A DNA stretch of 64,000 nt from NCBI GenBank assembly GCA_965213925.1, contig OZ243927.1, forward strand, positions 3,296,001-3,360,000, read 5' to 3'. The notes beneath the pieces were generated by a model. The model was not told the DNA's origin. It worked only from the letters and a program-made list of their open reading frames with translations, and did no database searches. The position numbers were made by a program, and so were the translations under genes. How positions within the stretch are numbered: the stretch's first letter is position 1; each line of letters starts with the position of its first letter. Source of the stretch: Trueperaceae bacterium (GTDB taxonomy: Bacteria > Deinococcota > Deinococci > Deinococcales > Trueperaceae). Positions 1 through 64,000 of the stretch are shown piece after piece.

Positions 1-1423
1 GAAGTTCGTAGACCAACTCGGCGTCTTCGTAGCGCTCCGACGCGAGGTAAGCCGCGCCCAGGTTGACGCGCGCCTCGACGTTTTCGGGGTCGAGTTGCAC
101 GGCGCGCTCGTAAAACTGCGCGGCGCTGCGGTACTGACCCGCTTGATAGTTCGCTAAACCTGCCCAAAGCTGCGCGTCGGCGTCTCCGGGTTGCGCCGCG
201 ACCACATCCTCTAGGGCGATGAGCGCGCCCCGGTAGTCACCCTGACGGTAGAGCGAGCGCCCGATGATGAAGGTCGCGTCGCTGCGAAGCTCGGCGTCGC
301 TAAGGCGTTGGGCAGCGGCTTCGGCGTTGCGGCGGGCCTCGTCGGGTTGAGCGAGCTGGTCGTAGGTGCTAGCGAGCGCGAGGTAGGTCGCGCCTTGCGC
401 TTCGGCGTCGTCCAAGCTGAGCGCCCGCTGGAGCGTCGCTAACGCCTCTTGGGGCTGTCCGCTCTCTAAGAAGCTGAGTCCTAAGTTGTAGAGCGCTTGG
501 CTCGAGTCGGCGTTCACCTGCACCGCCCGCTCGAACGAGCGGGTCGCGTCCGCGCCGCGCCCGAGGTCGCGCTGCAACAGCCCGAGTTTTGTCAAGAGGC
601 GCGCTTGCGTGTCGGTGTCCCCTGCAGCAGCCGCGTTGCGAATCGCACGGTTCAAGGAGCGAAGGGCGTAGTCATTCTGTCCGGCTTGCGCGTAGATGTC
701 GGCGGTGAGGGCGTCTACGCGGTACCCTTCCAGACCGCCCAAGCTCGGCAGCGCGTCCAAGCCCTGACCTGCGCGGTAGAGGGCGTCGGCGCGAAGATAG
801 GTCAACTCTTCGTACCTTTGGCGGTCCTGCGTCAAGTTGCTCGCCGCGGTGTAGGCTTCGGCGGCCTCCCCGAAACGTTCCAACGTCTTGAGCTGCTCCG
901 CGAGCCCTAAGTAGGCGTCCACTTGCGCCGCAGAGGTCGCTTCGGGCTCGGCTTGCGCAATGGCCTCTTGAAAGGCGCTGATCGCCTCCTCGGTGCGGCG
1001 CAACTTCGCCAAGGTGACGGCGCGGTTAAAGTGCCCGTCGAAGCGGGTCGGGAAGAGGCGGGAGACCTCACCGAACTCGAACAGCGCCGCGGCGAAGTCG
1101 CCGCGCGCGTACTCGGTGAGCCCTAAGCCGAAGTGCGCCTCCGCCGAGAGGTAGTCGAGCGTGACCGCCTCTAAAAAGCTCTCTTTAGCCTTTTCCAACG
1201 CGCCACTATCCAGATAGCGCTGCCCTAAGTTGATCCACGCTTCGACGTCCTCGGGGTTGTTCCGGGTCTCTTTAAGCAGTTTCGCTAAGCTCGCCGGCTT
1301 AGCCTCCTGTGAGGATGCTTGTGAAGATAGGGGGGTCGCGGGTTCAGCCCAGCTAGGCTGCGCGTAACCCAAGGTAACGCAGGCAGACGCCGCAATCAGA
1401 ACGCCGCAAGTTAAGACTCTCAT
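1..1423 (-). CDS. Secreted tetratricopeptide-repeat protein (3' end runs off window)
   Basis: Manual translation from ATG at 1423 with GGAGG RBS: signal-like N-terminus MRVLTCGVLIAASACVTLGYA, then many TPRs (AWINLG, AHFGLG, ALYNLG, ARVNLG). Open to the window edge. Confidence 0.85.
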   Translation of the reverse strand, partial: MRVLTCGVLIAASACVTLGYAQPSWAEPATPLSSQASSQEAKPASLAKLLKETRNNPEDVEAWINLGQRYLDSGALEKAKESFLEAVTLDYLSAEAHFGLGLTEYARGDFAAALFEFGEVSRLFPTRFDGHFNRAVTLAKLRRTEEAISAFQEAIAQAEPEATSAAQVDAYLGLAEQLKTLERFGEAAEAYTAASNLTQDRQRYEELTYLRADALYRAGQGLDALPSLGGLEGYRVDALTADIYAQAGQNDYALRSLNRAIRNAAAAGDTDTQARLLTKLGLLQRDLGRGADATRSFERAVQVNADSSQALYNLGLSFLESGQPQEALATLQRALSLDDAEAQGATYLALASTYDQLAQPDEARRNAEAAAQRLSDAELRSDATFIIGRSLYRQGDYRGALIALEDVVAAQPGDADAQLWAGLANYQAGQYRSAAQFYERAVQLDPENVEARVNLGAAYLASERYEDAELVYEL

Positions 1424-1589
1424 TCGTGCCTCCAAAGCGTGTGCCGCCTAAAACAAAGCGCAGACACAGCGAGATTGAAGCCATCGTAGTACGCTGCGCA
1501 CGCCGACCTATATTAAATCTGACACGAGCGTCACCTCAGCACGCGCAACTGTTCGAATCTTCACTTGCGAGGTCGCTGGTGGTCAAGTA

Positions 1590-1665
1590 GCAGGTATCAT
1601 CTGGTTTGAGATACTCTCACTGTGTAAGTCGGTGTCTAGCGCGCACATTCTGAGATGATGCCTGC
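1590..1665. repeat. ~76 bp intergenic element with terminal inverted repeats (family A)
   Basis: GCAGGTATCATCT...AGATGATGCCTGC; related copies at ~6371-6444 and ~21235-21298. Confidence 0.6.
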
Positions 1666-1762
1666 GACCCTCCGTCTCAGTGTGTTCTGGAAGTGCTAAA
1701 GGTAGAGAATCCGAGAGCGAGATATGTTTATAGGTGACGCTCGAGAAAGTCCTACGAGAGAC

Positions 1763-2815
1763 TCAAGCTGATGCTTGACTCTGCGCTCGGTCTGGGGTTT
1801 GCGTCAGCGCGAGTTGCCCGCACGCGCCGCCCGCGTCGCGCCCACGGCTAAAGCGCACCGACACGGAGAGCCCGGCGCGGCGCAAGGTTCCCTCGAAGGC
1901 TCTGATCTGCTCGGTGGTGCTCGAGTGGAACGTAGACGCCTGCCACGGATTGAAAGGAATTAGGTTGACGTGCGCTAGGAGCCCGTCCAGACGCTCGACG
2001 AGCGCCTCCGCTTGCCAGAGCGCGTCGTTGACCCCTTGCAGCATCGTGTATTCGACCGTGACACGTCGCCCTGTCGCCTCATGCCAGGCGTGCAGCGACG
2101 CGATGATGTCATCGATGGAGTGCGCGTGCGCGGTCGGGATAATGGCGCGGCGCGTCTCCTCATCGGGCGCGTGCAAACTCACCGCCAACACGAGCGAGAG
2201 GTCCTCTTGGGCTAAACGCCGAATCTTCTGCGGCAGGCCCACCGTCGAGAGCGTGATGCGGCGCGGCGACATGTCGAGCCCTTGCGGATGGACCATCGTG
2301 CGGATCGCGCCGACCGCGTTGTCGTAGTTGAGGAGTGCTTCGCCCATGCCCATCAATACAACGTTACGAATCTCCTTTGGAGGGAAGCCTTCGGCTCTCG
2401 CCACGTCGGTAAGTTGCGCCAGGATTTCCGCTCGCGTCAAGTTACGTCCAAAACCTAGTGCGCCCGTCGCGCAAAAGGCGCACCCCGCCGGACAGCCCAC
2501 CATTGAGGAGATACAGACCGTCTTGCGGTCGGCGTAGGGCATGTAGACGGCTTCGGTCTGCTTGCCGTCAGCGAGCGTGAAGAGGTAGCGCACCGAGCCG
2601 TCTTTGGAAGGGAAGCGCTCAGAGCGGACAAAAGGGCTCACCGTGTAGTGCGCAGAGAGCGTCTCACGCCACCCTAGCGGCAAGTTGCTCATTTCCTCGA
2701 AGCCGCTCGCGCCCCGCTCGTAAAGCCACCCCGCGAGCTGTTTGCGGCGGTAGCTCGGTCCGTCCGTTGGGAGATCAGCGAGGTTGAGGTCTAAAAGGCT
2801 AGGGCGCGTTTCCAT
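1763..2815 (-). CDS. rlmN: 23S rRNA (A2503-C2) methyltransferase RlmN, radical SAM
   Basis: [33 protein letters not shown] motifs. Confidence 0.95.
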
Positions 2816-2887
2816 CCCTCGAGCTTAGCACGCACACATTTTTAGCGAGGAAGCCGCGCAACAGCCAAAGGTGGCGGAGGCAAACGG

Positions 2888-2979
2888 CGTAGAGGCGATT
2901 CATGAATCGCCTCTACGAAGCAGCGCTGTTTGTGAATACGAACGTATCTGATGTGATGTAGGGGTGGGCCCACCCCTAC
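2888..2979. repeat. Two GTAG-type REP palindromes
   Basis: Perfect palindromes CGTAGAGGCGATTCATGAATCGCCTCTACG (2888-2917) and GTAGGGGTGGGCCCACCCCTAC (2958-2979). Confidence 0.75.
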
Positions 2980-2996
2980 GAAGTGCCGCGAACCCT

Positions 2997-3511
2997 CTAA
3001 GCCGACGGCACGTCCGACGTCAGCACGAAGACGGGCATCTTGTCGCGCAAGGGCTCCACCTCACCGCGCAGGCGCGTGAAGACCTCGGCGTCTAGGTAAG
3101 CGGCGGAGGCGCGGAGCAGTCCTAAATAGTAGGTTGCGACCAGGCGGCGCTCGCCTTCGCTCAACTCGCCGCGCTCCCTAGGGGTCAGCAATTCTTCGAT
3201 AAAATGCTCGTCCGACTCCAAGGCGCGGCAGCCGCCCTGCTCGATCATCTTCTTGAGGAAATCCACGCTCTCGCCGGGGTTGTGCCAAAAGCCGAAGTTC
3301 GTCTCCTCGGTCAGCGCCTCGACTTCGCGCAGTGACGCGCGGTAGTCGGACGCGCCTAAAACCGCCTTGGCGAGGGCTTGACGCTCGAGCCGCTTTTTCG
3401 CGTATTCGCTCAGAGACAAGTACCCTTTTAGCGGGCGCGATTTGCCGCCTACGAGCGCACGCAAGGCGGTAAGCCAATACGTAGTCCTGATATTCTAAGT
3501 AGATGCTCCAC
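2997..3511 (-). CDS. Hypothetical protein; 5' end apparently frameshifted (intact ORF 2997-3464)
   Basis: 155-aa ORF with host-like codon usage. A probable true start GTG at 3511 lies 6 nt after a TAAAAT box but is out of frame. Confidence 0.55.
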
Positions 3512-3727
3512 CTCTTTATTTTACGTGTCTAAGAGCGTTTCGTGTGGACCGCTTCTTACGTTGCAAGCGGATCAGCCTATCAGTTCATCAGCATCTCAGG
3601 TTTCAAGCTTTTCCTGACGAGCTGAAGTCCAGTTAAGCTGGATGAACGATGCTAACCCGCTTTTCTTGTCCCCGAGCTGCGCTATAGTGCCCCTAAACGA
3701 AGCTTCAGCACCCAGGGAAGGTGAAAG

Positions 3728-4987
3728 ATGAATCATTCGGTTCAGAAGGCAAAAGTTTTAGGCATGGTCTTAGCGGGCGGCAAGGGCACCCGGCTCGGTC
3801 CTTTGACCGCTAAACGCACCAAGCCCGCCGTACCCTTCGGCAGCAAGTACCGCATCATCGACTTCGCGCTCAACAACATGATCAACTCGCAGATTTACGG
3901 CATGTATGTCATGACGCAGTTTAAGGCGCAGTCCTTGACCGAGCACATCCAGCGCAACTGGCGCTTCGGAAGCTTTTTGAGCGACTATTTCATCACCTTA
4001 GCGCCCGCGCAGATGTACCGCTATGAGGAGATCGGCGAGGAGTGGTACCGGGGCACGGCGGACGCGATCTACCAGAACATGCACCTGGTCGACAACAACC
4101 ACGCCGACTTAGTGGCGATTTTTAGCGGCGACCATATCTACAAGATGGATATCCGCCACATGATCGAGCAGCACCAGGAGACGGGCGCGGACGTGACCAT
4201 CGCGGCGTACCCGACGCTCGTCGAGGACGCCACGCGCTTCGGCGTGTTGCAAGTCGATGACGACTTTCGCATCACGGAGTTTCAGGAGAAGCCTGAGAAC
4301 CCTAACCCGATTCCGGGTCGCGACACCCACGCGCTCGCCTCGATGGGGAACTATATCTTCTCGAGAAAAGCGCTGACCGAACTCCTCACGAAAGACGCCG
4401 CTGAGGAGGGTTCCCCGCACGACTTCGGCAAGAGTGTGATGCCGATGGCGCTAGAGCAGAACTACAAGATCATGGCGTACGACTTCGCGCAGAACCCCAT
4501 CCCCGGTCAGGCGGCGCGGAATACGTACTGGCGCGACGTCGGCACCATCGACTCGTATTGGGAAGCGAACATGGACTTAGTCGCGGTGCAGCCCGAGTTC
4601 GACCTCTACAACACCGAGTGGCCCCTGCGCACCTCCTCGGAGTTTTCGCCGCCTGCCAAGTTCGTTCACGATTCGGGCGACCGGCGCGGGCAAGCGTTCA
4701 ACTCGATGCTCGCCGGTGGCGTGATCGTCTCCGGCGCGACGGTGCGCGAGTCCATCTTCGCGCGGCGCTCGCGGGTTAATTCGTACAGCACCGTGGAGCG
4801 CTCTGTGGTGCTCGATAACTCGACGATAGGCCGGCGCTGCACCGTGCAAAACGCCATCGTCGACAAAAATGTCAGCGTCCCCGAAGGCACGCAGATAGGC
4901 GTCAATTTAGACGACGACAGGGCGAGAGGCTTCACCGTCACCGAGCGCGGCGTGGTGGTCGTTCCGAAAAGCTACCGCTTTAGCTAG
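3728..4987 (+). CDS. glgC: Glucose-1-phosphate adenylyltransferase
   Basis: [56 protein letters not shown]. Confidence 0.97.
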
Positions 4988-5287
4988 CAGGCTCTGTTAG
5001 GGAGTCGAGTGCTCGAGGATAAGGTCGCTGGACGGTTTGTACCTGCTGGTTATACACCTTAGTTACATGCCAAGAGGTACCGATACGGTTTTTGGGTAAG
5101 TTCACACTCAACCTTTCATGAAGGTCGCGCTCACCCTCCTTACTTAGCGTTTCATTAACCTTGTCTTACATAGGCTTCGCTCGGAGTTCGAACGTGCGTC
5201 CCGCACTGACACGAACGCCGCTACGCCTGATGATGAAGAGGAGAGAACGACGGTCCTCGCGGTGCACTTTCAAACAAGGAGTTCCTA

Positions 5288-6361
5288 ATGAATCTAAAAC
5301 GCTACATCGCCCTTGCGCTGCTCGTCGGCTTGCTCGCGGCGTGCGGAGGCGACGCCACCGACACAGCCGCGCCTAGCACCCTCGGCGAAGCGGAGACGAA
5401 CGCCGCGCTGGGCGACCTCTCTAGCGACATCATCAGCACGGTGCTTTCGATGAACGGTAACACGAGCAGCGTCGCGCTGCATAAATTTCCCGCCGAAGCC
5501 ACGAGCCTTCTCCTGGCGGGTAGCCGAGCAGGTGCGGAGGGGACGCTGCCGCGCGGCCGCTACGTCTACGACGAAGCTGCGAACGCCTGGCAACGCAGCG
5601 GAGACGCCGACGATCTCATCCTCACCTGGCGCTACGAAGACCTCAGCGCCGCTACTAGCAACGAGGCGACCGTAACGCTCGACTGGAACGCGGGGGGTGA
5701 CACGGTCAACGTGGCGGGACCGGGAGGCGAGACGCTCGAGCTTCCCACCGCCTTCAACCTCATGACGGTCGCCGCCGGAGGAGAGGTCGCTGACGTGGAC
5801 CTCGCGCTCAGCTACTACAACACGCCCGAGTGCGGCACAGCGGACGGCGTCGCCGAACCTACCAGCTTACAGGTGAACGGCGCGGGCAGCCTCTTAGACT
5901 TGAAGAATGTCGGCTTTACCGTTTCCGAAGCGGACGGCGCGGAAACGGTAACGACGCAGGGTGAGGTCGCGCTCAACAAAGAGGGGGGCGTGACGCTCGA
6001 GTGGACCATAAGCTTAGAGGGTGAGCGCGAGCGCGAGAACTGCTTCACGAGCACCTACACACCCACGAGCGGTGACGTGAACGTGAGCGTGACCTCGAAC
6101 GCGGGTAGCTTCGCGCTCGGTGTAAACGTGGACGATGTTGATTTAGAAGGAGGCAGCGCCGCGCTGAGTGACGGTACGCTGCAGATTAACGGCAAGTTAG
6201 CGGTGAGCTTTGCGGGCACGCTGGACGACCGCAACGGAAACGGTATCCCTGGCGAAAACGTTACCTTGACCTTTGCTAACGGGCAGAGCGTGACGCTCGA
6301 GCAAGCCCTTCAGAGCAGCAAGGCAGGCATGATGATGCGGGGGTTTCATTCGAGGCGTTGA
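5288..6361 (+). CDS. Lipoprotein, beta-strand rich, function unknown
   Basis: AAGGAG RBS; lipobox LLAAC. Confidence 0.8.
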   Translation: MNLKRYIALALLVGLLAACGGDATDTAAPSTLGEAETNAALGDLSSDIISTVLSMNGNTSSVALHKFPAEATSLLLAGSRAGAEGTLPRGRYVYDEAANAWQRSGDADDLILTWRYEDLSAATSNEATVTLDWNAGGDTVNVAGPGGETLELPTAFNLMTVAAGGEVADVDLALSYYNTPECGTADGVAEPTSLQVNGAGSLLDLKNVGFTVSEADGAETVTTQGEVALNKEGGVTLEWTISLEGERERENCFTSTYTPTSGDVNVSVTSNAGSFALGVNVDDVDLEGGSAALSDGTLQINGKLAVSFAGTLDDRNGNGIPGENVTLTFANGQSVTLEQALQSSKAGMMMRGFHSRR

Positions 6362-6370
6362 GTTATGATA

Positions 6371-6444
6371 GCAGGTATCATCTGGTCAGCTACACTCTTA
6401 CTGAAGAGAACATCGCCTAACACGCATTTTCAGTGATGACCTGT
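6371..6444. repeat. Second copy of family A element
   Basis: TAGCAGGTATCATCTGGT is identical to 1588-1605; degenerate right end AGTGATGACCTGT. Confidence 0.55.
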
Positions 6445-6667
6445 TTGCCGGAGGCAAAACTTCACAAGCCCTGCTTTAGCGGGTATATCTGCGGAGAAGT
6501 ATAGCAACGATAAGTGGAACTGCTGTAAATTTAGCAGAGAGCGGCCGGAATACATATTCCGGCCATTTTTCATTCCGCGAAGTTGAGAACGCACACACGT
6601 TGCCGCCGAAAGATAAGTAGAGTATGTGTCATTTCTCATCGGGTAGCCCCTAAACGTTACCAAGTGA

Positions 6668-6696
6668 AAGCGCCTCGAGCCCAGCTCGAGGCGCTT
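6668..6696 (-). terminator. Hairpin downstream of the CRP-family gene, stem built from two CTCGAG
   Basis: AAGCGCCTCGAGC-CCA-GCTCGAGGCGCTT, 13-bp perfect stem. Confidence 0.6.
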
Positions 6697-6721
6697 CTTA
6701 TTCCTTACAGTAAAAGAGGTT

Positions 6722-7360
6722 TTAGAACCCTTGCGCGATCTCGTCAAGCTCGTCGGGCGCTAAGAGGACGATCGAGCGGTAGCCCGACTCGATAAGCCCT
6801 TCGCTTCTCAGCTCAGTGATGATCTTCGAGACGCTCTCGCGCGTGCTTGCGGTTCCCTCCGCGATGAGTTCGTGCGTCGCTGAGACCACGATGCGCATCT
6901 CCTCGTTCTCCGACGCTAAGGGCGTCTCGGAGAGTTTAATCAGATAGCGGGCAACGCGCTGGCGCAGATCGCCCGTCTGCAAGTGGTACTCGTAATCCAT
7001 GAGGCGCTGCATCTGGCGCGATAAGGACTGGGTGATGGTCATCAGGTCGCTGTGGTTGATCATCTGGGGGTCAATCGCCTCAATCTGCGCGTTGGTGAGC
7101 GCTTCTGCAATCTCTTCGCGCTTAGAATCCATGAACGCTTCTTCGCCGAAAAAGTCACCGGGCATCACGTGGCGCACCGTGAGAATGCGACCTTCCGGGG
7201 TCATGCGGGTGATGCGGATAAGACCATCCTTGACGCGGAAAACGGATTGTGCGGGGTCGCCGTTATGGTAGAGCGTCTGCTTGCGCTGGAACTTCAAGGT
7301 CTGGCTAGGAGCCTCTAAGCTGGCGTTCATAACATTCACTTCGTTCAAGATTTGATTCAT
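6722..7360 (-). CDS. ldrP: CRP/FNR-family regulator, LdrP (Thermus TTHB099)-like
   Basis: RHVMPGDFFGEEA, HLQTGDLRQRVARYL, ATHELIAEGTASTRESVSK resemble Thermus LdrP as recalled, more than DdrI/SdrP. Confidence 0.75.
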   Translation of the reverse strand: MNQILNEVNVMNASLEAPSQTLKFQRKQTLYHNGDPAQSVFRVKDGLIRITRMTPEGRILTVRHVMPGDFFGEEAFMDSKREEIAEALTNAQIEAIDPQMINHSDLMTITQSLSRQMQRLMDYEYHLQTGDLRQRVARYLIKLSETPLASENEEMRIVVSATHELIAEGTASTRESVSKIITELRSEGLIESGYRSIVLLAPDELDEIAQGF

Positions 7361-8073
7361 GCGTCTTTGTCCCTTCCGCTCGAGTGGCTTAGGTTGAACC
7401 TGCCCTTATCTACACGCGCGGCGCTCAAATTGTGCGCCGCAAGGTATGTCGAACCGTTACACGTTTCGCTCACTGCTCCCCCTTACTCGTTCGTCGCTCC
7501 ACCCGTCTCAGCGTGCGCCTTAGCGCATCGTCGGTCACTCGTTCACGGTAAGCTGTCACGTCTACCAAACTACCCTTTTTCGAGAGTACCCGACTTCTGT
7601 ATGAGCCTGAACTGAAGTATACGAAGGATTTCACAACGTGTATAGGTACATTTAGCTCTATTAGCTTAGATTTCAGTACCCAACTTTCAGCGTTATACCT
7701 ATAACTATGCGGGTTTATTACTGTCTCTTGAGTGAAGATCGACTGGTGCGTTTGTACCAGGTCTGGAGCTAAACTATCCGATTTTTGTCAGCTAGAAAAT
7801 AGCTGAAGGTGCTCTGCAGCACGATTAAATTGGAGTTTTCGCTTCAATCTTGGCCCGTACAAATTCAGAGATAAATACTGTAAATGTTGAGGGCGATAGG
7901 GTCCTCTTCGCTGCGGAGCAGTCGAGCGTAGATGTAGGATTCTTCACAGAGCGAAGCGTTTCGGAACCGTGAGGGCGTTCTCTCCAATGCGGGCTGCGTC
8001 TCCCGGCAAAGGTATGATACATCCTGATGACGAGGACCTTACGAACAGCGTGTAGACGTAGTGGTGGCTGATT

Positions 8074-9426
8074 GTGGCTAAGGTCACCACAACCTATGTA
8101 TGTAGCGAGTGCGGCACCCAGTCGCCCGTACAGATGGGCAAGTGTCCGCGCTGCGGCGCGTGGGGCAGCATGGAGCCTAAGCTCGAGCGTCCCAACCCAA
8201 CCTCAGCAGGCAAGGCGCGCAGCGCCCTCTACAGCGCCACTGTACAAAGCCTCGCCGAGGTTGAAAGTACGGACGCGCTCCGCTCCAGCTCCGGTTTAGA
8301 TGAGGTCGACCGCGTCTTGGGCGGCGGTTGGGTCGCGGGCGCGGTACTCCTCCTCGCGGGAGAGCCGGGTATCGGCAAGTCCACGCTGCTCTTACAGCTT
8401 TCGCACGCTTCGGTGCGGCAAGCGAGAGAGACGCTCTATGTGGCGGGCGAAGAGTCGCTCGCACAGGTCAAGCTGCGCGCGGAGCGTTTAGGGGTGGATA
8501 CCTCTTTGCAACTCACCCGCGAGACGGACGCTCGCGTCCTCGCTGAGCATCTGCGCACGGCTAAGCCACGCCTCGTCATCGTGGATTCCATCCAAACCCT
8601 TTTAGCGGACGACAGCGGCACGCCCGGCAGCTTGAGCCAGGTGCGCGACGCCACCGCTCTCCTGACCCAAGCAGCGAAAGAGGCGCAGAGCACCCTCGTG
8701 CTGATAGGACACGTCACCAAACAGGGCAGCATCGCTGGACCCAAAGTCATCGAACACATGGTGGACGCGACCCTGGCGTTAGAGAGCGCGTCAGGTTTCC
8801 GCGTCTTACGAGCCCTCAAGAACCGCTTTGGACCCGCCGGCGAGATGGGCGTCTTCGAGATGACCCACGACGGGATGACGCCCGTGGCGAACCCATCCGA
8901 GGCGTTCTTAGCCGAAAGACCGCTCGGTGTGCCAGGCTCCGCTGTCGTCGCAGCGTTGGAGGGACAGCGCCCACTTCTCCTAGAAGTGCAAGCCCTCGCC
9001 GCTAAGTCGCCGTACGCCTCGCCCCGGCGCATCGTGCAGGGGCTCGACCAGCGGCGCGTGGACGTGGTGTTGGCGGTGTTAGAAAGGCGGCTCGAGCTTC
9101 CCCTAGCAGGCTTAGATATCTACGTCAACGTCGCGGGCGGCTTGCGCCTCACCGATCCCGGCACGGACCTCGCCGTAGCTTTAGCGGTCTACTCCGCTGT
9201 CACCAACCGCACCGTCCCCGAAGGTACGGCGGTGGTGGGCGAAGTCGGCTTGGCGGGCGAGTTGCGCAGCGTATCCCAGCTCGTGCGGCGCGTTACGGAG
9301 GCGTCCAAGGCGAACTTCCCGCGCTTTATCGGTCCGCCCTCGTACGATGTTGGGACGGACAAGCGCAGCGGGGTTGTCGGCGTGGATTCGCTCGCGGCGG
9401 CGCTCAAAGCGGCGTGGGAGGCTTAA
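8074..9426 (+). CDS. radA: DNA repair protein RadA/Sms
   Basis: Zn finger CSECG..CPRCGAW, Walker A GEPGIGKST, KNRFG, Lon-like C-terminus. Confidence 0.97.
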   Translation: MAKVTTTYVCSECGTQSPVQMGKCPRCGAWGSMEPKLERPNPTSAGKARSALYSATVQSLAEVESTDALRSSSGLDEVDRVLGGGWVAGAVLLLAGEPGIGKSTLLLQLSHASVRQARETLYVAGEESLAQVKLRAERLGVDTSLQLTRETDARVLAEHLRTAKPRLVIVDSIQTLLADDSGTPGSLSQVRDATALLTQAAKEAQSTLVLIGHVTKQGSIAGPKVIEHMVDATLALESASGFRVLRALKNRFGPAGEMGVFEMTHDGMTPVANPSEAFLAERPLGVPGSAVVAALEGQRPLLLEVQALAAKSPYASPRRIVQGLDQRRVDVVLAVLERRLELPLAGLDIYVNVAGGLRLTDPGTDLAVALAVYSAVTNRTVPEGTAVVGEVGLAGELRSVSQLVRRVTEASKANFPRFIGPPSYDVGTDKRSGVVGVDSLAAALKAAWEA

Positions 9427-9490
9427 AGACAGGTGTACTATTACTATTTTTGCACCGTTTCCAGGGTCCTATCCTGTATGGTAGTGGGCG

Positions 9491-10543
9491 ATGTACCTTC
9501 TAGCTAGAGGTCTTCTCAGTCTTTTGGGCGCGGTGGCGGGGCTTGTACTCGCGCAGTGGCTCGCGGATAGAGAGGTCTTGAGCGGTCCTATCAACCTCGT
9601 CTACCTCACGCTAGCGGGTCTGCTTATCGGCTACCTCGTCAGCCCGCCCGTTGCGCGGCGTTGGGTTGTGGTTTGGCAACGTCTGTCGGGGCGCGTCAAG
9701 CGCATCCCGCCGGACGCCATCCTCGCGGCGGGCGTCGGCGCGACGGTAGCGCTCCTCATCACCGTGTTGCTCAACAGCGTTTTAGAGTCTATCCCCGGTT
9801 TTACCTGGTACTTCTCGCTCCTGCTCGCGCTCGTGCTCGTTACGGCGTCGTCGTGGTTCTTCGTGGTGAACCGGCAACTTTTTGCGGGGCAGCGGCTGCC
9901 CCCGCCTGCCACCTCTTCTGCTCCAACGCAACCATCCGCCAGCACCTTCGCCAAAGTGGTGGACACCTCCGCTATCATCGACGGGCGCATCGTGGACGTC
10001 GCCGAAGCCAACTTCATCGACAGCCGCCTCCTCATCCCTCACTTCGTCTTAGGCGAACTGCAGCACATCGCCGACTCCGACGACCCTTTACGCCGCAAAC
10101 GCGGACGAAGAGGTCTGGACATGCTCGACCGGCTCGTGCAGGGGCGCAGCGTCAGCGCGGAGGTGGTGAACGACGACTTTGCAGACGTGCCCGAAGTGGA
10201 CGCCAAGCTCGTCAAGCTCTGCCTAGAGAGAGGCGCGGACCTCATCACCACGGACTTCAACCTCAACCGCGTCGCCGCGCTGCAAGGCGTCAAGGTTTTG
10301 AACGTCAACCAACTCGCCAACGCCGTCAAAGCGAGTTATCTGCCGGGCGAACTGCTCGCTTTGCACATCGTCCGGGCAGGGCGTGAGCCGGGGCAGGGGC
10401 TCGCCTACTTAGAAGACGGCACGATGGTGGTGGTGGAAGATTCGGCGCACCTTGTGGGGAATACGGTGCAGACTGTGGTGACGAGCAACTTGCAGACCAA
10501 TATGGGCAGGATGATTTTTGCGCGGATGCAAGAGGATAATTGA
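9491..10543 (+). CDS. Membrane PIN/TRAM-domain protein (YacL-like)
   Basis: N-terminal TM helices, VDTSAIIDGR PIN motif, GLAYLEDGTMVVVE TRAM; follows radA. Confidence 0.9.
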   Translation: MYLLARGLLSLLGAVAGLVLAQWLADREVLSGPINLVYLTLAGLLIGYLVSPPVARRWVVVWQRLSGRVKRIPPDAILAAGVGATVALLITVLLNSVLESIPGFTWYFSLLLALVLVTASSWFFVVNRQLFAGQRLPPPATSSAPTQPSASTFAKVVDTSAIIDGRIVDVAEANFIDSRLLIPHFVLGELQHIADSDDPLRRKRGRRGLDMLDRLVQGRSVSAEVVNDDFADVPEVDAKLVKLCLERGADLITTDFNLNRVAALQGVKVLNVNQLANAVKASYLPGELLALHIVRAGREPGQGLAYLEDGTMVVVEDSAHLVGNTVQTVVTSNLQTNMGRMIFARMQEDN

Positions 10544-10547
10544 AGAC

Positions 10548-10985
10548 TCAAAGACTTGCTTTGTAAACCATGTTAATTTTCGTCTCGTTGCGCTCCGTAA
10601 TGACAAAACCTAAACGTTCGTAAAGGGCTCGAGCAGGATTTGTCCGCAGCACGCTCAACCTCAAAGACTTACCCTTTACACGCGCCTCTCGTATGATCGA
10701 ATGGACTACCTCAGAGCCAATACCTCGATTTTGATAAGCGGGCAATATGGCGATGTAAGCTAAGAAAAGGTGATCGGATTTCTCGTCTACCGTGAGCCTA
10801 CCTATGGGCTCGCCGCTCACAAGGATAAGGCGTGAATTTTCAATGTCGAGCGTCTTAGCAAAGTGATCTCGCTGCCACGTCTCATCCCACCCCCAGATTG
10901 GCTCAACATAGTCCCTCAAAGCAGCTTTATGTAGATCGAAAAACCAAGCCAGATTATTCGCTGTTGCTGGGACCAATCGAAACAC
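10548..10985 (-). CDS. GNAT N-acetyltransferase
   Basis: IAILPAYQNRGIGS, NPARALYERLGF. Confidence 0.85.
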   Translation of the reverse strand: MFRLVPATANNLAWFFDLHKAALRDYVEPIWGWDETWQRDHFAKTLDIENSRLILVSGEPIGRLTVDEKSDHLFLAYIAILPAYQNRGIGSEVVHSIIREARVKGKSLRLSVLRTNPARALYERLGFVITERNETKINMVYKASL

Positions 10986-11003
10986 GGTCTGAACAGCCTC
11001 TAA

Positions 11004-11579
11004 CTAACGCTTACTCGGGCCCACCGGCACCGCAATCCTATACACGACCTCTTCAAGCACATTACCCGCCATCCCCTCGTCTACTCCTTCTGCAAAGATA
11101 ACGCCGCCCAAAGATTCGGGAATCTTGCGGCTCGGCAGGTTGCGCTTATCCACGGGATAGATGAACGACTCGAGCCTCATCCTCTCCTGCGCCCATAGCG
11201 CGAGGGTGCGAATCGCCTCTCGCCCCAACCCTCTACCGTGCGCCGACCTCTTGAGCCAGATACCGAACTCGGGGTTTTTCACGCCGCTACGCCCATGCAA
11301 GCCGCAGCAGCCGAGAAATTCGTCCGTTTGCTTGTCCAAGATGACGAAGACGAGGTTGTCTGCTCTACCGAATCCCTCTAAGCTCGAGTCGATAAACGCT
11401 CGCGTCTCTTCGATGGTATCGGCAGCTTTTGGAATCATGTACGTCGCGATGTCGCTCGTAAATTCCTCGAAGATGTTTTGCTCATAGGCTCTCGAAATAC
11501 TGACCAAGCGGACGCGCTCGCCCTCGATAGAGAGGTTAGCTAGGTCAGGTTGAGTGCCGATAAATTCGAACTTAGTCAT
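11004..11579 (-). CDS. GNAT (RimJ/RimL-type) acetyltransferase
   Basis: EFGIWLKRSAHGRGLGREA, NLPSRKIPESLGG. Confidence 0.85.
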   Translation of the reverse strand: MTKFEFIGTQPDLANLSIEGERVRLVSISRAYEQNIFEEFTSDIATYMIPKAADTIEETRAFIDSSLEGFGRADNLVFVILDKQTDEFLGCCGLHGRSGVKNPEFGIWLKRSAHGRGLGREAIRTLALWAQERMRLESFIYPVDKRNLPSRKIPESLGGVIFAEGVDEGMAGNVLEEVVYRIAVPVGPSKR

Positions 11580-11617
11580 CAGTTTAATTTAGCAATCTGG
11601 GGTTTGGTAACACTGAG

Positions 11618-11824
11618 TTAAGCGGCGGTGGAATCAGGCGGCACAGCCTCGAGCAGGGCTCGCAGGGCTTTATTGACCGATTCGGACGTTTTGAACACTT
11701 TCGATAAGTCTTCGTCGAGCACAACCACGGTGCGTTCACCTACGGCGAAACGGTTGGGTTTGGCGTTGCTGTAGTCAAACTCGTATTCGGGTAAAAGGTC
11801 ATCTTTGTCAGAAGGCGTGTTCAT
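11618..11824 (-). CDS. BrnA-like antitoxin
   Basis: LLPEYEFDYSNAKPNRFA..VVLDEDLSKVF..SESVNKALRAL; directly downstream of BrnT-like gene. Confidence 0.8.
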   Translation of the reverse strand: MNTPSDKDDLLPEYEFDYSNAKPNRFAVGERTVVVLDEDLSKVFKTSESVNKALRALLEAVPPDSTAA

Positions 11825-12084
11825 AGTCCTTTCTCTCGTTTCGCGTGGCTTTCCTTGCGCTGATAATACGGATTCGCTTTTAAGCGTTCAGTAAAGCTAA
11901 CGAGTAGCAAACGACCTTTCTGAGAATGACCGATGATGATTTCGCGGTTTTCCTCGTCCGAGTGCGCTTCGTCGCTAAAAATAACGGCTAGAGGATTGAA
12001 AAAGACAGACTTAGCTTCTTCAAAACTGACATCGTGTTTAGCCTGATTGGACGTTGCTTTACCGTCGTCCCACTCGAATTCCAC
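11808..12084 (-). pseudogene. BrnT-family toxin, frameshifted at the A4 run 11878-11881 (or sequencing error)
   Basis: MEFEWDDGKATSNQAKHDVSFEEAKSVF...; the family C-terminal motif RIRIISARKATRNERKDYE is present only in the shifted frame. Confidence 0.75.
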
Positions 12085-12132
12085 AACAGTATTATAACGC
12101 CCAGGTGCGAAGTTGGAAGAAGTTGCGCTCAA

Positions 12133-12489
12133 CTAGCGCTCGCTCGAGCCCTCCTCGACCTCTTCAAGTTCACCAGGCTCACCCTCCAGACTCGCCATCT
12201 CCTCCAAAAGCACGTCCAACTCTTCCCCTTCATAGTCTGTCACGGTCTCCGCGATGAGGTCTAGCGCGGCTTGCGCTTGCGCTTCGGGTACGAGCACGAG
12301 CGTTGTCTCGGTTGTATAGGCACCGAGAGACGCCAGCATGTCCGCTGCCACCCCTCCCGCGCCGCGCACCATCGCCACAAAGCCCTCTTCCTCTAAAATC
12401 GCCGCGACCATCTCGGCAAGAGGTTCGGCGGGCGCAACGTCTACCACCGTCCAGGTGTCGCCGTTGATGAGCGTGCTCTCCCCTTTCAC
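12133..12489 (-). CDS. DUF2007-like small acidic protein
   Basis: AEMVAAILEEEGF..VLVPEAQAQAALDLI pattern; 4-nt overlap with upstream peptidase. Confidence 0.65.
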   Translation of the reverse strand: MKGESTLINGDTWTVVDVAPAEPLAEMVAAILEEEGFVAMVRGAGGVAADMLASLGAYTTETTLVLVPEAQAQAALDLIAETVTDYEGEELDVLLEEMASLEGEPGELEEVEEGSSER

Positions 12490-13634
12490 GCTTTACCCAT
12501 ATACGCGCGAACGAGCGCGGCGTACCCTTTGCGGGCGACGCGCAGATGCTCCAGCGGGATACTCTCTTGCGTCGTGTGCGCGAGTTCTTCTTCGCCGGGA
12601 CCGAAGCCGACGACGACCGCGCCCATCTTGGCCAAGTGCGGCGCGTCCGTACCGAACCACCAGCTCGACTCGTCGTACTGGGCGTCTTCATCCGCCAAGA
12701 CCTCTTTCAACACCTGCCGCGCCGTATTGACGTGCGCGTTTTCGCCCGGCGCGAGGTAGGGCGGGATGATGCGCGGGAACGCGTAGCGGACCTCTTCGCT
12801 TTCGCTCACGGCGTTCTCGGTGGGGATGTGGAAGCTCGCGTCGGGCTCTAAAGCTTGCAAGCGCTTCAAGACCGCTTCGGGCTCGTCGTCGGGGAGGTTG
12901 CGGTAGTCAATCGTCAGTTCGGCGCGTCCCGGCACGACATTTTTACCGTCTTGTGGGTAAGAGGTGAGATGGGTAGGCGTGAGCGTGGAGGAGCCCAAGG
13001 GACCGCCGGAGGGTAGCTCGAGCCCCTCTAAGCGCGTCAAGAGGTGTGAGGCGTGGTAGAGCGCGTTGTCGCCGAGTTCATTTTTCGCCGCGTGCGCGAT
13101 TTTGCCAGGCAGCTTGACCTCGACTTCGACGCGCCCGCGGTGCCCTAGCATCAGCCGCAGCTTGCTCGGCTCGCCTAAAATCACCACGTCGGCTTGCACC
13201 GTCTCACCCAAAAAGCGTGCGCCTAAGCCGCCGACCTCTTCTTGCACCACGCCTGTGACCATCAGCGTGCCTCCAATCTCGTCAGCGACGTCTTTCGCCG
13301 CGTAGACCATGCACGCCAATGCGGACTTCATGTCACACGCGCCGCGCCCCCACATGCGCCCGTCTTTGACTTCACCCGACAGGGGCGGATGCGGCCACAA
13401 TTCCTCGTCACCCAAAGGTACGGTGTCGATGTGACCGTTCAGCATGACCGTAGGACCGTCGCCGCGCCGCAGCGTGCCGATGGCATTGCCCGCGTTGTCG
13501 ATATACGCCTCGTCGAAACCTAGCGACTCAAAGGCTTCGATAAGGACCTGCGCGGCAGGGGATTCTTTACCCGAGGGACTCGCCGCCTGGACGAGTTTTT
13601 GTGCCAACTGGAGTTCAGCATTTGACGTTGTCAT
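12486..13634 (-). CDS. M20 family metallopeptidase/deacylase (ArgE/DapE-like)
   Basis: NGHIDTVP, GRGACDMK, QEEVGG, GEPS, FGPGEEELAHT; start set at ATG 13634. Confidence 0.9.
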   Translation of the reverse strand: MTTSNAELQLAQKLVQAASPSGKESPAAQVLIEAFESLGFDEAYIDNAGNAIGTLRRGDGPTVMLNGHIDTVPLGDEELWPHPPLSGEVKDGRMWGRGACDMKSALACMVYAAKDVADEIGGTLMVTGVVQEEVGGLGARFLGETVQADVVILGEPSKLRLMLGHRGRVEVEVKLPGKIAHAAKNELGDNALYHASHLLTRLEGLELPSGGPLGSSTLTPTHLTSYPQDGKNVVPGRAELTIDYRNLPDDEPEAVLKRLQALEPDASFHIPTENAVSESEEVRYAFPRIIPPYLAPGENAHVNTARQVLKEVLADEDAQYDESSWWFGTDAPHLAKMGAVVVGFGPGEEELAHTTQESIPLEHLRVARKGYAALVRAYMGKA

Positions 13635-13703
13635 GCGCCCATCATACGAGAAAAATCCTGTGTTAGCTCCCGCAGCGAAGTAACGGTGTGTCATAGTGGG
13701 GTC

Positions 13704-14672
13704 ATGTCTGAGCACACGTCTTACCGGCGTATCCTTGCAATCATCAACCCTGTGTCGGGGCTGCAAGACCCCGACGATACCGAAGCGGTGCTCAACGAGC
13801 GGGCGCGAGAGGCTGGCGTTGACCTGGAGATTCGCCGCACGCAGGGGGACGGGGACGCCCTGAAGTGGGCTAAAGGAGCCGAACGTGAGGGCTTCGATTT
13901 GGTACTTGCCTCGGGCGGTGACGGCACCATTGTCGAGGCGATTACAGGGCTCGTTAAGAGCAAAAGCAATATTCCGCTCGCGCAGCTTCCTACAGGTACG
14001 GCGAGCCTCATCGCGCAGGCGCTCGGCATCTCGCGCAACTTAGATAAAGCTGTCGAGGTCATCTTTGGCGACCAGAGCAAGACCGTTGACCTAGATGTAG
14101 GCTACTTACCCCAGCATGACCGCTACTTCGCCCTCATCATCGGCGCAGGCTACGACGCGCGCATCATCGAGGACTCGCCGCGCGGCTTGAAGCGGCGGCT
14201 CGGTTTCATCGCCTACGTGCTCGTCGGCATCAAGCAACTTTTCAGCCTGCGCAAGACGAACATCACCTTGGAGATCGACGGCGAAGTCAAGAAGGTGCAG
14301 GCGCATACGGCGATGATCGTGAACGTCGGACGCATCGACGACGCGAACGTCATGTTAGGTCCCAACATCTGGCACCACGACGGCACGCTCGACGTGGTTG
14401 TGGTCGCCTCGGTCGGGCTGCGCGACATCTTGCGGCTCACCTGGCGCGTGCTGCGCGGCGACTTCTCCAACTACCGCGACCTGCGTTACTACAAGGGGCA
14501 TAAAATACGCATCAGCGCCGAAACGCCGCTGCCCACGCAAATCGACGGCGACCCTTTGGGGCAGACGCCCTTAGAAGTCGAGGTCGTGCCGAACGGCGTC
14601 AAGATGCTCGTGCCTGACCATTACGAGCCCAGAGCGGGCGCAGAAGAGGCAGTTCGCCAGGCGGCTGACTAA
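13704..14672 (+). CDS. Diacylglycerol/lipid kinase family protein
   Basis: IINPVSG, SGGDGT, LPTGT, QIDGD. Confidence 0.9.
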   Translation: MSEHTSYRRILAIINPVSGLQDPDDTEAVLNERAREAGVDLEIRRTQGDGDALKWAKGAEREGFDLVLASGGDGTIVEAITGLVKSKSNIPLAQLPTGTASLIAQALGISRNLDKAVEVIFGDQSKTVDLDVGYLPQHDRYFALIIGAGYDARIIEDSPRGLKRRLGFIAYVLVGIKQLFSLRKTNITLEIDGEVKKVQAHTAMIVNVGRIDDANVMLGPNIWHHDGTLDVVVVASVGLRDILRLTWRVLRGDFSNYRDLRYYKGHKIRISAETPLPTQIDGDPLGQTPLEVEVVPNGVKMLVPDHYEPRAGAEEAVRQAAD

Positions 14673-15001
14673 GGACCTTCTGTTTCCGTCGGTCCCGACC
14701 AACGGTAGCGCTCCAGGTCGCAGCGTCCTTCCCGGTCGAAAGTGACGCCCTCGGATTCCAAAAGCGCCCGCTGCAACTCGCCCGCGCCGACCTTATACGT
14801 CGAGATGCCGCCCTGCGCGTTGATGACGCGCTGCCAGGGCACTTCGTTTTCACGTAAACCGTGCAACACGCCGCCAACTTGCCGCGCCGCTCTGGGACTG
14901 CCCGCTAGAAGGGCGATTTGCCCGTATGTCGCCACCTTGCCCTTTGGCACGGCACATACGAGCGCGATGACCCGTTCGCGAAAGCTTGCTGCCTTTTGCA
15001 C
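14669..15001 (-). CDS. Alkyltransferase-like protein (ATL/YbaZ type)
   Basis: GKVATYGQIA, ARQVG, VPWQRV (Trp in place of the MGMT catalytic Cys). Confidence 0.9.
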   Translation of the reverse strand: MQKAASFRERVIALVCAVPKGKVATYGQIALLAGSPRAARQVGGVLHGLRENEVPWQRVINAQGGISTYKVGAGELQRALLESEGVTFDREGRCDLERYRWSGPTETEGP

Positions 15002-15111
15002 ACCTTCACCTTAACGCATTCTCTTCGGCGCGTCGCTTCAGGGCTCGAGAACGCGCCACACCACGCATTTTTACCCTTAACGTGCGCGTCATAATGGAGG
15101 TGGAGGGCAAG

Positions 15112-15363
15112 ATGATACAAACACTCATAGGCGTCGCCGTTCTTCTCGTCGGCGGCTACTTTCTCTTCCTCGGCGTTCGCCGCAGCACGCATGAGGGCGC
15201 GGACCAACAAAAAGGCTTTCTAGGACGCTTTGGCACGTTGATGGTGGGCATTCTCATCGTCCTCGTCGGAATCGCGCTCGTGGTACCCGCTCAAAACTCC
15301 GAGCCCGTGCCGGACAGCGAGACCCCTAACTCTAGCCTCGAGCTAAACTCACCTTTCACCTAA
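15112..15363 (+). CDS. Small two-TM membrane protein
   Basis: GGAGG RBS, two hydrophobic helices. Confidence 0.6.
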   Translation: MIQTLIGVAVLLVGGYFLFLGVRRSTHEGADQQKGFLGRFGTLMVGILIVLVGIALVVPAQNSEPVPDSETPNSSLELNSPFT

Positions 15364-15364
15364 G

Positions 15365-15544
15365 ATGATTCCCGAGCGCGTCCTCTTCGTCAGCTCACTT
15401 ATTTTCTTAGTCGGCGTTTTGATGGTCACGCTGGCTATCTTCGAAGGCGTGAGGGAGCGCTACCCTAAAATCATCCTGCACGGCTTTTTGCTCGCTATCT
15501 CGAGCTTTGTTATCGTCGCCGTGTCCGCGTTCCTTTCCGTTTAG
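15365..15544 (+). CDS. 59-aa two-TM membrane protein (not in ORF track)
   Basis: MIPERVLFVSSLIFLVGVLMVTLAIFEGVRERYPKIILHGFLLAISSFVIVAVSAFLSV; starts 1 nt after previous stop. Confidence 0.6.
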   Translation: MIPERVLFVSSLIFLVGVLMVTLAIFEGVRERYPKIILHGFLLAISSFVIVAVSAFLSV

Positions 15545-15683
15545 CCGTTCCACCTCGGTATTCTCAGATAGGGCGGCATTGTCGGATAAGGCGCATTGTC
15601 AGATAAGGCGAAGTCACGCCCCGCTTAGAGGACTACGCTAGAGAGGTCAACACTATTACGCACTTTTTCAAGGGGGGACTGTG

Positions 15684-16223
15684 ATGAACCAGCCAACGCC
15701 GCGTCAGGAAGCGCCTGACCTCTCGTTCAATCTCGTTAGCGGTGAGACGTGGAACCTGAGCGACCAGTCGCCTGAGGCTTTTACGATGATCATCTTTTAC
15801 CGCGGCCTACACTGCCCGGTCTGCAAAGGCTATTCGCAGAAGGCGCAGAACTTGCTGAGCGACTATAAGGAGCGCGGCGTCGAGGTCGTCACGGTCAGTA
15901 TGGACGACGAGGACCGCGCCAAGAAGACGGCTGACGAGTGGGAGCTTAACGACTTAAAGGTCGGTTACGGGCTCAGCGAAGCGCAAGCGCAAGCCTGGGG
16001 GCTCTACTTCAGCGAAGGCATCAAAGACCCCGAACCCGACCTCTTTAGCGAGCCGGGGCTCTTTTTAGTACGCCCAAACGGGGAACTTTATTACGCCGCA
16101 GTCAACAGTATGCCCTTCGGCAGACCTGACCTAAATGAGATGCTTAAAGCGGTTGACTTTGTGCAGGAGAAGGATTATCCGGCGAGGGGTGAGGCTGAAC
16201 TGGGAGCTGTTGCAACCAACTAA
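15684..16223 (+). CDS. Peroxiredoxin-like AhpC/TSA family protein
   Basis: FYRGLHCPVC, FSEPGLFLV, MPFGRP. Confidence 0.9.
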   Translation: MNQPTPRQEAPDLSFNLVSGETWNLSDQSPEAFTMIIFYRGLHCPVCKGYSQKAQNLLSDYKERGVEVVTVSMDDEDRAKKTADEWELNDLKVGYGLSEAQAQAWGLYFSEGIKDPEPDLFSEPGLFLVRPNGELYYAAVNSMPFGRPDLNEMLKAVDFVQEKDYPARGEAELGAVATN

Positions 16224-16253
16224 ACAACGCTCGAGTAAGGCCCTAAATGATGA

Positions 16254-16352
16254 ACGATTCCATACTTAATTTTGAATGAGTACTTAGAAGAGCACGACCT
16301 CACCGCTTATAAACTGGCGCAGAAAACAGAAGGTCAAAGCCAACGTTCTGTA
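16254..16352 (+). pseudogene. Remnant of an Xre/Cro-type HTH protein N-terminus
   Basis: LNEYLEEHDLTAYKLAQKTEG resembles an HTH start; no proper start codon, truncated. Confidence 0.4.
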
Positions 16353-16409
16353 CATCCTCCACAATCTCATGCTAAACTCACCTCAGCTAAACACTTTGAG
16401 GAGAGTTAC

Positions 16410-16826
16410 ATGAAGCGACTTTACGCCCTGTCTCTGACCTTTGTTCTAACCGTTTTAGCTGCGTGTGCCCCCGCCGCAGGTCGCCCCGCAATCCCTTATG
16501 TAGCTCAGTCATCTGACATTGTTGGCGCAGCCGCACAGTTCGGTCCGCAGCTCAGACCGGGCGGCGCATATAACTTTTTGAGCATTGAAACTATCGGGGA
16601 TAATTTTATCACCTTATCCGCAGATCAGACGACAGGCTCACAGATTTTAGGAGCGCTAGGTGGAAACAGTTCCACAACAATTCGCATTACGTTGACGACA
16701 GTGCAAAGCGGCGAGGTGACACAGGTTGCCATAAGTGGATTACCTAGAGGTAATTCCATTGCAAACAGAACACTCGACACTGTTATTCAGGAGCTAGACA
16801 GCCGTTTTCAGCGGGCTCCTCAGTAA
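16410..16826 (+). CDS. Lipoprotein, hypothetical, lower GC
   Basis: GAGGAG RBS, lipobox VLAAC. Confidence 0.75.
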   Translation: MKRLYALSLTFVLTVLAACAPAAGRPAIPYVAQSSDIVGAAAQFGPQLRPGGAYNFLSIETIGDNFITLSADQTTGSQILGALGGNSSTTIRITLTTVQSGEVTQVAISGLPRGNSIANRTLDTVIQELDSRFQRAPQ

Positions 16827-16859
16827 ATTTGGACAAAGCCTCTAAATGCAATCTTGTTC

Positions 16860-16890
16860 AGTGCGGAAGGATAAACTTCCGCACTTTCTC
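16860..16890 (+). terminator. Intrinsic terminator-like hairpin
   Basis: AGTGCGGAAG-GATAAA-CTTCCGCACT then TTCTC. Confidence 0.55.
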
Positions 16891-16990
16891 TATCTTCAAC
16901 CTCTTGCTACCTCTTTCTCGTACGGCTCTGCTAAACTACTAAAACAATGAACGACGCTTTACCTACTCAACAAACGAAACGAGCAGCCGC

Positions 16991-18325
16991 GTGAGAGCTT
17001 CCGTCATCACCTACGGCTGCCAGATGAACGAATATGACACCCACACCATCACCTCTGAGCTGGTGGCGGGCGGGCATCAGCTCGTAGACAGCCCGCAAGA
17101 CGCCAACCTCATCATCTTGAATACGTGCGCGGTGCGCGGCAAGCCCGTCGAGAAGGTCGTGACACTTTTAGGCGAACTGCGCAAAGAGAAGCGGGCAGGG
17201 CGCGACTTGACAGTAGGTCTCATGGGCTGCTTGGCGCAGTTAGACGAGGGTCAAGAGATCGCCGAGAAGTTCGAGGTGGACATCCTGATCGGTCCCGGCG
17301 CGATCACGGACGTCATCCCGGCGATCGACGCCATCGAAAAGGGACAGGAGCGCTTCCGCTCGTTAGACTTTAGCGACGCGCTCCACGAGGTCATCACGCC
17401 CGCGCCGCACACCTTGACGGGCTTTCTGACCATCATGCGCGGCTGCAACCACCACTGCACGTATTGCATCGTGCCGCAAACCAGAGGTCCCGAGGTGAGC
17501 CGCTCGGTGGAGTCGATCATGACCGAAGCGTTTGCTATGAAAGCGGCGGGCGTCCAGGAGATTTACCTCTTGGGGCAAAACGTCAACTCGTACGGGCTAG
17601 GAAGAGATGACCTGCCCTCCTTTGCCGAGCTGTTGCGCCTCGTCTCGAGCACAGGCATCCCCCGCGTCAAGTTCACTACTTCGCACCCGATGAACTTTAC
17701 CAGCGATGTCATTGACGCGATGGCGGAGACGCCGAACGTTTGCAACTACATCCATTTGCCCGTGCAGTCGGGTAGTGACAAGGTCTTGCGGCGCATGGCG
17801 AGGGAGTACCGCCGCGAACGCTATTTAGACATCATCCGCGAAATTAAAGACAAGGTCGAGGACGTGGTGATTTCTACGGATATCATCGTGGGCTTTCCCG
17901 GCGAGACGGAAGAGGATTTCGAGGGGACCTTGTCGCTTTACGAAGAGGTCCAGTACGACAGCGCGTACATGTTCATGTACTCCGCGCGCCCCGGCACGCC
18001 CTCGTACAAGCACTTTGACGACATGCCGCGCAAGGCGAAGACGGACCGGTTACAGCGTTTGATCGAACGGCAAAAAAGTTGGTCTTACGTCAAGAATCAG
18101 CGGTGGGTAGGGCGCGAGTTGAGAGTTTTAATCCGTGAGCCCGCGACCGATGGCGACTACGTCGTAGGTCACTCCGACCAGAACCACACGGTGTTAGTCC
18201 CGCGAGATCAAGTCAAAGAGATGGGGCTCTATACCGTCAACATTGATACGGCGACGCCACATACCCTTTACGGCACAGCGAAGGGTCACAAGGTCGAGAC
18301 CGTCCCGCTCATGATGGCGGGATGA
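16991..18325 (+). CDS. miaB: tRNA methylthiotransferase MiaB
   Basis: [60 protein letters not shown] tail. Confidence 0.95.
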
Positions 18326-18401
18326 AGCTGTTGGCTTTTAGCTAAAACCTAATCGCTAACAGCTAAGAGCCCCTGCGAAGCGTTGCAAGCTAGCGACTCT
18401 C

Positions 18402-18863
18402 ATGAATCAAACCAATAACGAAACTATCTCTCGAGACTTTACCGCCACCACCTTCGTCGTGTGGCGCAATCAGGTACTTTTGCACTGGCACAAGAAGTCG
18501 CAGGCGTGGTTTCCGTGCGGCGGGCATATCGAAAAGGACGAGCTGCCCGATGAGGCGGCGGTGCGTGAGGTCTTGGAGGAGTCGGGCGTGGCGGTTGAGC
18601 TTGTGGGAGAGAAGACGTTGAACGTGAACGAGCCTAAGCAGCTTGTGAGACCGAGAGGGGTGCAGTTAGAAACCATCGCAAGAGGTCACGAACACATCGA
18701 CCTCATCTACTTCGCGAGACCTGTAGCGGGCTACGAGGGTACGCTACTCGAGACCGACCCCAGCTTGGGCTGGTATGCTCGGGCGGACTTGGCTAAGCTC
18801 GAGCTGACCGAAGAGATTCAGCAGTGGACGGCGCTCGCTTTAGCGGAACTCGCCTCCAGGTAA
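18402..18863 (+). CDS. NUDIX hydrolase
   Basis: GGHIEKDELPDEAAVREVLEESG Nudix box. Confidence 0.9.
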   Translation: MNQTNNETISRDFTATTFVVWRNQVLLHWHKKSQAWFPCGGHIEKDELPDEAAVREVLEESGVAVELVGEKTLNVNEPKQLVRPRGVQLETIARGHEHIDLIYFARPVAGYEGTLLETDPSLGWYARADLAKLELTEEIQQWTALALAELASR

Positions 18864-18902
18864 GTCCGCATGAACATATTCTGTATGGACACATGAGGTG
18901 CT

Positions 18903-19985
18903 ATGGACCGTAAAGCTTTGTTACCCCTGCGCCCCGACGCCCTTCCTCTCACTAAGCGCGGAGCGCACGGTGTCGGCGTCGTTACCGAGACGTTCTTCGA
19001 CGAAAGCCGCGACAGACCTCTTACGGTAGAATGCTGGTATCCAGCCGAGGTGCCAGAAGGCACGCGAGAAGCGACGGAGTATGGTCCCGTCTCCTGGCAC
19101 GGTCTCAGCGAGCAGGTGAGCTTCGCAGGTCGGGCGCTCAGGAATAGAGAACCCCACACGCAAGGTGCGCCGACGGTGATTTATGCGCACGGCGCGCCGG
19201 GCTCGAGGCTCCAAGCCACCTACTTGTGCGAGCATCTCGCTTCGCACGGCTTTTTCGTATGCGCAGTTGACTTTACCGCCACGACCTATGGAGACTTCGA
19301 CAGTCAAGCCTATATCTCCGGGCTCATAGACCGACCTCTCGATGTCTCGTTTGTGCTGGACGAACTCGAGAAGAGGTTCAGGGGTGCGGCGAAGACAGCG
19401 CACGCCGCGATCGTCGGTTACTCGTTTGGCGGTTATACGGCGCTGGCGAGTTGCGGTGCTGGCTTCGACTTCGAGCAGCTTAAAGCGCACTCGAACCGGC
19501 GGGATAACATCGGCTACGCGCTGGGCTTTCGGGACCGGCTCGAGCCCGCCAGAGGCAAGCAGAAGGGCTGGCAGGGCGACGCGCGGCTTAAAGCCGCCTT
19601 CGTCATGGCTTCTTGGAACGCGCCCATCTTAGAGCTTGCGCAGGTTTCGGTGCCGCTCTTCGTTGCGGTAGGCGAATACGACGATGTTGCGCCGCTAGGA
19701 CGTGACTCGAGGCGCATCTTCGAGCACGTTTCATCGGAAGAGGTCTACCTGATGGTCTTTGAGCGCGGCGGTCACAACCTCTTCACCAATCCTGGCTTGC
19801 CCGAGTCGCGGCTGAATGAGGAGGCGTGGGCGCACGTGAGCGACGCTGTATGGGACAAAGAGCGCGTGGGCGACCTCATCAAACATGCCGCGCTCGGCTT
19901 TTTGCAGCGTCATCTGTTGGAGCAAGTGAACGGAGCTACCGAACGCCTCAATAACGTGCCGGGGGTGAAGTTGGAGACGCGCTGA
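18903..19985 (+). CDS. Alpha/beta hydrolase (PAF-AH/dienelactone hydrolase-like)
   Basis: EHLASHGF, DRPLDVSFVLD, GYSFGG nucleophile elbow, GGHN. Confidence 0.85.
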   Translation: MDRKALLPLRPDALPLTKRGAHGVGVVTETFFDESRDRPLTVECWYPAEVPEGTREATEYGPVSWHGLSEQVSFAGRALRNREPHTQGAPTVIYAHGAPGSRLQATYLCEHLASHGFFVCAVDFTATTYGDFDSQAYISGLIDRPLDVSFVLDELEKRFRGAAKTAHAAIVGYSFGGYTALASCGAGFDFEQLKAHSNRRDNIGYALGFRDRLEPARGKQKGWQGDARLKAAFVMASWNAPILELAQVSVPLFVAVGEYDDVAPLGRDSRRIFEHVSSEEVYLMVFERGGHNLFTNPGLPESRLNEEAWAHVSDAVWDKERVGDLIKHAALGFLQRHLLEQVNGATERLNNVPGVKLETR

Positions 19986-20168
19986 CGTGAAGGGCGAAGC
20001 GTTAGCGTAGAGGAGAACGCAGAGTAGCGGAGGCGGAGGGATGACTTGCCACTCTCCCTTCTGCCCTCTACTTTGCGAGGCTCGAGACTTGACACAGCAT
20101 ACCCGGACTTTATAAAATCATGTTTGCGCGTTTCGCGCACGGAACCGTCCTCGCATGACCCGTTTTAT

Positions 20169-20239
20169 TGCCCCATCGTCTAACGGCAGGACACCGGATT
20201 TTGGTTCCGTTGATCGAGGTTCGAATCCTCGTGGGGCAG
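20169..20239 (+). tRNA. tRNA-Gln(TTG), CCA not encoded
   Basis: TGCCCCA/TGGGGCA acceptor stem, anticodon loop TT-TTG-GT, GTTCGAATC T-loop; TTGACA and TAAAAT promoter boxes upstream. Confidence 0.95.
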
Positions 20240-20246
20240 TTATAAG

Positions 20247-20286
20247 GAGCTACGCTTATAACTCAAGCGTAGCTCTCTTCTTTTTC
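20247..20286 (+). terminator. tRNA terminator
   Basis: GAGCTACGCTT-7nt-AAGCGTAGCTC then T-rich tract. Confidence 0.75.
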
Positions 20287-20349
20287 CCCTTGCCTTTCTC
20301 GGCGTAACCCTCTACACTTTGAGAAGACATGCAAACTTTGGGGGGAAGC

Positions 20350-20568
20350 ATGATCACGTTCAACTTTATTTTAGGCGTTCTTCTTATCGTTCTAGGTGTA
20401 GCTTCGCTCATCTACGCGCTCAGAGCAAATAAGCCGGGCAAAGCGATGATCGGCGGGGGTGGCGCGGGCATCTTCGTGATGCTGGGCTTCGCTTTTTTCG
20501 CGATGGGGAGCCTTCTCTTTATCTTCGGAATATTAGGGCGCTATTCAGATACCGGGCTCGGCATGTAA
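20350..20568 (+). CDS. Small two-TM membrane protein
   Basis: Two hydrophobic helices, G-rich RBS. Confidence 0.6.
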   Translation: MITFNFILGVLLIVLGVASLIYALRANKPGKAMIGGGGAGIFVMLGFAFFAMGSLLFIFGILGRYSDTGLGM

Positions 20569-20653
20569 AATTGGCATGTGAAACACGCAGTTCGCATTCG
20601 GTTTCGTAGGCCCTAGACTACACACAGCCGCGCGAGCCCGCTATACTCACCTC

Positions 20654-21133
20654 ATGGCTCAACCTAAAACATCCGTCGAATCTTTTAACTTAGACCACAC
20701 CAAAGTCCGCGCGCCCTACGTCCGCTTGGCGGGGCGCTACACTGGACCCAAGGGGGACGAGGTGCGCAAGTTCGATTTGCGCCTCGTGCAGCCTAACCAA
20801 GCCGAAGTGCCCACCGCCGCGCTGCACACCATCGAGCACCTCATGGCGGGCTATCTACGCGACGAACTCGGCGACACCATCGTCGACGCGAGCCCGATGG
20901 GGTGTCGCACTGGCTTTTACCTCACCGCGCTAGGCACGCCGAGCGAAGAGGAGGTCCAGCAGGCGCTCGGTCACGCGCTTAGGGCAATCACCGAGCACGA
21001 CGGACCGATTCCGGGCTGTAGCGAGCTGGAATGCGGCAACTACCGCGATCATTCTCTCTTAGGCGCAAAGGCGTGGGCTGAGGATATCCTTAAACGGGAT
21101 ATCATCGTGCAGCCCACGATTCCGCTGAGCTAG
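20654..21133 (+). CDS. luxS: S-ribosylhomocysteine lyase
   Basis: VESFNLDHTKVRAPYVR, LHTIEHL, SPMGCRTGFY, CGNYRDHSL. Confidence 0.97.
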   Translation: MAQPKTSVESFNLDHTKVRAPYVRLAGRYTGPKGDEVRKFDLRLVQPNQAEVPTAALHTIEHLMAGYLRDELGDTIVDASPMGCRTGFYLTALGTPSEEEVQQALGHALRAITEHDGPIPGCSELECGNYRDHSLLGAKAWAEDILKRDIIVQPTIPLS

Positions 21134-21431
21134 CAGGTTACTTCGTTCCGTAGGCTTCGCTTCGCGGAGATAGCTTCGCTTAATCAAAGTCTGTCTCACT
21201 AGCGTTCGGTTCACGAAGTCTCTGCGCAGCAGCGGTGGTCGCAAACGCTCTCACTATAAAAATACTGTGTAACATACACGTTCTGAGATGATAGCTGTGA
21301 TCCTTCCCTTAGACATAATGCGTAACTATCGAGCTAACGCAGTATATGTGAGTGCAAAGTGAGAGGAAGTCTAAGTTTTCTCTCACTTTCTCATTAAGTC
21401 TCTCATGGTCGGGGTGACTATAATCGCTTTT

Positions 21432-22109
21432 ATGGACCGCAAACCGCTCGTTCTTATCGTAGAGGACGAAAAAGACATCGCAAAATTTATCGACCTGGAG
21501 CTGCAAGCCGAGTCTTACGAGACCAACGTCACCTACGACGGGGTCACGGGCTTGTCCAAGTTCCGCGAACTCAACCCCGACCTCGTCGTATTGGACCTTA
21601 TGTTGCCCGTTTTGGACGGGCTTGAGGTGGCGCGCCGCATCCGCAAAACGAGCAATACCCCCATTATCATCCTGACCGCTAAGGATAGCGTGGACGATAA
21701 GGTCATGGGGCTCGACTCGGGCGCGGACGACTATTTAGTTAAGCCCTTCTCCATCGAGGAGCTTCTAGCCCGCGTGCGGGCGCATTTGCGCCGCGTCAAC
21801 CCAGCTGTCACGGGCGAGGTGCGCGTCGCGGACTTGGTGATGAACTTGGACGGGCGCGAGGTCTTCCGCGACGGACGCCGCATCGAGCTGTCCGCCAAAG
21901 AGTTCGAACTTTTAGAGCTTTTCGCCCGCAACCCCGGTAAGGTCTTTAACCGCTTCGAGATCGAGGAGAAGGTCTGGCCCGAGTACACGGGCGGCAGCAA
22001 CGTCGTGGACGTGTACGTCGGCTACTTGCGCCGTAAGTTGGAGGGCGAGGGCGAACGCCGCCTCATCCACACCGTGCGCGGCGTGGGCTACGTGTTGAGA
22101 GAAGAGTAG
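21432..22109 (+). CDS. OmpR-family response regulator (DrRRA-like)
   Basis: VEDE, DLMLP, LTAKD, KPF, TVRGVGY; ATG 7 nt after TATAAT. Confidence 0.93.
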
Positions 22110-22410
22110 CCTCATATGAGCGCGTCGCTGCGACGCGCGGATAAGGCGGCGCCGGCGTGGTAAAAGTCGCTGGTGTAGTTAGAATGGTCACACTGTCGCC
22201 TCGCCGCGTCCATTACTTTCTATTCTCATACTAAGGCGATAGACTGCCCTTAGCGTTATACTGAGCGCCGCAAACATTTCATCTTTAGGTCAAAGTGAGT
22301 CAACCCGCGAGAAAATTATGGCATCAATCAATATCGGGCGTCGTGTACGCTCTCAACGTTCACGTGCGCACAACACCACGAGTAAAAGTGGGGACCTGGA
22401 GAACTCCCGC

Positions 22411-23862
22411 ATGTCCCTAAGAATCCGCCTCACCCTCTTCTTTACGCTCTTTCTGGCGTTCGTTTTGACGGTCGCCGCCGCCGTCGTCTACGGCTTTACG
22501 CAGCGCTCTATTCTGGAGTCGGTGGAGACGAGGGCGAATCAGACCTACCGCGACCTCTTCTCAAACGTTCAGGACAACTCCGACTCGCGCTTCTTGAGCG
22601 GCTGGGCGCAAGGATTGTCTAACGACGGTATCTACTACGTGACTGTGGGACAACCGACGAGCAAAGAGGACTTTCAGACGTTCTTTCAGTACGCTCGTCC
22701 GCGCGGTTATAATACGTTTGTGCCGGTGAACGCCGCGAATACGATTTCGAGCGAGCTGAGCAGCGCCGACTTCCGAACGCTCCTCGAGACCGGCTCGCTC
22801 GTGACGCGAATCAGTACGGAGGACGGAGACGAACTCTTGGTGCGCGCGGGCAGGGGCACCTTTCGGTTTGGCGAGCTGACCCTCGACGCCTCTGCACTCC
22901 TGATGGTGGGCTTGCCCGTGCCGACAGATACCTTAGCGCAACTTAGGCGCAACTTGGTCTACACGGTGCTCATCGCCTTCGTTATCTTTGCGCTCGGCGT
23001 CTATCTGCTCTCTTCGCGCGTGCTGTTGCCGCTTAAAAGGGTGACGACGGCGGCGTCTAGGGTCAGCTCTCAAGACCTCTCGCAGCGTGTACCCGTTCCT
23101 AAAAGCCGCGACGAGGTCGGCGAGCTGTCGGTGACGCTCAACCGGATGCTAGACAGGCTCCAGGAGTCCTTCGACACCCAGCGCCGCTTCACCGCCGACG
23201 CCAGTCACGAACTGCGCACGCCCGTGACCGTCATCGCCGGGCACGTCAACTACCTCTTGCGGCGCACGCAGCCGAGCCCGGAGCAGACCGAATCGCTCAC
23301 GACGGTGCGTAACGAAGCGACGCGCATGGCGAAACTCGTCAACGACCTTTTGGAACTCGCGCGGGCGGACGCAGGCTTCAAGGTCGAACGCGAACCTCTC
23401 AACCTCGTCGAAATCGCTGAGACCGTCCACCGAGAGGTTGCGCCCGTCGCTAAGGGCGCAGAGGTGTCCGTCCATTCGCCTCATCCCCTCATCGAAGTCG
23501 CGGGGGACGCGGCGCGGCTTAAACAAGTCGTACTCAACCTCGTACAGAACGCCCTTAACGCAGGCGCTAAACACATCACGATTTCGCTCTCCGAGGAGCA
23601 GGGGCGGGCGCGGCTCGAGGTCCTAGACGACGGTCCCGGCATCCCCAAAGACGCCATCCCCAACCTCTTCGACCGCTTCTACCGCGTTGACGGCGCGCGC
23701 TCCACGCGGGGCAACGGGAGCGGTCTGGGTTTAGCCATCGTCAAGTGGATCGTTAAAGAGCATGGCGGCGAAGTGACCGTGGAGTCGGGTTTGGGCGAAG
23801 GAACGGTCTTTACGGTAATGTTGCCGCTTCTGGAGCCTGCCGAGATGCACCGGGCGGCGTGA
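22411..23862 (+). CDS. HAMP-domain sensor histidine kinase
   Basis: Two TMs, HAMP, ADASHELRTP, NLVQNA, DDGPGI, FYRVD, GSGLGL. Confidence 0.93.
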   Translation: MSLRIRLTLFFTLFLAFVLTVAAAVVYGFTQRSILESVETRANQTYRDLFSNVQDNSDSRFLSGWAQGLSNDGIYYVTVGQPTSKEDFQTFFQYARPRGYNTFVPVNAANTISSELSSADFRTLLETGSLVTRISTEDGDELLVRAGRGTFRFGELTLDASALLMVGLPVPTDTLAQLRRNLVYTVLIAFVIFALGVYLLSSRVLLPLKRVTTAASRVSSQDLSQRVPVPKSRDEVGELSVTLNRMLDRLQESFDTQRRFTADASHELRTPVTVIAGHVNYLLRRTQPSPEQTESLTTVRNEATRMAKLVNDLLELARADAGFKVEREPLNLVEIAETVHREVAPVAKGAEVSVHSPHPLIEVAGDAARLKQVVLNLVQNALNAGAKHITISLSEEQGRARLEVLDDGPGIPKDAIPNLFDRFYRVDGARSTRGNGSGLGLAIVKWIVKEHGGEVTVESGLGEGTVFTVMLPLLEPAEMHRAA

Positions 23863-23877
23863 AGACAAGATGTGTTT

Positions 23878-24507
23878 TTACTCCCGGATGTAGACCTCTC
23901 CGTCACGTAGCACGATAAAGGGAAGTTTCTGCTCGAGAAAAAACGTAACGACCTCTTCATTGGCATTGGATTCTGGATGGTCTGACCTGTAGTGCGGCAC
24001 GACGCTGAAAGGGACCAGTCCTAGACCTTCCCAAACGACCTCTTTCCTATATCCCGCTGGCACGGTCTCGGGTTCGTCAACGAGATGAATCCCTCTCAGC
24101 GTGGGCGTCACGGCGCAAGCGCCCGCGCTGTAGCCTGCGTAGACGAAGGACCCGTCTTGCTCGAGCAGTATTTTGTCGAGCCCGCTCTCTTTTATGGCGC
24201 GTCCTTTTATGGCGCGTCTGAGGATAAAGGTGTTGCCGCCGACCACCCATAGGGCGTCGAGCTGGTTGACAACGTCGCGGAGGATGTCCGGGGCTCCAAA
24301 GTACCGCCTCAAATCGACCTCTTCGGGATGTAGTCCGAGGCTGCGTAGGTCGTCAAACTCACGCGCTCGCCCCTCGTCCAATCTCTTTACATCGTCGGAG
24401 TAGTCTAGCGCGTTACGAACTACGCCTATGCGCTTTTCTCCTGAAACGAGTCTTCCTAAACGTACCGCATCGTTACCGAGTCGGTATGAAGAGAGATAGA
24501 GCTTCAA
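23878..24507 (-). CDS. Peptidase E (S51)-like protein
   Basis: [30 protein letters not shown]. Confidence 0.85.
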
Positions 24508-24935
24508 TCCTCTTCCTCGTCGGGCGGACCCAGTGCCCCTTTCGCCTTGTAGGTCTGCATCTTCTCGCTCAGCTCCGAGGACAGCTCGCCGATGCGCCCC
24601 TCCATGCGCCCTTGCAGCGTGTCGAGTTCGCGGCGCAAGCGGATAATCTCCTCGACGCCTGCTAGGTTGACGCCCAGCTCCTGGGTGAGCCGCCGAATCT
24701 CGCGTAGGTGGGTGATGTCGCGCTGCGAGTAGAGGCGCGTTTTGCCGGACGAGCGGCTCGGCTCGATTAGGCCTTTGCGTTCGTAAAGACGCAAGGTCTG
24801 CGGGTGCATATCGACGAGTTCCGCCGCCACACTGATGACGTAGAGCGGTTTGTCTTGACTGACGCCAGACCTAACCTCTTGCTCGTTCGTTTCATCTACG
24901 CTGTTGTCATCCGCACTGTTCACGTCGTCACTCAT
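24504..24935 (-). CDS. hspR: Heat-shock repressor HspR (MerR family)
   Basis: [42 protein letters not shown]; downstream of dnaJ-family gene. Confidence 0.92.
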
Positions 24936-24968
24936 AGCGTCCTCTCTCACCCCAGACCCTTACCATCC

Positions 24969-25904
24969 TCAACTTAGCGCGCTGCGCACCCGCCGCCACA
25001 ACCCGGACCACACGCCGATGCGGAGCGTCGCGAGCAGGTCGTTGCCACCTAGCCCGCCGCCCGGCACGCGGATAAGTTGACCGTCGGTCGCGCCTGGCGG
25101 GACGGTCACGTCGACGCCTAAAAACTCCGTCGTCACGCCGCGCTCCGCTTCGAAGGGCGTGACCGAGAGGTCGGCGTGGAGCGTGCCGTTCTCCAAGCGG
25201 GCGTGGGGCGGCAAGGCGGCGCGGAGCGTCACAAAGGCGTCTCCTGGCGGGCGTCCCGGTCCGCCGAGTTCTTTGAGGCGCAGCTTGAGACCGTCTTTCG
25301 CCCCGGCAGGAATCTTCACCTCGACCTCCGCGCCGCCGCGCTGATAGCCGCGTCCGCCGCACACTTCACACATGCGTCCGCTGTTCAAGACGCCCTTGCC
25401 GTGGCACGTCGCGCAGACGCTGGGACCAGGGATGCGCACGCGCCGCACGCTGCCCTGCCGCAGTTCGGAAAGCTGCGCTTGTATCCCGACCTCTTTATTT
25501 TCACCCGGCAGCATCCCCGAGGTGCGCATCATCCCCGTCATCGCGCCGAAGAGCGCGTCAAACACGGCGTTGCCCGTGCGCGGCACGGCGTCGCGCTGGC
25601 TCCAATCGATATTGATATCCGCCTCTTGAAAAATCGTTTGCCAGTCCACCGTGTTAAAGTCGGGGCGGCTCGCCTGCGGGCGTGTGCTGCCGAAGCGGTC
25701 GTAGCGGGCCCTAGCCTCGGGGTCGCGGAGCGTCGCGTAAGCCTCGCTGATCTCCTTGAAGCGTTCTTCGGCGTCCTTGTCGCCTGGGTTGCGGTCGGGG
25801 TGGTACTCCAAAGCCAAGCGGCGGTACGCCGTCTTAATCTTGGTGGCGTCAGCGCTGCTCGTAAGCCCGAGTACCTCGTACGGATTGCGAAGCGTTTTAG
25901 TCAC
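24969..25904 (-). CDS. DnaJ-family co-chaperone with partial Zn finger
   Basis: J domain with HPD, two CxxCxGxG repeats, DnaJ C-terminal domain. Confidence 0.9.
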   Translation of the reverse strand: MTKTLRNPYEVLGLTSSADATKIKTAYRRLALEYHPDRNPGDKDAEERFKEISEAYATLRDPEARARYDRFGSTRPQASRPDFNTVDWQTIFQEADINIDWSQRDAVPRTGNAVFDALFGAMTGMMRTSGMLPGENKEVGIQAQLSELRQGSVRRVRIPGPSVCATCHGKGVLNSGRMCEVCGGRGYQRGGAEVEVKIPAGAKDGLKLRLKELGGPGRPPGDAFVTLRAALPPHARLENGTLHADLSVTPFEAERGVTTEFLGVDVTVPPGATDGQLIRVPGGGLGGNDLLATLRIGVWSGLWRRVRSALS

Positions 25905-25922
25905 TAAGTTTAATATACATTA

Positions 25923-25943
25923 TTTGAGTGTTATCGTGTCAAT
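25923..25943. promoter_or_regulatory. HAIR-like HspR operator overlapping a TTGACA box
   Basis: TTTGAGT-N7-TGTCAAT versus HAIR consensus CTTGAGT-N7-ACTCAAG, just upstream of dnaJ-hspR. Confidence 0.65.
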
Positions 25944-26131
25944 TTAGCTCGAGTCAACAGCGGTGACGTACGGGCGTAAACGTGACGATGCGTCGTGAGC
26001 AGACGGTCTTCAGCGTTGCCGTTCTACCGGCTACCAGTTCCTGATGACTTCAACGACTTTCTTCTGGCAACACCGCGCTCCCGCCTCACGCGCGCTATAC
26101 TCGAGCTACAAAACTCTCAGGAGGCTCAACC

Positions 26132-26485
26132 GTGCAAACCCTTCGCGTAACGAAAAAGAAACTCCTTCTCGCCTTGACGCTTCTACTCCTCGTCGGCGCA
26201 CTCGCAAGCTGCCGCAACGAGACCCAGAACCGCATCCGCCGCGACATCCAAGACTTTACGGGCGGACGTATGTTCATCACGCTCTACTCGCTCGACGGCA
26301 CGCCCATTTATAGCAGCACGGTGGACGGCAAGGTGACGCGCGCCTCGGGCTCGCTCGCGAACAGCAACGAGAACGCGGCGGGCAACTACATCTTCTGGTT
26401 CGACGAGACCGGGCAGTATCACCAGAGCGACTTGCCCTACCTCGTCACCTCGAATCAGCGAGACGCAGGGTCCGGAGAGCAGTGA
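26132..26485 (+). CDS. Lipoprotein, hypothetical
   Basis: GGAGG RBS, lipobox LASC. Confidence 0.75.
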   Translation: MQTLRVTKKKLLLALTLLLLVGALASCRNETQNRIRRDIQDFTGGRMFITLYSLDGTPIYSSTVDGKVTRASGSLANSNENAAGNYIFWFDETGQYHQSDLPYLVTSNQRDAGSGEQ

Positions 26486-26919
26486 ACTATCTTTGTCATG
26501 AATAAGAAGGGTGGACTAAAGATACTACACTGACGACTTTATTGTGACACCTTCTTATCTGGTATCGCCCGGTTCACAAGGTAAGACGAAGTCCCTGTCG
26601 TCGTAGGTCGAAGTCTCTCCCTTCGGCAAGCTCAGGGCAAGCTCCACGCTCGTGTAGGGCTTAGAATGACGTGAATTGAGCTGACAAACGACGCTGGCGA
26701 CGAGAGGTCGTGATCGGCTCGATGCAAAGGTCCAAAGTCGATAAAAACCTCTTCATGAAACGCTTAGGCGCGGCTTAATGGAGGCTTGCTACACTGCCTT
26801 GTTAAGCCGCGCCTAATGGTGCGATACGTTGGAGTCGTTCATTTAGCCTCGAGCCACCCGCATAACCCTTTCGACCCGCATAACCCTCTCGCGGCGTCAC
26901 CATCAAGAGGAGATTATTC

Positions 26920-27432
26920 ATGAACCTTCGTTTTACCTTCTATTTCATCGCTTTGAGTGCACTCCTATCGGCGTGCACCATCTACGTCGCCCCAGACGGC
27001 ACGACGGTCAGCCCCGGCTTGGGCGGTCAAGAGTACGACATCATCACCGAGTTCGAGCCGGATAGGGGCGACGGCGCGAGCTACAGCATCGGCGACGACA
27101 TCAGCTTCCGCGTGCGCACCACCCGCGACGGCTACCTCACGCTGACCTCGCTCAACCCCGACGGCTCCATCGACGTGTTTGGGCGTAATATCTTCGTGAG
27201 AGGGGGCAGGACGAACCTCATCCCAGGCGTAGACAGCCGCGTGAGCTACGAAATCGGCGGACCGAGCGGCACCCATAGAGTCCGCGCCTCCTTCACGCCG
27301 CGCGAAACCGACACGGAGCGCGTCATTTATAGAGGACGTAGCGGCGAGGATGTCTGGACGCAGACCATCGAGAGCGACACTCGCAGCTACGACGTACGTG
27401 ACGTGGCGCAGACGCGCTTCTACGTCCGCTGA
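26920..27432 (+). CDS. DUF4384-like lipoprotein
   Basis: LSAC lipobox; YSIGDDISFRVRTTRDGYLTL..PDG. Confidence 0.75.
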   Translation: MNLRFTFYFIALSALLSACTIYVAPDGTTVSPGLGGQEYDIITEFEPDRGDGASYSIGDDISFRVRTTRDGYLTLTSLNPDGSIDVFGRNIFVRGGRTNLIPGVDSRVSYEIGGPSGTHRVRASFTPRETDTERVIYRGRSGEDVWTQTIESDTRSYDVRDVAQTRFYVR

Positions 27433-27526
27433 TTCAATTTGTGAACTTCGCGATACCGCTAAGTTTAGGCACATCTCAGACAAGGGTCACGCCGCCGCGC
27501 GTGCCTTTTGTCTATAGTGAGCTGTC

Positions 27527-28612
27527 ATGACCGCTGTCCTGCGCTTTTGCTGCGCCCTTTTGCTACTCAGTCTCGCCGACGCCCCGGTTTTCGCTCAGGT
27601 TTTTTCCGCGACGTATAGGCCTATCGCGGCGGACGTGCGCCTCGAGCGCGACCTCTTAGAACTCACGAATGCGGAGCGCAGGCGAGCGGGTCTACGTACG
27701 CTTTTGCCCGACGACGCCTTGGCGCTCGCCGCCCGCCACCACGCCCGAGAGATGGCGACCTTGAACTACTTCTCGCACAGCTCGCCTACGCCGAGTAGCG
27801 CGACCTTGAGGCAGCGCGTGGCGCAAGCGGGCTCGGCGGCGACGGGCATCGGCGAGAATTTAGCGCTGGTCGGATCGGAAGACGCAGCGCGGGCGAGCGT
27901 TCAAGGGTGGATGGAGAGCCCTGGACATAGGGAAAATTTGCTCAGGTCCGACTACACCCACGTCGGCTTCGGCACGGCGGAAGGTGCCGACGGGCGCGTT
28001 TTCGTTGCGCAGGTTCTGGCGGTGCAGCCCGCCGAAGTGCAGCGCGCGGAGGTGACCTCGAGGCTCCAAGAGAGCTATCTCATCGAGGTCGAACTCACGG
28101 TCGCCGAGACGAAAGAGATCGCGCTTTTTCACGGCACGACCTCCTTGCCCTCACAGGTCTTGGGCGCGGGCAAGCACGTTTTGAGCTTCTTTGCGCAGGA
28201 CGCGCAGCCGCTCCAGTTGCGCGTCGGCGTACGCGAGCCCGGCGCGTCTGGCGGCTTTATCCAGCACGACGACGGTTGGCTGAGCGGGGACGGGCGCTGG
28301 CGCTCCTCGGGGAGTGCACCGCGCAGCCTCGCTAGGGTTGACCGGGTCTCGCGCCGCCTCCGGGTGAGCCGCGTGTACCGCGCCGACCTCACGTTCGTCA
28401 CGCAACCGGAGAATCCGGTCGGCGTCTGGCTCGCCGGAGAATACATCGAACCTGAAGTGAGGGGACGTACGCTCAGCGTGAGCATCCCGAGCACCTTGGG
28501 CGCGGCGACGCTCGACCTCGGGGAGCAGATGCCGGATGGACGCTACAGGTTGATTTACAAGTTGCAGCTCGAGGTTAGAAACGGCGTACCGAGGCTCGCG
28601 CCAGCGCCGTAA
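27527..28612 (+). CDS. Secreted CAP/SCP-domain protein
   Basis: LTNAERRRAGL, AARHHAREMA..YFSH, GENLA, WMESPGHRENLL. Confidence 0.9.
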   Translation: MTAVLRFCCALLLLSLADAPVFAQVFSATYRPIAADVRLERDLLELTNAERRRAGLRTLLPDDALALAARHHAREMATLNYFSHSSPTPSSATLRQRVAQAGSAATGIGENLALVGSEDAARASVQGWMESPGHRENLLRSDYTHVGFGTAEGADGRVFVAQVLAVQPAEVQRAEVTSRLQESYLIEVELTVAETKEIALFHGTTSLPSQVLGAGKHVLSFFAQDAQPLQLRVGVREPGASGGFIQHDDGWLSGDGRWRSSGSAPRSLARVDRVSRRLRVSRVYRADLTFVTQPENPVGVWLAGEYIEPEVRGRTLSVSIPSTLGAATLDLGEQMPDGRYRLIYKLQLEVRNGVPRLAPAP

Positions 28613-28731
28613 GGGTAGAGCGCTCGTCCTTGAAAGGACCGTAGAAGAGCGTGGCAAAGCTGGTTGTCGCGCTCTTCTATTTGGTAGTGAGTCAAGGTCA
28701 CGCGCCTAGTGAGCGGAATCTAACTCCCGCA

Positions 28732-28770
28732 AACAAGGGGTTGCAACCCCTTGTTTGCAACCCCTTGTTC
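28732..28770. repeat. REP-like palindrome with duplicated right arm
   Basis: AACAAGGGGTTGCAACCCCTTGTT followed by TGCAACCCCTTGTTC. Confidence 0.65.
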
Positions 28771-29048
28771 ATATTCAGTGAGCATGCCGGAGAAAGCCAC
28801 TACCCATTTCGCTAGCACAAAAAAGACGTCGCCATGTGCCCTTTGTCGCCTTTTGTTCACCGAAAAAAGCGCACTTGCCATTTTTTAGATCGTTTGAGGT
28901 AGAATGAGGCGATAGACAAGCGGTCTCGCACCTGCCATAATCGGTAGTGAGCCGTGTCTCAGTTAGCGCTAGCGCATCATTTTGCAACATTTAACGTAAT
29001 TGTAATACTTGACGTAGATCAGTGATGAGCGAGAGGGAGGAGTGCGTC

Positions 29049-29777
29049 TTGGCGGGTCACAGTAAATGGTCACAGATTAAGCGCAAAAAAGCGGCGAACG
29101 ACAAAGAGCGCAGCAAGACCATCAGCAAGCATATCCGCGCAATTCAGGCAGCGGTACGCGAAGGAGGCGGCGGCGACCCGAGCGCCAACTTGCCGCTCAA
29201 AAACGCGCTCTCGGCGGCAAAAACTGACGACGTTCCGCAAGACAACATCGAACGCGCTATCGAGCGCGCGCTAGGGGGCGCGGAAGGCGGCGGCTTCGAC
29301 GAGGTGATGTACGAGGGCTACGGACCTTCGGGGGTCGCGGTCCTTATCGAAGCGCTGACCGACAACCGCAACCGCACCGTCGCGGAGGTGCGCCACGCTT
29401 TCAGTAAGCATGAAGGCAACATGTCGGGCGCGACCGCGTGGCAGTTCGACGCCAAGGGCGTCGTCGTCGTGAGTGACACGAGCGAGCGGACCCAAGAACT
29501 CGCCATCGAGCTAGGCGCAGAGGACTTAGAGGTCGAGGAGGGCCTCCTTACCGTCTACACCGAGCCTACCGGACTTTACACCTTAGTCGAGGGATTTCAG
29601 GGGGCAGGCGTAGAACCCGAGGTGAGCCAACTGACTAAACTGCCGCAGACGACGACGCAAGTGAGCGACGAAGATGCGGCGAAGGTGATGCGGCTCTTAG
29701 AAGCGCTCGAAGAACTCGACGACGTACAAAATGTTTACAGCACCGCTGACCTTAGCAGCGTGAGCGAACTTGTTTAG
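29049..29777 (+). CDS. yebC: YebC/PmpR family protein
   Basis: [35 protein letters not shown] start after GGAGG. Confidence 0.95.
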
Positions 29778-30542
29778 GTGGCTGATATGGCGATAGCGAA
29801 TAAGATGAGAGCAAACGAATCCGCGCAAGTACCTGCAAACATTCCCACCCTGAGTTGGAGCGAGTTGCAGAAGGTCAACGCCTCGCAGATGCAGCATATC
29901 TCGCTCTTAGCGACTGGAAAATACGGTCTCGACATGCGCACCCTGATGGAAGAGGCGGGCAGGAGCTTAGCGGAGCTAGCGGCGCACCTCACGCCGTCCG
30001 GTCCGTCACTCGTGGTGGCGGGGCGCGGCAACAACGGCGGCGCGGGGCTCGCGGCGGCGCGTTACTTAGCGGAGATGGGTCGCCCCGTCTGGGTCGTGCC
30101 GACGCACGAGGCGGAGAACTACTCGGGCGTGCCCAAAGAGCAGTTAGAGAAACTGAGCGAGTACAAGAACATCCGCGTGAAGAGCGGCTTGCCCAAGATG
30201 AAGTTTCAGTGCATCATCGACACTGCGGTGGGCATTCACCTAGAAGGTCCGCCGAGAGGTCGCACACTCGACGTCATCACGGTGCTTAACAGCATGAACA
30301 GTTGCCCCGTCATCTCGCTCGACGCGCCAACGGGTATGATCGTGGACGACGGCAGCGTCCCCGGTGACGTCGTTCAAGCCACCGCGACGTTGTCGCTCGT
30401 TCTGCCTAAAGCGGGCGTTAAGCCCGGCGGTCACGTCGGCGAACTTTACCTCGCTGGGCTCGGTCTGCCCCAAGACCTCTTTAACGACCTCGGTTTAGAG
30501 CCCTACGCGCCGCCTGCGCCGTGGGGGAGGATTTCGGAGTAG
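29778..30542 (+). CDS. NAD(P)H-hydrate epimerase (stand-alone YjeF_N)
   Basis: LMEEAG, GRGNNGGAG, SLDAPTG; start uncertain. Confidence 0.8.
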   Translation: MADMAIANKMRANESAQVPANIPTLSWSELQKVNASQMQHISLLATGKYGLDMRTLMEEAGRSLAELAAHLTPSGPSLVVAGRGNNGGAGLAAARYLAEMGRPVWVVPTHEAENYSGVPKEQLEKLSEYKNIRVKSGLPKMKFQCIIDTAVGIHLEGPPRGRTLDVITVLNSMNSCPVISLDAPTGMIVDDGSVPGDVVQATATLSLVLPKAGVKPGGHVGELYLAGLGLPQDLFNDLGLEPYAPPAPWGRISE

Positions 30543-30599
30543 GTCAAGTTCGAAGTAGAGGCTGAAAAGTTCGGATGAATTTAGGGAAAAATTTAGCAG

Positions 30600-30890
30600 A
30601 TGCCTAAACTCACCTGCAGATGTGGATTCGTCCATGACCTTACACCCATCCCTGACAAGGGATGGGTGACTTGTTTAGATAAAGAGTACGAGCGGTTGGT
30701 CGCTGCTGAAGTCTTGCGAGAAACTTCCGAAGAGCATGATTCACCGAGTGAACGTCTTATAGAGGCGGATCGCACCGTTATTGGGTTGCAAGGTCGCTTG
30801 TTCGAGTGCCCGAAGTGCGGACGACTTCTCTGGCAGAAACCAAACGAAACATCCTACCGTAGCTTTTCTCCCGAATCAGATTTGGATTAG
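30600..30890 (+). CDS. Small Zn-ribbon-like hypothetical protein, lower GC
   Basis: CRCG...ECPKCGRLLW. Confidence 0.6.
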   Translation: MPKLTCRCGFVHDLTPIPDKGWVTCLDKEYERLVAAEVLRETSEEHDSPSERLIEADRTVIGLQGRLFECPKCGRLLWQKPNETSYRSFSPESDLD

Positions 30891-30939
30891 ACAGCTTTAC
30901 CTGCTAAGCCTTTCCACCTCTCGCGCTATACTGCGTCTC

Positions 30940-32298
30940 ATGACTTTAGAAGACTACTTGAGCGAGCACCAAGCTCGCTTTACCGAAGAACTCACCGACT
31001 TCTTGCGCATCCCCTCGGTCAGCACGGACTCGGACCACAAGGAGGATGTGCGCCGCGCTGCGTCCTTTGTCGCTGAGAAGTTGCGCTCAGCGGGGCTAGA
31101 AACGCGCCTCATCGAGACGCCGCGCCACCCCGTTGTTTACGGCTCCTATCACGTGTCTGACGACGCGCCTACGGTGCTCATTTACGGGCACTACGACGTG
31201 CAACCGCCCGAACCCCTCGAGCTGTGGACCTCTCCCCCCTTCGAGCCCAAGATAGAGGACGGCGTCATCTACGCGAGGGGCGCAACCGACGACAAAGGGC
31301 AGGTATACGCACATATTAAAGGGGTAGAGGCGCTGCTCGAGACTGAGGGCGCTCTAAATGTCAACGTGAAGTTTTTAGTCGAGGGCGAGGAGGAGATCGG
31401 CAGCCCGAGCCTTAACGACGTTCTCGAAAACCATCAAGACCTCTTCGCGGCGAATGTAGTCGTTATCTCAGACGGGTCAATGATTGCACCCGGCACACCT
31501 ACCATCACTTACGGTCTCAAAGGGCTCGCCTACGTCGAAGTCAACGTGCGCGGCGCAGCGCTGGACCTGCATTCGGGCGCGTTCGGCGGCGGCGTACCCA
31601 ACCCGATCAACGGGCTCGCCAAGATCATCGCGCAGCTTCACAACGAGTCGGGGCGCGTGGCGGTGCCAAGGTTTTACGACGACGTTTTAGCTATCACAGA
31701 CGAAGAGCGCGAGGCGTTTGCAAAAGTTCCTTTTGACGAACAGACGTTCGCGGAGGAGATCGGCGTGAGCGCGACGCCGGGGGAAGAAGGCTACAGCCTC
31801 TTAGAACGGCTCTGGGCTCGTCCAACTTTAGATGTCAACGGGATTGGCGGTGGCTTTCAGGGTGAGGGGGCAAAAACGGTCATTGCAGACACGGCAATGG
31901 CAAAGATTTCTTGTCGTTTGGTTCCTAACCAAGACCCCGCCGACATTACGAAGAAGCTGAGCGATTATCTTCAAGAGGTCGCGCCCGAAGGTTTAGAGGT
32001 CAGCGTGACGGACTTGCACGGCGGCTACCCAGCGCTCACCCCTCTGGACTCTCCCGCGCTTCAAGCGGCGAGTCGAGCGCTCAAAGAGGTCTACGACAAG
32101 GACCCCATCTACGCCCGCACGGGCGGCACAATTCCGGTAGTCAGCACCTTTCAGCAGCTTCTAGGCGCGGAGGTCGTGTTGGTCGGCTTCGGCTTAGAGA
32201 ATGACCGGATGCATTCGCCCAACGAGAAGTTCGACCTGGTCAATTACTACAGAGGTATCGAGACGAGCGCGGCGCTCCTCAAAGCGTTTGCTGATTAG
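30940..32298 (+). CDS. M20 dipeptidase
   Basis: YGHYDVQP, ARGATDDKG, EGEEEIGS, DLHSG, HSPNEKF; ATG 7 nt after TATACT. Confidence 0.92.
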   Translation: MTLEDYLSEHQARFTEELTDFLRIPSVSTDSDHKEDVRRAASFVAEKLRSAGLETRLIETPRHPVVYGSYHVSDDAPTVLIYGHYDVQPPEPLELWTSPPFEPKIEDGVIYARGATDDKGQVYAHIKGVEALLETEGALNVNVKFLVEGEEEIGSPSLNDVLENHQDLFAANVVVISDGSMIAPGTPTITYGLKGLAYVEVNVRGAALDLHSGAFGGGVPNPINGLAKIIAQLHNESGRVAVPRFYDDVLAITDEEREAFAKVPFDEQTFAEEIGVSATPGEEGYSLLERLWARPTLDVNGIGGGFQGEGAKTVIADTAMAKISCRLVPNQDPADITKKLSDYLQEVAPEGLEVSVTDLHGGYPALTPLDSPALQAASRALKEVYDKDPIYARTGGTIPVVSTFQQLLGAEVVLVGFGLENDRMHSPNEKFDLVNYYRGIETSAALLKAFAD

Positions 32299-32313
32299 CG
32301 CGTGTATAACGCA

Positions 32314-32342
32314 GTAGAGACGGGTTTGAAACCCGCCTCTAC
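32314..32342. repeat. GTAG-type REP hairpin between convergent genes
   Basis: GTAGAGACGGGTTTGAAACCCGCCTCTAC. Confidence 0.7.
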
Positions 32343-32369
32343 GCAATTTTTCTGTGGACAGGTTGACAA

Positions 32370-33182
32370 CTAGTTGAACGCTACGGCGTCTTCGTCGTAC
32401 TCCTCGAGTTCTTCTTCGTACTCATATTCTAAGTCGAGGGTTTGCTCGCGCGCGACCGAATAGACGAGGAAGCTAAAGCCTGCTTTGGCGAGCCAGTCCG
32501 CGACCATGTAACCGAGCTGCACGCCGACCTCCGTGGAGGAGCCTCCGAGCCCTAAAAAGGGCACCATGTAGATGACCGGGAAAAAGCCCCACGACCCCAA
32601 GAGCAAGAGCACCGAGTTGGTGACGAGGCGGCTAGCGTCTTCGTTAAGCTCCGCGAGCGCGTCGTTGAGCATCCCGTAGAGCACCCAGAGGATGTAGAGG
32701 AAAGGCAGCGTGCTGATGGTACCCCAAATCACGCGCGTCTGCGTATCAACGGAAATTTCGCCGGGATAACCGAGCGCGATCATGGCGACTGTCGCAACCG
32801 TCAAGCGGACGCCGAGCGAGCGCGCTTTCTGCCGAGAGAAGTCGAGCACGTTGACGAGCGAGAGGAGGAGGAGCGGCACGGTGGGGAGCCAGTAGACGTA
32901 GCGGTAGAGCGCAAACGGCAAAGCGCCCTCGGTCGGCACGTAGAGCCCCTCTTGGAGCGCGTAGACGCCGCGCCACTGGGTGAAGAGGAAGAGGTAGTGC
33001 AAGGCGGACAACCCGACGATGGTCGCGACCATCCAGAGCGCGGGGCGGTAGGACTCGTCGAGCTTGCGCCGCGACATGACGAAAAAGGCGGCGAGCGAGA
33101 TCATCAGCAGCGCCGTCGCGACGAACGCGACCAGAACGGCCGTGTACTGCGCCGGTGAAAGCGCACTTAAAAAGTTGAGCAT
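32370..33182 (-). CDS. Microbial rhodopsin, xanthorhodopsin/Gloeobacter-rhodopsin-like, atypical YTS motif
   Basis: Seven hydrophobic helices; YRYVYWLPTVPLLL, GYPGEI, WGTISTLPF, SWGFFP, ADWLAK; ATG 33182 after AAGGAG. Confidence 0.92.
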   Translation of the reverse strand: MLNFLSALSPAQYTAVLVAFVATALLMISLAAFFVMSRRKLDESYRPALWMVATIVGLSALHYLFLFTQWRGVYALQEGLYVPTEGALPFALYRYVYWLPTVPLLLLSLVNVLDFSRQKARSLGVRLTVATVAMIALGYPGEISVDTQTRVIWGTISTLPFLYILWVLYGMLNDALAELNEDASRLVTNSVLLLLGSWGFFPVIYMVPFLGLGGSSTEVGVQLGYMVADWLAKAGFSFLVYSVAREQTLDLEYEYEEELEEYDEDAVAFN

Positions 33183-33662
33183 AGTTCTCCTTTGCGGTGA
33201 GACGACGAAACATAACGTCAAAATTTTTTCTGACCGCACTAGAGCCGACGCTCTAAGAACTGTCAGTGACTTGTGTATCGTATGGGAGAGATCACGCCGA
33301 AAGGGTCAGATTTTTCATCTTTTTCAGAATGTGAATACTGGCAGATGTGGCACTCGAGTACCCATCAATTTCCTCGAAAAAAGCGTAAGAAGAGCGTGCC
33401 AGAAAGCATAAATACTTCTTAGCTCACCTTAACAAAAGTACTAGATTTTCGTGACTCCTCGAGTAAAAGAGGGAAAAGTCACATACTTGCAAGTCAGCGT
33501 TAAGCACTTAGGGTTTGGGTCTCGGGGCTCGAGCCTAAAGCCTAACTTCATCGTTCTTTCAGCCATATTCATAAACAGGGGCTTAGGGAAAACGAGGTGG
33601 TATACTTTCTTACAGGTAGTCAATACCTTACATAGCGAAGCGACATCACCTCAGGAGGAACC

Positions 33663-34772
33663 ATGCGCACATTCATCTTAGCTTCTCTTCTTTTAGCCTT
33701 GCCCTTAGCGGCTGCACAAGATTACGTCTTCGGCATCACCTACGACGCGGGCGGCAAGTTCGACGGCTCGTTCAACGAGGGCACGTGGAACGGTCTGCGC
33801 GACGCCGTGACCGACCTGGAGGACGAGGGTCTCCTCATCGACATCTTGGAGTTCGAAGGCACCCCCGACACCGCCGCGCAAGGTCAGCGCCAAATCGCCA
33901 GTCAGGGCGCAGAACTCATCCTCGCGCCGGGCTTTTTGCAAGCGGACGCGGTCGCGGCTGCCTCGCAGGAATTCCCCGAGACGAGCTTTGTCTTAATCGA
34001 CGCCGTCGCGGAGAACCCTAACGTTCGCAGCGTGCTCTTCAAAGAACACGAAGGCAGCTACTTGGTCGGCTACATCGCGGGCTCGCTCACCCAAACGGGT
34101 ACGGTCGGCTTCGTCGGCGGGATGGATATTCCGCTCATCCGCGCCTTCGACTTGGGCTATGAAGAGGGCGTCAAGGCGGCGTGCCCCGAGTGCGAGGTCA
34201 TCTCGAACTACGTCGGCGTGACCCCAGCCGCTTGGAACGACCCAGCGCGCGCCAAGGAACTCGCTACCACGCAGCAGGCGCAGGGCGCGGACATCATCTA
34301 CGCGGCGGCGGGCGCGTCGGGCAACGGCGTGATCGACTTCGTGAACCAGACCATGTGCTTTGAAGGCGGTGCAAACCGCGAGTCGCCGCTCGCGTCACAG
34401 ATAGAAAGCGTCGAAAAGAGCGACGCCTACGCCAGCAACTGCGAGGGTCAAAACCCCCTCTTCTTCATCGGCGTAGACTCGAACCAGAACCCACGCGGCG
34501 ACACCGACGGCAATCCCGAGACCTTGAACCACGGCTTGACGAGTATGCTCAAGCGTGTAGACACGGCTGCGTACAACGCCGCGATGGACGTCGCTAACGG
34601 CGAATTCGAGGGTGGCACGGAGAGCTTAGGTTTAGCCGAGGACGGCGTGGGCTACGCGGTGGACGAGTATAACGGCGCGCTCATCCCCGAGAGCTTAGTC
34701 ACCGAGTTGGAGTCCGTCCGGCAGCAGATTATCGACGGTGAAATTATGGTAACGGACTACCGCGAGCAGTAA
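33663..34772 (+). CDS. BMP-family ABC transporter substrate-binding protein
   Basis: GGKFDGSFN, FKEHEGSYLVG, GFVGGMD, GADIIYAAAG, IGVDSNQ, SMLKRVD. Confidence 0.92.
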   Translation: MRTFILASLLLALPLAAAQDYVFGITYDAGGKFDGSFNEGTWNGLRDAVTDLEDEGLLIDILEFEGTPDTAAQGQRQIASQGAELILAPGFLQADAVAAASQEFPETSFVLIDAVAENPNVRSVLFKEHEGSYLVGYIAGSLTQTGTVGFVGGMDIPLIRAFDLGYEEGVKAACPECEVISNYVGVTPAAWNDPARAKELATTQQAQGADIIYAAAGASGNGVIDFVNQTMCFEGGANRESPLASQIESVEKSDAYASNCEGQNPLFFIGVDSNQNPRGDTDGNPETLNHGLTSMLKRVDTAAYNAAMDVANGEFEGGTESLGLAEDGVGYAVDEYNGALIPESLVTELESVRQQIIDGEIMVTDYREQ

Positions 34773-34795
34773 GCCTCAGCACGAACCGTACAATG

Positions 34796-34823
34796 GGAGC
34801 CTCCGAACTGGGGGCTCCTTTTC
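34796..34823 (+). terminator. Intrinsic terminator
   Basis: GGAGCCTCC...GGGGGCTCC then TTTTC. Confidence 0.7.
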
Positions 34824-34907
34824 GTTGTATAAGTTTCGTGTATAGGTTCCGCCGTTGTCGACATCCATGCAGGACGCCGACACAGCTTCGCAGGCTATAA
34901 TTGGTGA

Positions 34908-36911
<2,004 letters not shown>

Positions 36912-36944
36912 ACGCACGCTCGGTTCTCTCAGTCTCTGGAGGTT

Positions 36945-37208
36945 ATGAAGATGGAACTACACGAAGACCTAACGCCTAAACGCTTCAATATCGGTCCGAG
37001 CAGCGCCGCGCCGCTCAGGGTCGCCGCGCTCGCGGTGGGTGCACAGGCGGTGGGCGCGTTCGCCATCAGTCGGCTCGCGGTGCGCCGCCTTAACATGAAA
37101 GAGGCTCGCATTGAAACGCTCGAGCTAGGCGAACTCCGGGTGAGAACGCTTAAAGTAGCGCGCCTCGAAGTGACCGACGACCTCGCCTTGCCGAACGAAG
37201 AGGGCTGA
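36945..37208 (+). CDS. Hypothetical protein
   Basis: GGAGG RBS; ALAVGAQAVGAFAI..LAVRRL pattern. Confidence 0.55.
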   Translation: MKMELHEDLTPKRFNIGPSSAAPLRVAALAVGAQAVGAFAISRLAVRRLNMKEARIETLELGELRVRTLKVARLEVTDDLALPNEEG

Positions 37209-37212
37209 GCCG

Positions 37213-38472
37213 GTGCGCCCCCTCGAGCTGTTACGCACCGCCTTCGATAAGGCGGTAGACGCCGCGCACCCGGCGACCAACCTCGCGCGACACCTCCCCG
37301 AGTTGCCGAGCGGCCGCCTCGTCGTGGTCGGCGCGGGCAAGGCGGCGTCGGCGATGGCGCAGGCGGTCGAAGCGCACTATCCGCTGGACAGATTGGAGGG
37401 CTTCGTCATCACGCGCTATGGTCACAAGTTGCCCACCGAGCGCATCGAGGTGGTCGAAGCCTCCCACCCCGTGCCCGACGAAGCGGGCTACGAGGCGACG
37501 CAGCGGACCTTGGACCTGCTCGAGACGCTAACCGAAGAGGACCTCGTCATCTGCCTCCTCTCGGGCGGCGGCTCGGCGCTGCTCACCGCGCCCGAGGGCA
37601 TGACTCTGGAGCAAAAAGCCGCGCTGACCCAAGCGCTGCTCCGCTCCGGCGCGACTATCCAAGAGATAAACGCGGTCCGCAAGCACCTCTCGTCGGTCAA
37701 AGGCGGCGGGCTCGCCCGCGCCGCCGCGCCCGCCCGCGTCCACAGCTTCATCCTCTCGGACGTGGTGGGGGACGACCTCTCGAGCATCGCCTCCGGTCCG
37801 ACCAGCCCCGACTGGACGACGTTCGAGGACGCGCTCAAGGTATTGGAGCGTTACGACATCGAAGCGCCCGAAGCGCGGCAACATTTCGAACGAGGGCTCC
37901 GGGGAGAGGCAGAAGAGACGCCAGAACCCGGCTCGGATACGTTCGCGAAGGTGAACAACACCATCATTGCCAGCAATCAGAAGAGCTTGGAGGCGGTCGC
38001 GGACTTCTTCCGGGACGAAGGTGTAGCCGCGCACATCTTGAGCAGCACGGTAGAGGGCGAGGCGCAAGAGGTCGCCAAGATGCACGCGGCGATGGCCCAG
38101 CAAGTCGCCGCTCACGCTCAGCCGTTCGAACGACCCTGCGCGCTCATCAGCGGCGGCGAAACGACGGTGAGCGTCCAGGGAGACGCGGGCAAGGGCGGAC
38201 GCAACAGCGAGTTCGCGCTCTCGCTGGCGCTAGCGCTCAGCGGTTTAGAAAACGTCTACGCGCTCGCCGCGGACACCGACGGCATCGACGGCAGCGAGGA
38301 CAACGCGGGGGTCTTCGTGACGCCGGACCTTCTTAACGGCGCGGAACGAGACGCCAGAGCGTATCTGACCGCCCACGACAGCTATAGCTTTTTCGAAGCG
38401 CAAGAGATGCTCTTGGTGACAGGCGCGACGAATACGAACGTCAACGACTTACGAATTGTGCTTGTGCTTTAA
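37213..38472 (+). CDS. Glycerate 2-kinase (MOFRL/TtuD family)
   Basis: GAGKAA, LSGGGSAL, SDVVGDD, SGGETTV, GGRNSE, DTDGIDG, TNTNVND. Confidence 0.93.
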   Translation: MRPLELLRTAFDKAVDAAHPATNLARHLPELPSGRLVVVGAGKAASAMAQAVEAHYPLDRLEGFVITRYGHKLPTERIEVVEASHPVPDEAGYEATQRTLDLLETLTEEDLVICLLSGGGSALLTAPEGMTLEQKAALTQALLRSGATIQEINAVRKHLSSVKGGGLARAAAPARVHSFILSDVVGDDLSSIASGPTSPDWTTFEDALKVLERYDIEAPEARQHFERGLRGEAEETPEPGSDTFAKVNNTIIASNQKSLEAVADFFRDEGVAAHILSSTVEGEAQEVAKMHAAMAQQVAAHAQPFERPCALISGGETTVSVQGDAGKGGRNSEFALSLALALSGLENVYALAADTDGIDGSEDNAGVFVTPDLLNGAERDARAYLTAHDSYSFFEAQEMLLVTGATNTNVNDLRIVLVL

Positions 38473-38623
38473 TCGTGAAATGCCGCGTAACGGTTACGAT
38501 GTCCGCCTATTTAGACCGGACCCGAGGGTGAATTTACAAGGGTTGTATCAAAAGAAAGGGAGCAGAAGATTTTGCGGAAGTAGCATAAAAGACAGCAATG
38601 AGTACCGAGCAATGAGCAATGAG

Positions 38624-38805
38624 TACACCGTCAACTAAGTTTTGCTACTTATTAGTATGTCACCCTGAGCCGAAGGCGTAAGGGTCTCGTCTCATAATCT
38701 CTGTTAGAGGAGTCAGCAAGGTCAGAGATTCTTACGCTCCACGGAGCCTGCCCTGGTGAGGGTTCCGCTCAGAATGACATGTCTCATCTTTTAGTTGACA
38801 GTGTA
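38624..38805. mobile_element. MITE-like element (family B) with 15-bp terminal inverted repeats
   Basis: TACACCGTCAACTAA...TTAGTTGACAGTGTA (1 mismatch), TA at both ends, internal GTCACCCTGAG...CTCAGAATGAC REP-like arms. Confidence 0.7.
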
Positions 38806-39280
38806 ATGAGTCTAAAGATTTTTACTCATTGCTCATTGCTTTCAACTCATTGCTCTTTACAGAAAATAGCGTGCAGTAACAGAACAAAGTGACTCCAAGT
38901 AGCACAAATAAGGAAACACCCTCTACCTTTTCTCGCTCTGTGGGTTCTTCCGCACCAAACTGAATAGTGGGACAGATACGCGCTCGAGCCTCTAGTGGTA
39001 AAGGGTGTCTCGCTGTGAGGATTGATCTTGATCCTTATCTATAAAAGGTCCTCCTTATCGCTAACTTGAGGCTAGTGTAACCCTTTAGGTACAACTAATG
39101 AAGGGTGACAAGTCCTAATTGGCAGGCGCGCGTCGTGCTATAGTTATAAGTTGGGGCTGAAAACTTATAATCTTATGGCAAGTTGCGACTTGCATATCAG
39201 GGTTTCAGATGGAGAACTCGAGCCTCGCATTCTAGGCAACTTCATAGTTTCGCGCCGCTCTCTAACCTTAGAGTAGCGGC

Positions 39281-39931
39281 ATGAACGTTTTTTTCAGGAT
39301 CAAGCCAGCAAGCCAACTAGCCACGCTTCTTACCATCCTTTTACTCTCCCTTGGGATACTCGCAAGTTGCGGACCCGTTAATCAAAATAACAGTGCGACA
39401 GACGGCGAGACGGCGACGGTAGATGGCGACGTCGAGGAGGGTGCAAGCGGCGAACCCGTTTTTGAGGCGAACGACAGCGACAACGACAGCATGATGAGAG
39501 ACGCCACCCAGAACGAGAACAGGGGCACCTCGGCGGAGAGCGATATCGCTTCGGGCGCGAACGCAGCGGACGTGAACGTCAGCATGACGGCGGACGGCAA
39601 CGAGGCGTGGGTCGTGACGAACGTCGAAAACGCGCCGAACCTCGCCGAAGAAGACACACCTAACCCGACGATGACCCTGACGACGGGGCAGCGCTACCGC
39701 TTCAACAACCCGCTCTACGACACGCACGTTCTACAGTTTCGCAACGGCTCGGGCGATGTTTTAGTCGGTCAGGGCTCTTCGGGCGGGTCCTTCGCGGACG
39801 ACGAAGAGGTCGATGCGGTGATTAGCGACAACGCCGTTACCTTTACCCTCACCGAAGCTTTAGCGCAAGAACTCGCGGACTACTACTGCGCGGCGCACCA
39901 GGGCATGACGGGCGCGGTGCAAATTCAGTGA
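39281..39931 (+). CDS. Lipoprotein with C-terminal cupredoxin-like (blue copper) domain
   Basis: LASC lipobox, acidic linker, DTHVL and YYCAAHQGMTG. Confidence 0.7.
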   Translation: MNVFFRIKPASQLATLLTILLLSLGILASCGPVNQNNSATDGETATVDGDVEEGASGEPVFEANDSDNDSMMRDATQNENRGTSAESDIASGANAADVNVSMTADGNEAWVVTNVENAPNLAEEDTPNPTMTLTTGQRYRFNNPLYDTHVLQFRNGSGDVLVGQGSSGGSFADDEEVDAVISDNAVTFTLTEALAQELADYYCAAHQGMTGAVQIQ

Positions 39932-40002
39932 CGGCGCGCGTCTGGAATACCTTAACATCAGGACAAAAAGCCCTTGCCGTCCGGTGTGCGTCCGCGCTTA
40001 TA

Positions 40003-40290
40003 ATGAGCCTTATGAAACTAACCGGACGTTTCCTCGGTCTCACGCTGCTTTTAAGCCTCGCCCTCGTTCTCAGCGGGTGCGGACCCGACACGCAGCAAGG
40101 ACCCACCACCGACTCGTCTCTCAACGTGGACTACGTCGGCGTCGGCAACATCGTGCCGCCCGAAGATTTGCGCAGCGACACGCCCGACGTGTTCGCCGCC
40201 AAAAACCGCGTGCCGCACCAATACAAAGACCTCAACCCGTACAATTTCTTCGCGGTCTTCAACAACCTCAATCCGGGACTGAACCGGTAG
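40003..40290 (+). CDS. Small lipoprotein, hypothetical
   Basis: LSGC lipobox, host-like codon usage; start may be ATG 40012. Confidence 0.65.
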   Translation: MSLMKLTGRFLGLTLLLSLALVLSGCGPDTQQGPTTDSSLNVDYVGVGNIVPPEDLRSDTPDVFAAKNRVPHQYKDLNPYNFFAVFNNLNPGLNR

Positions 40291-40306
40291 TAGACCTGAT
40301 TTTTTG

Positions 40307-40337
40307 GAAGAGGCTCGAGTTTGACTCGAGCCTCTTC
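40307..40337. terminator. Hairpin built from two CTCGAG
   Basis: GAAGAGGCTCGAGT-TTG-ACTCGAGCCTCTTC, 14-bp perfect stem. Confidence 0.65.
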
Positions 40338-40481
40338 TTATTAGTCGAACCTCCAAGCTCTACTTTCCAGATTTTAGCAAGTCCCTGTTACAGCAACTTT
40401 CGGACCTGCAAATAGTGCTCAACCTCTTTGAACGCACAACTATCTTTCTCGGCAAGAGAGTGTGTGACATAGACGAAATGG

Positions 40482-40509
40482 GTGGGGCAGGTTTGAAACC
40501 TGCCCCTAC
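40482..40509. repeat. GTAG-type REP hairpin
   Basis: GTGGGGCAGGTTTGAAACCTGCCCCTAC; same GTTTGAAAC core as 32314. Confidence 0.65.
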
Positions 40510-40651
40510 ACCATTTGCCTCTTTCTATGACGTTTCCAGCGTGGTCTACCAACAGCTACAAAGGTGACGTAAGGCTCCTTGCTATACTCAGCCTTATGAC
40601 ATACCTCTTGAGTCACATCGGGATAGGGCGGGGTCGGGGCTCTTCCCTATC

Positions 40652-42061
40652 ATGAACCTCTTTATCATCTTCGCCGTTATCGTGCTGCTGCTCGCCGCCA
40701 ACGCGCTCTACGTCGCGGCGGAGTTCGCGGCGGTCAGCGCGCGGCGCACGCGGATTCAAGAGCGCGCCGCTGAAGGCAGCCGCGTCGCAAAGTCGCTCTT
40801 AGGCGTCCTGGAAAATAGGGAGGAACTCGACCGCTACATCGCGGCGTGTCAGATAGGGATCACCTTGTCGAGCCTCGTCATCGGCTTTTATGGTCAGGCG
40901 CAGTTAGGACCCTATCTGAGCCCGCTCTTCGTGAACTTCGGCGGCTTGCAAGAGGCGGCGGCGTATTCGGTTTCAGCCATCGTCGTGCTGCTCCTCCTCA
41001 CGACCTTTCAGGTGATCTTAGGCGAACTCATGCCCAAATCCGTCGCGGTGCGCTATCCCGAACGTTTGGCGCTCATCACCACGCCGCCTATGCGCGTGTC
41101 GCTCTGGATTTTGCGCCCCTTTATCTGGCTCCTAAACGGCTCGGCGCTGGCGCTCCTCAAGTCGTTTGGCGCTGAGACGTCGCTCGAGGAGGGGCACGTC
41201 CACTCGCCCGAGGAGTTGGAACGGCTCGTCAAGGAGAGCGCGCAAGGCGGGCTCATCGACGCAGGCGAAAGGGAGATGTTAGAGAACGTCCTGCGCATCG
41301 AAACCCTCGTGGCGCGGCAGATCATGATTCCGCGCACGCGCATGGTGGTGGCGTCCGTAGAGGATGCGCCGTCAGACCTCTTGGTAAAGCTCGTGGACTC
41401 CCCGCACATGCGCTTTCCGGCGGTCGAGGACAACGTGGACAAGGTCGTCGGCATGATCCACCTGCGCGACCTCTTCGCGTTTTCGCAAGATAACCCGAGG
41501 GGCGACCTTAAAGAGATCGTCCGCGAGTTGCCGCTCTTCCCCGAATCCATCACCGTGAGCGACCTCTGGGACGCGCTCCGACTTGAGGGGCGTTACATGG
41601 CGGTCCTGTTCGACGAGCACGGCGGTACGGCGGGGCTCGTGACCTTGGAGGACATCATCGAAGAGGTCGTGGGCGAGCTGCAAGACGAGTTCGACCAGGA
41701 GACCGAAGCGGTGCGCTACGCGGACGACGGGCGCGTCTATCTGCGCGGCGACTTGCTCGTCGGGGCGGTGAACGACAGGCTGCTCTTAAATTTACCGACC
41801 AGTGAAGCGGATACGATAGGCGGACTCGTTGTAGAGCGGCTCGAGCACGTCCCCCGACAGGGCGAAGAGGTGCGCGTGGGCGGCGTCTCCCTCCGCGCCG
41901 AAAAGGTGGAAGAACGCGCCGTAACCGAGGTGAGTTTGGCGACGCCGACGGAGACGGACCCACTAAGTAAACAGGATGGGCAAACTGACGTCAAGGTGGT
42001 TGACGGCACATCTCCTGAGCCAGCAGCGGACGAGACAACCGAGCAGAAGGTACAGACATGA
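40652..42061 (+). CDS. Hemolysin-family CNNM/CBS/CorC protein, paralog 1
   Basis: YVAAEFA, QIGITL, GELMPK, CBS pair, DEHGGTAGLVTLEDIIEEVVGE. Confidence 0.92.
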   Translation: MNLFIIFAVIVLLLAANALYVAAEFAAVSARRTRIQERAAEGSRVAKSLLGVLENREELDRYIAACQIGITLSSLVIGFYGQAQLGPYLSPLFVNFGGLQEAAAYSVSAIVVLLLLTTFQVILGELMPKSVAVRYPERLALITTPPMRVSLWILRPFIWLLNGSALALLKSFGAETSLEEGHVHSPEELERLVKESAQGGLIDAGEREMLENVLRIETLVARQIMIPRTRMVVASVEDAPSDLLVKLVDSPHMRFPAVEDNVDKVVGMIHLRDLFAFSQDNPRGDLKEIVRELPLFPESITVSDLWDALRLEGRYMAVLFDEHGGTAGLVTLEDIIEEVVGELQDEFDQETEAVRYADDGRVYLRGDLLVGAVNDRLLLNLPTSEADTIGGLVVERLEHVPRQGEEVRVGGVSLRAEKVEERAVTEVSLATPTETDPLSKQDGQTDVKVVDGTSPEPAADETTEQKVQT

Positions 42062-43389
42062 TGAGCGTTCTTCTCCCCATCCTCGTGATCATCGTCCTCA
42101 TTATCTTAAACGGGCTCTTCGTCGCGGCGGAGTTTGCGATCGTGGGCTCGAGGCGCACCCGCGTCGACAAGTACGCCGAAGAGGGCAGCGCGGCGGCGCG
42201 CTACGTGCAGCGCGTGCTCTCGAGCCCCGAGAACCAAGACCGCTACATCGCCATCGCGCAGTTGGGCATCACCTTGGCGAGCATCGGCTTAGGCATGTAC
42301 GGCGAGCAGTCCATCGCGGGCTGGCTCTACGGACCCTTAGAGCAATATGGCGGCTTAGGCTACGCCGCGTCGCACACGGTCGGAACCATCGTTGCGGTAG
42401 CGTTCCTGACCTATTTTCACGTCGTCATCGGTGAGATGATTCCCAAGGCGTTAGCGCTTCAATCGCCGGAAAAGACCTCGTTTCGCGTGGCGAGACCCAT
42501 GCGCATTATGGGAACCGTCTTTCGCCCAGCAGTGTGGGCGCTCAACGGCGCGGGCACGCTGCTCCTCAAAGCGATGCGCATCCCCGAGCCCGACGCGAAA
42601 AGCCGCGTCTACACGCCGCAGGAGCTTGAGCTTGTCGTCAGCGAATCGAGCGAAGCGGGCGCGCTGGAGAGCGAGCAACAAGAACTCATCGCCAACATCT
42701 TCGACTTCAGCGAGCGCGACGTGGGGCAACTCATGACGCCGCGTCCGCGTGTAATCGGGCTACCCGTAGATAGCACCAAAGAGGATTTAGTCGCGCTCAT
42801 CCGCGAGGGTCAGCACAGCCGTTTTCCGGTTTTTGAAGGAGACTTAGACCACATCGTCGGGCTCTTACACATCAAGGACTTTATCCGCCAGCAGACGCAA
42901 GCAGAAACGCAGCCTTTCAATCTGCGCTCGCTCATCCGCCGCGCGCCGCGCGTGCCCGAGGGGATGGCAGCGGAGAATCTGCTCGAGTCCTTCAAACGCC
43001 TTAAAATCCACATGGCGGTGGTGATGGACGAGTTCGGCGGCACGGCGGGCATCGTCACGCTAGAAGACCTCTTGGAAGAGGTCGTCGGCGAGGTGCAAGA
43101 CGAGTTCGATCACGAGACCCCGCCCGTGCAGAGAGTTGATAACAACGTGCTCTTGGTGCGGGGTGACGTACTTTTGGACGACCTCAACGAACATCACGGC
43201 TTCGACCTCTCTTCGGAGACATCAGACACCGTCGCGGGACTTCTGTTAGACGAGTTAGGGCGTCCGCCTGAAGTCGGGGATGAAGCGGAGATACAAGGGG
43301 TTCACTTGGGGGCGGAAGAGGTCGAGGGGTTAGTGATCCGGAAGGTTCGCTTGACGCAGACGAGCGAACAGGTAGAGGAAGTTTCCTAA
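42058..43389 (+). CDS. Hemolysin-family CNNM/CBS/CorC protein, paralog 2
   Basis: FVAAEFA, QLGITL, GEMIPK, DEFGGTAGIVTLEDLLEEVVGE; ATGA overlap. Confidence 0.92.
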   Translation: MMSVLLPILVIIVLIILNGLFVAAEFAIVGSRRTRVDKYAEEGSAAARYVQRVLSSPENQDRYIAIAQLGITLASIGLGMYGEQSIAGWLYGPLEQYGGLGYAASHTVGTIVAVAFLTYFHVVIGEMIPKALALQSPEKTSFRVARPMRIMGTVFRPAVWALNGAGTLLLKAMRIPEPDAKSRVYTPQELELVVSESSEAGALESEQQELIANIFDFSERDVGQLMTPRPRVIGLPVDSTKEDLVALIREGQHSRFPVFEGDLDHIVGLLHIKDFIRQQTQAETQPFNLRSLIRRAPRVPEGMAAENLLESFKRLKIHMAVVMDEFGGTAGIVTLEDLLEEVVGEVQDEFDHETPPVQRVDNNVLLVRGDVLLDDLNEHHGFDLSSETSDTVAGLLLDELGRPPEVGDEAEIQGVHLGAEEVEGLVIRKVRLTQTSEQVEEVS

Positions 43390-43686
43390 ACCCTTTCAAC
43401 TCACAAGCGAATATCTATGAGGGTGTGGGCGATCTACCAAGAATATACATACCCTCCTACACGAGTGACATATCTCAGTAATAACGGAAGACGACGCTGT
43501 GCAAGGGAGGGTCTAGCCTCCACCTCTGTCCGACACCCCCGTGTGAGATAATGCACATCTCGAGAAAATCCGGTACTATCAGGGTAGCGGTAAAAAGAGA
43601 GCGGGCATCTTCTGTGATGACGTCGTAGACGGTCTATCTGCCAAGGATATTCAGAGTCAGACGTAACCTGCCTCGAAAGGAGCACT

Positions 43687-44811
43687 ATGGCTTTGAAAGT
43701 TCCCTCCTTAACAGTAGGCATCGAAGAGGAATACCAGATCGTCGACCCCGAGACGCGCGAGCTGAAAAGCTACATCACGCAGTTTTTAGAGGGCGACCAC
43801 AGCGTCTTGCGCGAGCTGGAGATTCAGCCTGAGCTGCACCAGAGCATGGTGGAAATCGGCACGTCGGTCTGTGACAACGTGCAGAGTGCTCGAGACGAAC
43901 TCATCGACTTGCGCTGCAAAGTGAGTGAACTCGCCAGCAGCCGGGGCGCGCGCATCGCGGCGGCGGGCACGCACCCCTTCTCGACCTGGGAGTCGCAGGA
44001 GATCACGCCCTTCGAGCGCTACGAAGGACTCCTAGAGGACATGCAGGTCTTGGCGCGGCAGCTCCTGATCTTCGGGATGCACGTGCATATCGGCATCGAA
44101 GACAAGGGCTTCGCGGTGGACGCGATGAACACGCTGCGCTACTTTACGCCGCACGTCCTGGCGCTCTCGTCCTCGTCGCCCTTCTGGGAAGGTCGCAACA
44201 CCGGGCTCCACAGCTACCGCAGCGCGATCTTCAAGCACTTCCCGCGAACAGGGTTGCCGATCGAATTCAACTCTAGAGCCGAATACGACGACTTCATCAA
44301 CGTCTTGGTGCAGACCAACTGCATCCCAGACGGCTCGAAAATCTACTGGGACTTGCGCCCGCACCACAAGTACTCGACCTTGGAGTTTCGCATCTGCGAC
44401 CTCTGCACGCATGTGGACGACGCGATTTGCTGCGCAGCCATCTTTCAAGCTCTAGTTTTGAAACACTACAAGATGCGCGCGGACAACGTCACCTTCCGCA
44501 AATACCCCTTGCACCTCATCGAGGAGAACAAGTGGCGGGCGGTGCGCTACGGCATTCAGGGCAAACTCGTGGACTTCGGCAAGCGCGAAGAGGTCTCGAC
44601 GAAGGATTTACTCCACGAACTCGTCGAATTTGTGGACGATGTTTTAGATGAACTCGGCACGCGCAAAGAGGTCGAGCACGTCTTTACAATTTTGGAGCGC
44701 GGCTCTTCAGCCGACCGACAGCTCGAGATTTTCGAGGAGACGGGCGATCCGAAAAAGGTCGTGGACTGGCTTATTGAGGAGACGCTCAAGGGGTGTGAGC
44801 TGCCGGATTGA
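43687..44811 (+). CDS. Carboxylate-amine ligase (YbdK/glutamate-cysteine ligase 2 family)
   Basis: TVGIEEEYQ, AAGTHPF, FGMHVHIG, SSPFWEG, WDLRP, TLEFRICD, ENKWRA. Confidence 0.92.
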   Translation: MALKVPSLTVGIEEEYQIVDPETRELKSYITQFLEGDHSVLRELEIQPELHQSMVEIGTSVCDNVQSARDELIDLRCKVSELASSRGARIAAAGTHPFSTWESQEITPFERYEGLLEDMQVLARQLLIFGMHVHIGIEDKGFAVDAMNTLRYFTPHVLALSSSSPFWEGRNTGLHSYRSAIFKHFPRTGLPIEFNSRAEYDDFINVLVQTNCIPDGSKIYWDLRPHHKYSTLEFRICDLCTHVDDAICCAAIFQALVLKHYKMRADNVTFRKYPLHLIEENKWRAVRYGIQGKLVDFGKREEVSTKDLLHELVEFVDDVLDELGTRKEVEHVFTILERGSSADRQLEIFEETGDPKKVVDWLIEETLKGCELPD

Positions 44812-44953
44812 GGAATGATTCAGAGGTTGAAAGACTATAAGAGGGGAAAAGTAGGAAAACAACCTCTTATTATCTCTTCGCTCTTCTTCATCCCGGTTTC
44901 TTCCGTAAGACACGCCACTCGTTTCTCCTTCGATTTGAGCGAAGCTAGACAGT

Positions 44954-45802
44954 GTGGATGAATTCAACTGGCTCGCCACCCAAGTGAACGGGCGCTCCGT
45001 CAGCTACGTGCGCGTGGGGCAGGGACAACCTCTTGTACTTTTGCACGGATTCACGCTCGGGCATAGCACGCTGACCTATGGTCCCAGCATCGAACCTCTC
45101 TCTAAACATTTCGAGGTGATCGCGCCGGACTTGCCGGGGTACGGCTCGAGTGACCCCCTCCCTGAGCCCTATGGCACGGAGAGTTACATCGACTTTTTGG
45201 AGGGCTTTTTAGACGCTCTTGGCTTAGAAGAAACCTATCTGGTCGGTTTTTCTAAGGGTGGCGGTATCGCGCTCGGCTTCGCCTTGCAGCATCCCGAGCG
45301 CGTCTCTAAACTCGTCCTGGTCAGCTCGTACGCGCTTAGCGGCGCGGTGCAGATACCCTTTCTCCCTTACCTTGCGTTACGTACGCCTGGTCTCGCTAAA
45401 ATCGTCTGGCGCAGCTTGCGCAGTGTCCGAGGGCTCTTACCTCTTTACCTGAAAAATCTCGTCTTCGGAAACGCGGATAATGTGACGGATGAAATCATCG
45501 CGGAGATACGCGAACCGCTCAGCGAAGCAGGCAGCGAACGCGCCTTTATGACCTGGCTGCGCGGCGAGATGGGACCCCTACGCCTCAAGACGAGCTACGC
45601 TGATAGGCTCACCGAGCTGCGCGTGCCGACGCTTCTACTGCACGGCACCAAAGACCTCGTCGTCCCGGCGAGACGCGCGAAACATGCCGCCAACCTCATC
45701 CCGAATGTGGACTTAGAGCTTTTGCGCGGCTGCGGACATTGGGTGCCGCGCGAGATGCCGGAGAGGTTCGTGAAGATGCTCCGCGCCTTTCTAGCGCGCT
45801 AA
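44954..45802 (+). CDS. Alpha/beta fold hydrolase
   Basis: LLHGF, PDLPGYG, GFSKGG, HGTKD, CGHW. Confidence 0.88.
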   Translation: MDEFNWLATQVNGRSVSYVRVGQGQPLVLLHGFTLGHSTLTYGPSIEPLSKHFEVIAPDLPGYGSSDPLPEPYGTESYIDFLEGFLDALGLEETYLVGFSKGGGIALGFALQHPERVSKLVLVSSYALSGAVQIPFLPYLALRTPGLAKIVWRSLRSVRGLLPLYLKNLVFGNADNVTDEIIAEIREPLSEAGSERAFMTWLRGEMGPLRLKTSYADRLTELRVPTLLLHGTKDLVVPARRAKHAANLIPNVDLELLRGCGHWVPREMPERFVKMLRAFLAR

Positions 45803-45927
45803 TTCCGCTCGAGCTGATGCGCGCGCCCTTACAATTTCATACACTAGGGTTATGCGCCGTCAACATCCGAGACAAACTCCGTCAGGTTCCATCTCTCGAT
45901 GTACATGCTAAACTACGCATCACTTAC

Positions 45928-46142
45928 TGCATCGTCAACTAAGTTCTGTTGCATGAACCTCTTACTTGTCACCTCGAGCCCTACGGTGAACGTAGGATAG
46001 ACTCCGCGAGGGGTCTCGTTTGGCAATAGCCAAAACTTTGTAACTTTCAATCTCAGTCAGAGGAGTCAGCAAGGTCAGAGATTCTTCACACCACTAGCGT
46101 TGCGTTCAGAATGACACGACTTATTTTTTACTTAACGCTGTA
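45928..46142. mobile_element. Degenerate second copy of MITE family B
   Basis: TGCATCGTCAACTAAG...TTACTTAACGCTGTA; shares AGAGGAGTCAGCAAGGTCAGAGATTCTT and TCAGAATGACA with 38624-38805. Confidence 0.6.
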
Positions 46143-46362
46143 CCTACAGAGAGCGTTTCAAACTAGATGGCTATAGCATTTTCAAAACATATTGAGACGA
46201 ATAGACGCAGATTTCAGCTCGCAGAGCTAATGGAACCTCATCTCATAACGTGCGTGCTAAACATGCTTGTTACAGTGAGAGTGTTTCAAACCAGATGAAG
46301 TCGCGTGGTCCCGCTGTCACGCGTGGCGCGTTCCCGCTAGCCGCTAGACCTGCTACTACTCC

Positions 46363-46809
46363 ATGATCTGGCAGTATCAAACCCTCATCAGCACCCAACT
46401 CTTCGGCTGGAGCGCGCTGAGCGTCTTCGGCGGTTTGGGGATGCTGCTGCTGCTTGACGACCCGTTCTGGAGAGGTATAGGCTTGCAGGGCGTCGTTTGG
46501 GGCGTCATCGACGCGGGCATCGCCTTTTTCGGTCAACTCGGGATGCGCCGCAAGCTCGCCCGCACCGTCGAGCCGGACGCTTTTCGCGTGCAGCTTGAGG
46601 AGGCGCGGCGGCTGCGGCGCTTGCTCTACATCAACGCGGGGCTGGACGTGCTCTATATCGCGGCGGGCGTCGGGCTCGTGATGACGCTCGGCGTGGACGA
46701 CGCCTTCGTGAGAGGGAACGGCGTCGGCGTCGTTATTCAAGGAGCATTTTTGCTCCTCTTTGACCTCGCTCACGGCTGGCGGACGAGTGGGGTTATCGCG
46801 GAGCTTTAG
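46363..46809 (+). CDS. Membrane protein, hypothetical
   Basis: About four TM helices; WGVIDAGIA, INAGLDVLY, QGAFLLLFD. Confidence 0.75.
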   Translation: MIWQYQTLISTQLFGWSALSVFGGLGMLLLLDDPFWRGIGLQGVVWGVIDAGIAFFGQLGMRRKLARTVEPDAFRVQLEEARRLRRLLYINAGLDVLYIAAGVGLVMTLGVDDAFVRGNGVGVVIQGAFLLLFDLAHGWRTSGVIAEL

Positions 46810-46829
46810 ATGGAGCGTGGCTAGCTCGA

Positions 46830-47492
46830 CTAACCCATTAAACAGTGTAGGAGGTTCACGACCTCTTTTGCGCCCACCTTCTCTTCCGCCAATATTCGAA
46901 GTCGTCCTGTTTGGTAGAGCCTCTCCCCTACCCGGGTAGCATTAGGAAGCTTACGGCGGTAGACCTCGAGAAACTGCGGGTTGACTTTGGGCGTGTTTCT
47001 GCGTAAGTGCGACTCGATCTGCAGCGCGATCAGCGCGCGCTCGAGTTCCACCGACTGAGGCGGAACACCCCTCATATTCTTCCCTTTCAGATACGGCACC
47101 TGCTCCGTCATCGCGCTGCAACCCGCCCAGGGGTCACGCGAGGCGAAGTGAAAGGTCCGCACGCCTGCCATGCGAATCGCGCCCATGCACAGCGGGCACG
47201 GCTCGGTGGAGGTGTAGAGAACGCTGGTATACGGGTTGTGCTGCGCGTAGTCAAAACTCACGAGCGCGTTCATCTCGGCGTGAGCGAGGCGGTGTCCGGC
47301 TAAGTGGGGTGGTGAGGCAGGTTCGTGAATGCGGTTGCGTCCGCTCGAGACGACTTGCCCCTCCTCATTCACGATAACCGAGGCGATAGGCAACGAGCCC
47401 GCGCAGTACGCCTCCCACGCGAGTTCGGCGCAAACGCGCCAGGGCTCGGGGAGCGACGCCCACAAATTCACACTTGAACCCGCAGCGTTCAT
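46830..47492 (-). CDS. Zn-dependent nucleoside/nucleotide deaminase (TadA/CDA fold) with C-terminal extension
   Basis: GRNR, LAHAEMNAL, TEPCPLCMGAI. Confidence 0.88.
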   Translation of the reverse strand: MNAAGSSVNLWASLPEPWRVCAELAWEAYCAGSLPIASVIVNEEGQVVSSGRNRIHEPASPPHLAGHRLAHAEMNALVSFDYAQHNPYTSVLYTSTEPCPLCMGAIRMAGVRTFHFASRDPWAGCSAMTEQVPYLKGKNMRGVPPQSVELERALIALQIESHLRRNTPKVNPQFLEVYRRKLPNATRVGERLYQTGRLRILAEEKVGAKEVVNLLHCLMG

Positions 47493-48100
47493 AAAGCTTC
47501 CCCACGTTTGACAAAGAGGTCATCTAACGCTTCACGCAGCAAGCTCGCCTCGGTGCGGTTCAAGGCGTCCGAGAGCTTGGAGAGCCGCTCTAAACTCGCT
47601 TTGGAGTAGTAGTTGCTCTTTAGCGTCATCTTTGATTCGACGTAGATGGCGACGCGCCCGCGTCCTTCTGTCTTGGCACGATATAGGGCTTCGTCGGCGG
47701 CTCGCAAGAGGTCAGGGATACTCTTAGCGTGCGGCGGGCGGCTGGCGATGCCTACCGAGAGGTGGACTTTGCGCGGAATCTGAGGGCTGGGCGTGCGGCT
47801 CGAGAAATGCGTGCGGACCTCCTCGAGCAAAATCAGCGCGTTCTCAGCGGGCAAACCTGGCAACGCCACGGCGTACTCGTCGCCACCTAAGCGTGCAAGG
47901 AGAGCGTCAGCGGGCAAGCTGCCCTGCAACACCCCCTCCAGATGACGCAGCACCGCGTCGCCCGTTTCACGTCCGTAATCCTCGTTGATCTGCATGAAGT
48001 GGTCGAGGTCCGTCATCGCGAGACTTACCAGCATATCTTCGGGAAGTTCGTTAATCGCAGCTTCGAAGTCGGGGCGGGTGTGTAGCTCGAGCATTATCAT
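47489..48100 (-). CDS. GGDEF-domain protein with C-terminal ribbon-helix-helix
   Basis: DLDHFMQINEDYGRETGD, RLGGDEY, ADEALYRAK; tail SNYYSKASLERLSKLSDALNRTEASLLREALDDLF; ATG 48100 after AGGAGGT. Confidence 0.82.
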   Translation of the reverse strand: MIMLELHTRPDFEAAINELPEDMLVSLAMTDLDHFMQINEDYGRETGDAVLRHLEGVLQGSLPADALLARLGGDEYAVALPGLPAENALILLEEVRTHFSSRTPSPQIPRKVHLSVGIASRPPHAKSIPDLLRAADEALYRAKTEGRGRVAIYVESKMTLKSNYYSKASLERLSKLSDALNRTEASLLREALDDLFVKRGEAL

Positions 48101-48265
48101 ACCTCCTACAGCTTTATATTGATATATATACGTTGTAAGCAATATACGAAGAGGTGAAAAAGGTCACACTCGAGGTGGGTGAACCTTCGAGGTACATCTC
48201 CTGAATTCAACCGAAAAGCGCCCTGGCGCGTTGTTTGAATAGGTATTTGAGTACATAGTAGGACT

Positions 48266-49753
48266 ATGGAAGGAAAAATTCTCGTTACGGGGGCAACAGG
48301 TTATATCGGTGGGCGGCTCGTCCCGCGCCTTTTAGAAGACGGGCGCGACGTGCGCTGCTTAGTGCGCGACGCGGAGCGTTTCAAGGTGCGCTCGTACCAT
48401 ACCGAGGTCGAGGTCGTCGAGGGCGACGTACTAGAGCCGGAGAGCTTGGAGGGTAAATTCGACGGCGTTCACACCGCCTACTACCTCATCCACTCGATGG
48501 GCGCGTCCGAGCGCGGCTTCGAAAACCGCGACCGCACGGCGGCGGAGAACTTCGCGCAGGCGGCGAAGAAGGCGGGCGTGGAGCACATCATCTACCTGGG
48601 CGGTCTCGGCTCGGACGACAAGGGGATGTCGAAACACCTTCACTCGCGCCAAGAGACCGGACGCGGTTTAGCCGCGGCGGGCGTCCCCGTCACCGAGTTC
48701 CGCGCCGCTATCATCGTCGGCTCGGGCAGCATCTCCTTCGAGATGATTCGCTACCTGACGGAGCGTCTTCCTATCATGGTGACGCCCAAGTGGGTGGATA
48801 CGAAAGTGCAGCCCATTGCCATCCGCGACGTGCTCTCCTATCTGCAGAGCGCGCCCGAACATCAGGCTGAAGGTCATCAGATCGTCGAGATCGGCGGGCC
48901 GGAGGTTTTGACGTACAAAGACATGCTCTTTAGTTACGCCGAGGTGCGCGGTCTCAAGCGCACGATGTTCTCGACGCCGGTGCTGAGCCCCAAGCTCTCG
49001 TCATACTGGATCAACGTCGTCACGCCGATTCCCGCCTCGATTGCCAGACCTCTCGTCGAAGGGCTCACAAGTGAAGTTATCGTCGATAACCCCGAGCCCG
49101 CCAAAGCGTACAAAGTCCGCCCCATCTCGTATGAAACCGCTGTTAAGCTCGCGCTCAACCGCGCCAGCCAAGGTGCCGTCGAGACGCTCTGGAGCGGCTC
49201 GCTCTCCTCGGTGCCGCGCGGCACGCCGAGCCAAGAGAAGCTCAGGGACGCCGAGGGGATGCTCTCGGACAGGCGCTCGAGGCACTTCGACGTGCGTAAA
49301 GAGAACGCCTTCGAAGCCATCGTCAGTATCGGCGGCGAAGAGGGCTGGTACACCTTCGACTGGCTCTGGCAGATTCGCGGCGTGTTGGACAGGCTCTGGG
49401 GCGGCGTGGGGATGCGGCGCGGCAGGCGCGACCCGCACAACCTCATGCCCGGCGACGCTTTAGACTTTTGGCGCGTCGAGAGCGTCGAGGACAACGACCA
49501 CTTGCAGCTCCGCGCCGAGATGAAGGTGCCGGGGCGGGCGTGGCTGCGCTTCGACGTGCGCGAGGACGACGACGGCAAGACCGAGATTCAGCAGACCGCC
49601 TACTTCGAGCCGAAAGGACTCTTCGGATTTCTCTACTGGTACGCTATGTACCCGGCGCACCTCTTTATCTTCCCCTCGATGATCAACGCGATCGGTGAAC
49701 GCGCCAAGGAGTTCGAGAAGGGAACCTCTAGCGCGTCGCCTGAGCCTGCTTGA
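48266..49753 (+). CDS. SDR/NAD-dependent epimerase fused to DUF2867 (YbjT-like)
   Basis: VTGATGYIGG, YYLIHSM, SKHLHSR, DFWRVE, LRAEMKVPG, GFLYWYAM. Confidence 0.9.
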   Translation: MEGKILVTGATGYIGGRLVPRLLEDGRDVRCLVRDAERFKVRSYHTEVEVVEGDVLEPESLEGKFDGVHTAYYLIHSMGASERGFENRDRTAAENFAQAAKKAGVEHIIYLGGLGSDDKGMSKHLHSRQETGRGLAAAGVPVTEFRAAIIVGSGSISFEMIRYLTERLPIMVTPKWVDTKVQPIAIRDVLSYLQSAPEHQAEGHQIVEIGGPEVLTYKDMLFSYAEVRGLKRTMFSTPVLSPKLSSYWINVVTPIPASIARPLVEGLTSEVIVDNPEPAKAYKVRPISYETAVKLALNRASQGAVETLWSGSLSSVPRGTPSQEKLRDAEGMLSDRRSRHFDVRKENAFEAIVSIGGEEGWYTFDWLWQIRGVLDRLWGGVGMRRGRRDPHNLMPGDALDFWRVESVEDNDHLQLRAEMKVPGRAWLRFDVREDDDGKTEIQQTAYFEPKGLFGFLYWYAMYPAHLFIFPSMINAIGERAKEFEKGTSSASPEPA

Positions 49754-49764
49754 GTTGGCAGGGT

Positions 49765-50709
49765 CTAACTGATTCGGTCTCGCTCCCTCGACGCTAGCGC
49801 TTTAAGCGCGTCCTTAGCAGGAGCGTCGGGGAATACCTCTAAAGCTTCCGTCGCCCGCGTCGTCTCCTGCACGATGCGGGCTCTCGCTTCTGCGTCCGCG
49901 CCACGCTGAATGATGAGGTCTCGCACCCTCGCTATGTCCCCCTCGCCGCTCGCGTGACGCCTCAGCACGCTGCGCACCTCGCTGACCTCATCGACGAGCG
50001 TCAACACCGCGTACGTCGCCTTGCCCTCGCGCAAGTCGCCGCCGACGGGTTTGCCGAGCGTCACGGCGTCGCCCAAGAGGTCCAGGTAGTCGTCGCGCAT
50101 CTGGAAGGCGTAGCCGTAGGAGAGCCCGAACTGTTTAAGTGCACGTTGTTCTGCCTCGCTCGCGCCGCTCAGCATCGCCACGCCTTCTAGCGCCGCCGCG
50201 AAGAGCACCGCCGTTTTTCCTTCAATGATGGCGAAGTAGTTTTCTAAGGAGTACGTCTCGAGCGTCGCCATTTGAAACTGCAACACCTCCGCCTCGCAGA
50301 TGCGCGCGGCGGTCTCCGACATGAGCGCGGTGAATTCGGAGCTTTGTGAGCGCGCTAAAAGACCTAAAACTCGGGCTAGCATAAAGTCGCCCGACATCAC
50401 GCTCACCACGTTGCCGTAGCGCCGGAACGCCGCTTCGTGACCGCGCCGCGTGTCGGCGTCGTCGATGAGGTCATCGTGTAAGAGTGAGGCGGAGTGCAGC
50501 AACTCGGTAGCGAGCGCGACGCGCATGGTGGCGTCTGGGTCGGCGTGGAGCAGCTTGCCTGCCAAAAACGCGAGGCTCGGTCTGAGGCGCTTACCGCCCG
50601 CGCTCACCAAGTCTTCGCCGATGGCTTCGATGAACGCCACCGAGGAGCGCAGTTCGGCGGCGAGCTGCGTTTCGAAGCGGTCTAAGTCGTCTTGGATGAG
50701 GTCGAACAC
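49765..50709 (-). CDS. Long-chain polyprenyl diphosphate synthase
   Basis: GGKRLRP, LLHDDLIDDADTRRG, GKTA, FQMRDDYLD, GGDLREGK. Confidence 0.92.
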   Translation of the reverse strand: MFDLIQDDLDRFETQLAAELRSSVAFIEAIGEDLVSAGGKRLRPSLAFLAGKLLHADPDATMRVALATELLHSASLLHDDLIDDADTRRGHEAAFRRYGNVVSVMSGDFMLARVLGLLARSQSSEFTALMSETAARICEAEVLQFQMATLETYSLENYFAIIEGKTAVLFAAALEGVAMLSGASEAEQRALKQFGLSYGYAFQMRDDYLDLLGDAVTLGKPVGGDLREGKATYAVLTLVDEVSEVRSVLRRHASGEGDIARVRDLIIQRGADAEARARIVQETTRATEALEVFPDAPAKDALKALASRERDRIS

Positions 50710-50761
50710 AATAAGGCTTAGTATACGGGTTTAGGGCGGCACGTTTGGGAATGACGCAAAG

Positions 50762-50792
50762 GGAATCCCCTCGAGAGGCTCGAGGGGATTCC
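50762..50792. terminator. Hairpin built from two CTCGAG
   Basis: GGAATCCCCTCGAG-AGG-CTCGAGGGGATTCC, 14-bp perfect stem. Confidence 0.65.
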
Positions 50793-50813
50793 AAACTGCG
50801 CCAACTTTAATTT

Positions 50814-52679
50814 TTATTCTTCGTCGCTTTTAGCGCTGATCACGATTGAGTTGGTGAGGTATACATCGCCTTCTTCTGTCGTTATCTGCGTGACGAAGGT
50901 GTAGCTTCCTTCCTCATCCAAGCCTGTGCCGTAAGCGCTACTCTCGGTTCCTACAATCAGCGGTCTGAAGAAAAATCCTTCGTCGCTTGGCGTTCTGACG
51001 AGGTGGTCGAAGGTTGCACCGGCTGGCGCACCGGAGACTTCGAAGGACACACCTGTATTGACAGGCACGGTACTCATAATGTCACCGTATCCCGTGATAT
51101 TGCCGTCTTCGTCGCGAATGGGTTCACGGGGACCCGTTTGCGCCATGAAGTATGAGGCGTCTTGCCCTCTTGTCCGGTCAAGGTTGACTTTGAGGTCTTG
51201 GAAAGAGCGGTTGCCCTCGCCATCTTGCGAGATGACTCTAGCGGTGTATTCTGCGTTGCCCAAGTAGGGGTTCGCGTTGTAGTTGAGGGGTAACGAGACC
51301 TTCTCGGCAACTCTGTCGTCAGAGTAGTAGACGAAGCGTGATGGCGTTGCGTCTTGCTCTGGATCGCCTTCGTACATTCTCACTTCGATAAAGTCCAAAC
51401 CGCCGTTATCGGTCACTTGCACCGATATGTAAGCGTTCGTAGGGTCTTTGATCGTCTTGACGGCACCGAGGTCTTCATCGGTGGGCGAAAGAATCAGCAC
51501 AGAGGGTGCGACGCGGCTCCGGTTGTTAGTGTCGATGATGATGCTGCGCACAAGCCTGACAGCAATATCATCTTCCGTATAGAGAGCGGGCAAGCTTACG
51601 CTGAGCGTATAGGTATCGTTCGCATACTGAATTGTATCAACCGCATCTCTGACAATGTAGCTACCACTTTCGGTAGAGTCTACGTCAACGCTTGCGGACT
51701 CGTCGTTGATATAGAACTCTTCAACGACGCTTCCGGTGAAGTCGATAAGCTCGACGTGGAATCCCTCTTCGCCGTCTACCGAACCGTTTTGATTTAAGTC
51801 GAGGGTATAGCCGCTGTCCGAGAGCTGGCTCACCGAGACGCCAACGTTTAGGAGACCGGCAACGTCACTCTCGCCCGAAGGCGCAGTGATTGCAAGCACG
51901 GGCGGAGGCGCAGGATTGAAAACCGTCAGAGAAACATCGTTCGAGGTGCCGACACCGTTGTCTTCTGTAGTAGCCTTAGCCGAAAGCGTGAGCACATCGT
52001 TGTTTGGATAAATGGTCGTGTCGATGTCGAAGCGAGCCGGGAAGTCTGTCAGTCGCTTCGTCGAGGTCCCTGAGACTTCGCTATCAATCGTTAGGATGAC
52101 CTCTTTGAGGTCGTTTCCGACAGGTGCGGCGGCGCGAACCAAAACGTTGATGGTGCCGGCGAAGCAGCCGGTATCCGTATTGTCCTTACAACCGGAGGGC
52201 TTGGGCGTAAGAGCACTTGGCTCAATAAACGTAGGGTCGATGCTTACCACCGGGCTCGCTCCGGGTACAGCCGTGTTTGGATTAGAAGAAACGGGTCCAG
52301 CCACTGTGAGCGTGACCTCTTTCATCTCGCTCGTGCGGCCAAAGCCATTCGTCGCTTTGGCTCGAAGCTTGAGCGAGGCTCCGCTAGTAGCACCCATAGA
52401 ATCTAAGGAGTATTCGAGCGTTTCCGAGCCGCGGCTCACTTCATCTTCTGGGACCGTCTTGGTCGCAAGGCTTTCACCGTTGCCGTTAAAGAGTTCGATA
52501 GACTTGATGCCGCTTTGACTGTCGCTCGCAGTTACCTTGACTGTGGTAGAGCTTTGAACGCTCCCCGTATCAGGCGAAATCGATACGCTCGGCTTCGACG
52601 TATCTATGAGATAGTTACAACCCGCCAGCAACGCCACGAGCATCGCCGCAAGCAGTAACTCAACCTTAAACCTCTTCAT
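50814..52679 (-). CDS. Large lipoprotein with Ig-like beta-sandwich repeats
   Basis: AGGAGG RBS, LLAGC lipobox; KPSVSISP..VTASD..GIKSIEL and similar repeats. Confidence 0.8.
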   Translation of the reverse strand: MKRFKVELLLAAMLVALLAGCNYLIDTSKPSVSISPDTGSVQSSTTVKVTASDSQSGIKSIELFNGNGESLATKTVPEDEVSRGSETLEYSLDSMGATSGASLKLRAKATNGFGRTSEMKEVTLTVAGPVSSNPNTAVPGASPVVSIDPTFIEPSALTPKPSGCKDNTDTGCFAGTINVLVRAAAPVGNDLKEVILTIDSEVSGTSTKRLTDFPARFDIDTTIYPNNDVLTLSAKATTEDNGVGTSNDVSLTVFNPAPPPVLAITAPSGESDVAGLLNVGVSVSQLSDSGYTLDLNQNGSVDGEEGFHVELIDFTGSVVEEFYINDESASVDVDSTESGSYIVRDAVDTIQYANDTYTLSVSLPALYTEDDIAVRLVRSIIIDTNNRSRVAPSVLILSPTDEDLGAVKTIKDPTNAYISVQVTDNGGLDFIEVRMYEGDPEQDATPSRFVYYSDDRVAEKVSLPLNYNANPYLGNAEYTARVISQDGEGNRSFQDLKVNLDRTRGQDASYFMAQTGPREPIRDEDGNITGYGDIMSTVPVNTGVSFEVSGAPAGATFDHLVRTPSDEGFFFRPLIVGTESSAYGTGLDEEGSYTFVTQITTEEGDVYLTNSIVISAKSDEE

Positions 52680-53028
52680 GCATTCCTCCTTAGGATAGAC
52701 CTTCAAAACAGGTTTCAGGATAGGCAAAAAGCCGCTGCCGACCTGCAAAAAAGCCCACAGGCGCAGTGAGGGATTTTTGACGTTTAAGCCCGAAACGCTT
52801 TTCGCCAGCTCATCTGTCATAAGGTTTGTCATAAGGAACGAGTACGACGAAGCGCACTCGAGACGCGCAACGACCAACCTGATACGAAATTTGCTGCGCT
52901 AAACGAGTTAGCTGAAGCGTTTCTAAAGTAACGCCAAGGCGCGTTAGGGTTCAGTCTCAGGGTTCAATTACGGCCTGCTTGTGACTCATCGACCCGTCGT
53001 TTCACCCTTTTTGCGTTAAGGTAGCGCT

Positions 53029-54213
53029 ATGCGTACCATCGACCAGACCGTGAACGTCACCTTTCGCTATCCCGTCCTTTTCACCGAAGGTCTCTTCTCC
53101 CCGGACAACCCGCTTTTGGCCCGCACGCTCGCCCCCGAAGGGGTCAAGCGCGTGCTCTTTGTGGTGGACGAAGGCGTCGCTGAGTATCACCCCAAGCTCG
53201 TGGGCGACATCGAGCGCTACTGTGAAGTGTGGGCGGGGCTCGAGCCCGCCACCTCGCCCCTCGTCGTTCAGGGCGGCGAAGCCACCAAGAACAACCCTGC
53301 CAACGTCGAAGCTGTGCAGCGCGCGATTCATGAACACGGCGTAGACCGTCACGCTTACGTCGTCGCCGTCGGCGGCGGCGCGGTGATCGACATGGTAGGC
53401 TACGCCGCCGCGACCTCGCACCGGGGCGTGCGCCTCGTGCGCGTGCCGACCACCGTGCTCTCGCAAAACGACTCGGCGGTGGGCGTCAAGAACAGCGTGA
53501 ACGCTTTTGGCAAGAAGAACTTCTTAGGCACGTTCGCGCCACCTTTTGCTGTACTCAACGATCCGAACTTTTTAGCGACCCTGCAGCAGCGCGACTGGTT
53601 GGGCGGCGTCTCCGAGGCGGTTAAAGTCGCGCTCCTCAAAGACGCGCGCTTTTTTAAGTTTTTAGAGCAGAACGCCGAGGTGCTCGTCAGCCGTGACCTC
53701 AGAATGATGAACTACGCTGTCTACCGCTGCGCCGAGTTGCACCTGCACCACATCGCGACCTCCGGCGACCCCTTCGAGTTCGGCTCGTCGCGCCCCCTGG
53801 ACTTCGGGCACTGGGCGGCGCACAAGTTAGAAGCGATGACGGGCTATTCGCTCAGGCACGGCGAAGCGGTCGCTATAGGCATCGCTTTAGACTCGACCTA
53901 CGCCTACCTCAAAGGGATGCTCTCTAAGACGAGTTGGCAGCGCATCCTCACGCTCCTCGAGCGGCTCGACCTCGCCGTCTACACGCCCGAACTCGGCGAT
54001 ACCGCCAGCATCTTGGGCGGCTTAGACGAGTTTCGCGAGCATCTGGGCGGACGCCTCACCATCATGCTCTTAGAAGGCGTGGGTCAGGGTGCAGAAGTTC
54101 ACGAGATGGAGCCGCAAATTATCGTACAAAGTATTGACCTCTTGCGCCGTGCGCAGAGTCCTCGAGCAGCCCAGAAAGGAACCCCGTGGAAACAGCCGAC
54201 ACTTGCCCCCTGA
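53029..54213 (+). CDS. eboD: EboD-type 3-dehydroquinate synthase-like sugar-phosphate cyclase
   Basis: [59 protein letters not shown]. Confidence 0.82.
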
Positions 54214-54536
54214 GCCAACAGCGGCTCATTGACGAGTTCTTCATCGAGCACCGCACCAAAATTTTAGACATCGCGGGCTTTTTAGACCGCCTCGACCGCA
54301 GCGTAGACAAAAACGGCGAGGACGACTTTCGGCTCCGCGCCTTCCGTAGCGCGCTCAGCATCCTCTCCGAAGGCGACGCGGGACGCGCCGAGCGGGTGCA
54401 GCTGGCGCTCAGCGACCTCGACACGGAACTCCTAGAGGAACGCGACCAGCAAGCGGCGTTCGGAGCCTCCAAAAGGGAATCCAAAGGAGAACGAGGGGAA
54501 CAAGAAGAACAAGGAGTGCACCGTGAAATATATTGA
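54186..54536 (+). CDS. Small helical hypothetical protein in the ebo operon
   Basis: Overlaps both neighbours; [30 protein letters not shown]. Confidence 0.7.
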
Positions 54537-55380
54537 CCTGCACGCTCATATGGTTTCGCGCACCACCGACGACTATCAGAGGATGGCGATGACGGGCTGC
54601 GTCGCGTTGAGCGAGCCCGCATTCTGGGCGGGCTATGACCGCCGCAGCGCGGACGTGTTCGCGGACTACTTCGAGCATTTGACCGTGTTCGAGCCGAGTC
54701 GCGCCGCGCAGTACGGCATTCAGCACTACACCTGGCTCTGCTTGAACCCGAAAGAGGGCGAAGATAGGGAGCTGACCAAAGAGGTCTTAGAGATCATCCC
54801 CGAGTTTTTGGACTGCCCGAACGTGCTGGGCATCGGCGAAATCGGTCTCAACCGCGTGACGCGCAACGAACTCGCTTCGTTCAAAGACCACGTCGAACTC
54901 GCCTTGGAGCACGACCAGCTCATCCACATCCACACGCCGCACCTAGAGGATAAGTACAAAGGCACGAAGGTCATCGTCGAGACTTTGGCGGCGGATTCGC
55001 GCATTACGCCGGGACGCGTGATGGTGGACCACGCCGAAGAGCACACGCTCGGCATGATATTAGACAACGGCTTCTGGACGGGCATGACGCTCTATCCTAA
55101 GACGAAATCCTCACCAGGACGAGCCATCGACATGCTCGAGATGCACGGCTCCGAGCGCCTTTGTGTCGCGTCCGCCTGCGACTGGGGCGAGAGCGACCCC
55201 CTCGCGGTGCCGCAGTTCGTCTTGGAGATGCGCCGCCGAGGACATAGCGAAGCGCTTATTGACAAGGTCGTCATGGAGAACCCCGCGTCGTTCTTAGGAC
55301 AGTCGCCTAAGTTCAAGCTGACGAACCCCGATAGCATTATGAAAGAGGAAACCCCGCTCGTCACCCATGCACCTGAGTAA
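54523..55380 (+). CDS. eboB: EboB TatD-family hydrolase
   Basis: [43 protein letters not shown]. Confidence 0.88.
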
Positions 55381-56560
55381 GCAGCATTTCACCTACTGCA
55401 CGAACATTCACCCGAGCCAAGGTTTGCAAGAGGTTACGGCGAGTTTGGAGCGCTACGCCGTCCCTCTCAAGGCAGAATTCGCGCCGAATCAACCCTTCGG
55501 TATCGGGTTGAGGTTGTCGGGGCAGGAGAGCTGCGAAGTGCTGGAAGGGGAGAATTTAGCGCGTTTCAAGACCTTTTTGGACGAGCGCGGGCTCTACGTC
55601 TTCACTATGAACGGCTTTCCTTACGGTCCCTTCCACAGACAAGCCGTTAAAGCGAACGTTCACGCACCCGACTGGCGTGATGAAGAGCGGGTGCGCTATA
55701 CCTTACGGCTCATTCGGATTTTAGAACACCTCTTGCCCAGTGGCGTGACGGGCGGCATCTCGACGAGCCCGCTCTCTTACAAAGCGTGGGTAGGTAGCAG
55801 CAACGCGACGTGGGAAACGCTGACGGATAACATCGTGCGCGTCGCGGAGGAACTCTACTACGTAAAAGCGCGCGGCAAGACGATTCACCTAGACCTCGAG
55901 CCCGAGCCCGACGGACTTTTGGAAAACAGCGAAGAGGTCGTGCGCTTTTATCAGGACTGGCTCTTAGGCTACGGCGCGAAGCGGTTGGCGGCGCGGTTGA
56001 ATATCGCCGAGGAGGACGCTCGAGAGGGTCTCCTGGCGCACATCCAAATCTGCTTCGACACCTGTCACATCGCTCTAGCTTATGAGGAACCTGCAGACGT
56101 GTTGGCGCGGTTCAGCGAGGTCGGCATCAAGGTAGGCAAAGTTCAGATCAGTTCGGCGCTTAAAGTTGACTTGCCCCGAGATGAAGCTGAGCGCGGCGAG
56201 GTGGCAGACGCCCTGCAAGCCTTCGTCGAACCCACCTATCTCCACCAGGTTTTACAACGGAACGACGACGGTTCGCTCACGCAGTACCCCGACCTTTCGG
56301 GTGCACTCCCGCACATTCAAGATGCACAGGCGAAGGAGTGGCGCGTCCATTTTCACGTACCTATTTTTACAGAGCATTTCGGCGAGCTGAGTTCGACGCA
56401 AGAGGGGATTGTGAAGACGCTCGAGCTGCTTAAAAAAGAACCCTTTACCGAGCACTTGGAGATCGAGACCTACACTTGGGAAGTCTTGCCGGAAGAACTC
56501 AAGGTAGATTTATTGGGGTCTATCGGACGCGAGTATAGGTGGGCGCTCAATGTCTGCTAA
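55367..56560 (+). CDS. eboE: EboE TIM-barrel protein
   Basis: [52 protein letters not shown]. Confidence 0.92.
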
Positions 56561-57431
56561 GCCAGGGTCCTCTAACGCGGCGCAGACGAACTGGGGGACG
56601 CTCAAAGACCACCTGGCTTTAGCGCGCATCTCGAACAGCCCGACGGTCGTGAGCAACGTGCTAGCAGGCGCGGCGCTAGGGGGTGGTCTGAGCCAACCAG
56701 GTACGGTGCTCGTACTTGCGGTGGCGCTCGTCCTTTTTTATACGGCGGGGATGGTTCTCAACGACCTCTTCGACTACGAGCACGACATCGAGATGCAGCC
56801 CGAGCGACCTCTCGCAGCAGGGCGCGTGTCCAAAGACGCCGCGCTCACCGTCACGGTGGCGCTTTTCGGCGTAGGCGGCTTTCTACTCGCTTTCATGGGC
56901 ATGGCGTCGCTGGTGTGCGGCGTCATCCTCGTTGGTTTGATCGTGCTTTACGACGCTTGGCACAAGACGAACCCGCTCAGCCCGCTACTCATGGCGAGCA
57001 CACGAGTAATGGTTTACGTCACTGCGTTTGTAGCTTTTTCTTCGCCAATTTCAGCGTCAATCATCCTCTGGTCTCTTCTACTCGCGCTCTATATCATCGG
57101 CTTAACCTATCTCGCTAAGATGGAGTCACGACCCGGCTTCGCGCGGTACTGGCCTGCGTTGGCGCTCGTCCTTCCCGCAATCTACGCCGCGCTATACGTC
57201 AACACGTGGGGACTGCTCCTCTTGCTGCTCTTCGTCGGCTGGGTGAGCTTTTGCCTCTATCTCGTCTACGTGAGACGCAGCTTTGGCGCGGCGATCGGTT
57301 CACTCATCGCGGGCGTTGCGCTCTTAGACGCGCTCGTTCTTGCGGTGATGGGCTCTGCGGTGGGCGTCGTTTTAGCGCTACTTGCGTTTGGTCTGACGCT
57401 ATTTTTTCAGCGGTACGTCAAGGGAACATGA
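56550..57431 (+). CDS. eboC: EboC UbiA-family prenyltransferase
   Basis: [30 protein letters not shown]; multi-TM. Confidence 0.85.
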
Positions 57432-57471
57432 AGCGAGGTAATACTCTTAGAAGATTAAATTAGGAAGATAG

Positions 57472-57765
57472 ATGGCGTCTGAAAACCTTCTTCAAAGTTG
57501 GGCTATAACTGCGAATCATCTTATAGATGCGAGAAATAATCTGTCTTCGCCCTCCAACTCTAGTAACGCCGAATTATACGCACACTTCATCGCGGAGTTT
57601 GAGGGTTACCTTGAGCATAATGAGCTTGAACTTGCTCTTGACGCGCTGGAAGAAGCTTCGGATTATACTCAGCCACGACTCAACTTCTGGCAGAATATGA
57701 TTCTTGCCGCAGAAAACATGAAACTTGTTTCTAAGACTGCGCGGTTTCGCGAACGTGTCGAATAA
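57472..57765 (+). CDS. Low-GC hypothetical, immunity-protein-like, inserted in the ebo operon
   Basis: AT-rich; EFEGYLEHNELELALDAL..FWQNMILAAENM. Confidence 0.6.
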   Translation: MASENLLQSWAITANHLIDARNNLSSPSNSSNAELYAHFIAEFEGYLEHNELELALDALEEASDYTQPRLNFWQNMILAAENMKLVSKTARFRERVE

Positions 57766-57827
57766 AGAAACTTGCAGAGTTCACCGCTTAATTTGTTCAC
57801 TACCCTCGAGATAGGAGCCGCTAACCC

Positions 57828-59231
57828 ATGAACCGAACCGCCGTCATCAACGTCGTCGGGCTCACGCCCGAACTCATCGGCGAGCACACGCCTAAACTCA
57901 AAGCTTTCGTGGAGCGCGGCTCGCTCGCGCACGTCAAAGAGGCGCTGCCCGCTGTAACCTGCACGGCTCTAGCAACGTATACAACTGGGAAGACACCTCG
58001 TGACCACGGCGTCGTCGGTAACGGCTGGTACGCCCGCGACGCCTGCGAGGTCAAGTTCTGGCACCGCTCGGACGGCATGGTGCAAGCGCCGAAGCTGTGG
58101 GAGGTCGCCAAACAGCGAGACCCGAGTTTCACCTGCGCGAACCTCTTCTGGCGCTACGCGACCTACTCGTCAGCGGACTACACCGTGATCGAGCGTCCTA
58201 TGTATCCCGCTGACGGCCGCAAAATCCCCGATATTTACACCTGGCCGCACGCGCTTCGCCCCGCTTTGCAGAGCGACTTAGGTCAGTTTCCCCTGTTCAA
58301 CTTTTGGGGACCGAACTCGGCGGTGGTCTCGAGCCAGTGGATCGCCGACGCCGCTAAATGGATCGAGGAGCGCCACAGCCCGACCCTCTCCCTCGTCTAT
58401 CTGCCCCACCTCGACTACGGCTTGCAGCGACACGGTCCCGACTTAGCGAAAGTCTCACAGGACTTGCGCGAGATCGACGACGTGACGGGCGACCTCATCG
58501 AATTTTTCGAAGCGAAGGGCGTTCAGGTCGTTCTCGTGTCCGAATACGGCATCGACCACGCCGACAAGCCCATTCACCTCAACCGAATTTTCCGCGAGAA
58601 GGGCCTCATTCACGTGCGCGAGGAGTTGGGCTTAGAGCACCTGAACTACGGAATGAGCCCCGCCTTCGCTGTTGCCGACCATCAGATCGCGCACGTGTAC
58701 GTGCAAGATAGAAGTCGCATGGACGAGGTGCGCGGGATTTTAGAGTCCACGGACGGGGTGGCAGAAGTTTTGGACGACGCGGGCAAAAGGCGCTACAACC
58801 TGGATCATCCGCGCTCCGGCGATTTCGTTGTGCTAGCCGAGCGGGGTGCTTGGTTCACCTATTACTACTGGTTAGACGACGCCAAAGCGCCCGACTTTGC
58901 CCGCACCGTTGCGATTCACGACAAACCTGGCTACGATCCGGCGGAACTCTTCGTCAATCCAGCGTTCAAAAGCCCCAAGCTCAAAGTGGGCGGCGTGCTG
59001 CTCAAGAAGAAGCTGGGTTTTCGTTACATGATGGACGTGATCGGACTGGACGCGACGCTCGTGAAAGGCTCACACGGCTTGCGGAGCGAAACGCCCGCGA
59101 AAAGGCCTCTCTTCGTGACGCAGCAGAAGTTGGAGCAGACCTCTTTCGAGGCGGCAGACGTGTTTGGGCTCATTTTGCAGCATCTTGGCGTGGAACCAGA
59201 AGAGACAGAAGTAAACGCGCCGACTTTATAG
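57828..59231 (+). CDS. eboF: EboF alkaline phosphatase/nucleotide pyrophosphatase family
   Basis: INVVGL, PAVTC, HGVVGNGWY, YLPHLDY, SEYG, DHQIAHVY, HDKPGYDP, KGSHG. Confidence 0.9.
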   Translation: MNRTAVINVVGLTPELIGEHTPKLKAFVERGSLAHVKEALPAVTCTALATYTTGKTPRDHGVVGNGWYARDACEVKFWHRSDGMVQAPKLWEVAKQRDPSFTCANLFWRYATYSSADYTVIERPMYPADGRKIPDIYTWPHALRPALQSDLGQFPLFNFWGPNSAVVSSQWIADAAKWIEERHSPTLSLVYLPHLDYGLQRHGPDLAKVSQDLREIDDVTGDLIEFFEAKGVQVVLVSEYGIDHADKPIHLNRIFREKGLIHVREELGLEHLNYGMSPAFAVADHQIAHVYVQDRSRMDEVRGILESTDGVAEVLDDAGKRRYNLDHPRSGDFVVLAERGAWFTYYYWLDDAKAPDFARTVAIHDKPGYDPAELFVNPAFKSPKLKVGGVLLKKKLGFRYMMDVIGLDATLVKGSHGLRSETPAKRPLFVTQQKLEQTSFEAADVFGLILQHLGVEPEETEVNAPTL

Positions 59232-59277
59232 GCGCGTTCACGAACTTGACCGTGTTGACGTGACAGACTAAGGGGTC

Positions 59278-59997
59278 TTGAAATCCTCTCCGGCTATCTT
59301 CACCCAACCGCTAAGGCTCGAGGACGGCATCTACCGCGCCTTGGAGACGCGCCCGAGCGTCCCCCTCGCCCAAGCGAGCAACTTCTTGCCGCTCACCGCG
59401 GCGCTCTACGAACCGCTCTGGCGCAAGCGCTCGCTCTCCATCATCACAGGTGGCGACTTCGACGTGACGCGCGAGCTTGAGCTGATGCTCAAGTGGCTGG
59501 ACCCGCAACCCGGTCAGATCGCGCTAGACGCGGCGTGTTCGGCGGGGCTCTACGCGCGCACGCTGCTCCATCACGAGAGCGAGCTAGAGGTCCACGCGGT
59601 GGACTTTAGCGTACCGTTTCTGGAGAAGGCGAAGGAATACGCGGACAAGGAAGGGGTCACTATGACGCTCGTCCACGCCGACGTGCTGAAGCTGCCGTAT
59701 GAGGACTCGAGCTTCGACACGGTCGTTTGCGGCGCGTCGCTCAATGAGTTCGTCAACCTCCCCCGAGCCATATCCGAGTTCAGCCGCGTGCTCAAGCCGG
59801 GCGGACTGATGTGGCAGATGTACGTGTCCAAAGCCGAAGCCTGGTACGGGCGACTCTTCCAGAGCTTCTTCAGGCTTTCGGGGGTTCGCTTTATCGACCC
59901 CGCTCTCTTAGAGGATGAAGCTAAAAAGGTCGGGCTGAGGCTGCGAAAGGCGCAGCACCGAAAACGGATTACGCTGGCACTCTTCGAGAAGCTTTAG
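59278..59997 (+). CDS. Class I SAM-dependent methyltransferase
   Basis: LDAACSAG, AVDFS, ADVLKLPYEDSSFD, RVLKPGG. Confidence 0.85.
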   Translation: MKSSPAIFTQPLRLEDGIYRALETRPSVPLAQASNFLPLTAALYEPLWRKRSLSIITGGDFDVTRELELMLKWLDPQPGQIALDAACSAGLYARTLLHHESELEVHAVDFSVPFLEKAKEYADKEGVTMTLVHADVLKLPYEDSSFDTVVCGASLNEFVNLPRAISEFSRVLKPGGLMWQMYVSKAEAWYGRLFQSFFRLSGVRFIDPALLEDEAKKVGLRLRKAQHRKRITLALFEKL

Positions 59998-60965
59998 GGT
60001 TTTACCTGTAGCGCCTCGAGCTTAGCTTGTTCTCGAGCATTTCGCCGCTGTAACCGCTCGACGTGCGACTCTACGCCCGTTAATCCTTGCGCGTCTACCT
60101 CTTCGGGCGGCTCGCTGTCAAAATCCGTGATAACTCTTATTTTCTCAGCCTGCCCCTGGTAGCGAATGTCGTCGACGAGCGTGCGCGTTTCAGCGGGAGC
60201 AATGTCGCCGTCCCAACCTTGACTGAGGTCAAGAAAGGTCCAGTTCAGCGGAAGATCATCGGCGTCTAGCAGGATAGTGGTTGCGTCGGTGACGTATCCT
60301 ATCTGGCTGCCCTCGTTCTCAACGTTCACGGACAATTCCTGGTTCATGCTCACGGCGTAGCGCTGCGGAATCACGCGAATGTCAGGAGCGGCTGGCGGGC
60401 TGGAACTGACCTCTATTCCACCAATCTCGACGGCGTCCAGGTCGCTATAGATGGGTGCGTTATCATCGAGCTGAATTCCTAGAATGTAGCCCGTTTCTGC
60501 AGGCGCAAGGCAGGTGCTGGTGTAGATAGAAGATGGGAGCGCGCCAACGCTGCCGTCCACGAACTGACTATCCTCCGCAGAGAGAACGCCACCGTCGCTA
60601 TCTCGGAAGGTGATATCAACTACTTTGACGAAGCAGCGCGTCTCGTCACCAACGTTGGTGAGGGGCAAAATCCAGAAGACCGAATCGGTCTCGAGCCTCG
60701 GTCTCGAGGCGTAAAACGTCCCTAACTCGAAGTCTGCGCTGGGCGACATCAAGGTGACGTCCACCTCTTTACGCAGCGCCTGAACGTCCGCTTCGTCACT
60801 GCCGAGCGCCGCGCCCGAAAGCGTGGCGGCGTTGTTGCCCGCAATGTCGGGTTGTTCGGTAGGTGAGTCGGTATCAGGACCACTCTCCACGCTGCAAGCT
60901 ATAAGAAATAAGAGGGCGAAAACGATCGGCGTCCATCTAGATAATACCCGTTTGGATAGCATCAT
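59994..60965 (-). CDS. Acidic lipoprotein, hypothetical
   Basis: AGGAG RBS, LIAC lipobox, two beta-sandwich-like units. Confidence 0.75.
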   Translation of the reverse strand: MMLSKRVLSRWTPIVFALLFLIACSVESGPDTDSPTEQPDIAGNNAATLSGAALGSDEADVQALRKEVDVTLMSPSADFELGTFYASRPRLETDSVFWILPLTNVGDETRCFVKVVDITFRDSDGGVLSAEDSQFVDGSVGALPSSIYTSTCLAPAETGYILGIQLDDNAPIYSDLDAVEIGGIEVSSSPPAAPDIRVIPQRYAVSMNQELSVNVENEGSQIGYVTDATTILLDADDLPLNWTFLDLSQGWDGDIAPAETRTLVDDIRYQGQAEKIRVITDFDSEPPEEVDAQGLTGVESHVERLQRRNAREQAKLEALQVKP

Positions 60966-61033
60966 AGGGTGCTCCTTTAGAGGTAGAGCGTACCAGAACG
61001 GCTCAGCGCGACTCAAGCGTTTTCTAGTCGGCG

Positions 61034-61951
61034 TTAATGAAGGGTTAAATGGCTCTTGATGTCGCCCTCGACCTTGCGCCGCTTCACCCGGTACATCGCC
61101 CCGTCAGCGACTTGAAGCAGCTCGTCGGTGCTTCGGCCGTCCTGCGGGTAGAGCGCCAGACCCAAACTCGCGTTCATGCGCACCTCTTGACCTTGAATCA
61201 TGAAAGGCAGGTGGAAGGCGTCTAGCAGGGTCTCCGCCACGCGCTTGACACCGCGAACGTCTCTAAGCCCCGTCGCAATAATCGTAAATTCGTCGCCGCC
61301 CATACGGGCTAAGGTGTCGCTTTCGCGGCGGCGTCCTCTTAAACGCTCGGCGATCTGTTGCAGCAGCTCGTCACCGGCGGCGTGTCCTAAGGTGTCGTTG
61401 ACCGCTTTGAAGCCGTTCAGGTCGAGAAAGCAAACCGCGACAATTTCGCCGCTACGCTTCGCCTGGACGACGGCCTGCTCTAAGCGGTCGATGAAGAGTG
61501 AGCGATTGGGCAAGCCTGTCAGCACATCGTGTTGCGCCAGGTGGAGGAGCTGCGCCTGCTTCTCGAGCAACGCTTTCTTCTGTTTATGAAGTTGCACGCG
61601 CACGTCGCGCAGATAGCCGACGACGCCGCCGAGGAAAAGAACAGCGACGTGACCTGCGCCGTCCTGATGATAGAGCACAGCGCCCCAACCGCCCGAAGCG
61701 GGGTCTACGAGGTTGAATAAAAGGGTGTTGACAACGAAGCTAAATGCACCCGCAAAGAGGCCGGCATATAATCCCCAGAGCCAAGCGCTGAGCGCGACGG
61801 GCAGGAGCGCCAACGCCCCCATCTGCGCTCCGAACGTGTCGAAGCTGAACATAAATAGGGCGATATAGAAGCCCCAACCCGCAAGCGCGACGAGAAGCTT
61901 GAGGGTGCGCGGCTTAAAGGTACGTCGTAGTAGAGAGAGAGCCTCACGCAT
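61034..61951 (-). CDS. Membrane-bound diguanylate cyclase
   Basis: N-terminal TMs; HDVLTGLPNR, DLNGFKAVNDTLGH, RESD I-site, ARMGGDEF. Confidence 0.9.
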   Translation of the reverse strand: MREALSLLRRTFKPRTLKLLVALAGWGFYIALFMFSFDTFGAQMGALALLPVALSAWLWGLYAGLFAGAFSFVVNTLLFNLVDPASGGWGAVLYHQDGAGHVAVLFLGGVVGYLRDVRVQLHKQKKALLEKQAQLLHLAQHDVLTGLPNRSLFIDRLEQAVVQAKRSGEIVAVCFLDLNGFKAVNDTLGHAAGDELLQQIAERLRGRRRESDTLARMGGDEFTIIATGLRDVRGVKRVAETLLDAFHLPFMIQGQEVRMNASLGLALYPQDGRSTDELLQVADGAMYRVKRRKVEGDIKSHLTLH

Positions 61952-62248
61952 TAGATTGTCACTCTATAAGTCTACGTCTGACAAGAGTCTGACCGGGGCG
62001 CATCTGCACATCAAGGCGAGGTTCATGAAAAGGATAAACTAGGGGTATGTCGGTATCATGTTATTTATTTACTTTTGGATCAACTCGAGCAAACTTAGTA
62101 AAATGGGTAGCATTTCAGCATTTCAGCAGGTCAGCAGGTCAGGAAAAACTGCTTTACGATATGCGCGTAGGGAGCGTTTCCCTGCACGCATTCCTCGAGA
62201 AACTCGTTTCTTCAGGCAACGGTCGCGCCTCATCCAAACAACCCTTTT

Positions 62249-64000
62249 ATGCCTGACAAACCGAACCAAACACCGCTCCTCCAAAGTGACGCGCTTAAAA
62301 AGGCTAACGGTCACAAGATCGTCATCATCGACGGTCACGCGCTAGCCTTTCGCTCCTACTACGCGATTCGCGAGCTGTCGAACAGCAAGGGCGAAGCGAC
62401 GAACGCGGTGTACGGCTTTCTGCGCTCGCTGCTGCGCATCTTGCAAGAGGAGGGCGAGTTCGACGCGACGGTCGTCACTTTCGACGCGCCCGCTAAGACC
62501 TTTCGCCACGAGCAGTACGAGGACTACAAGGCGGGGCGCAAAGAGATACCCGAAGACTTGCCCGGACAGATCAGGACCATTAAAAAGGTCGTCGAGCTGT
62601 TGGGGCTCTACCAGATCGAGCAGGCGGGCTTAGAGGCGGACGACCTCATCGGCACCATCGCCAAGCGCTGTGAAGCGAAGGGATACAGCGTCGAAATCGT
62701 CACGAGCGACCGCGACGCCTACCAGCTCGTGTCGGAGCGGGTGTGCGTGCGCGGGCTCACCAAGGCAGAGCGCTTCGGACCCGACGAAGTCTTCGAAAAG
62801 TTCGGCGTGCGCGTGGACCAGTGGATCGACTACCGAGCGCTGACCGGCGACTCATCCGACAACATTCCGGGGGCCAAAGGTATCGGACCCAAAACGGCGG
62901 CGAAGTTGTTGCAGAGCTACGACACGCTCGACTATATTTTGGAGCACGTCGACGAGCTAGAGCCGGTCTCCGCCGCGAAAAAGGTCAAGGCGAGCTTGGG
63001 GGACGTCAAGTTCTCCAAAATGCTCTCGAAAATCGTCACCGACGCCGACATAGGCATCGACCCGGAAGGCTGGGCGAAGCGGGAGATGGCGCGCGAAGAC
63101 CTCCAGGAGGTGTTGGCGGGGCTCGAGTTCGGCTCTATCATTAACGAGCTTGGTTTGGGTAGCGCGGCGCAGTCCGGCGCGAGCCATACGTACCAAAAGA
63201 TTTCTTCGGCGGATATCTTTTTCGGCGGCAGCTTCGGTTACGTTTTGTCCGACGCCAACCCCATGAACGCGGAGCTAAGTGAACTCTCCGTCGCGTCAGC
63301 CGGAACCGTGGCGAACATCGCGGAGCGGTGGCGAGGCGACATCTTGCGCACGGAGGGCGAGTTAAATGCTTGTGATGCTAAAGCGCTTAGCGTCTACGCG
63401 CGGCGCGAAGGCTTGGACTGTAAGCCGGGCGATGATCCGCTTCTCATGGCGTATGTCTTAGACCCGAACGTAACCGAGCCCGAAACGGTCGCGCGGCGCT
63501 ACGGGGCGGGCGAGTGGGGCGCGGACAGCACCTCCCGCGCGACCGTCACCGCCGAGCTGCTCGACCTCTTGCCGGAGAAGTTGACGGGTAAACTCGGAGA
63601 CCTCTACGAAGAAATCGAAAAACCCCTCGCGGACGTTCTTGCCGAGATGGAATACACGGGCGTGCGGCTCGACGTACCCTTTTTGGAGGCGCAGTCGGCG
63701 GCGATGAACGAGACCTTGACGCGGCTCGAGACAGAGGTCCGCGAGATCGCCCAAAACCCCGAGCTGAACCTCAACTCGCGCGATCAATTGGCGGAGCTTT
63801 TGTACGAGAAGCTCGAGCTGCAACCCGGCAAAAAGACCTCCACGGGCAAACGCTCCACGGCGGTGAGCGCCTTAGAGCCGCTTCGCGACGCGCATCCCGT
63901 CGTGGGCCTTATCCTGGAATACCGCGAGCTGTCGAAGCTCAAGAGCACGTACTTAGACCCGCTGCCGCGCCTCGTCAACGAGCGAACGGGGCGGATTCAC
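62249..64000 (+). CDS. polA: DNA polymerase I (runs off window)
   Basis: Manual translation: IDGHALAFRSYYA, TNAVYGF, FRHEQYEDYKAGR, EADD, TSDRD, GDSSDNIPG.KGIGPKTA, NLNSRDQL, YRELSKLKSTY. Confidence 0.95.
   Translation, partial: MPDKPNQTPLLQSDALKKANGHKIVIIDGHALAFRSYYAIRELSNSKGEATNAVYGFLRSLLRILQEEGEFDATVVTFDAPAKTFRHEQYEDYKAGRKEIPEDLPGQIRTIKKVVELLGLYQIEQAGLEADDLIGTIAKRCEAKGYSVEIVTSDRDAYQLVSERVCVRGLTKAERFGPDEVFEKFGVRVDQWIDYRALTGDSSDNIPGAKGIGPKTAAKLLQSYDTLDYILEHVDELEPVSAAKKVKASLGDVKFSKMLSKIVTDADIGIDPEGWAKREMAREDLQEVLAGLEFGSIINELGLGSAAQSGASHTYQKISSADIFFGGSFGYVLSDANPMNAELSELSVASAGTVANIAERWRGDILRTEGELNACDAKALSVYARREGLDCKPGDDPLLMAYVLDPNVTEPETVARRYGAGEWGADSTSRATVTAELLDLLPEKLTGKLGDLYEEIEKPLADVLAEMEYTGVRLDVPFLEAQSAAMNETLTRLETEVREIAQNPELNLNSRDQLAELLYEKLELQPGKKTSTGKRSTAVSALEPLRDAHPVVGLILEYRELSKLKSTYLDPLPRLVNERTGRIH

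Follow-up and report, generated by a model that had tools for sequence, protein, structure and literature searches.

The three-residue motif of helix C is the working key for predicting the function of microbial rhodopsins, and to our knowledge every new natural motif has so far stood for a new function or for a new way to a known one. Xanthorhodopsin (XR)-type proton pumps have a DTE motif, in which Asp is the proton acceptor and Glu the cytoplasmic donor. Schizorhodopsins, a distant lineage of inward proton pumps, have FSE, and anion pumps (TSA, TSD, NTQ) have Thr or Asn at the position of D85 of bacteriorhodopsin (BR). Anabaena sensory rhodopsin and the xenorhodopsins are DTS, DTA or DTL proteins with Asp at the D85 position and Pro at that of D212. 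The only characterised rhodopsins with a Tyr/Asp counterion that we know of are the Proteo-SRs. According to the main text of Saliminasab et al. 2023 (PMC10519204), these proteorhodopsin-related sensory rhodopsins carry a Y(T/C)M motif with Tyr at the D85 position. They are described there as photosensors with absorption near 580 nm, in which the Schiff base keeps its proton and no proton transport takes place, and as 24% identical to xanthorhodopsin, with the ESR/DTK pumps as their nearest relatives.

A rhodopsin gene with yet another motif, YTS, is located in the window, i.e., the whole stretch of 64,000 nucleotides analysed here (Table 1). The frame begins with an ATG at 33182 on the minus strand and ends with a TAG stop at 32370-32372. 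The translated product, P0001, matched Pfam PF01036 (Bac_rhodopsin) with an E value of 2.3e-34 over residues 19-245, in agreement with the earlier note on this DNA, which had placed a rhodopsin at this location. A rival, longer frame starts with a GTG at 33239, but the ATG was preferred because the homologues start at the same Met; the bases directly before it are conserved in an upstream alignment of the congeners. The AF2 model of P0001 consists of seven long helices (mean pLDDT 82.7, pTM 0.79), and the features of a microbial (type-1) rhodopsin, i.e., the domain, the seven helices and the helix-G Schiff-base Lys, are all present. The gene is an intact, conserved microbial rhodopsin gene. 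Retinal binding is predicted from K233 and from the family, and the genome includes blh, which would account for retinal supply.

Table 1. Coordinates of the YTS rhodopsin gene, its key codons and the flanking elements in the window
Feature	Position	Strand	Remarks
YTS rhodopsin CDS, protein P0001	32370..33182	-	270 aa + TAG stop; ORF list, translation
AAGGAG ribosome-binding site	33187..33192	-	6 nt upstream of ATG; sequence inspection
Codon 59, Ser	33006..33008	-	BR A53 position (offset from sequence alignment to solved relatives); clade-specific
Codon 62, His	32997..32999	-	Retained PR/XR-type helix-B His; aligned to XR H62; clade-invariant
Codon 97, TAC = Tyr	32892..32894	-	Proton-acceptor position (BR D85 / XR D96); alignment to GR, psXR, XR
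Codon 101, Thr	32880..32882	-	BR T89 position; invariant in alignments A1 and A2
Codon 108, TCG = Ser	32859..32861	-	Cytoplasmic proton-donor position (BR D96 / XR E107)
Codon 154, Gly	32721..32723	-	Carotenoid-fenestration position (XR G156), by residue counting on XR alignment
Codon 201, Phe of WGFFP	32580..32582	-	BR Y185 position; clade-specific
Codons 229-230, Asp229 and Trp230	32493..32498	-	Asp229, remaining counterion (BR D212); Trp230, clade-specific
Codon 233, retinal Schiff-base Lys	32484..32486	-	Aligned to helix-G Lys of GR, psXR, XR; invariant
13-bp perfect hairpin, possible terminator without T-run	32314..32342	-	Just after stop, between convergent rhodopsin and M20 peptidase genes
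480-bp divergent intergenic region	33183..33662	.	Rhodopsin vs Bmp/PnrA lipoprotein gene; blocks conserved in three congeners (alignment A5)

The five closest solved relatives of P0001 are all XR-type proteins: psXR (9wfa, 5.6e-59), Gloeobacter rhodopsin (GR; 6nwd, 2.3e-55), Salinibacter XR (3ddl, 1.7e-50), Thermus rhodopsin (5azd) and Kin4B8 (7ytb), with E values from 5.6e-59 to 1.7e-47. The match to XR compares with 1.2e-12 for 4hyj, which we take to be ESR, and metagenomic DTE relatives are 40-51% identical to P0001. The earlier description of the protein as xanthorhodopsin-like was borne out by these matches and by the tree, where P0001 lies among DTE xanthorhodopsins. P0001 and the XR-type pumps have in common the helix-B His, the Arg, the helix-G Asp and Lys, the GYPGE stretch and the Gly at XR G156. 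However, in P0001 the DTE motif is replaced by YTS and the helix-F Tyr by Phe. The helix C first read from this DNA, R94 through Y97 and T101 to S108, is exactly that of the translation, and H62, D229, K233 and the WGFFP sequence listed with it are all there. An HMMER alignment to 6nwd, 9wfa and 3ddl set Y97, T101 and S108, at the BR D85, T89 and D96 positions, on the D, T and E of these proteins.

The differences from the DTE pumps extend beyond the motif. When 35 full-length YTS sequences were compared with 96 DTE relatives (those among the 120 best matches to P0001), 14 positions were fixed in the former and different in the latter. Most of them surround the Schiff base, and three belong either to the tail or to the cytoplasmic helix-G end. 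All 35 YTS sequences have Tyr97, Ser108, Ser59 and Phe201 where all 96 DTE relatives have Asp, Glu, Ala and Tyr, respectively; at position 230, Trp in 35/35 stands against Val, Ile, Leu or Met. The co-varying changes include S59, F65, P100, T131, F201, W230, Q247 and Y255, and the DTE counterparts of S59, F65, P100, T131, W230 and Q247 are 56-100% conserved in the 96 relatives. There is also a one-residue insertion before helix C in the YTS proteins. His62 keeps its place in P0001 and its partner is now Tyr in place of the acceptor Asp. The fixed residues at the helix-G end are Phe238 and Gln247, the latter replacing an invariant Lys, and Tyr255 is conserved within the acidic C-terminal tail of the clade.

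P0001 and its homologues form a clade of 25 protein clusters, 45-89% identical, of which 23 are YTS, one is YTA (P0287, with Ala at position 108) and one is LTS (P0008/P0125). The LTS variant has lost both carboxylates (L97, T229) and keeps R94 and K233. In a quick tree with SH-aLRT support only, which had NDQ and NTQ pump representatives as outgroup, the clade was monophyletic (SH-aLRT 100, stem 0.81) and P0001 was nested in the DTE xanthorhodopsins behind a branch marked 96*. The YTS rhodopsins descend from DTE xanthorhodopsin-type proton pumps. A profile search of genome contigs with the mixed alignment A1 and a degenerate pattern gave 80 loci among the matches listed, all with no more than 48% identity to the query, and yielded no gene context for YTS rhodopsins. 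A metagenome search with a YTS-only alignment gave 12 loci, just three of them YTS (L095-L097), on near-identical short contigs. None of 8000 candidates was a longer, fused YTS form, which speaks weakly against the existence of such forms. A full-text literature search returned no description of a "YTS" rhodopsin, in line with the earlier note, whose author knew of no described YTS family.

The YTS gene is under purifying selection, with a dN/dS of 0.107-0.130 within the genus at dS 0.6-0.85. Since TAC is one base from GAC and the dN/dS of the YTS protein is about four times that of its DTE paralogue, the motif could in principle reflect a sequencing error or a decaying copy of the DTE gene. 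This is extremely improbable. Tyr97 is kept by the 23 YTS clusters and by P0287, in independent assemblies and down to 45% identity, together with 13 other co-varying fixed differences. The frame is intact in the three congeners, at a dN/dS of 0.11-0.13, and codon 97 is TAC in G000, G001 and L095 and TAT in G002, a synonymous difference that points to selection on Tyr97. Furthermore, contigs of two public runs that cover 32676-32901, and that are possibly the assembly's own source and so not independent, showed no differences from the window and had the same TAC at this codon. The earlier preference for real divergence over error or decay is upheld by a clade that is conserved, monophyletic, under purifying selection and marked by co-varying changes at the active site.

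Among 364 genomes of the phylum, the YTS gene was found only in the window's genus, in three genomes (G000, G001 and G002), and each of them also has a canonical DTE copy. The DTE copy is frameshifted in G002, where the YTS copy is intact. The dN/dS of the DTE paralogue, compared between G000 and G001, was 0.027; it is far more constrained than the YTS copy, as would be the case for two copies with separate functions. We considered that the YTS protein is still an outward proton pump, with Asp229, perhaps together with His62 and Tyr97, as acceptor and no dedicated donor, as in DTG/DTS pumps. Arg94, His62, Tyr63, Asp229, Lys233 and the remaining xanthorhodopsin scaffold are intact, and in G002 the YTS protein could be the sole light-energy device. 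Nonetheless, the frameshift in G002 may be an assembly error and the two other genomes keep their highly constrained DTE pump. Moreover, acceptor, donor and helix-F Tyr were all lost together and the losses are fixed across the clade. With a Tyr/Asp counterion there is no Schiff-base deprotonation in Proteo-SRs, according to the main text of PMC10519204. Continued outward pumping is thus quite improbable: it was probably lost because there is neither a helix-C carboxylate as acceptor nor a donor, and the YTS rhodopsins are most likely not outward proton pumps, as the earlier note had argued without the Proteo-SR precedent.

The Proteo-SRs are the natural precedent for a protein of this kind. 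As judged from the main text of PMC10519204, P0001 resembles them in having Tyr for the helix-C carboxylate, and with it a Tyr/Asp counterion, Ser at BR A53 and no carboxylic donor, and both keep the equivalents of BR R82, W86, D212 and K216. The same text gives the Proteo-SRs no PR-type His, a His at the BR Y57 position and Met at the BR D96 site (PMC10519204), whereas in P0001 His62 and Tyr63 are canonical and Ser108 occupies the D96 site. They are set apart from P0001 by this description and by the E values of P0001, far lower for XR than for 4hyj. Because the Proteo-SRs, at 24% identity to xanthorhodopsin (main text of PMC10519204), are an unrelated lineage, Tyr97 probably arose independently of their Tyr, and the Tyr/Asp counterion of the YTS rhodopsins would be convergent with theirs. 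The YTS rhodopsins are therefore regarded as a convergent offshoot of the xanthorhodopsins for which no description was found in the literature.

Our leading guess, made tentatively and with somewhat less than even confidence, is that the YTS rhodopsin is a photosensor; the Proteo-SR precedent, as given in the main text of PMC10519204, supports a non-pumping reading. The analogy is only partial, since P0001, unlike the Proteo-SRs, retains the PR-type His62, and its donor site is occupied by Ser instead of Met. In the mechanism that we propose, the Schiff-base region of a DTE pump would have been rebuilt in a coordinated way. The acceptor Asp became Tyr97, so that Tyr97 and Asp229 together would form the counterion, while Arg94, His62 and Tyr63 were kept. 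The helix-F partner Tyr gave way to Phe201, the cytoplasmic donor Glu to Ser108, and Ser59, Pro100, Thr131 and Trp230 were gained around the chromophore. Light would isomerise the retinal while the Schiff base remained protonated, and the photocycle would be slow, as in Proteo-SRs. On the cytoplasmic side the conformational change may then be relayed, via the helix-G end with Phe238 and Gln247 and the acidic tail with Tyr255, to a partner presumably encoded elsewhere in the genome. Loss of outward pumping, a sensory role and a cytoplasmic read-out are what we infer for the YTS rhodopsin.

The neighbours of the gene are an M20 peptidase, a Bmp lipoprotein and LigA, and Pfam analysis of 12 neighbouring ORFs found no MCP, HAMP or Che domain. 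The absence of a linked transducer counts against the sensor reading. The genome has an MCP/CheW cluster at C1:1.63-1.64 Mb, about 1.7 Mb from the window (3.30-3.36 Mb). Proteo-SR genes, according to the main text of PMC10519204, adjoin Htr, CheA, CheW and CheY, none of which is near the P0001 gene. A homologue of ASRT, the transducer of the Anabaena sensory rhodopsin system, is encoded at C1:1696120-1696470, 1.6 Mb away and not adjacent. G000 and G001 have this homologue, whereas none was found in G002. G008, G015 and G021 carry it as well, and in these genomes a search with P0001 as the query detected no rhodopsin. Its genome distribution does not follow that of the YTS gene, and it was rejected as the transducer. 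A predicted complex of the two proteins (score 0.00, mark 0.32) has no bearing either way. In the distant subclade, as represented by one locus type (L095-L097), the YTS gene is accompanied by genes for a PEGA protein, a P450 and a TPR protein. An 85-aa ORF just downstream of it in L095 was also dismissed as a partner, since it has no Pfam match and no homologue in G000 and is thus not conserved.

A stand-alone gene beside a separate proton pump is usual for chloride and sodium pumps and is not known of sensors. The YTS gene stands alone in a genome that has a separate proton pump, an observation that also runs counter to the photosensor reading. It favours our second choice, the possible though less probable alternative that the protein is an ion transporter of changed specificity. 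This could be an inward anion (chloride) pump, with the anion held by the hydroxyls of Tyr97 and Thr101 together with the protonated Schiff base, or, as in schizorhodopsins and xenorhodopsins, an inward proton pump whose Schiff-base proton is released to the cytoplasm. Most clades without a helix-C carboxylate pump other ions (TSA, TSD, NTQ, NDQ, FSE), and in each of the three genomes the lone gene is found together with a canonical proton pump. With Tyr in place of Asp, one positive charge of the Schiff-base region would lack a counter-charge, a situation known from halorhodopsin and NTQ pumps, and the new hydroxyls of S59, S108 and T131 line the inner protein. With L97 and T229 in place of the carboxylates, the LTS protein P0008/P0125 can hardly do without an anion as counterion unless its Schiff base is deprotonated; carboxylate-free P0008 fits an anion counterion better than a sensor.

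Like schizorhodopsins, P0001 has an aromatic residue for the helix-C carboxylate and a single helix-G Asp as counterion, but the FSE proteins have Glu at the donor position where P0001 has Ser. No schizorhodopsin was among the solved structures matched by P0001. Anabaena sensory rhodopsin, like P0001, has Ser at BR D96, but it differs from P0001 in the two counterion positions, where the latter has Tyr (D85) and Asp (D212). As for the anion pumps, with Thr or Asn at D85, their motifs differ from YTS and the NTQ pumps, with the NDQ pumps, are the outgroup of the tree. In a chloride pump the bulky Tyr would occupy the anion space, where known chloride pumps have Thr or Asn. For an inward proton pump, no carboxylate that could accept the proton was seen in the cytoplasmic helix halves when the sequence was read. 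The YTS motif matches that of no characterised pump, and the one Tyr/Asp rhodopsin that has been studied transports no ions, according to the main text of PMC10519204.

A role as accessory protein was also weighed. The YTS rhodopsin could be a subunit of mixed oligomers with the DTE xanthorhodopsin and tune the latter, or be a photoprotective carotenoid- or retinal-binding protein. Consistent with this, the DTE paralogue co-occurs in G000, G001 and G002, and a cytochrome P450 gene adjoins the YTS gene in the distant subclade. The Gly equivalent to XR G156, to which passages of PMC12137139 ascribe a role in carotenoid fenestration, is present in 29 of 37 clade sequences, P0001 included. Carotenoid binding by P0001 may be considered a candidate feature only, from Gly154. 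On the other hand, the remaining clade sequences have Phe (4) or Leu (4) at this site, so binding of an antenna is not required throughout the clade. The strictly kept Schiff-base Lys and the rebuilt counterion suggest that the protein has photochemistry of its own, and we give the accessory role little credence.

The YTS rhodopsins may instead represent a novel functional class that uses the xanthorhodopsin scaffold, an unlikely case but one to be kept in mind. They would be Tyr/Asp photoreceptors, independent of the Proteo-SRs, that signal or transport through something new for rhodopsins. This might be a partner, soluble or unlinked, that binds to the acidic tail with its Tyr and to the helix-G end specific to the clade, or perhaps a Tyr-lined anion site. 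If so, the LTS offshoot without a counterion carboxylate would be a further step on the same path. Whichever reading is correct, the approximately 25 clusters are a small, clean and naturally selected set in which a proton pump was converted by about a dozen defined substitutions, with the unconverted DTE paralogue of the same genome as a built-in control. Since the unrelated Proteo-SRs have the same combination of Tyr and Ser, convergence of the Tyr/Asp counterion can be tested. As expression and spectroscopy are routine for rhodopsins, a quick answer is within reach. Builders of optogenetic tools would be interested in a red-shifted xanthorhodopsin that does not pump or that handles anions.

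No sigma-70 consensus promoter was found in the divergent intergenic region, and a scan of 32200-33700 for consensus promoters and terminators made no calls, the hairpin after the stop codon included. This hairpin nevertheless folds at -25.3 kcal/mol (z = -4.57), and none of 200 shuffled sequences folded as well.

The rhodopsin gene encodes a protein, P0001, of which residues 19-245 match the Pfam family Bac_rhodopsin (2.3e-34). Its ATG start was favored over a longer GTG frame listed at 33239 because the homologs align from the same methionine. The five best solved matches are all of the xanthorhodopsin type: psXR (9wfa, 5.6e-59), the closest by sequence, Gloeobacter rhodopsin (GR; 6nwd, 2.3e-55), Salinibacter xanthorhodopsin (XR; 3ddl, 1.7e-50), 5azd (1.4e-48) and Kin4B8 (7ytb, 1.7e-47). 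Solved sodium and chloride pumps rank lower (~1e-18), and solved proteorhodopsins are at ~1e-15. Helix C aligns residue for residue with the stretch of GR, psXR and XR that carries DTE, the canonical proton-pump motif. The acceptor Asp (XR D96, bacteriorhodopsin (BR) D85) is Tyr97, Thr101 is retained, and the donor Glu (XR E107, BR D96) is Ser108, which gives the pattern YTS. The canonical His62, Arg94, Asp229 and Lys233 are present and helix F reads WGFFP; translation and alignment agreed with the earlier note on every one of these residues. AlphaFold2, run on the clade alignment, predicts seven long helices (mean pLDDT 82.7, pTM 0.79). The scaffold keeps all the residues that retinal binding requires.

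Coordinates of the rhodopsin gene and associated features (window numbering unless a locus is named)
Feature	Position	Strand or setting	Remark
YTS rhodopsin ORF	32370..33182	-	270 codons + TAG stop, ATG start
AAGGAG ribosome-binding site	6 nt upstream of rhodopsin ATG	-	read from sequence
13-bp perfect hairpin	32314-32342	between rhodopsin and M20 genes	z = -4.57
GGTAT-N5-ATACC repeat and GAGTATACCA block	33560-33662	Bmp-proximal intergenic end	columns ~100-135 of A5, the alignment of congener upstream regions
Two CNNM/CorC-type (CBS-domain) transporter genes	40652-43389		tandem, 4-base overlap
85-aa ORF	L095 2483..2740	+	155 bp downstream of subclade-B YTS gene, same strand
ASRT-family gene and P450	L113 (G000:C1:1694620-1697970), ORFs 1489..1866 and 1898..3136	-	ASRT directly downstream of P450; ASRT match 2.0e-56
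Split DTE xanthorhodopsin of G002	L110 (G002:C2:1070000-1075000), ORFs 2268..2849 and 2812..3006

The best 120 matches in a collection of 5.8 billion proteins divided cleanly into the new pattern and DTE. P0001-P0024 comprise 23 YTS proteins and one LTS (P0008), and P0025-P0120 are DTE in 96 of 96 cases. Seventeen more cluster members added 15 YTS, one LTS and one fragment, and searching with a profile of the YTS sequences recovered one extra member, P0287, which is YTA. The clade totals 25 clusters at 90% identity, with members 45-89% identical to P0001. Within the genus the YTS gene has dN/dS values of 0.107, 0.130 and 0.117 at dS 0.60-0.85 (Nei-Gojobori), and Tyr97 is encoded by TAC in three sequences and by TAT in the congener G002. 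In the two genomes whose YTS copies are 89% identical (dN/dS 0.107), the DTE paralog is 97% identical (0.027). Contigs of two public sequencing runs span 32676-32901, including codon 97, and agree with the window without a difference; they carry little independent weight because the runs may come from the sample from which the genome was assembled. The earlier note had argued for real divergence rather than error or decay, and the number of clusters, the low dN/dS and the two Tyr codons bear this out. The YTS gene is intact and under selection, and it is extremely improbable that the pattern is an artefact.

The 35 full-length YTS proteins were compared with 96 DTE relatives, excluding the fragments P0006, P0007, P0122 and P0128 and the LTS pair. 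A position counted as clade-specific when one residue occurred in 90% or more of the YTS proteins and in no more than 5% of the DTE relatives; there are 14 such positions. Most lie around the Schiff base and counterion, and three map to the cytoplasmic end of helix G or past it. BR equivalents were obtained from offsets in the XR alignment and known BR numbering rather than from a tool; on this basis, we take positions 59, 131 and 201 to be BR A53, D115 and Y185. Read from the alignment, the substitutions seem to amount to a coordinated rebuild.

Clade-specific positions (P0001 numbering)
Position	YTS	DTE	Remark
24	A	I 61%
55	I	V 96%
59	S	A 100%	presumed BR A53 position
65	F	R 99%
92	L	gap	one-residue insertion
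97	Y	D 100%	acceptor
100	P	L 95%
108	S	E 100%	donor
131	T	A or S	presumed BR D115 position
201	F	Y 100%	presumed BR Y185
230	W	V/I/L/M
238	F	V/L/I
247	Q	K 100%
255	Y	variable	acidic C-terminal tail

Gly154 of P0001 corresponds in the alignment to XR G156, whose role at the carotenoid fenestration is given in PMC12137139. Of 37 clade members, 29 have Gly here, four Phe and four Leu; therefore, a carotenoid antenna is possible for P0001, but not clade-wide.

A quick IQ-TREE phylogeny (LG+C20+F+G4, SH-aLRT support only) was computed from 105 rows: 28 from the clade, 36 near DTE proteins, the genome's own DTE copy, 29 family representatives of assorted motifs, five from a second DTE group, and six NDQ/NTQ pumps as the outgroup. 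In this analysis, a search and tree of the kind proposed earlier, the clade formed a single branch (support 100, stem length 0.81) nested in the DTE xanthorhodopsins behind a branch labelled 96*, its exact sister not being resolved in this quick tree. Subclade A consists of the window's genus, P0005 and the LTS pair, and subclade B of P0015 and 19 metagenomic sequences. Among 1.84 billion representatives at 50% identity, the whole clade collapses into one, P0008 (341.6 bits), and the next match is DTE (263.6 bits). None of the other 107 listed representatives of at least 225 aa has Tyr at the acceptor position (42 shorter ones of the 149 listed were dropped). Other unusual helix-C motifs in the xanthorhodopsin-family neighborhood of the 50% representatives include VTE (P0142, with Gln at the BR R82 position), HTQ (P0148), ETG (P0172), DNA (P0147), GTA (P0260) and several DTQ.

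Among the 41 nearest genomes, the YTS gene was found only in the window's own (G000) and its congeners G001 (89% identical) and G002 (84%). A subclade-B query against 364 genomes of the phylum detected a rhodopsin at E <= 1e-40 in 96; of the best 12 loci, those of G000-G002 are YTS and the other nine DTE. No carrier of subclade B was found among the genomes searched. This subclade probably belongs to the window's own family, since two genera of that family have counterparts, 74-75% identical, of the P450 adjoining its gene in the metagenomic contig L095. The window's LigA shares 57% identity with that of a Trueperaceae MAG and 50% with a Deinococcus LigA, which suggests a source near Trueperaceae within Deinococcota. 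At 32300-33300, runs X1, X2 and X4 contain, besides exact contigs, many pieces 85-95% alike, so other samples hold related strains or species with the YTS gene. One of these pieces, 642 nt long and from a run labelled marine metagenome, spans most of the rhodopsin gene with 55 differences.

No description of a YTS rhodopsin was found in the full-text literature (searched by motif, peptide strings, xanthorhodopsin with Trueperaceae, and Tyr acceptor), in agreement with the earlier note, which knew of no such family. The nearest parallel is the Proteo-SRs, sensory rhodopsins described by Saliminasab et al. 2023 (PMC10519204). That paper gives their helix-C motif as Y(T/C)M: Tyr stands in for the BR D85 carboxylate, and the BR A53 position is Ser. 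They absorb near 580 nm; the wild type is reported there to show neither Schiff base deprotonation nor proton transport, and Y90F shifts the spectrum by ~20 nm. Their genes adjoin Htr, CheA, CheW and CheY, and one Proteo-SR interacts with its transducer in lipids. The proteins are 24% identical to xanthorhodopsin and nearest to ESR/DTK pumps; the PR-type His is missing, the BR Y57 position is His, and the donor site is Met. P0001 has the same Tyr and Ser but differs in its XR-type affinity, its retained His62 and a donor residue other than Met. XR lineage, His pattern and donor residue rule out that P0001 is a Proteo-SR, and we read the shared Tyr and Ser as convergence. The YTS clade is a real and conserved branch of the xanthorhodopsins, apparently not described before, whose Tyr/Asp counterion arose by convergence; its function is easy to test.

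In P0001 the counterion is reduced to Asp229, with Tyr97 replacing Asp, and there is no carboxylic donor. Outward proton pumping has very probably been lost; that P0001 remains a residual outward pump is improbable. Our tentative preference is a photosensor or regulator with a slow photocycle, because the only studied Tyr/Asp counterion, that of the Proteo-SRs, acts so, because the same Ser is recruited, and because the clade has fixed cytoplasmic-face residues of its own (F238, Q247, Y255). Against this reading, no partner gene is linked to the YTS gene. It is monocistronic, convergent with an M20 peptidase gene and divergent from a Bmp/PnrA lipoprotein gene 480 bp away, and Pfam finds no transducer, HAMP, MCP or kinase domain in any of the 12 neighboring ORFs. 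The order M20-YTS-Bmp is kept in G001 and YTS-Bmp in G002; in L095/L097 the YTS gene has genes for PEGA-domain, P450 and TPR proteins as its neighbors. Elsewhere, G000 encodes blh (retinal supply), a canonical DTE xanthorhodopsin (C1:152.7 kb), two MCP genes with CheW and CheA (1.63-1.64 Mb) and an ASRT-family gene (1.696 Mb).

The lack of a linked partner also leaves room for a transporter of altered specificity, a less probable reading to which we nonetheless give some weight. A solitary gene beside a separate H+ pump is the arrangement typical of chloride and sodium pumps, and the LTS variant, without both carboxylates, is most easily explained by an anion at the Schiff base; the only studied Tyr/Asp rhodopsin, however, is described in PMC10519204 as not transporting protons. 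An accessory role is improbable. The LTS pair, P0008 and P0125 (metagenomic contigs of 358 kb and 11.8 kb), has Leu at Tyr97 and Thr at Asp229, and hence no counterion carboxylate; it retains Arg94, His62 and Lys233 and sits on a long branch (0.51) adjoining the window's subclade.

The ASRT gene was considered as a partner of the photosensor and rejected, as its distribution does not track the YTS gene: it occurs in G000 and G001, was not found in G002, and is present in three family genomes. A search with P0001 detected no rhodopsin in those three, so its role there would be rhodopsin-independent. The 85-aa ORF of L095 has no Pfam family and no homolog in G000. In G002 a helix-F frameshift breaks the DTE copy in two, and the first ~27 residues of that copy are missing; the YTS copy there is whole. 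The broken copy may be a genuine pseudogene or reflect a mistake in the assembly. In all three congeners the inverted repeat and the block following it are conserved immediately upstream of the Bmp/PnrA gene, for which they may serve as an operator or a leader element.
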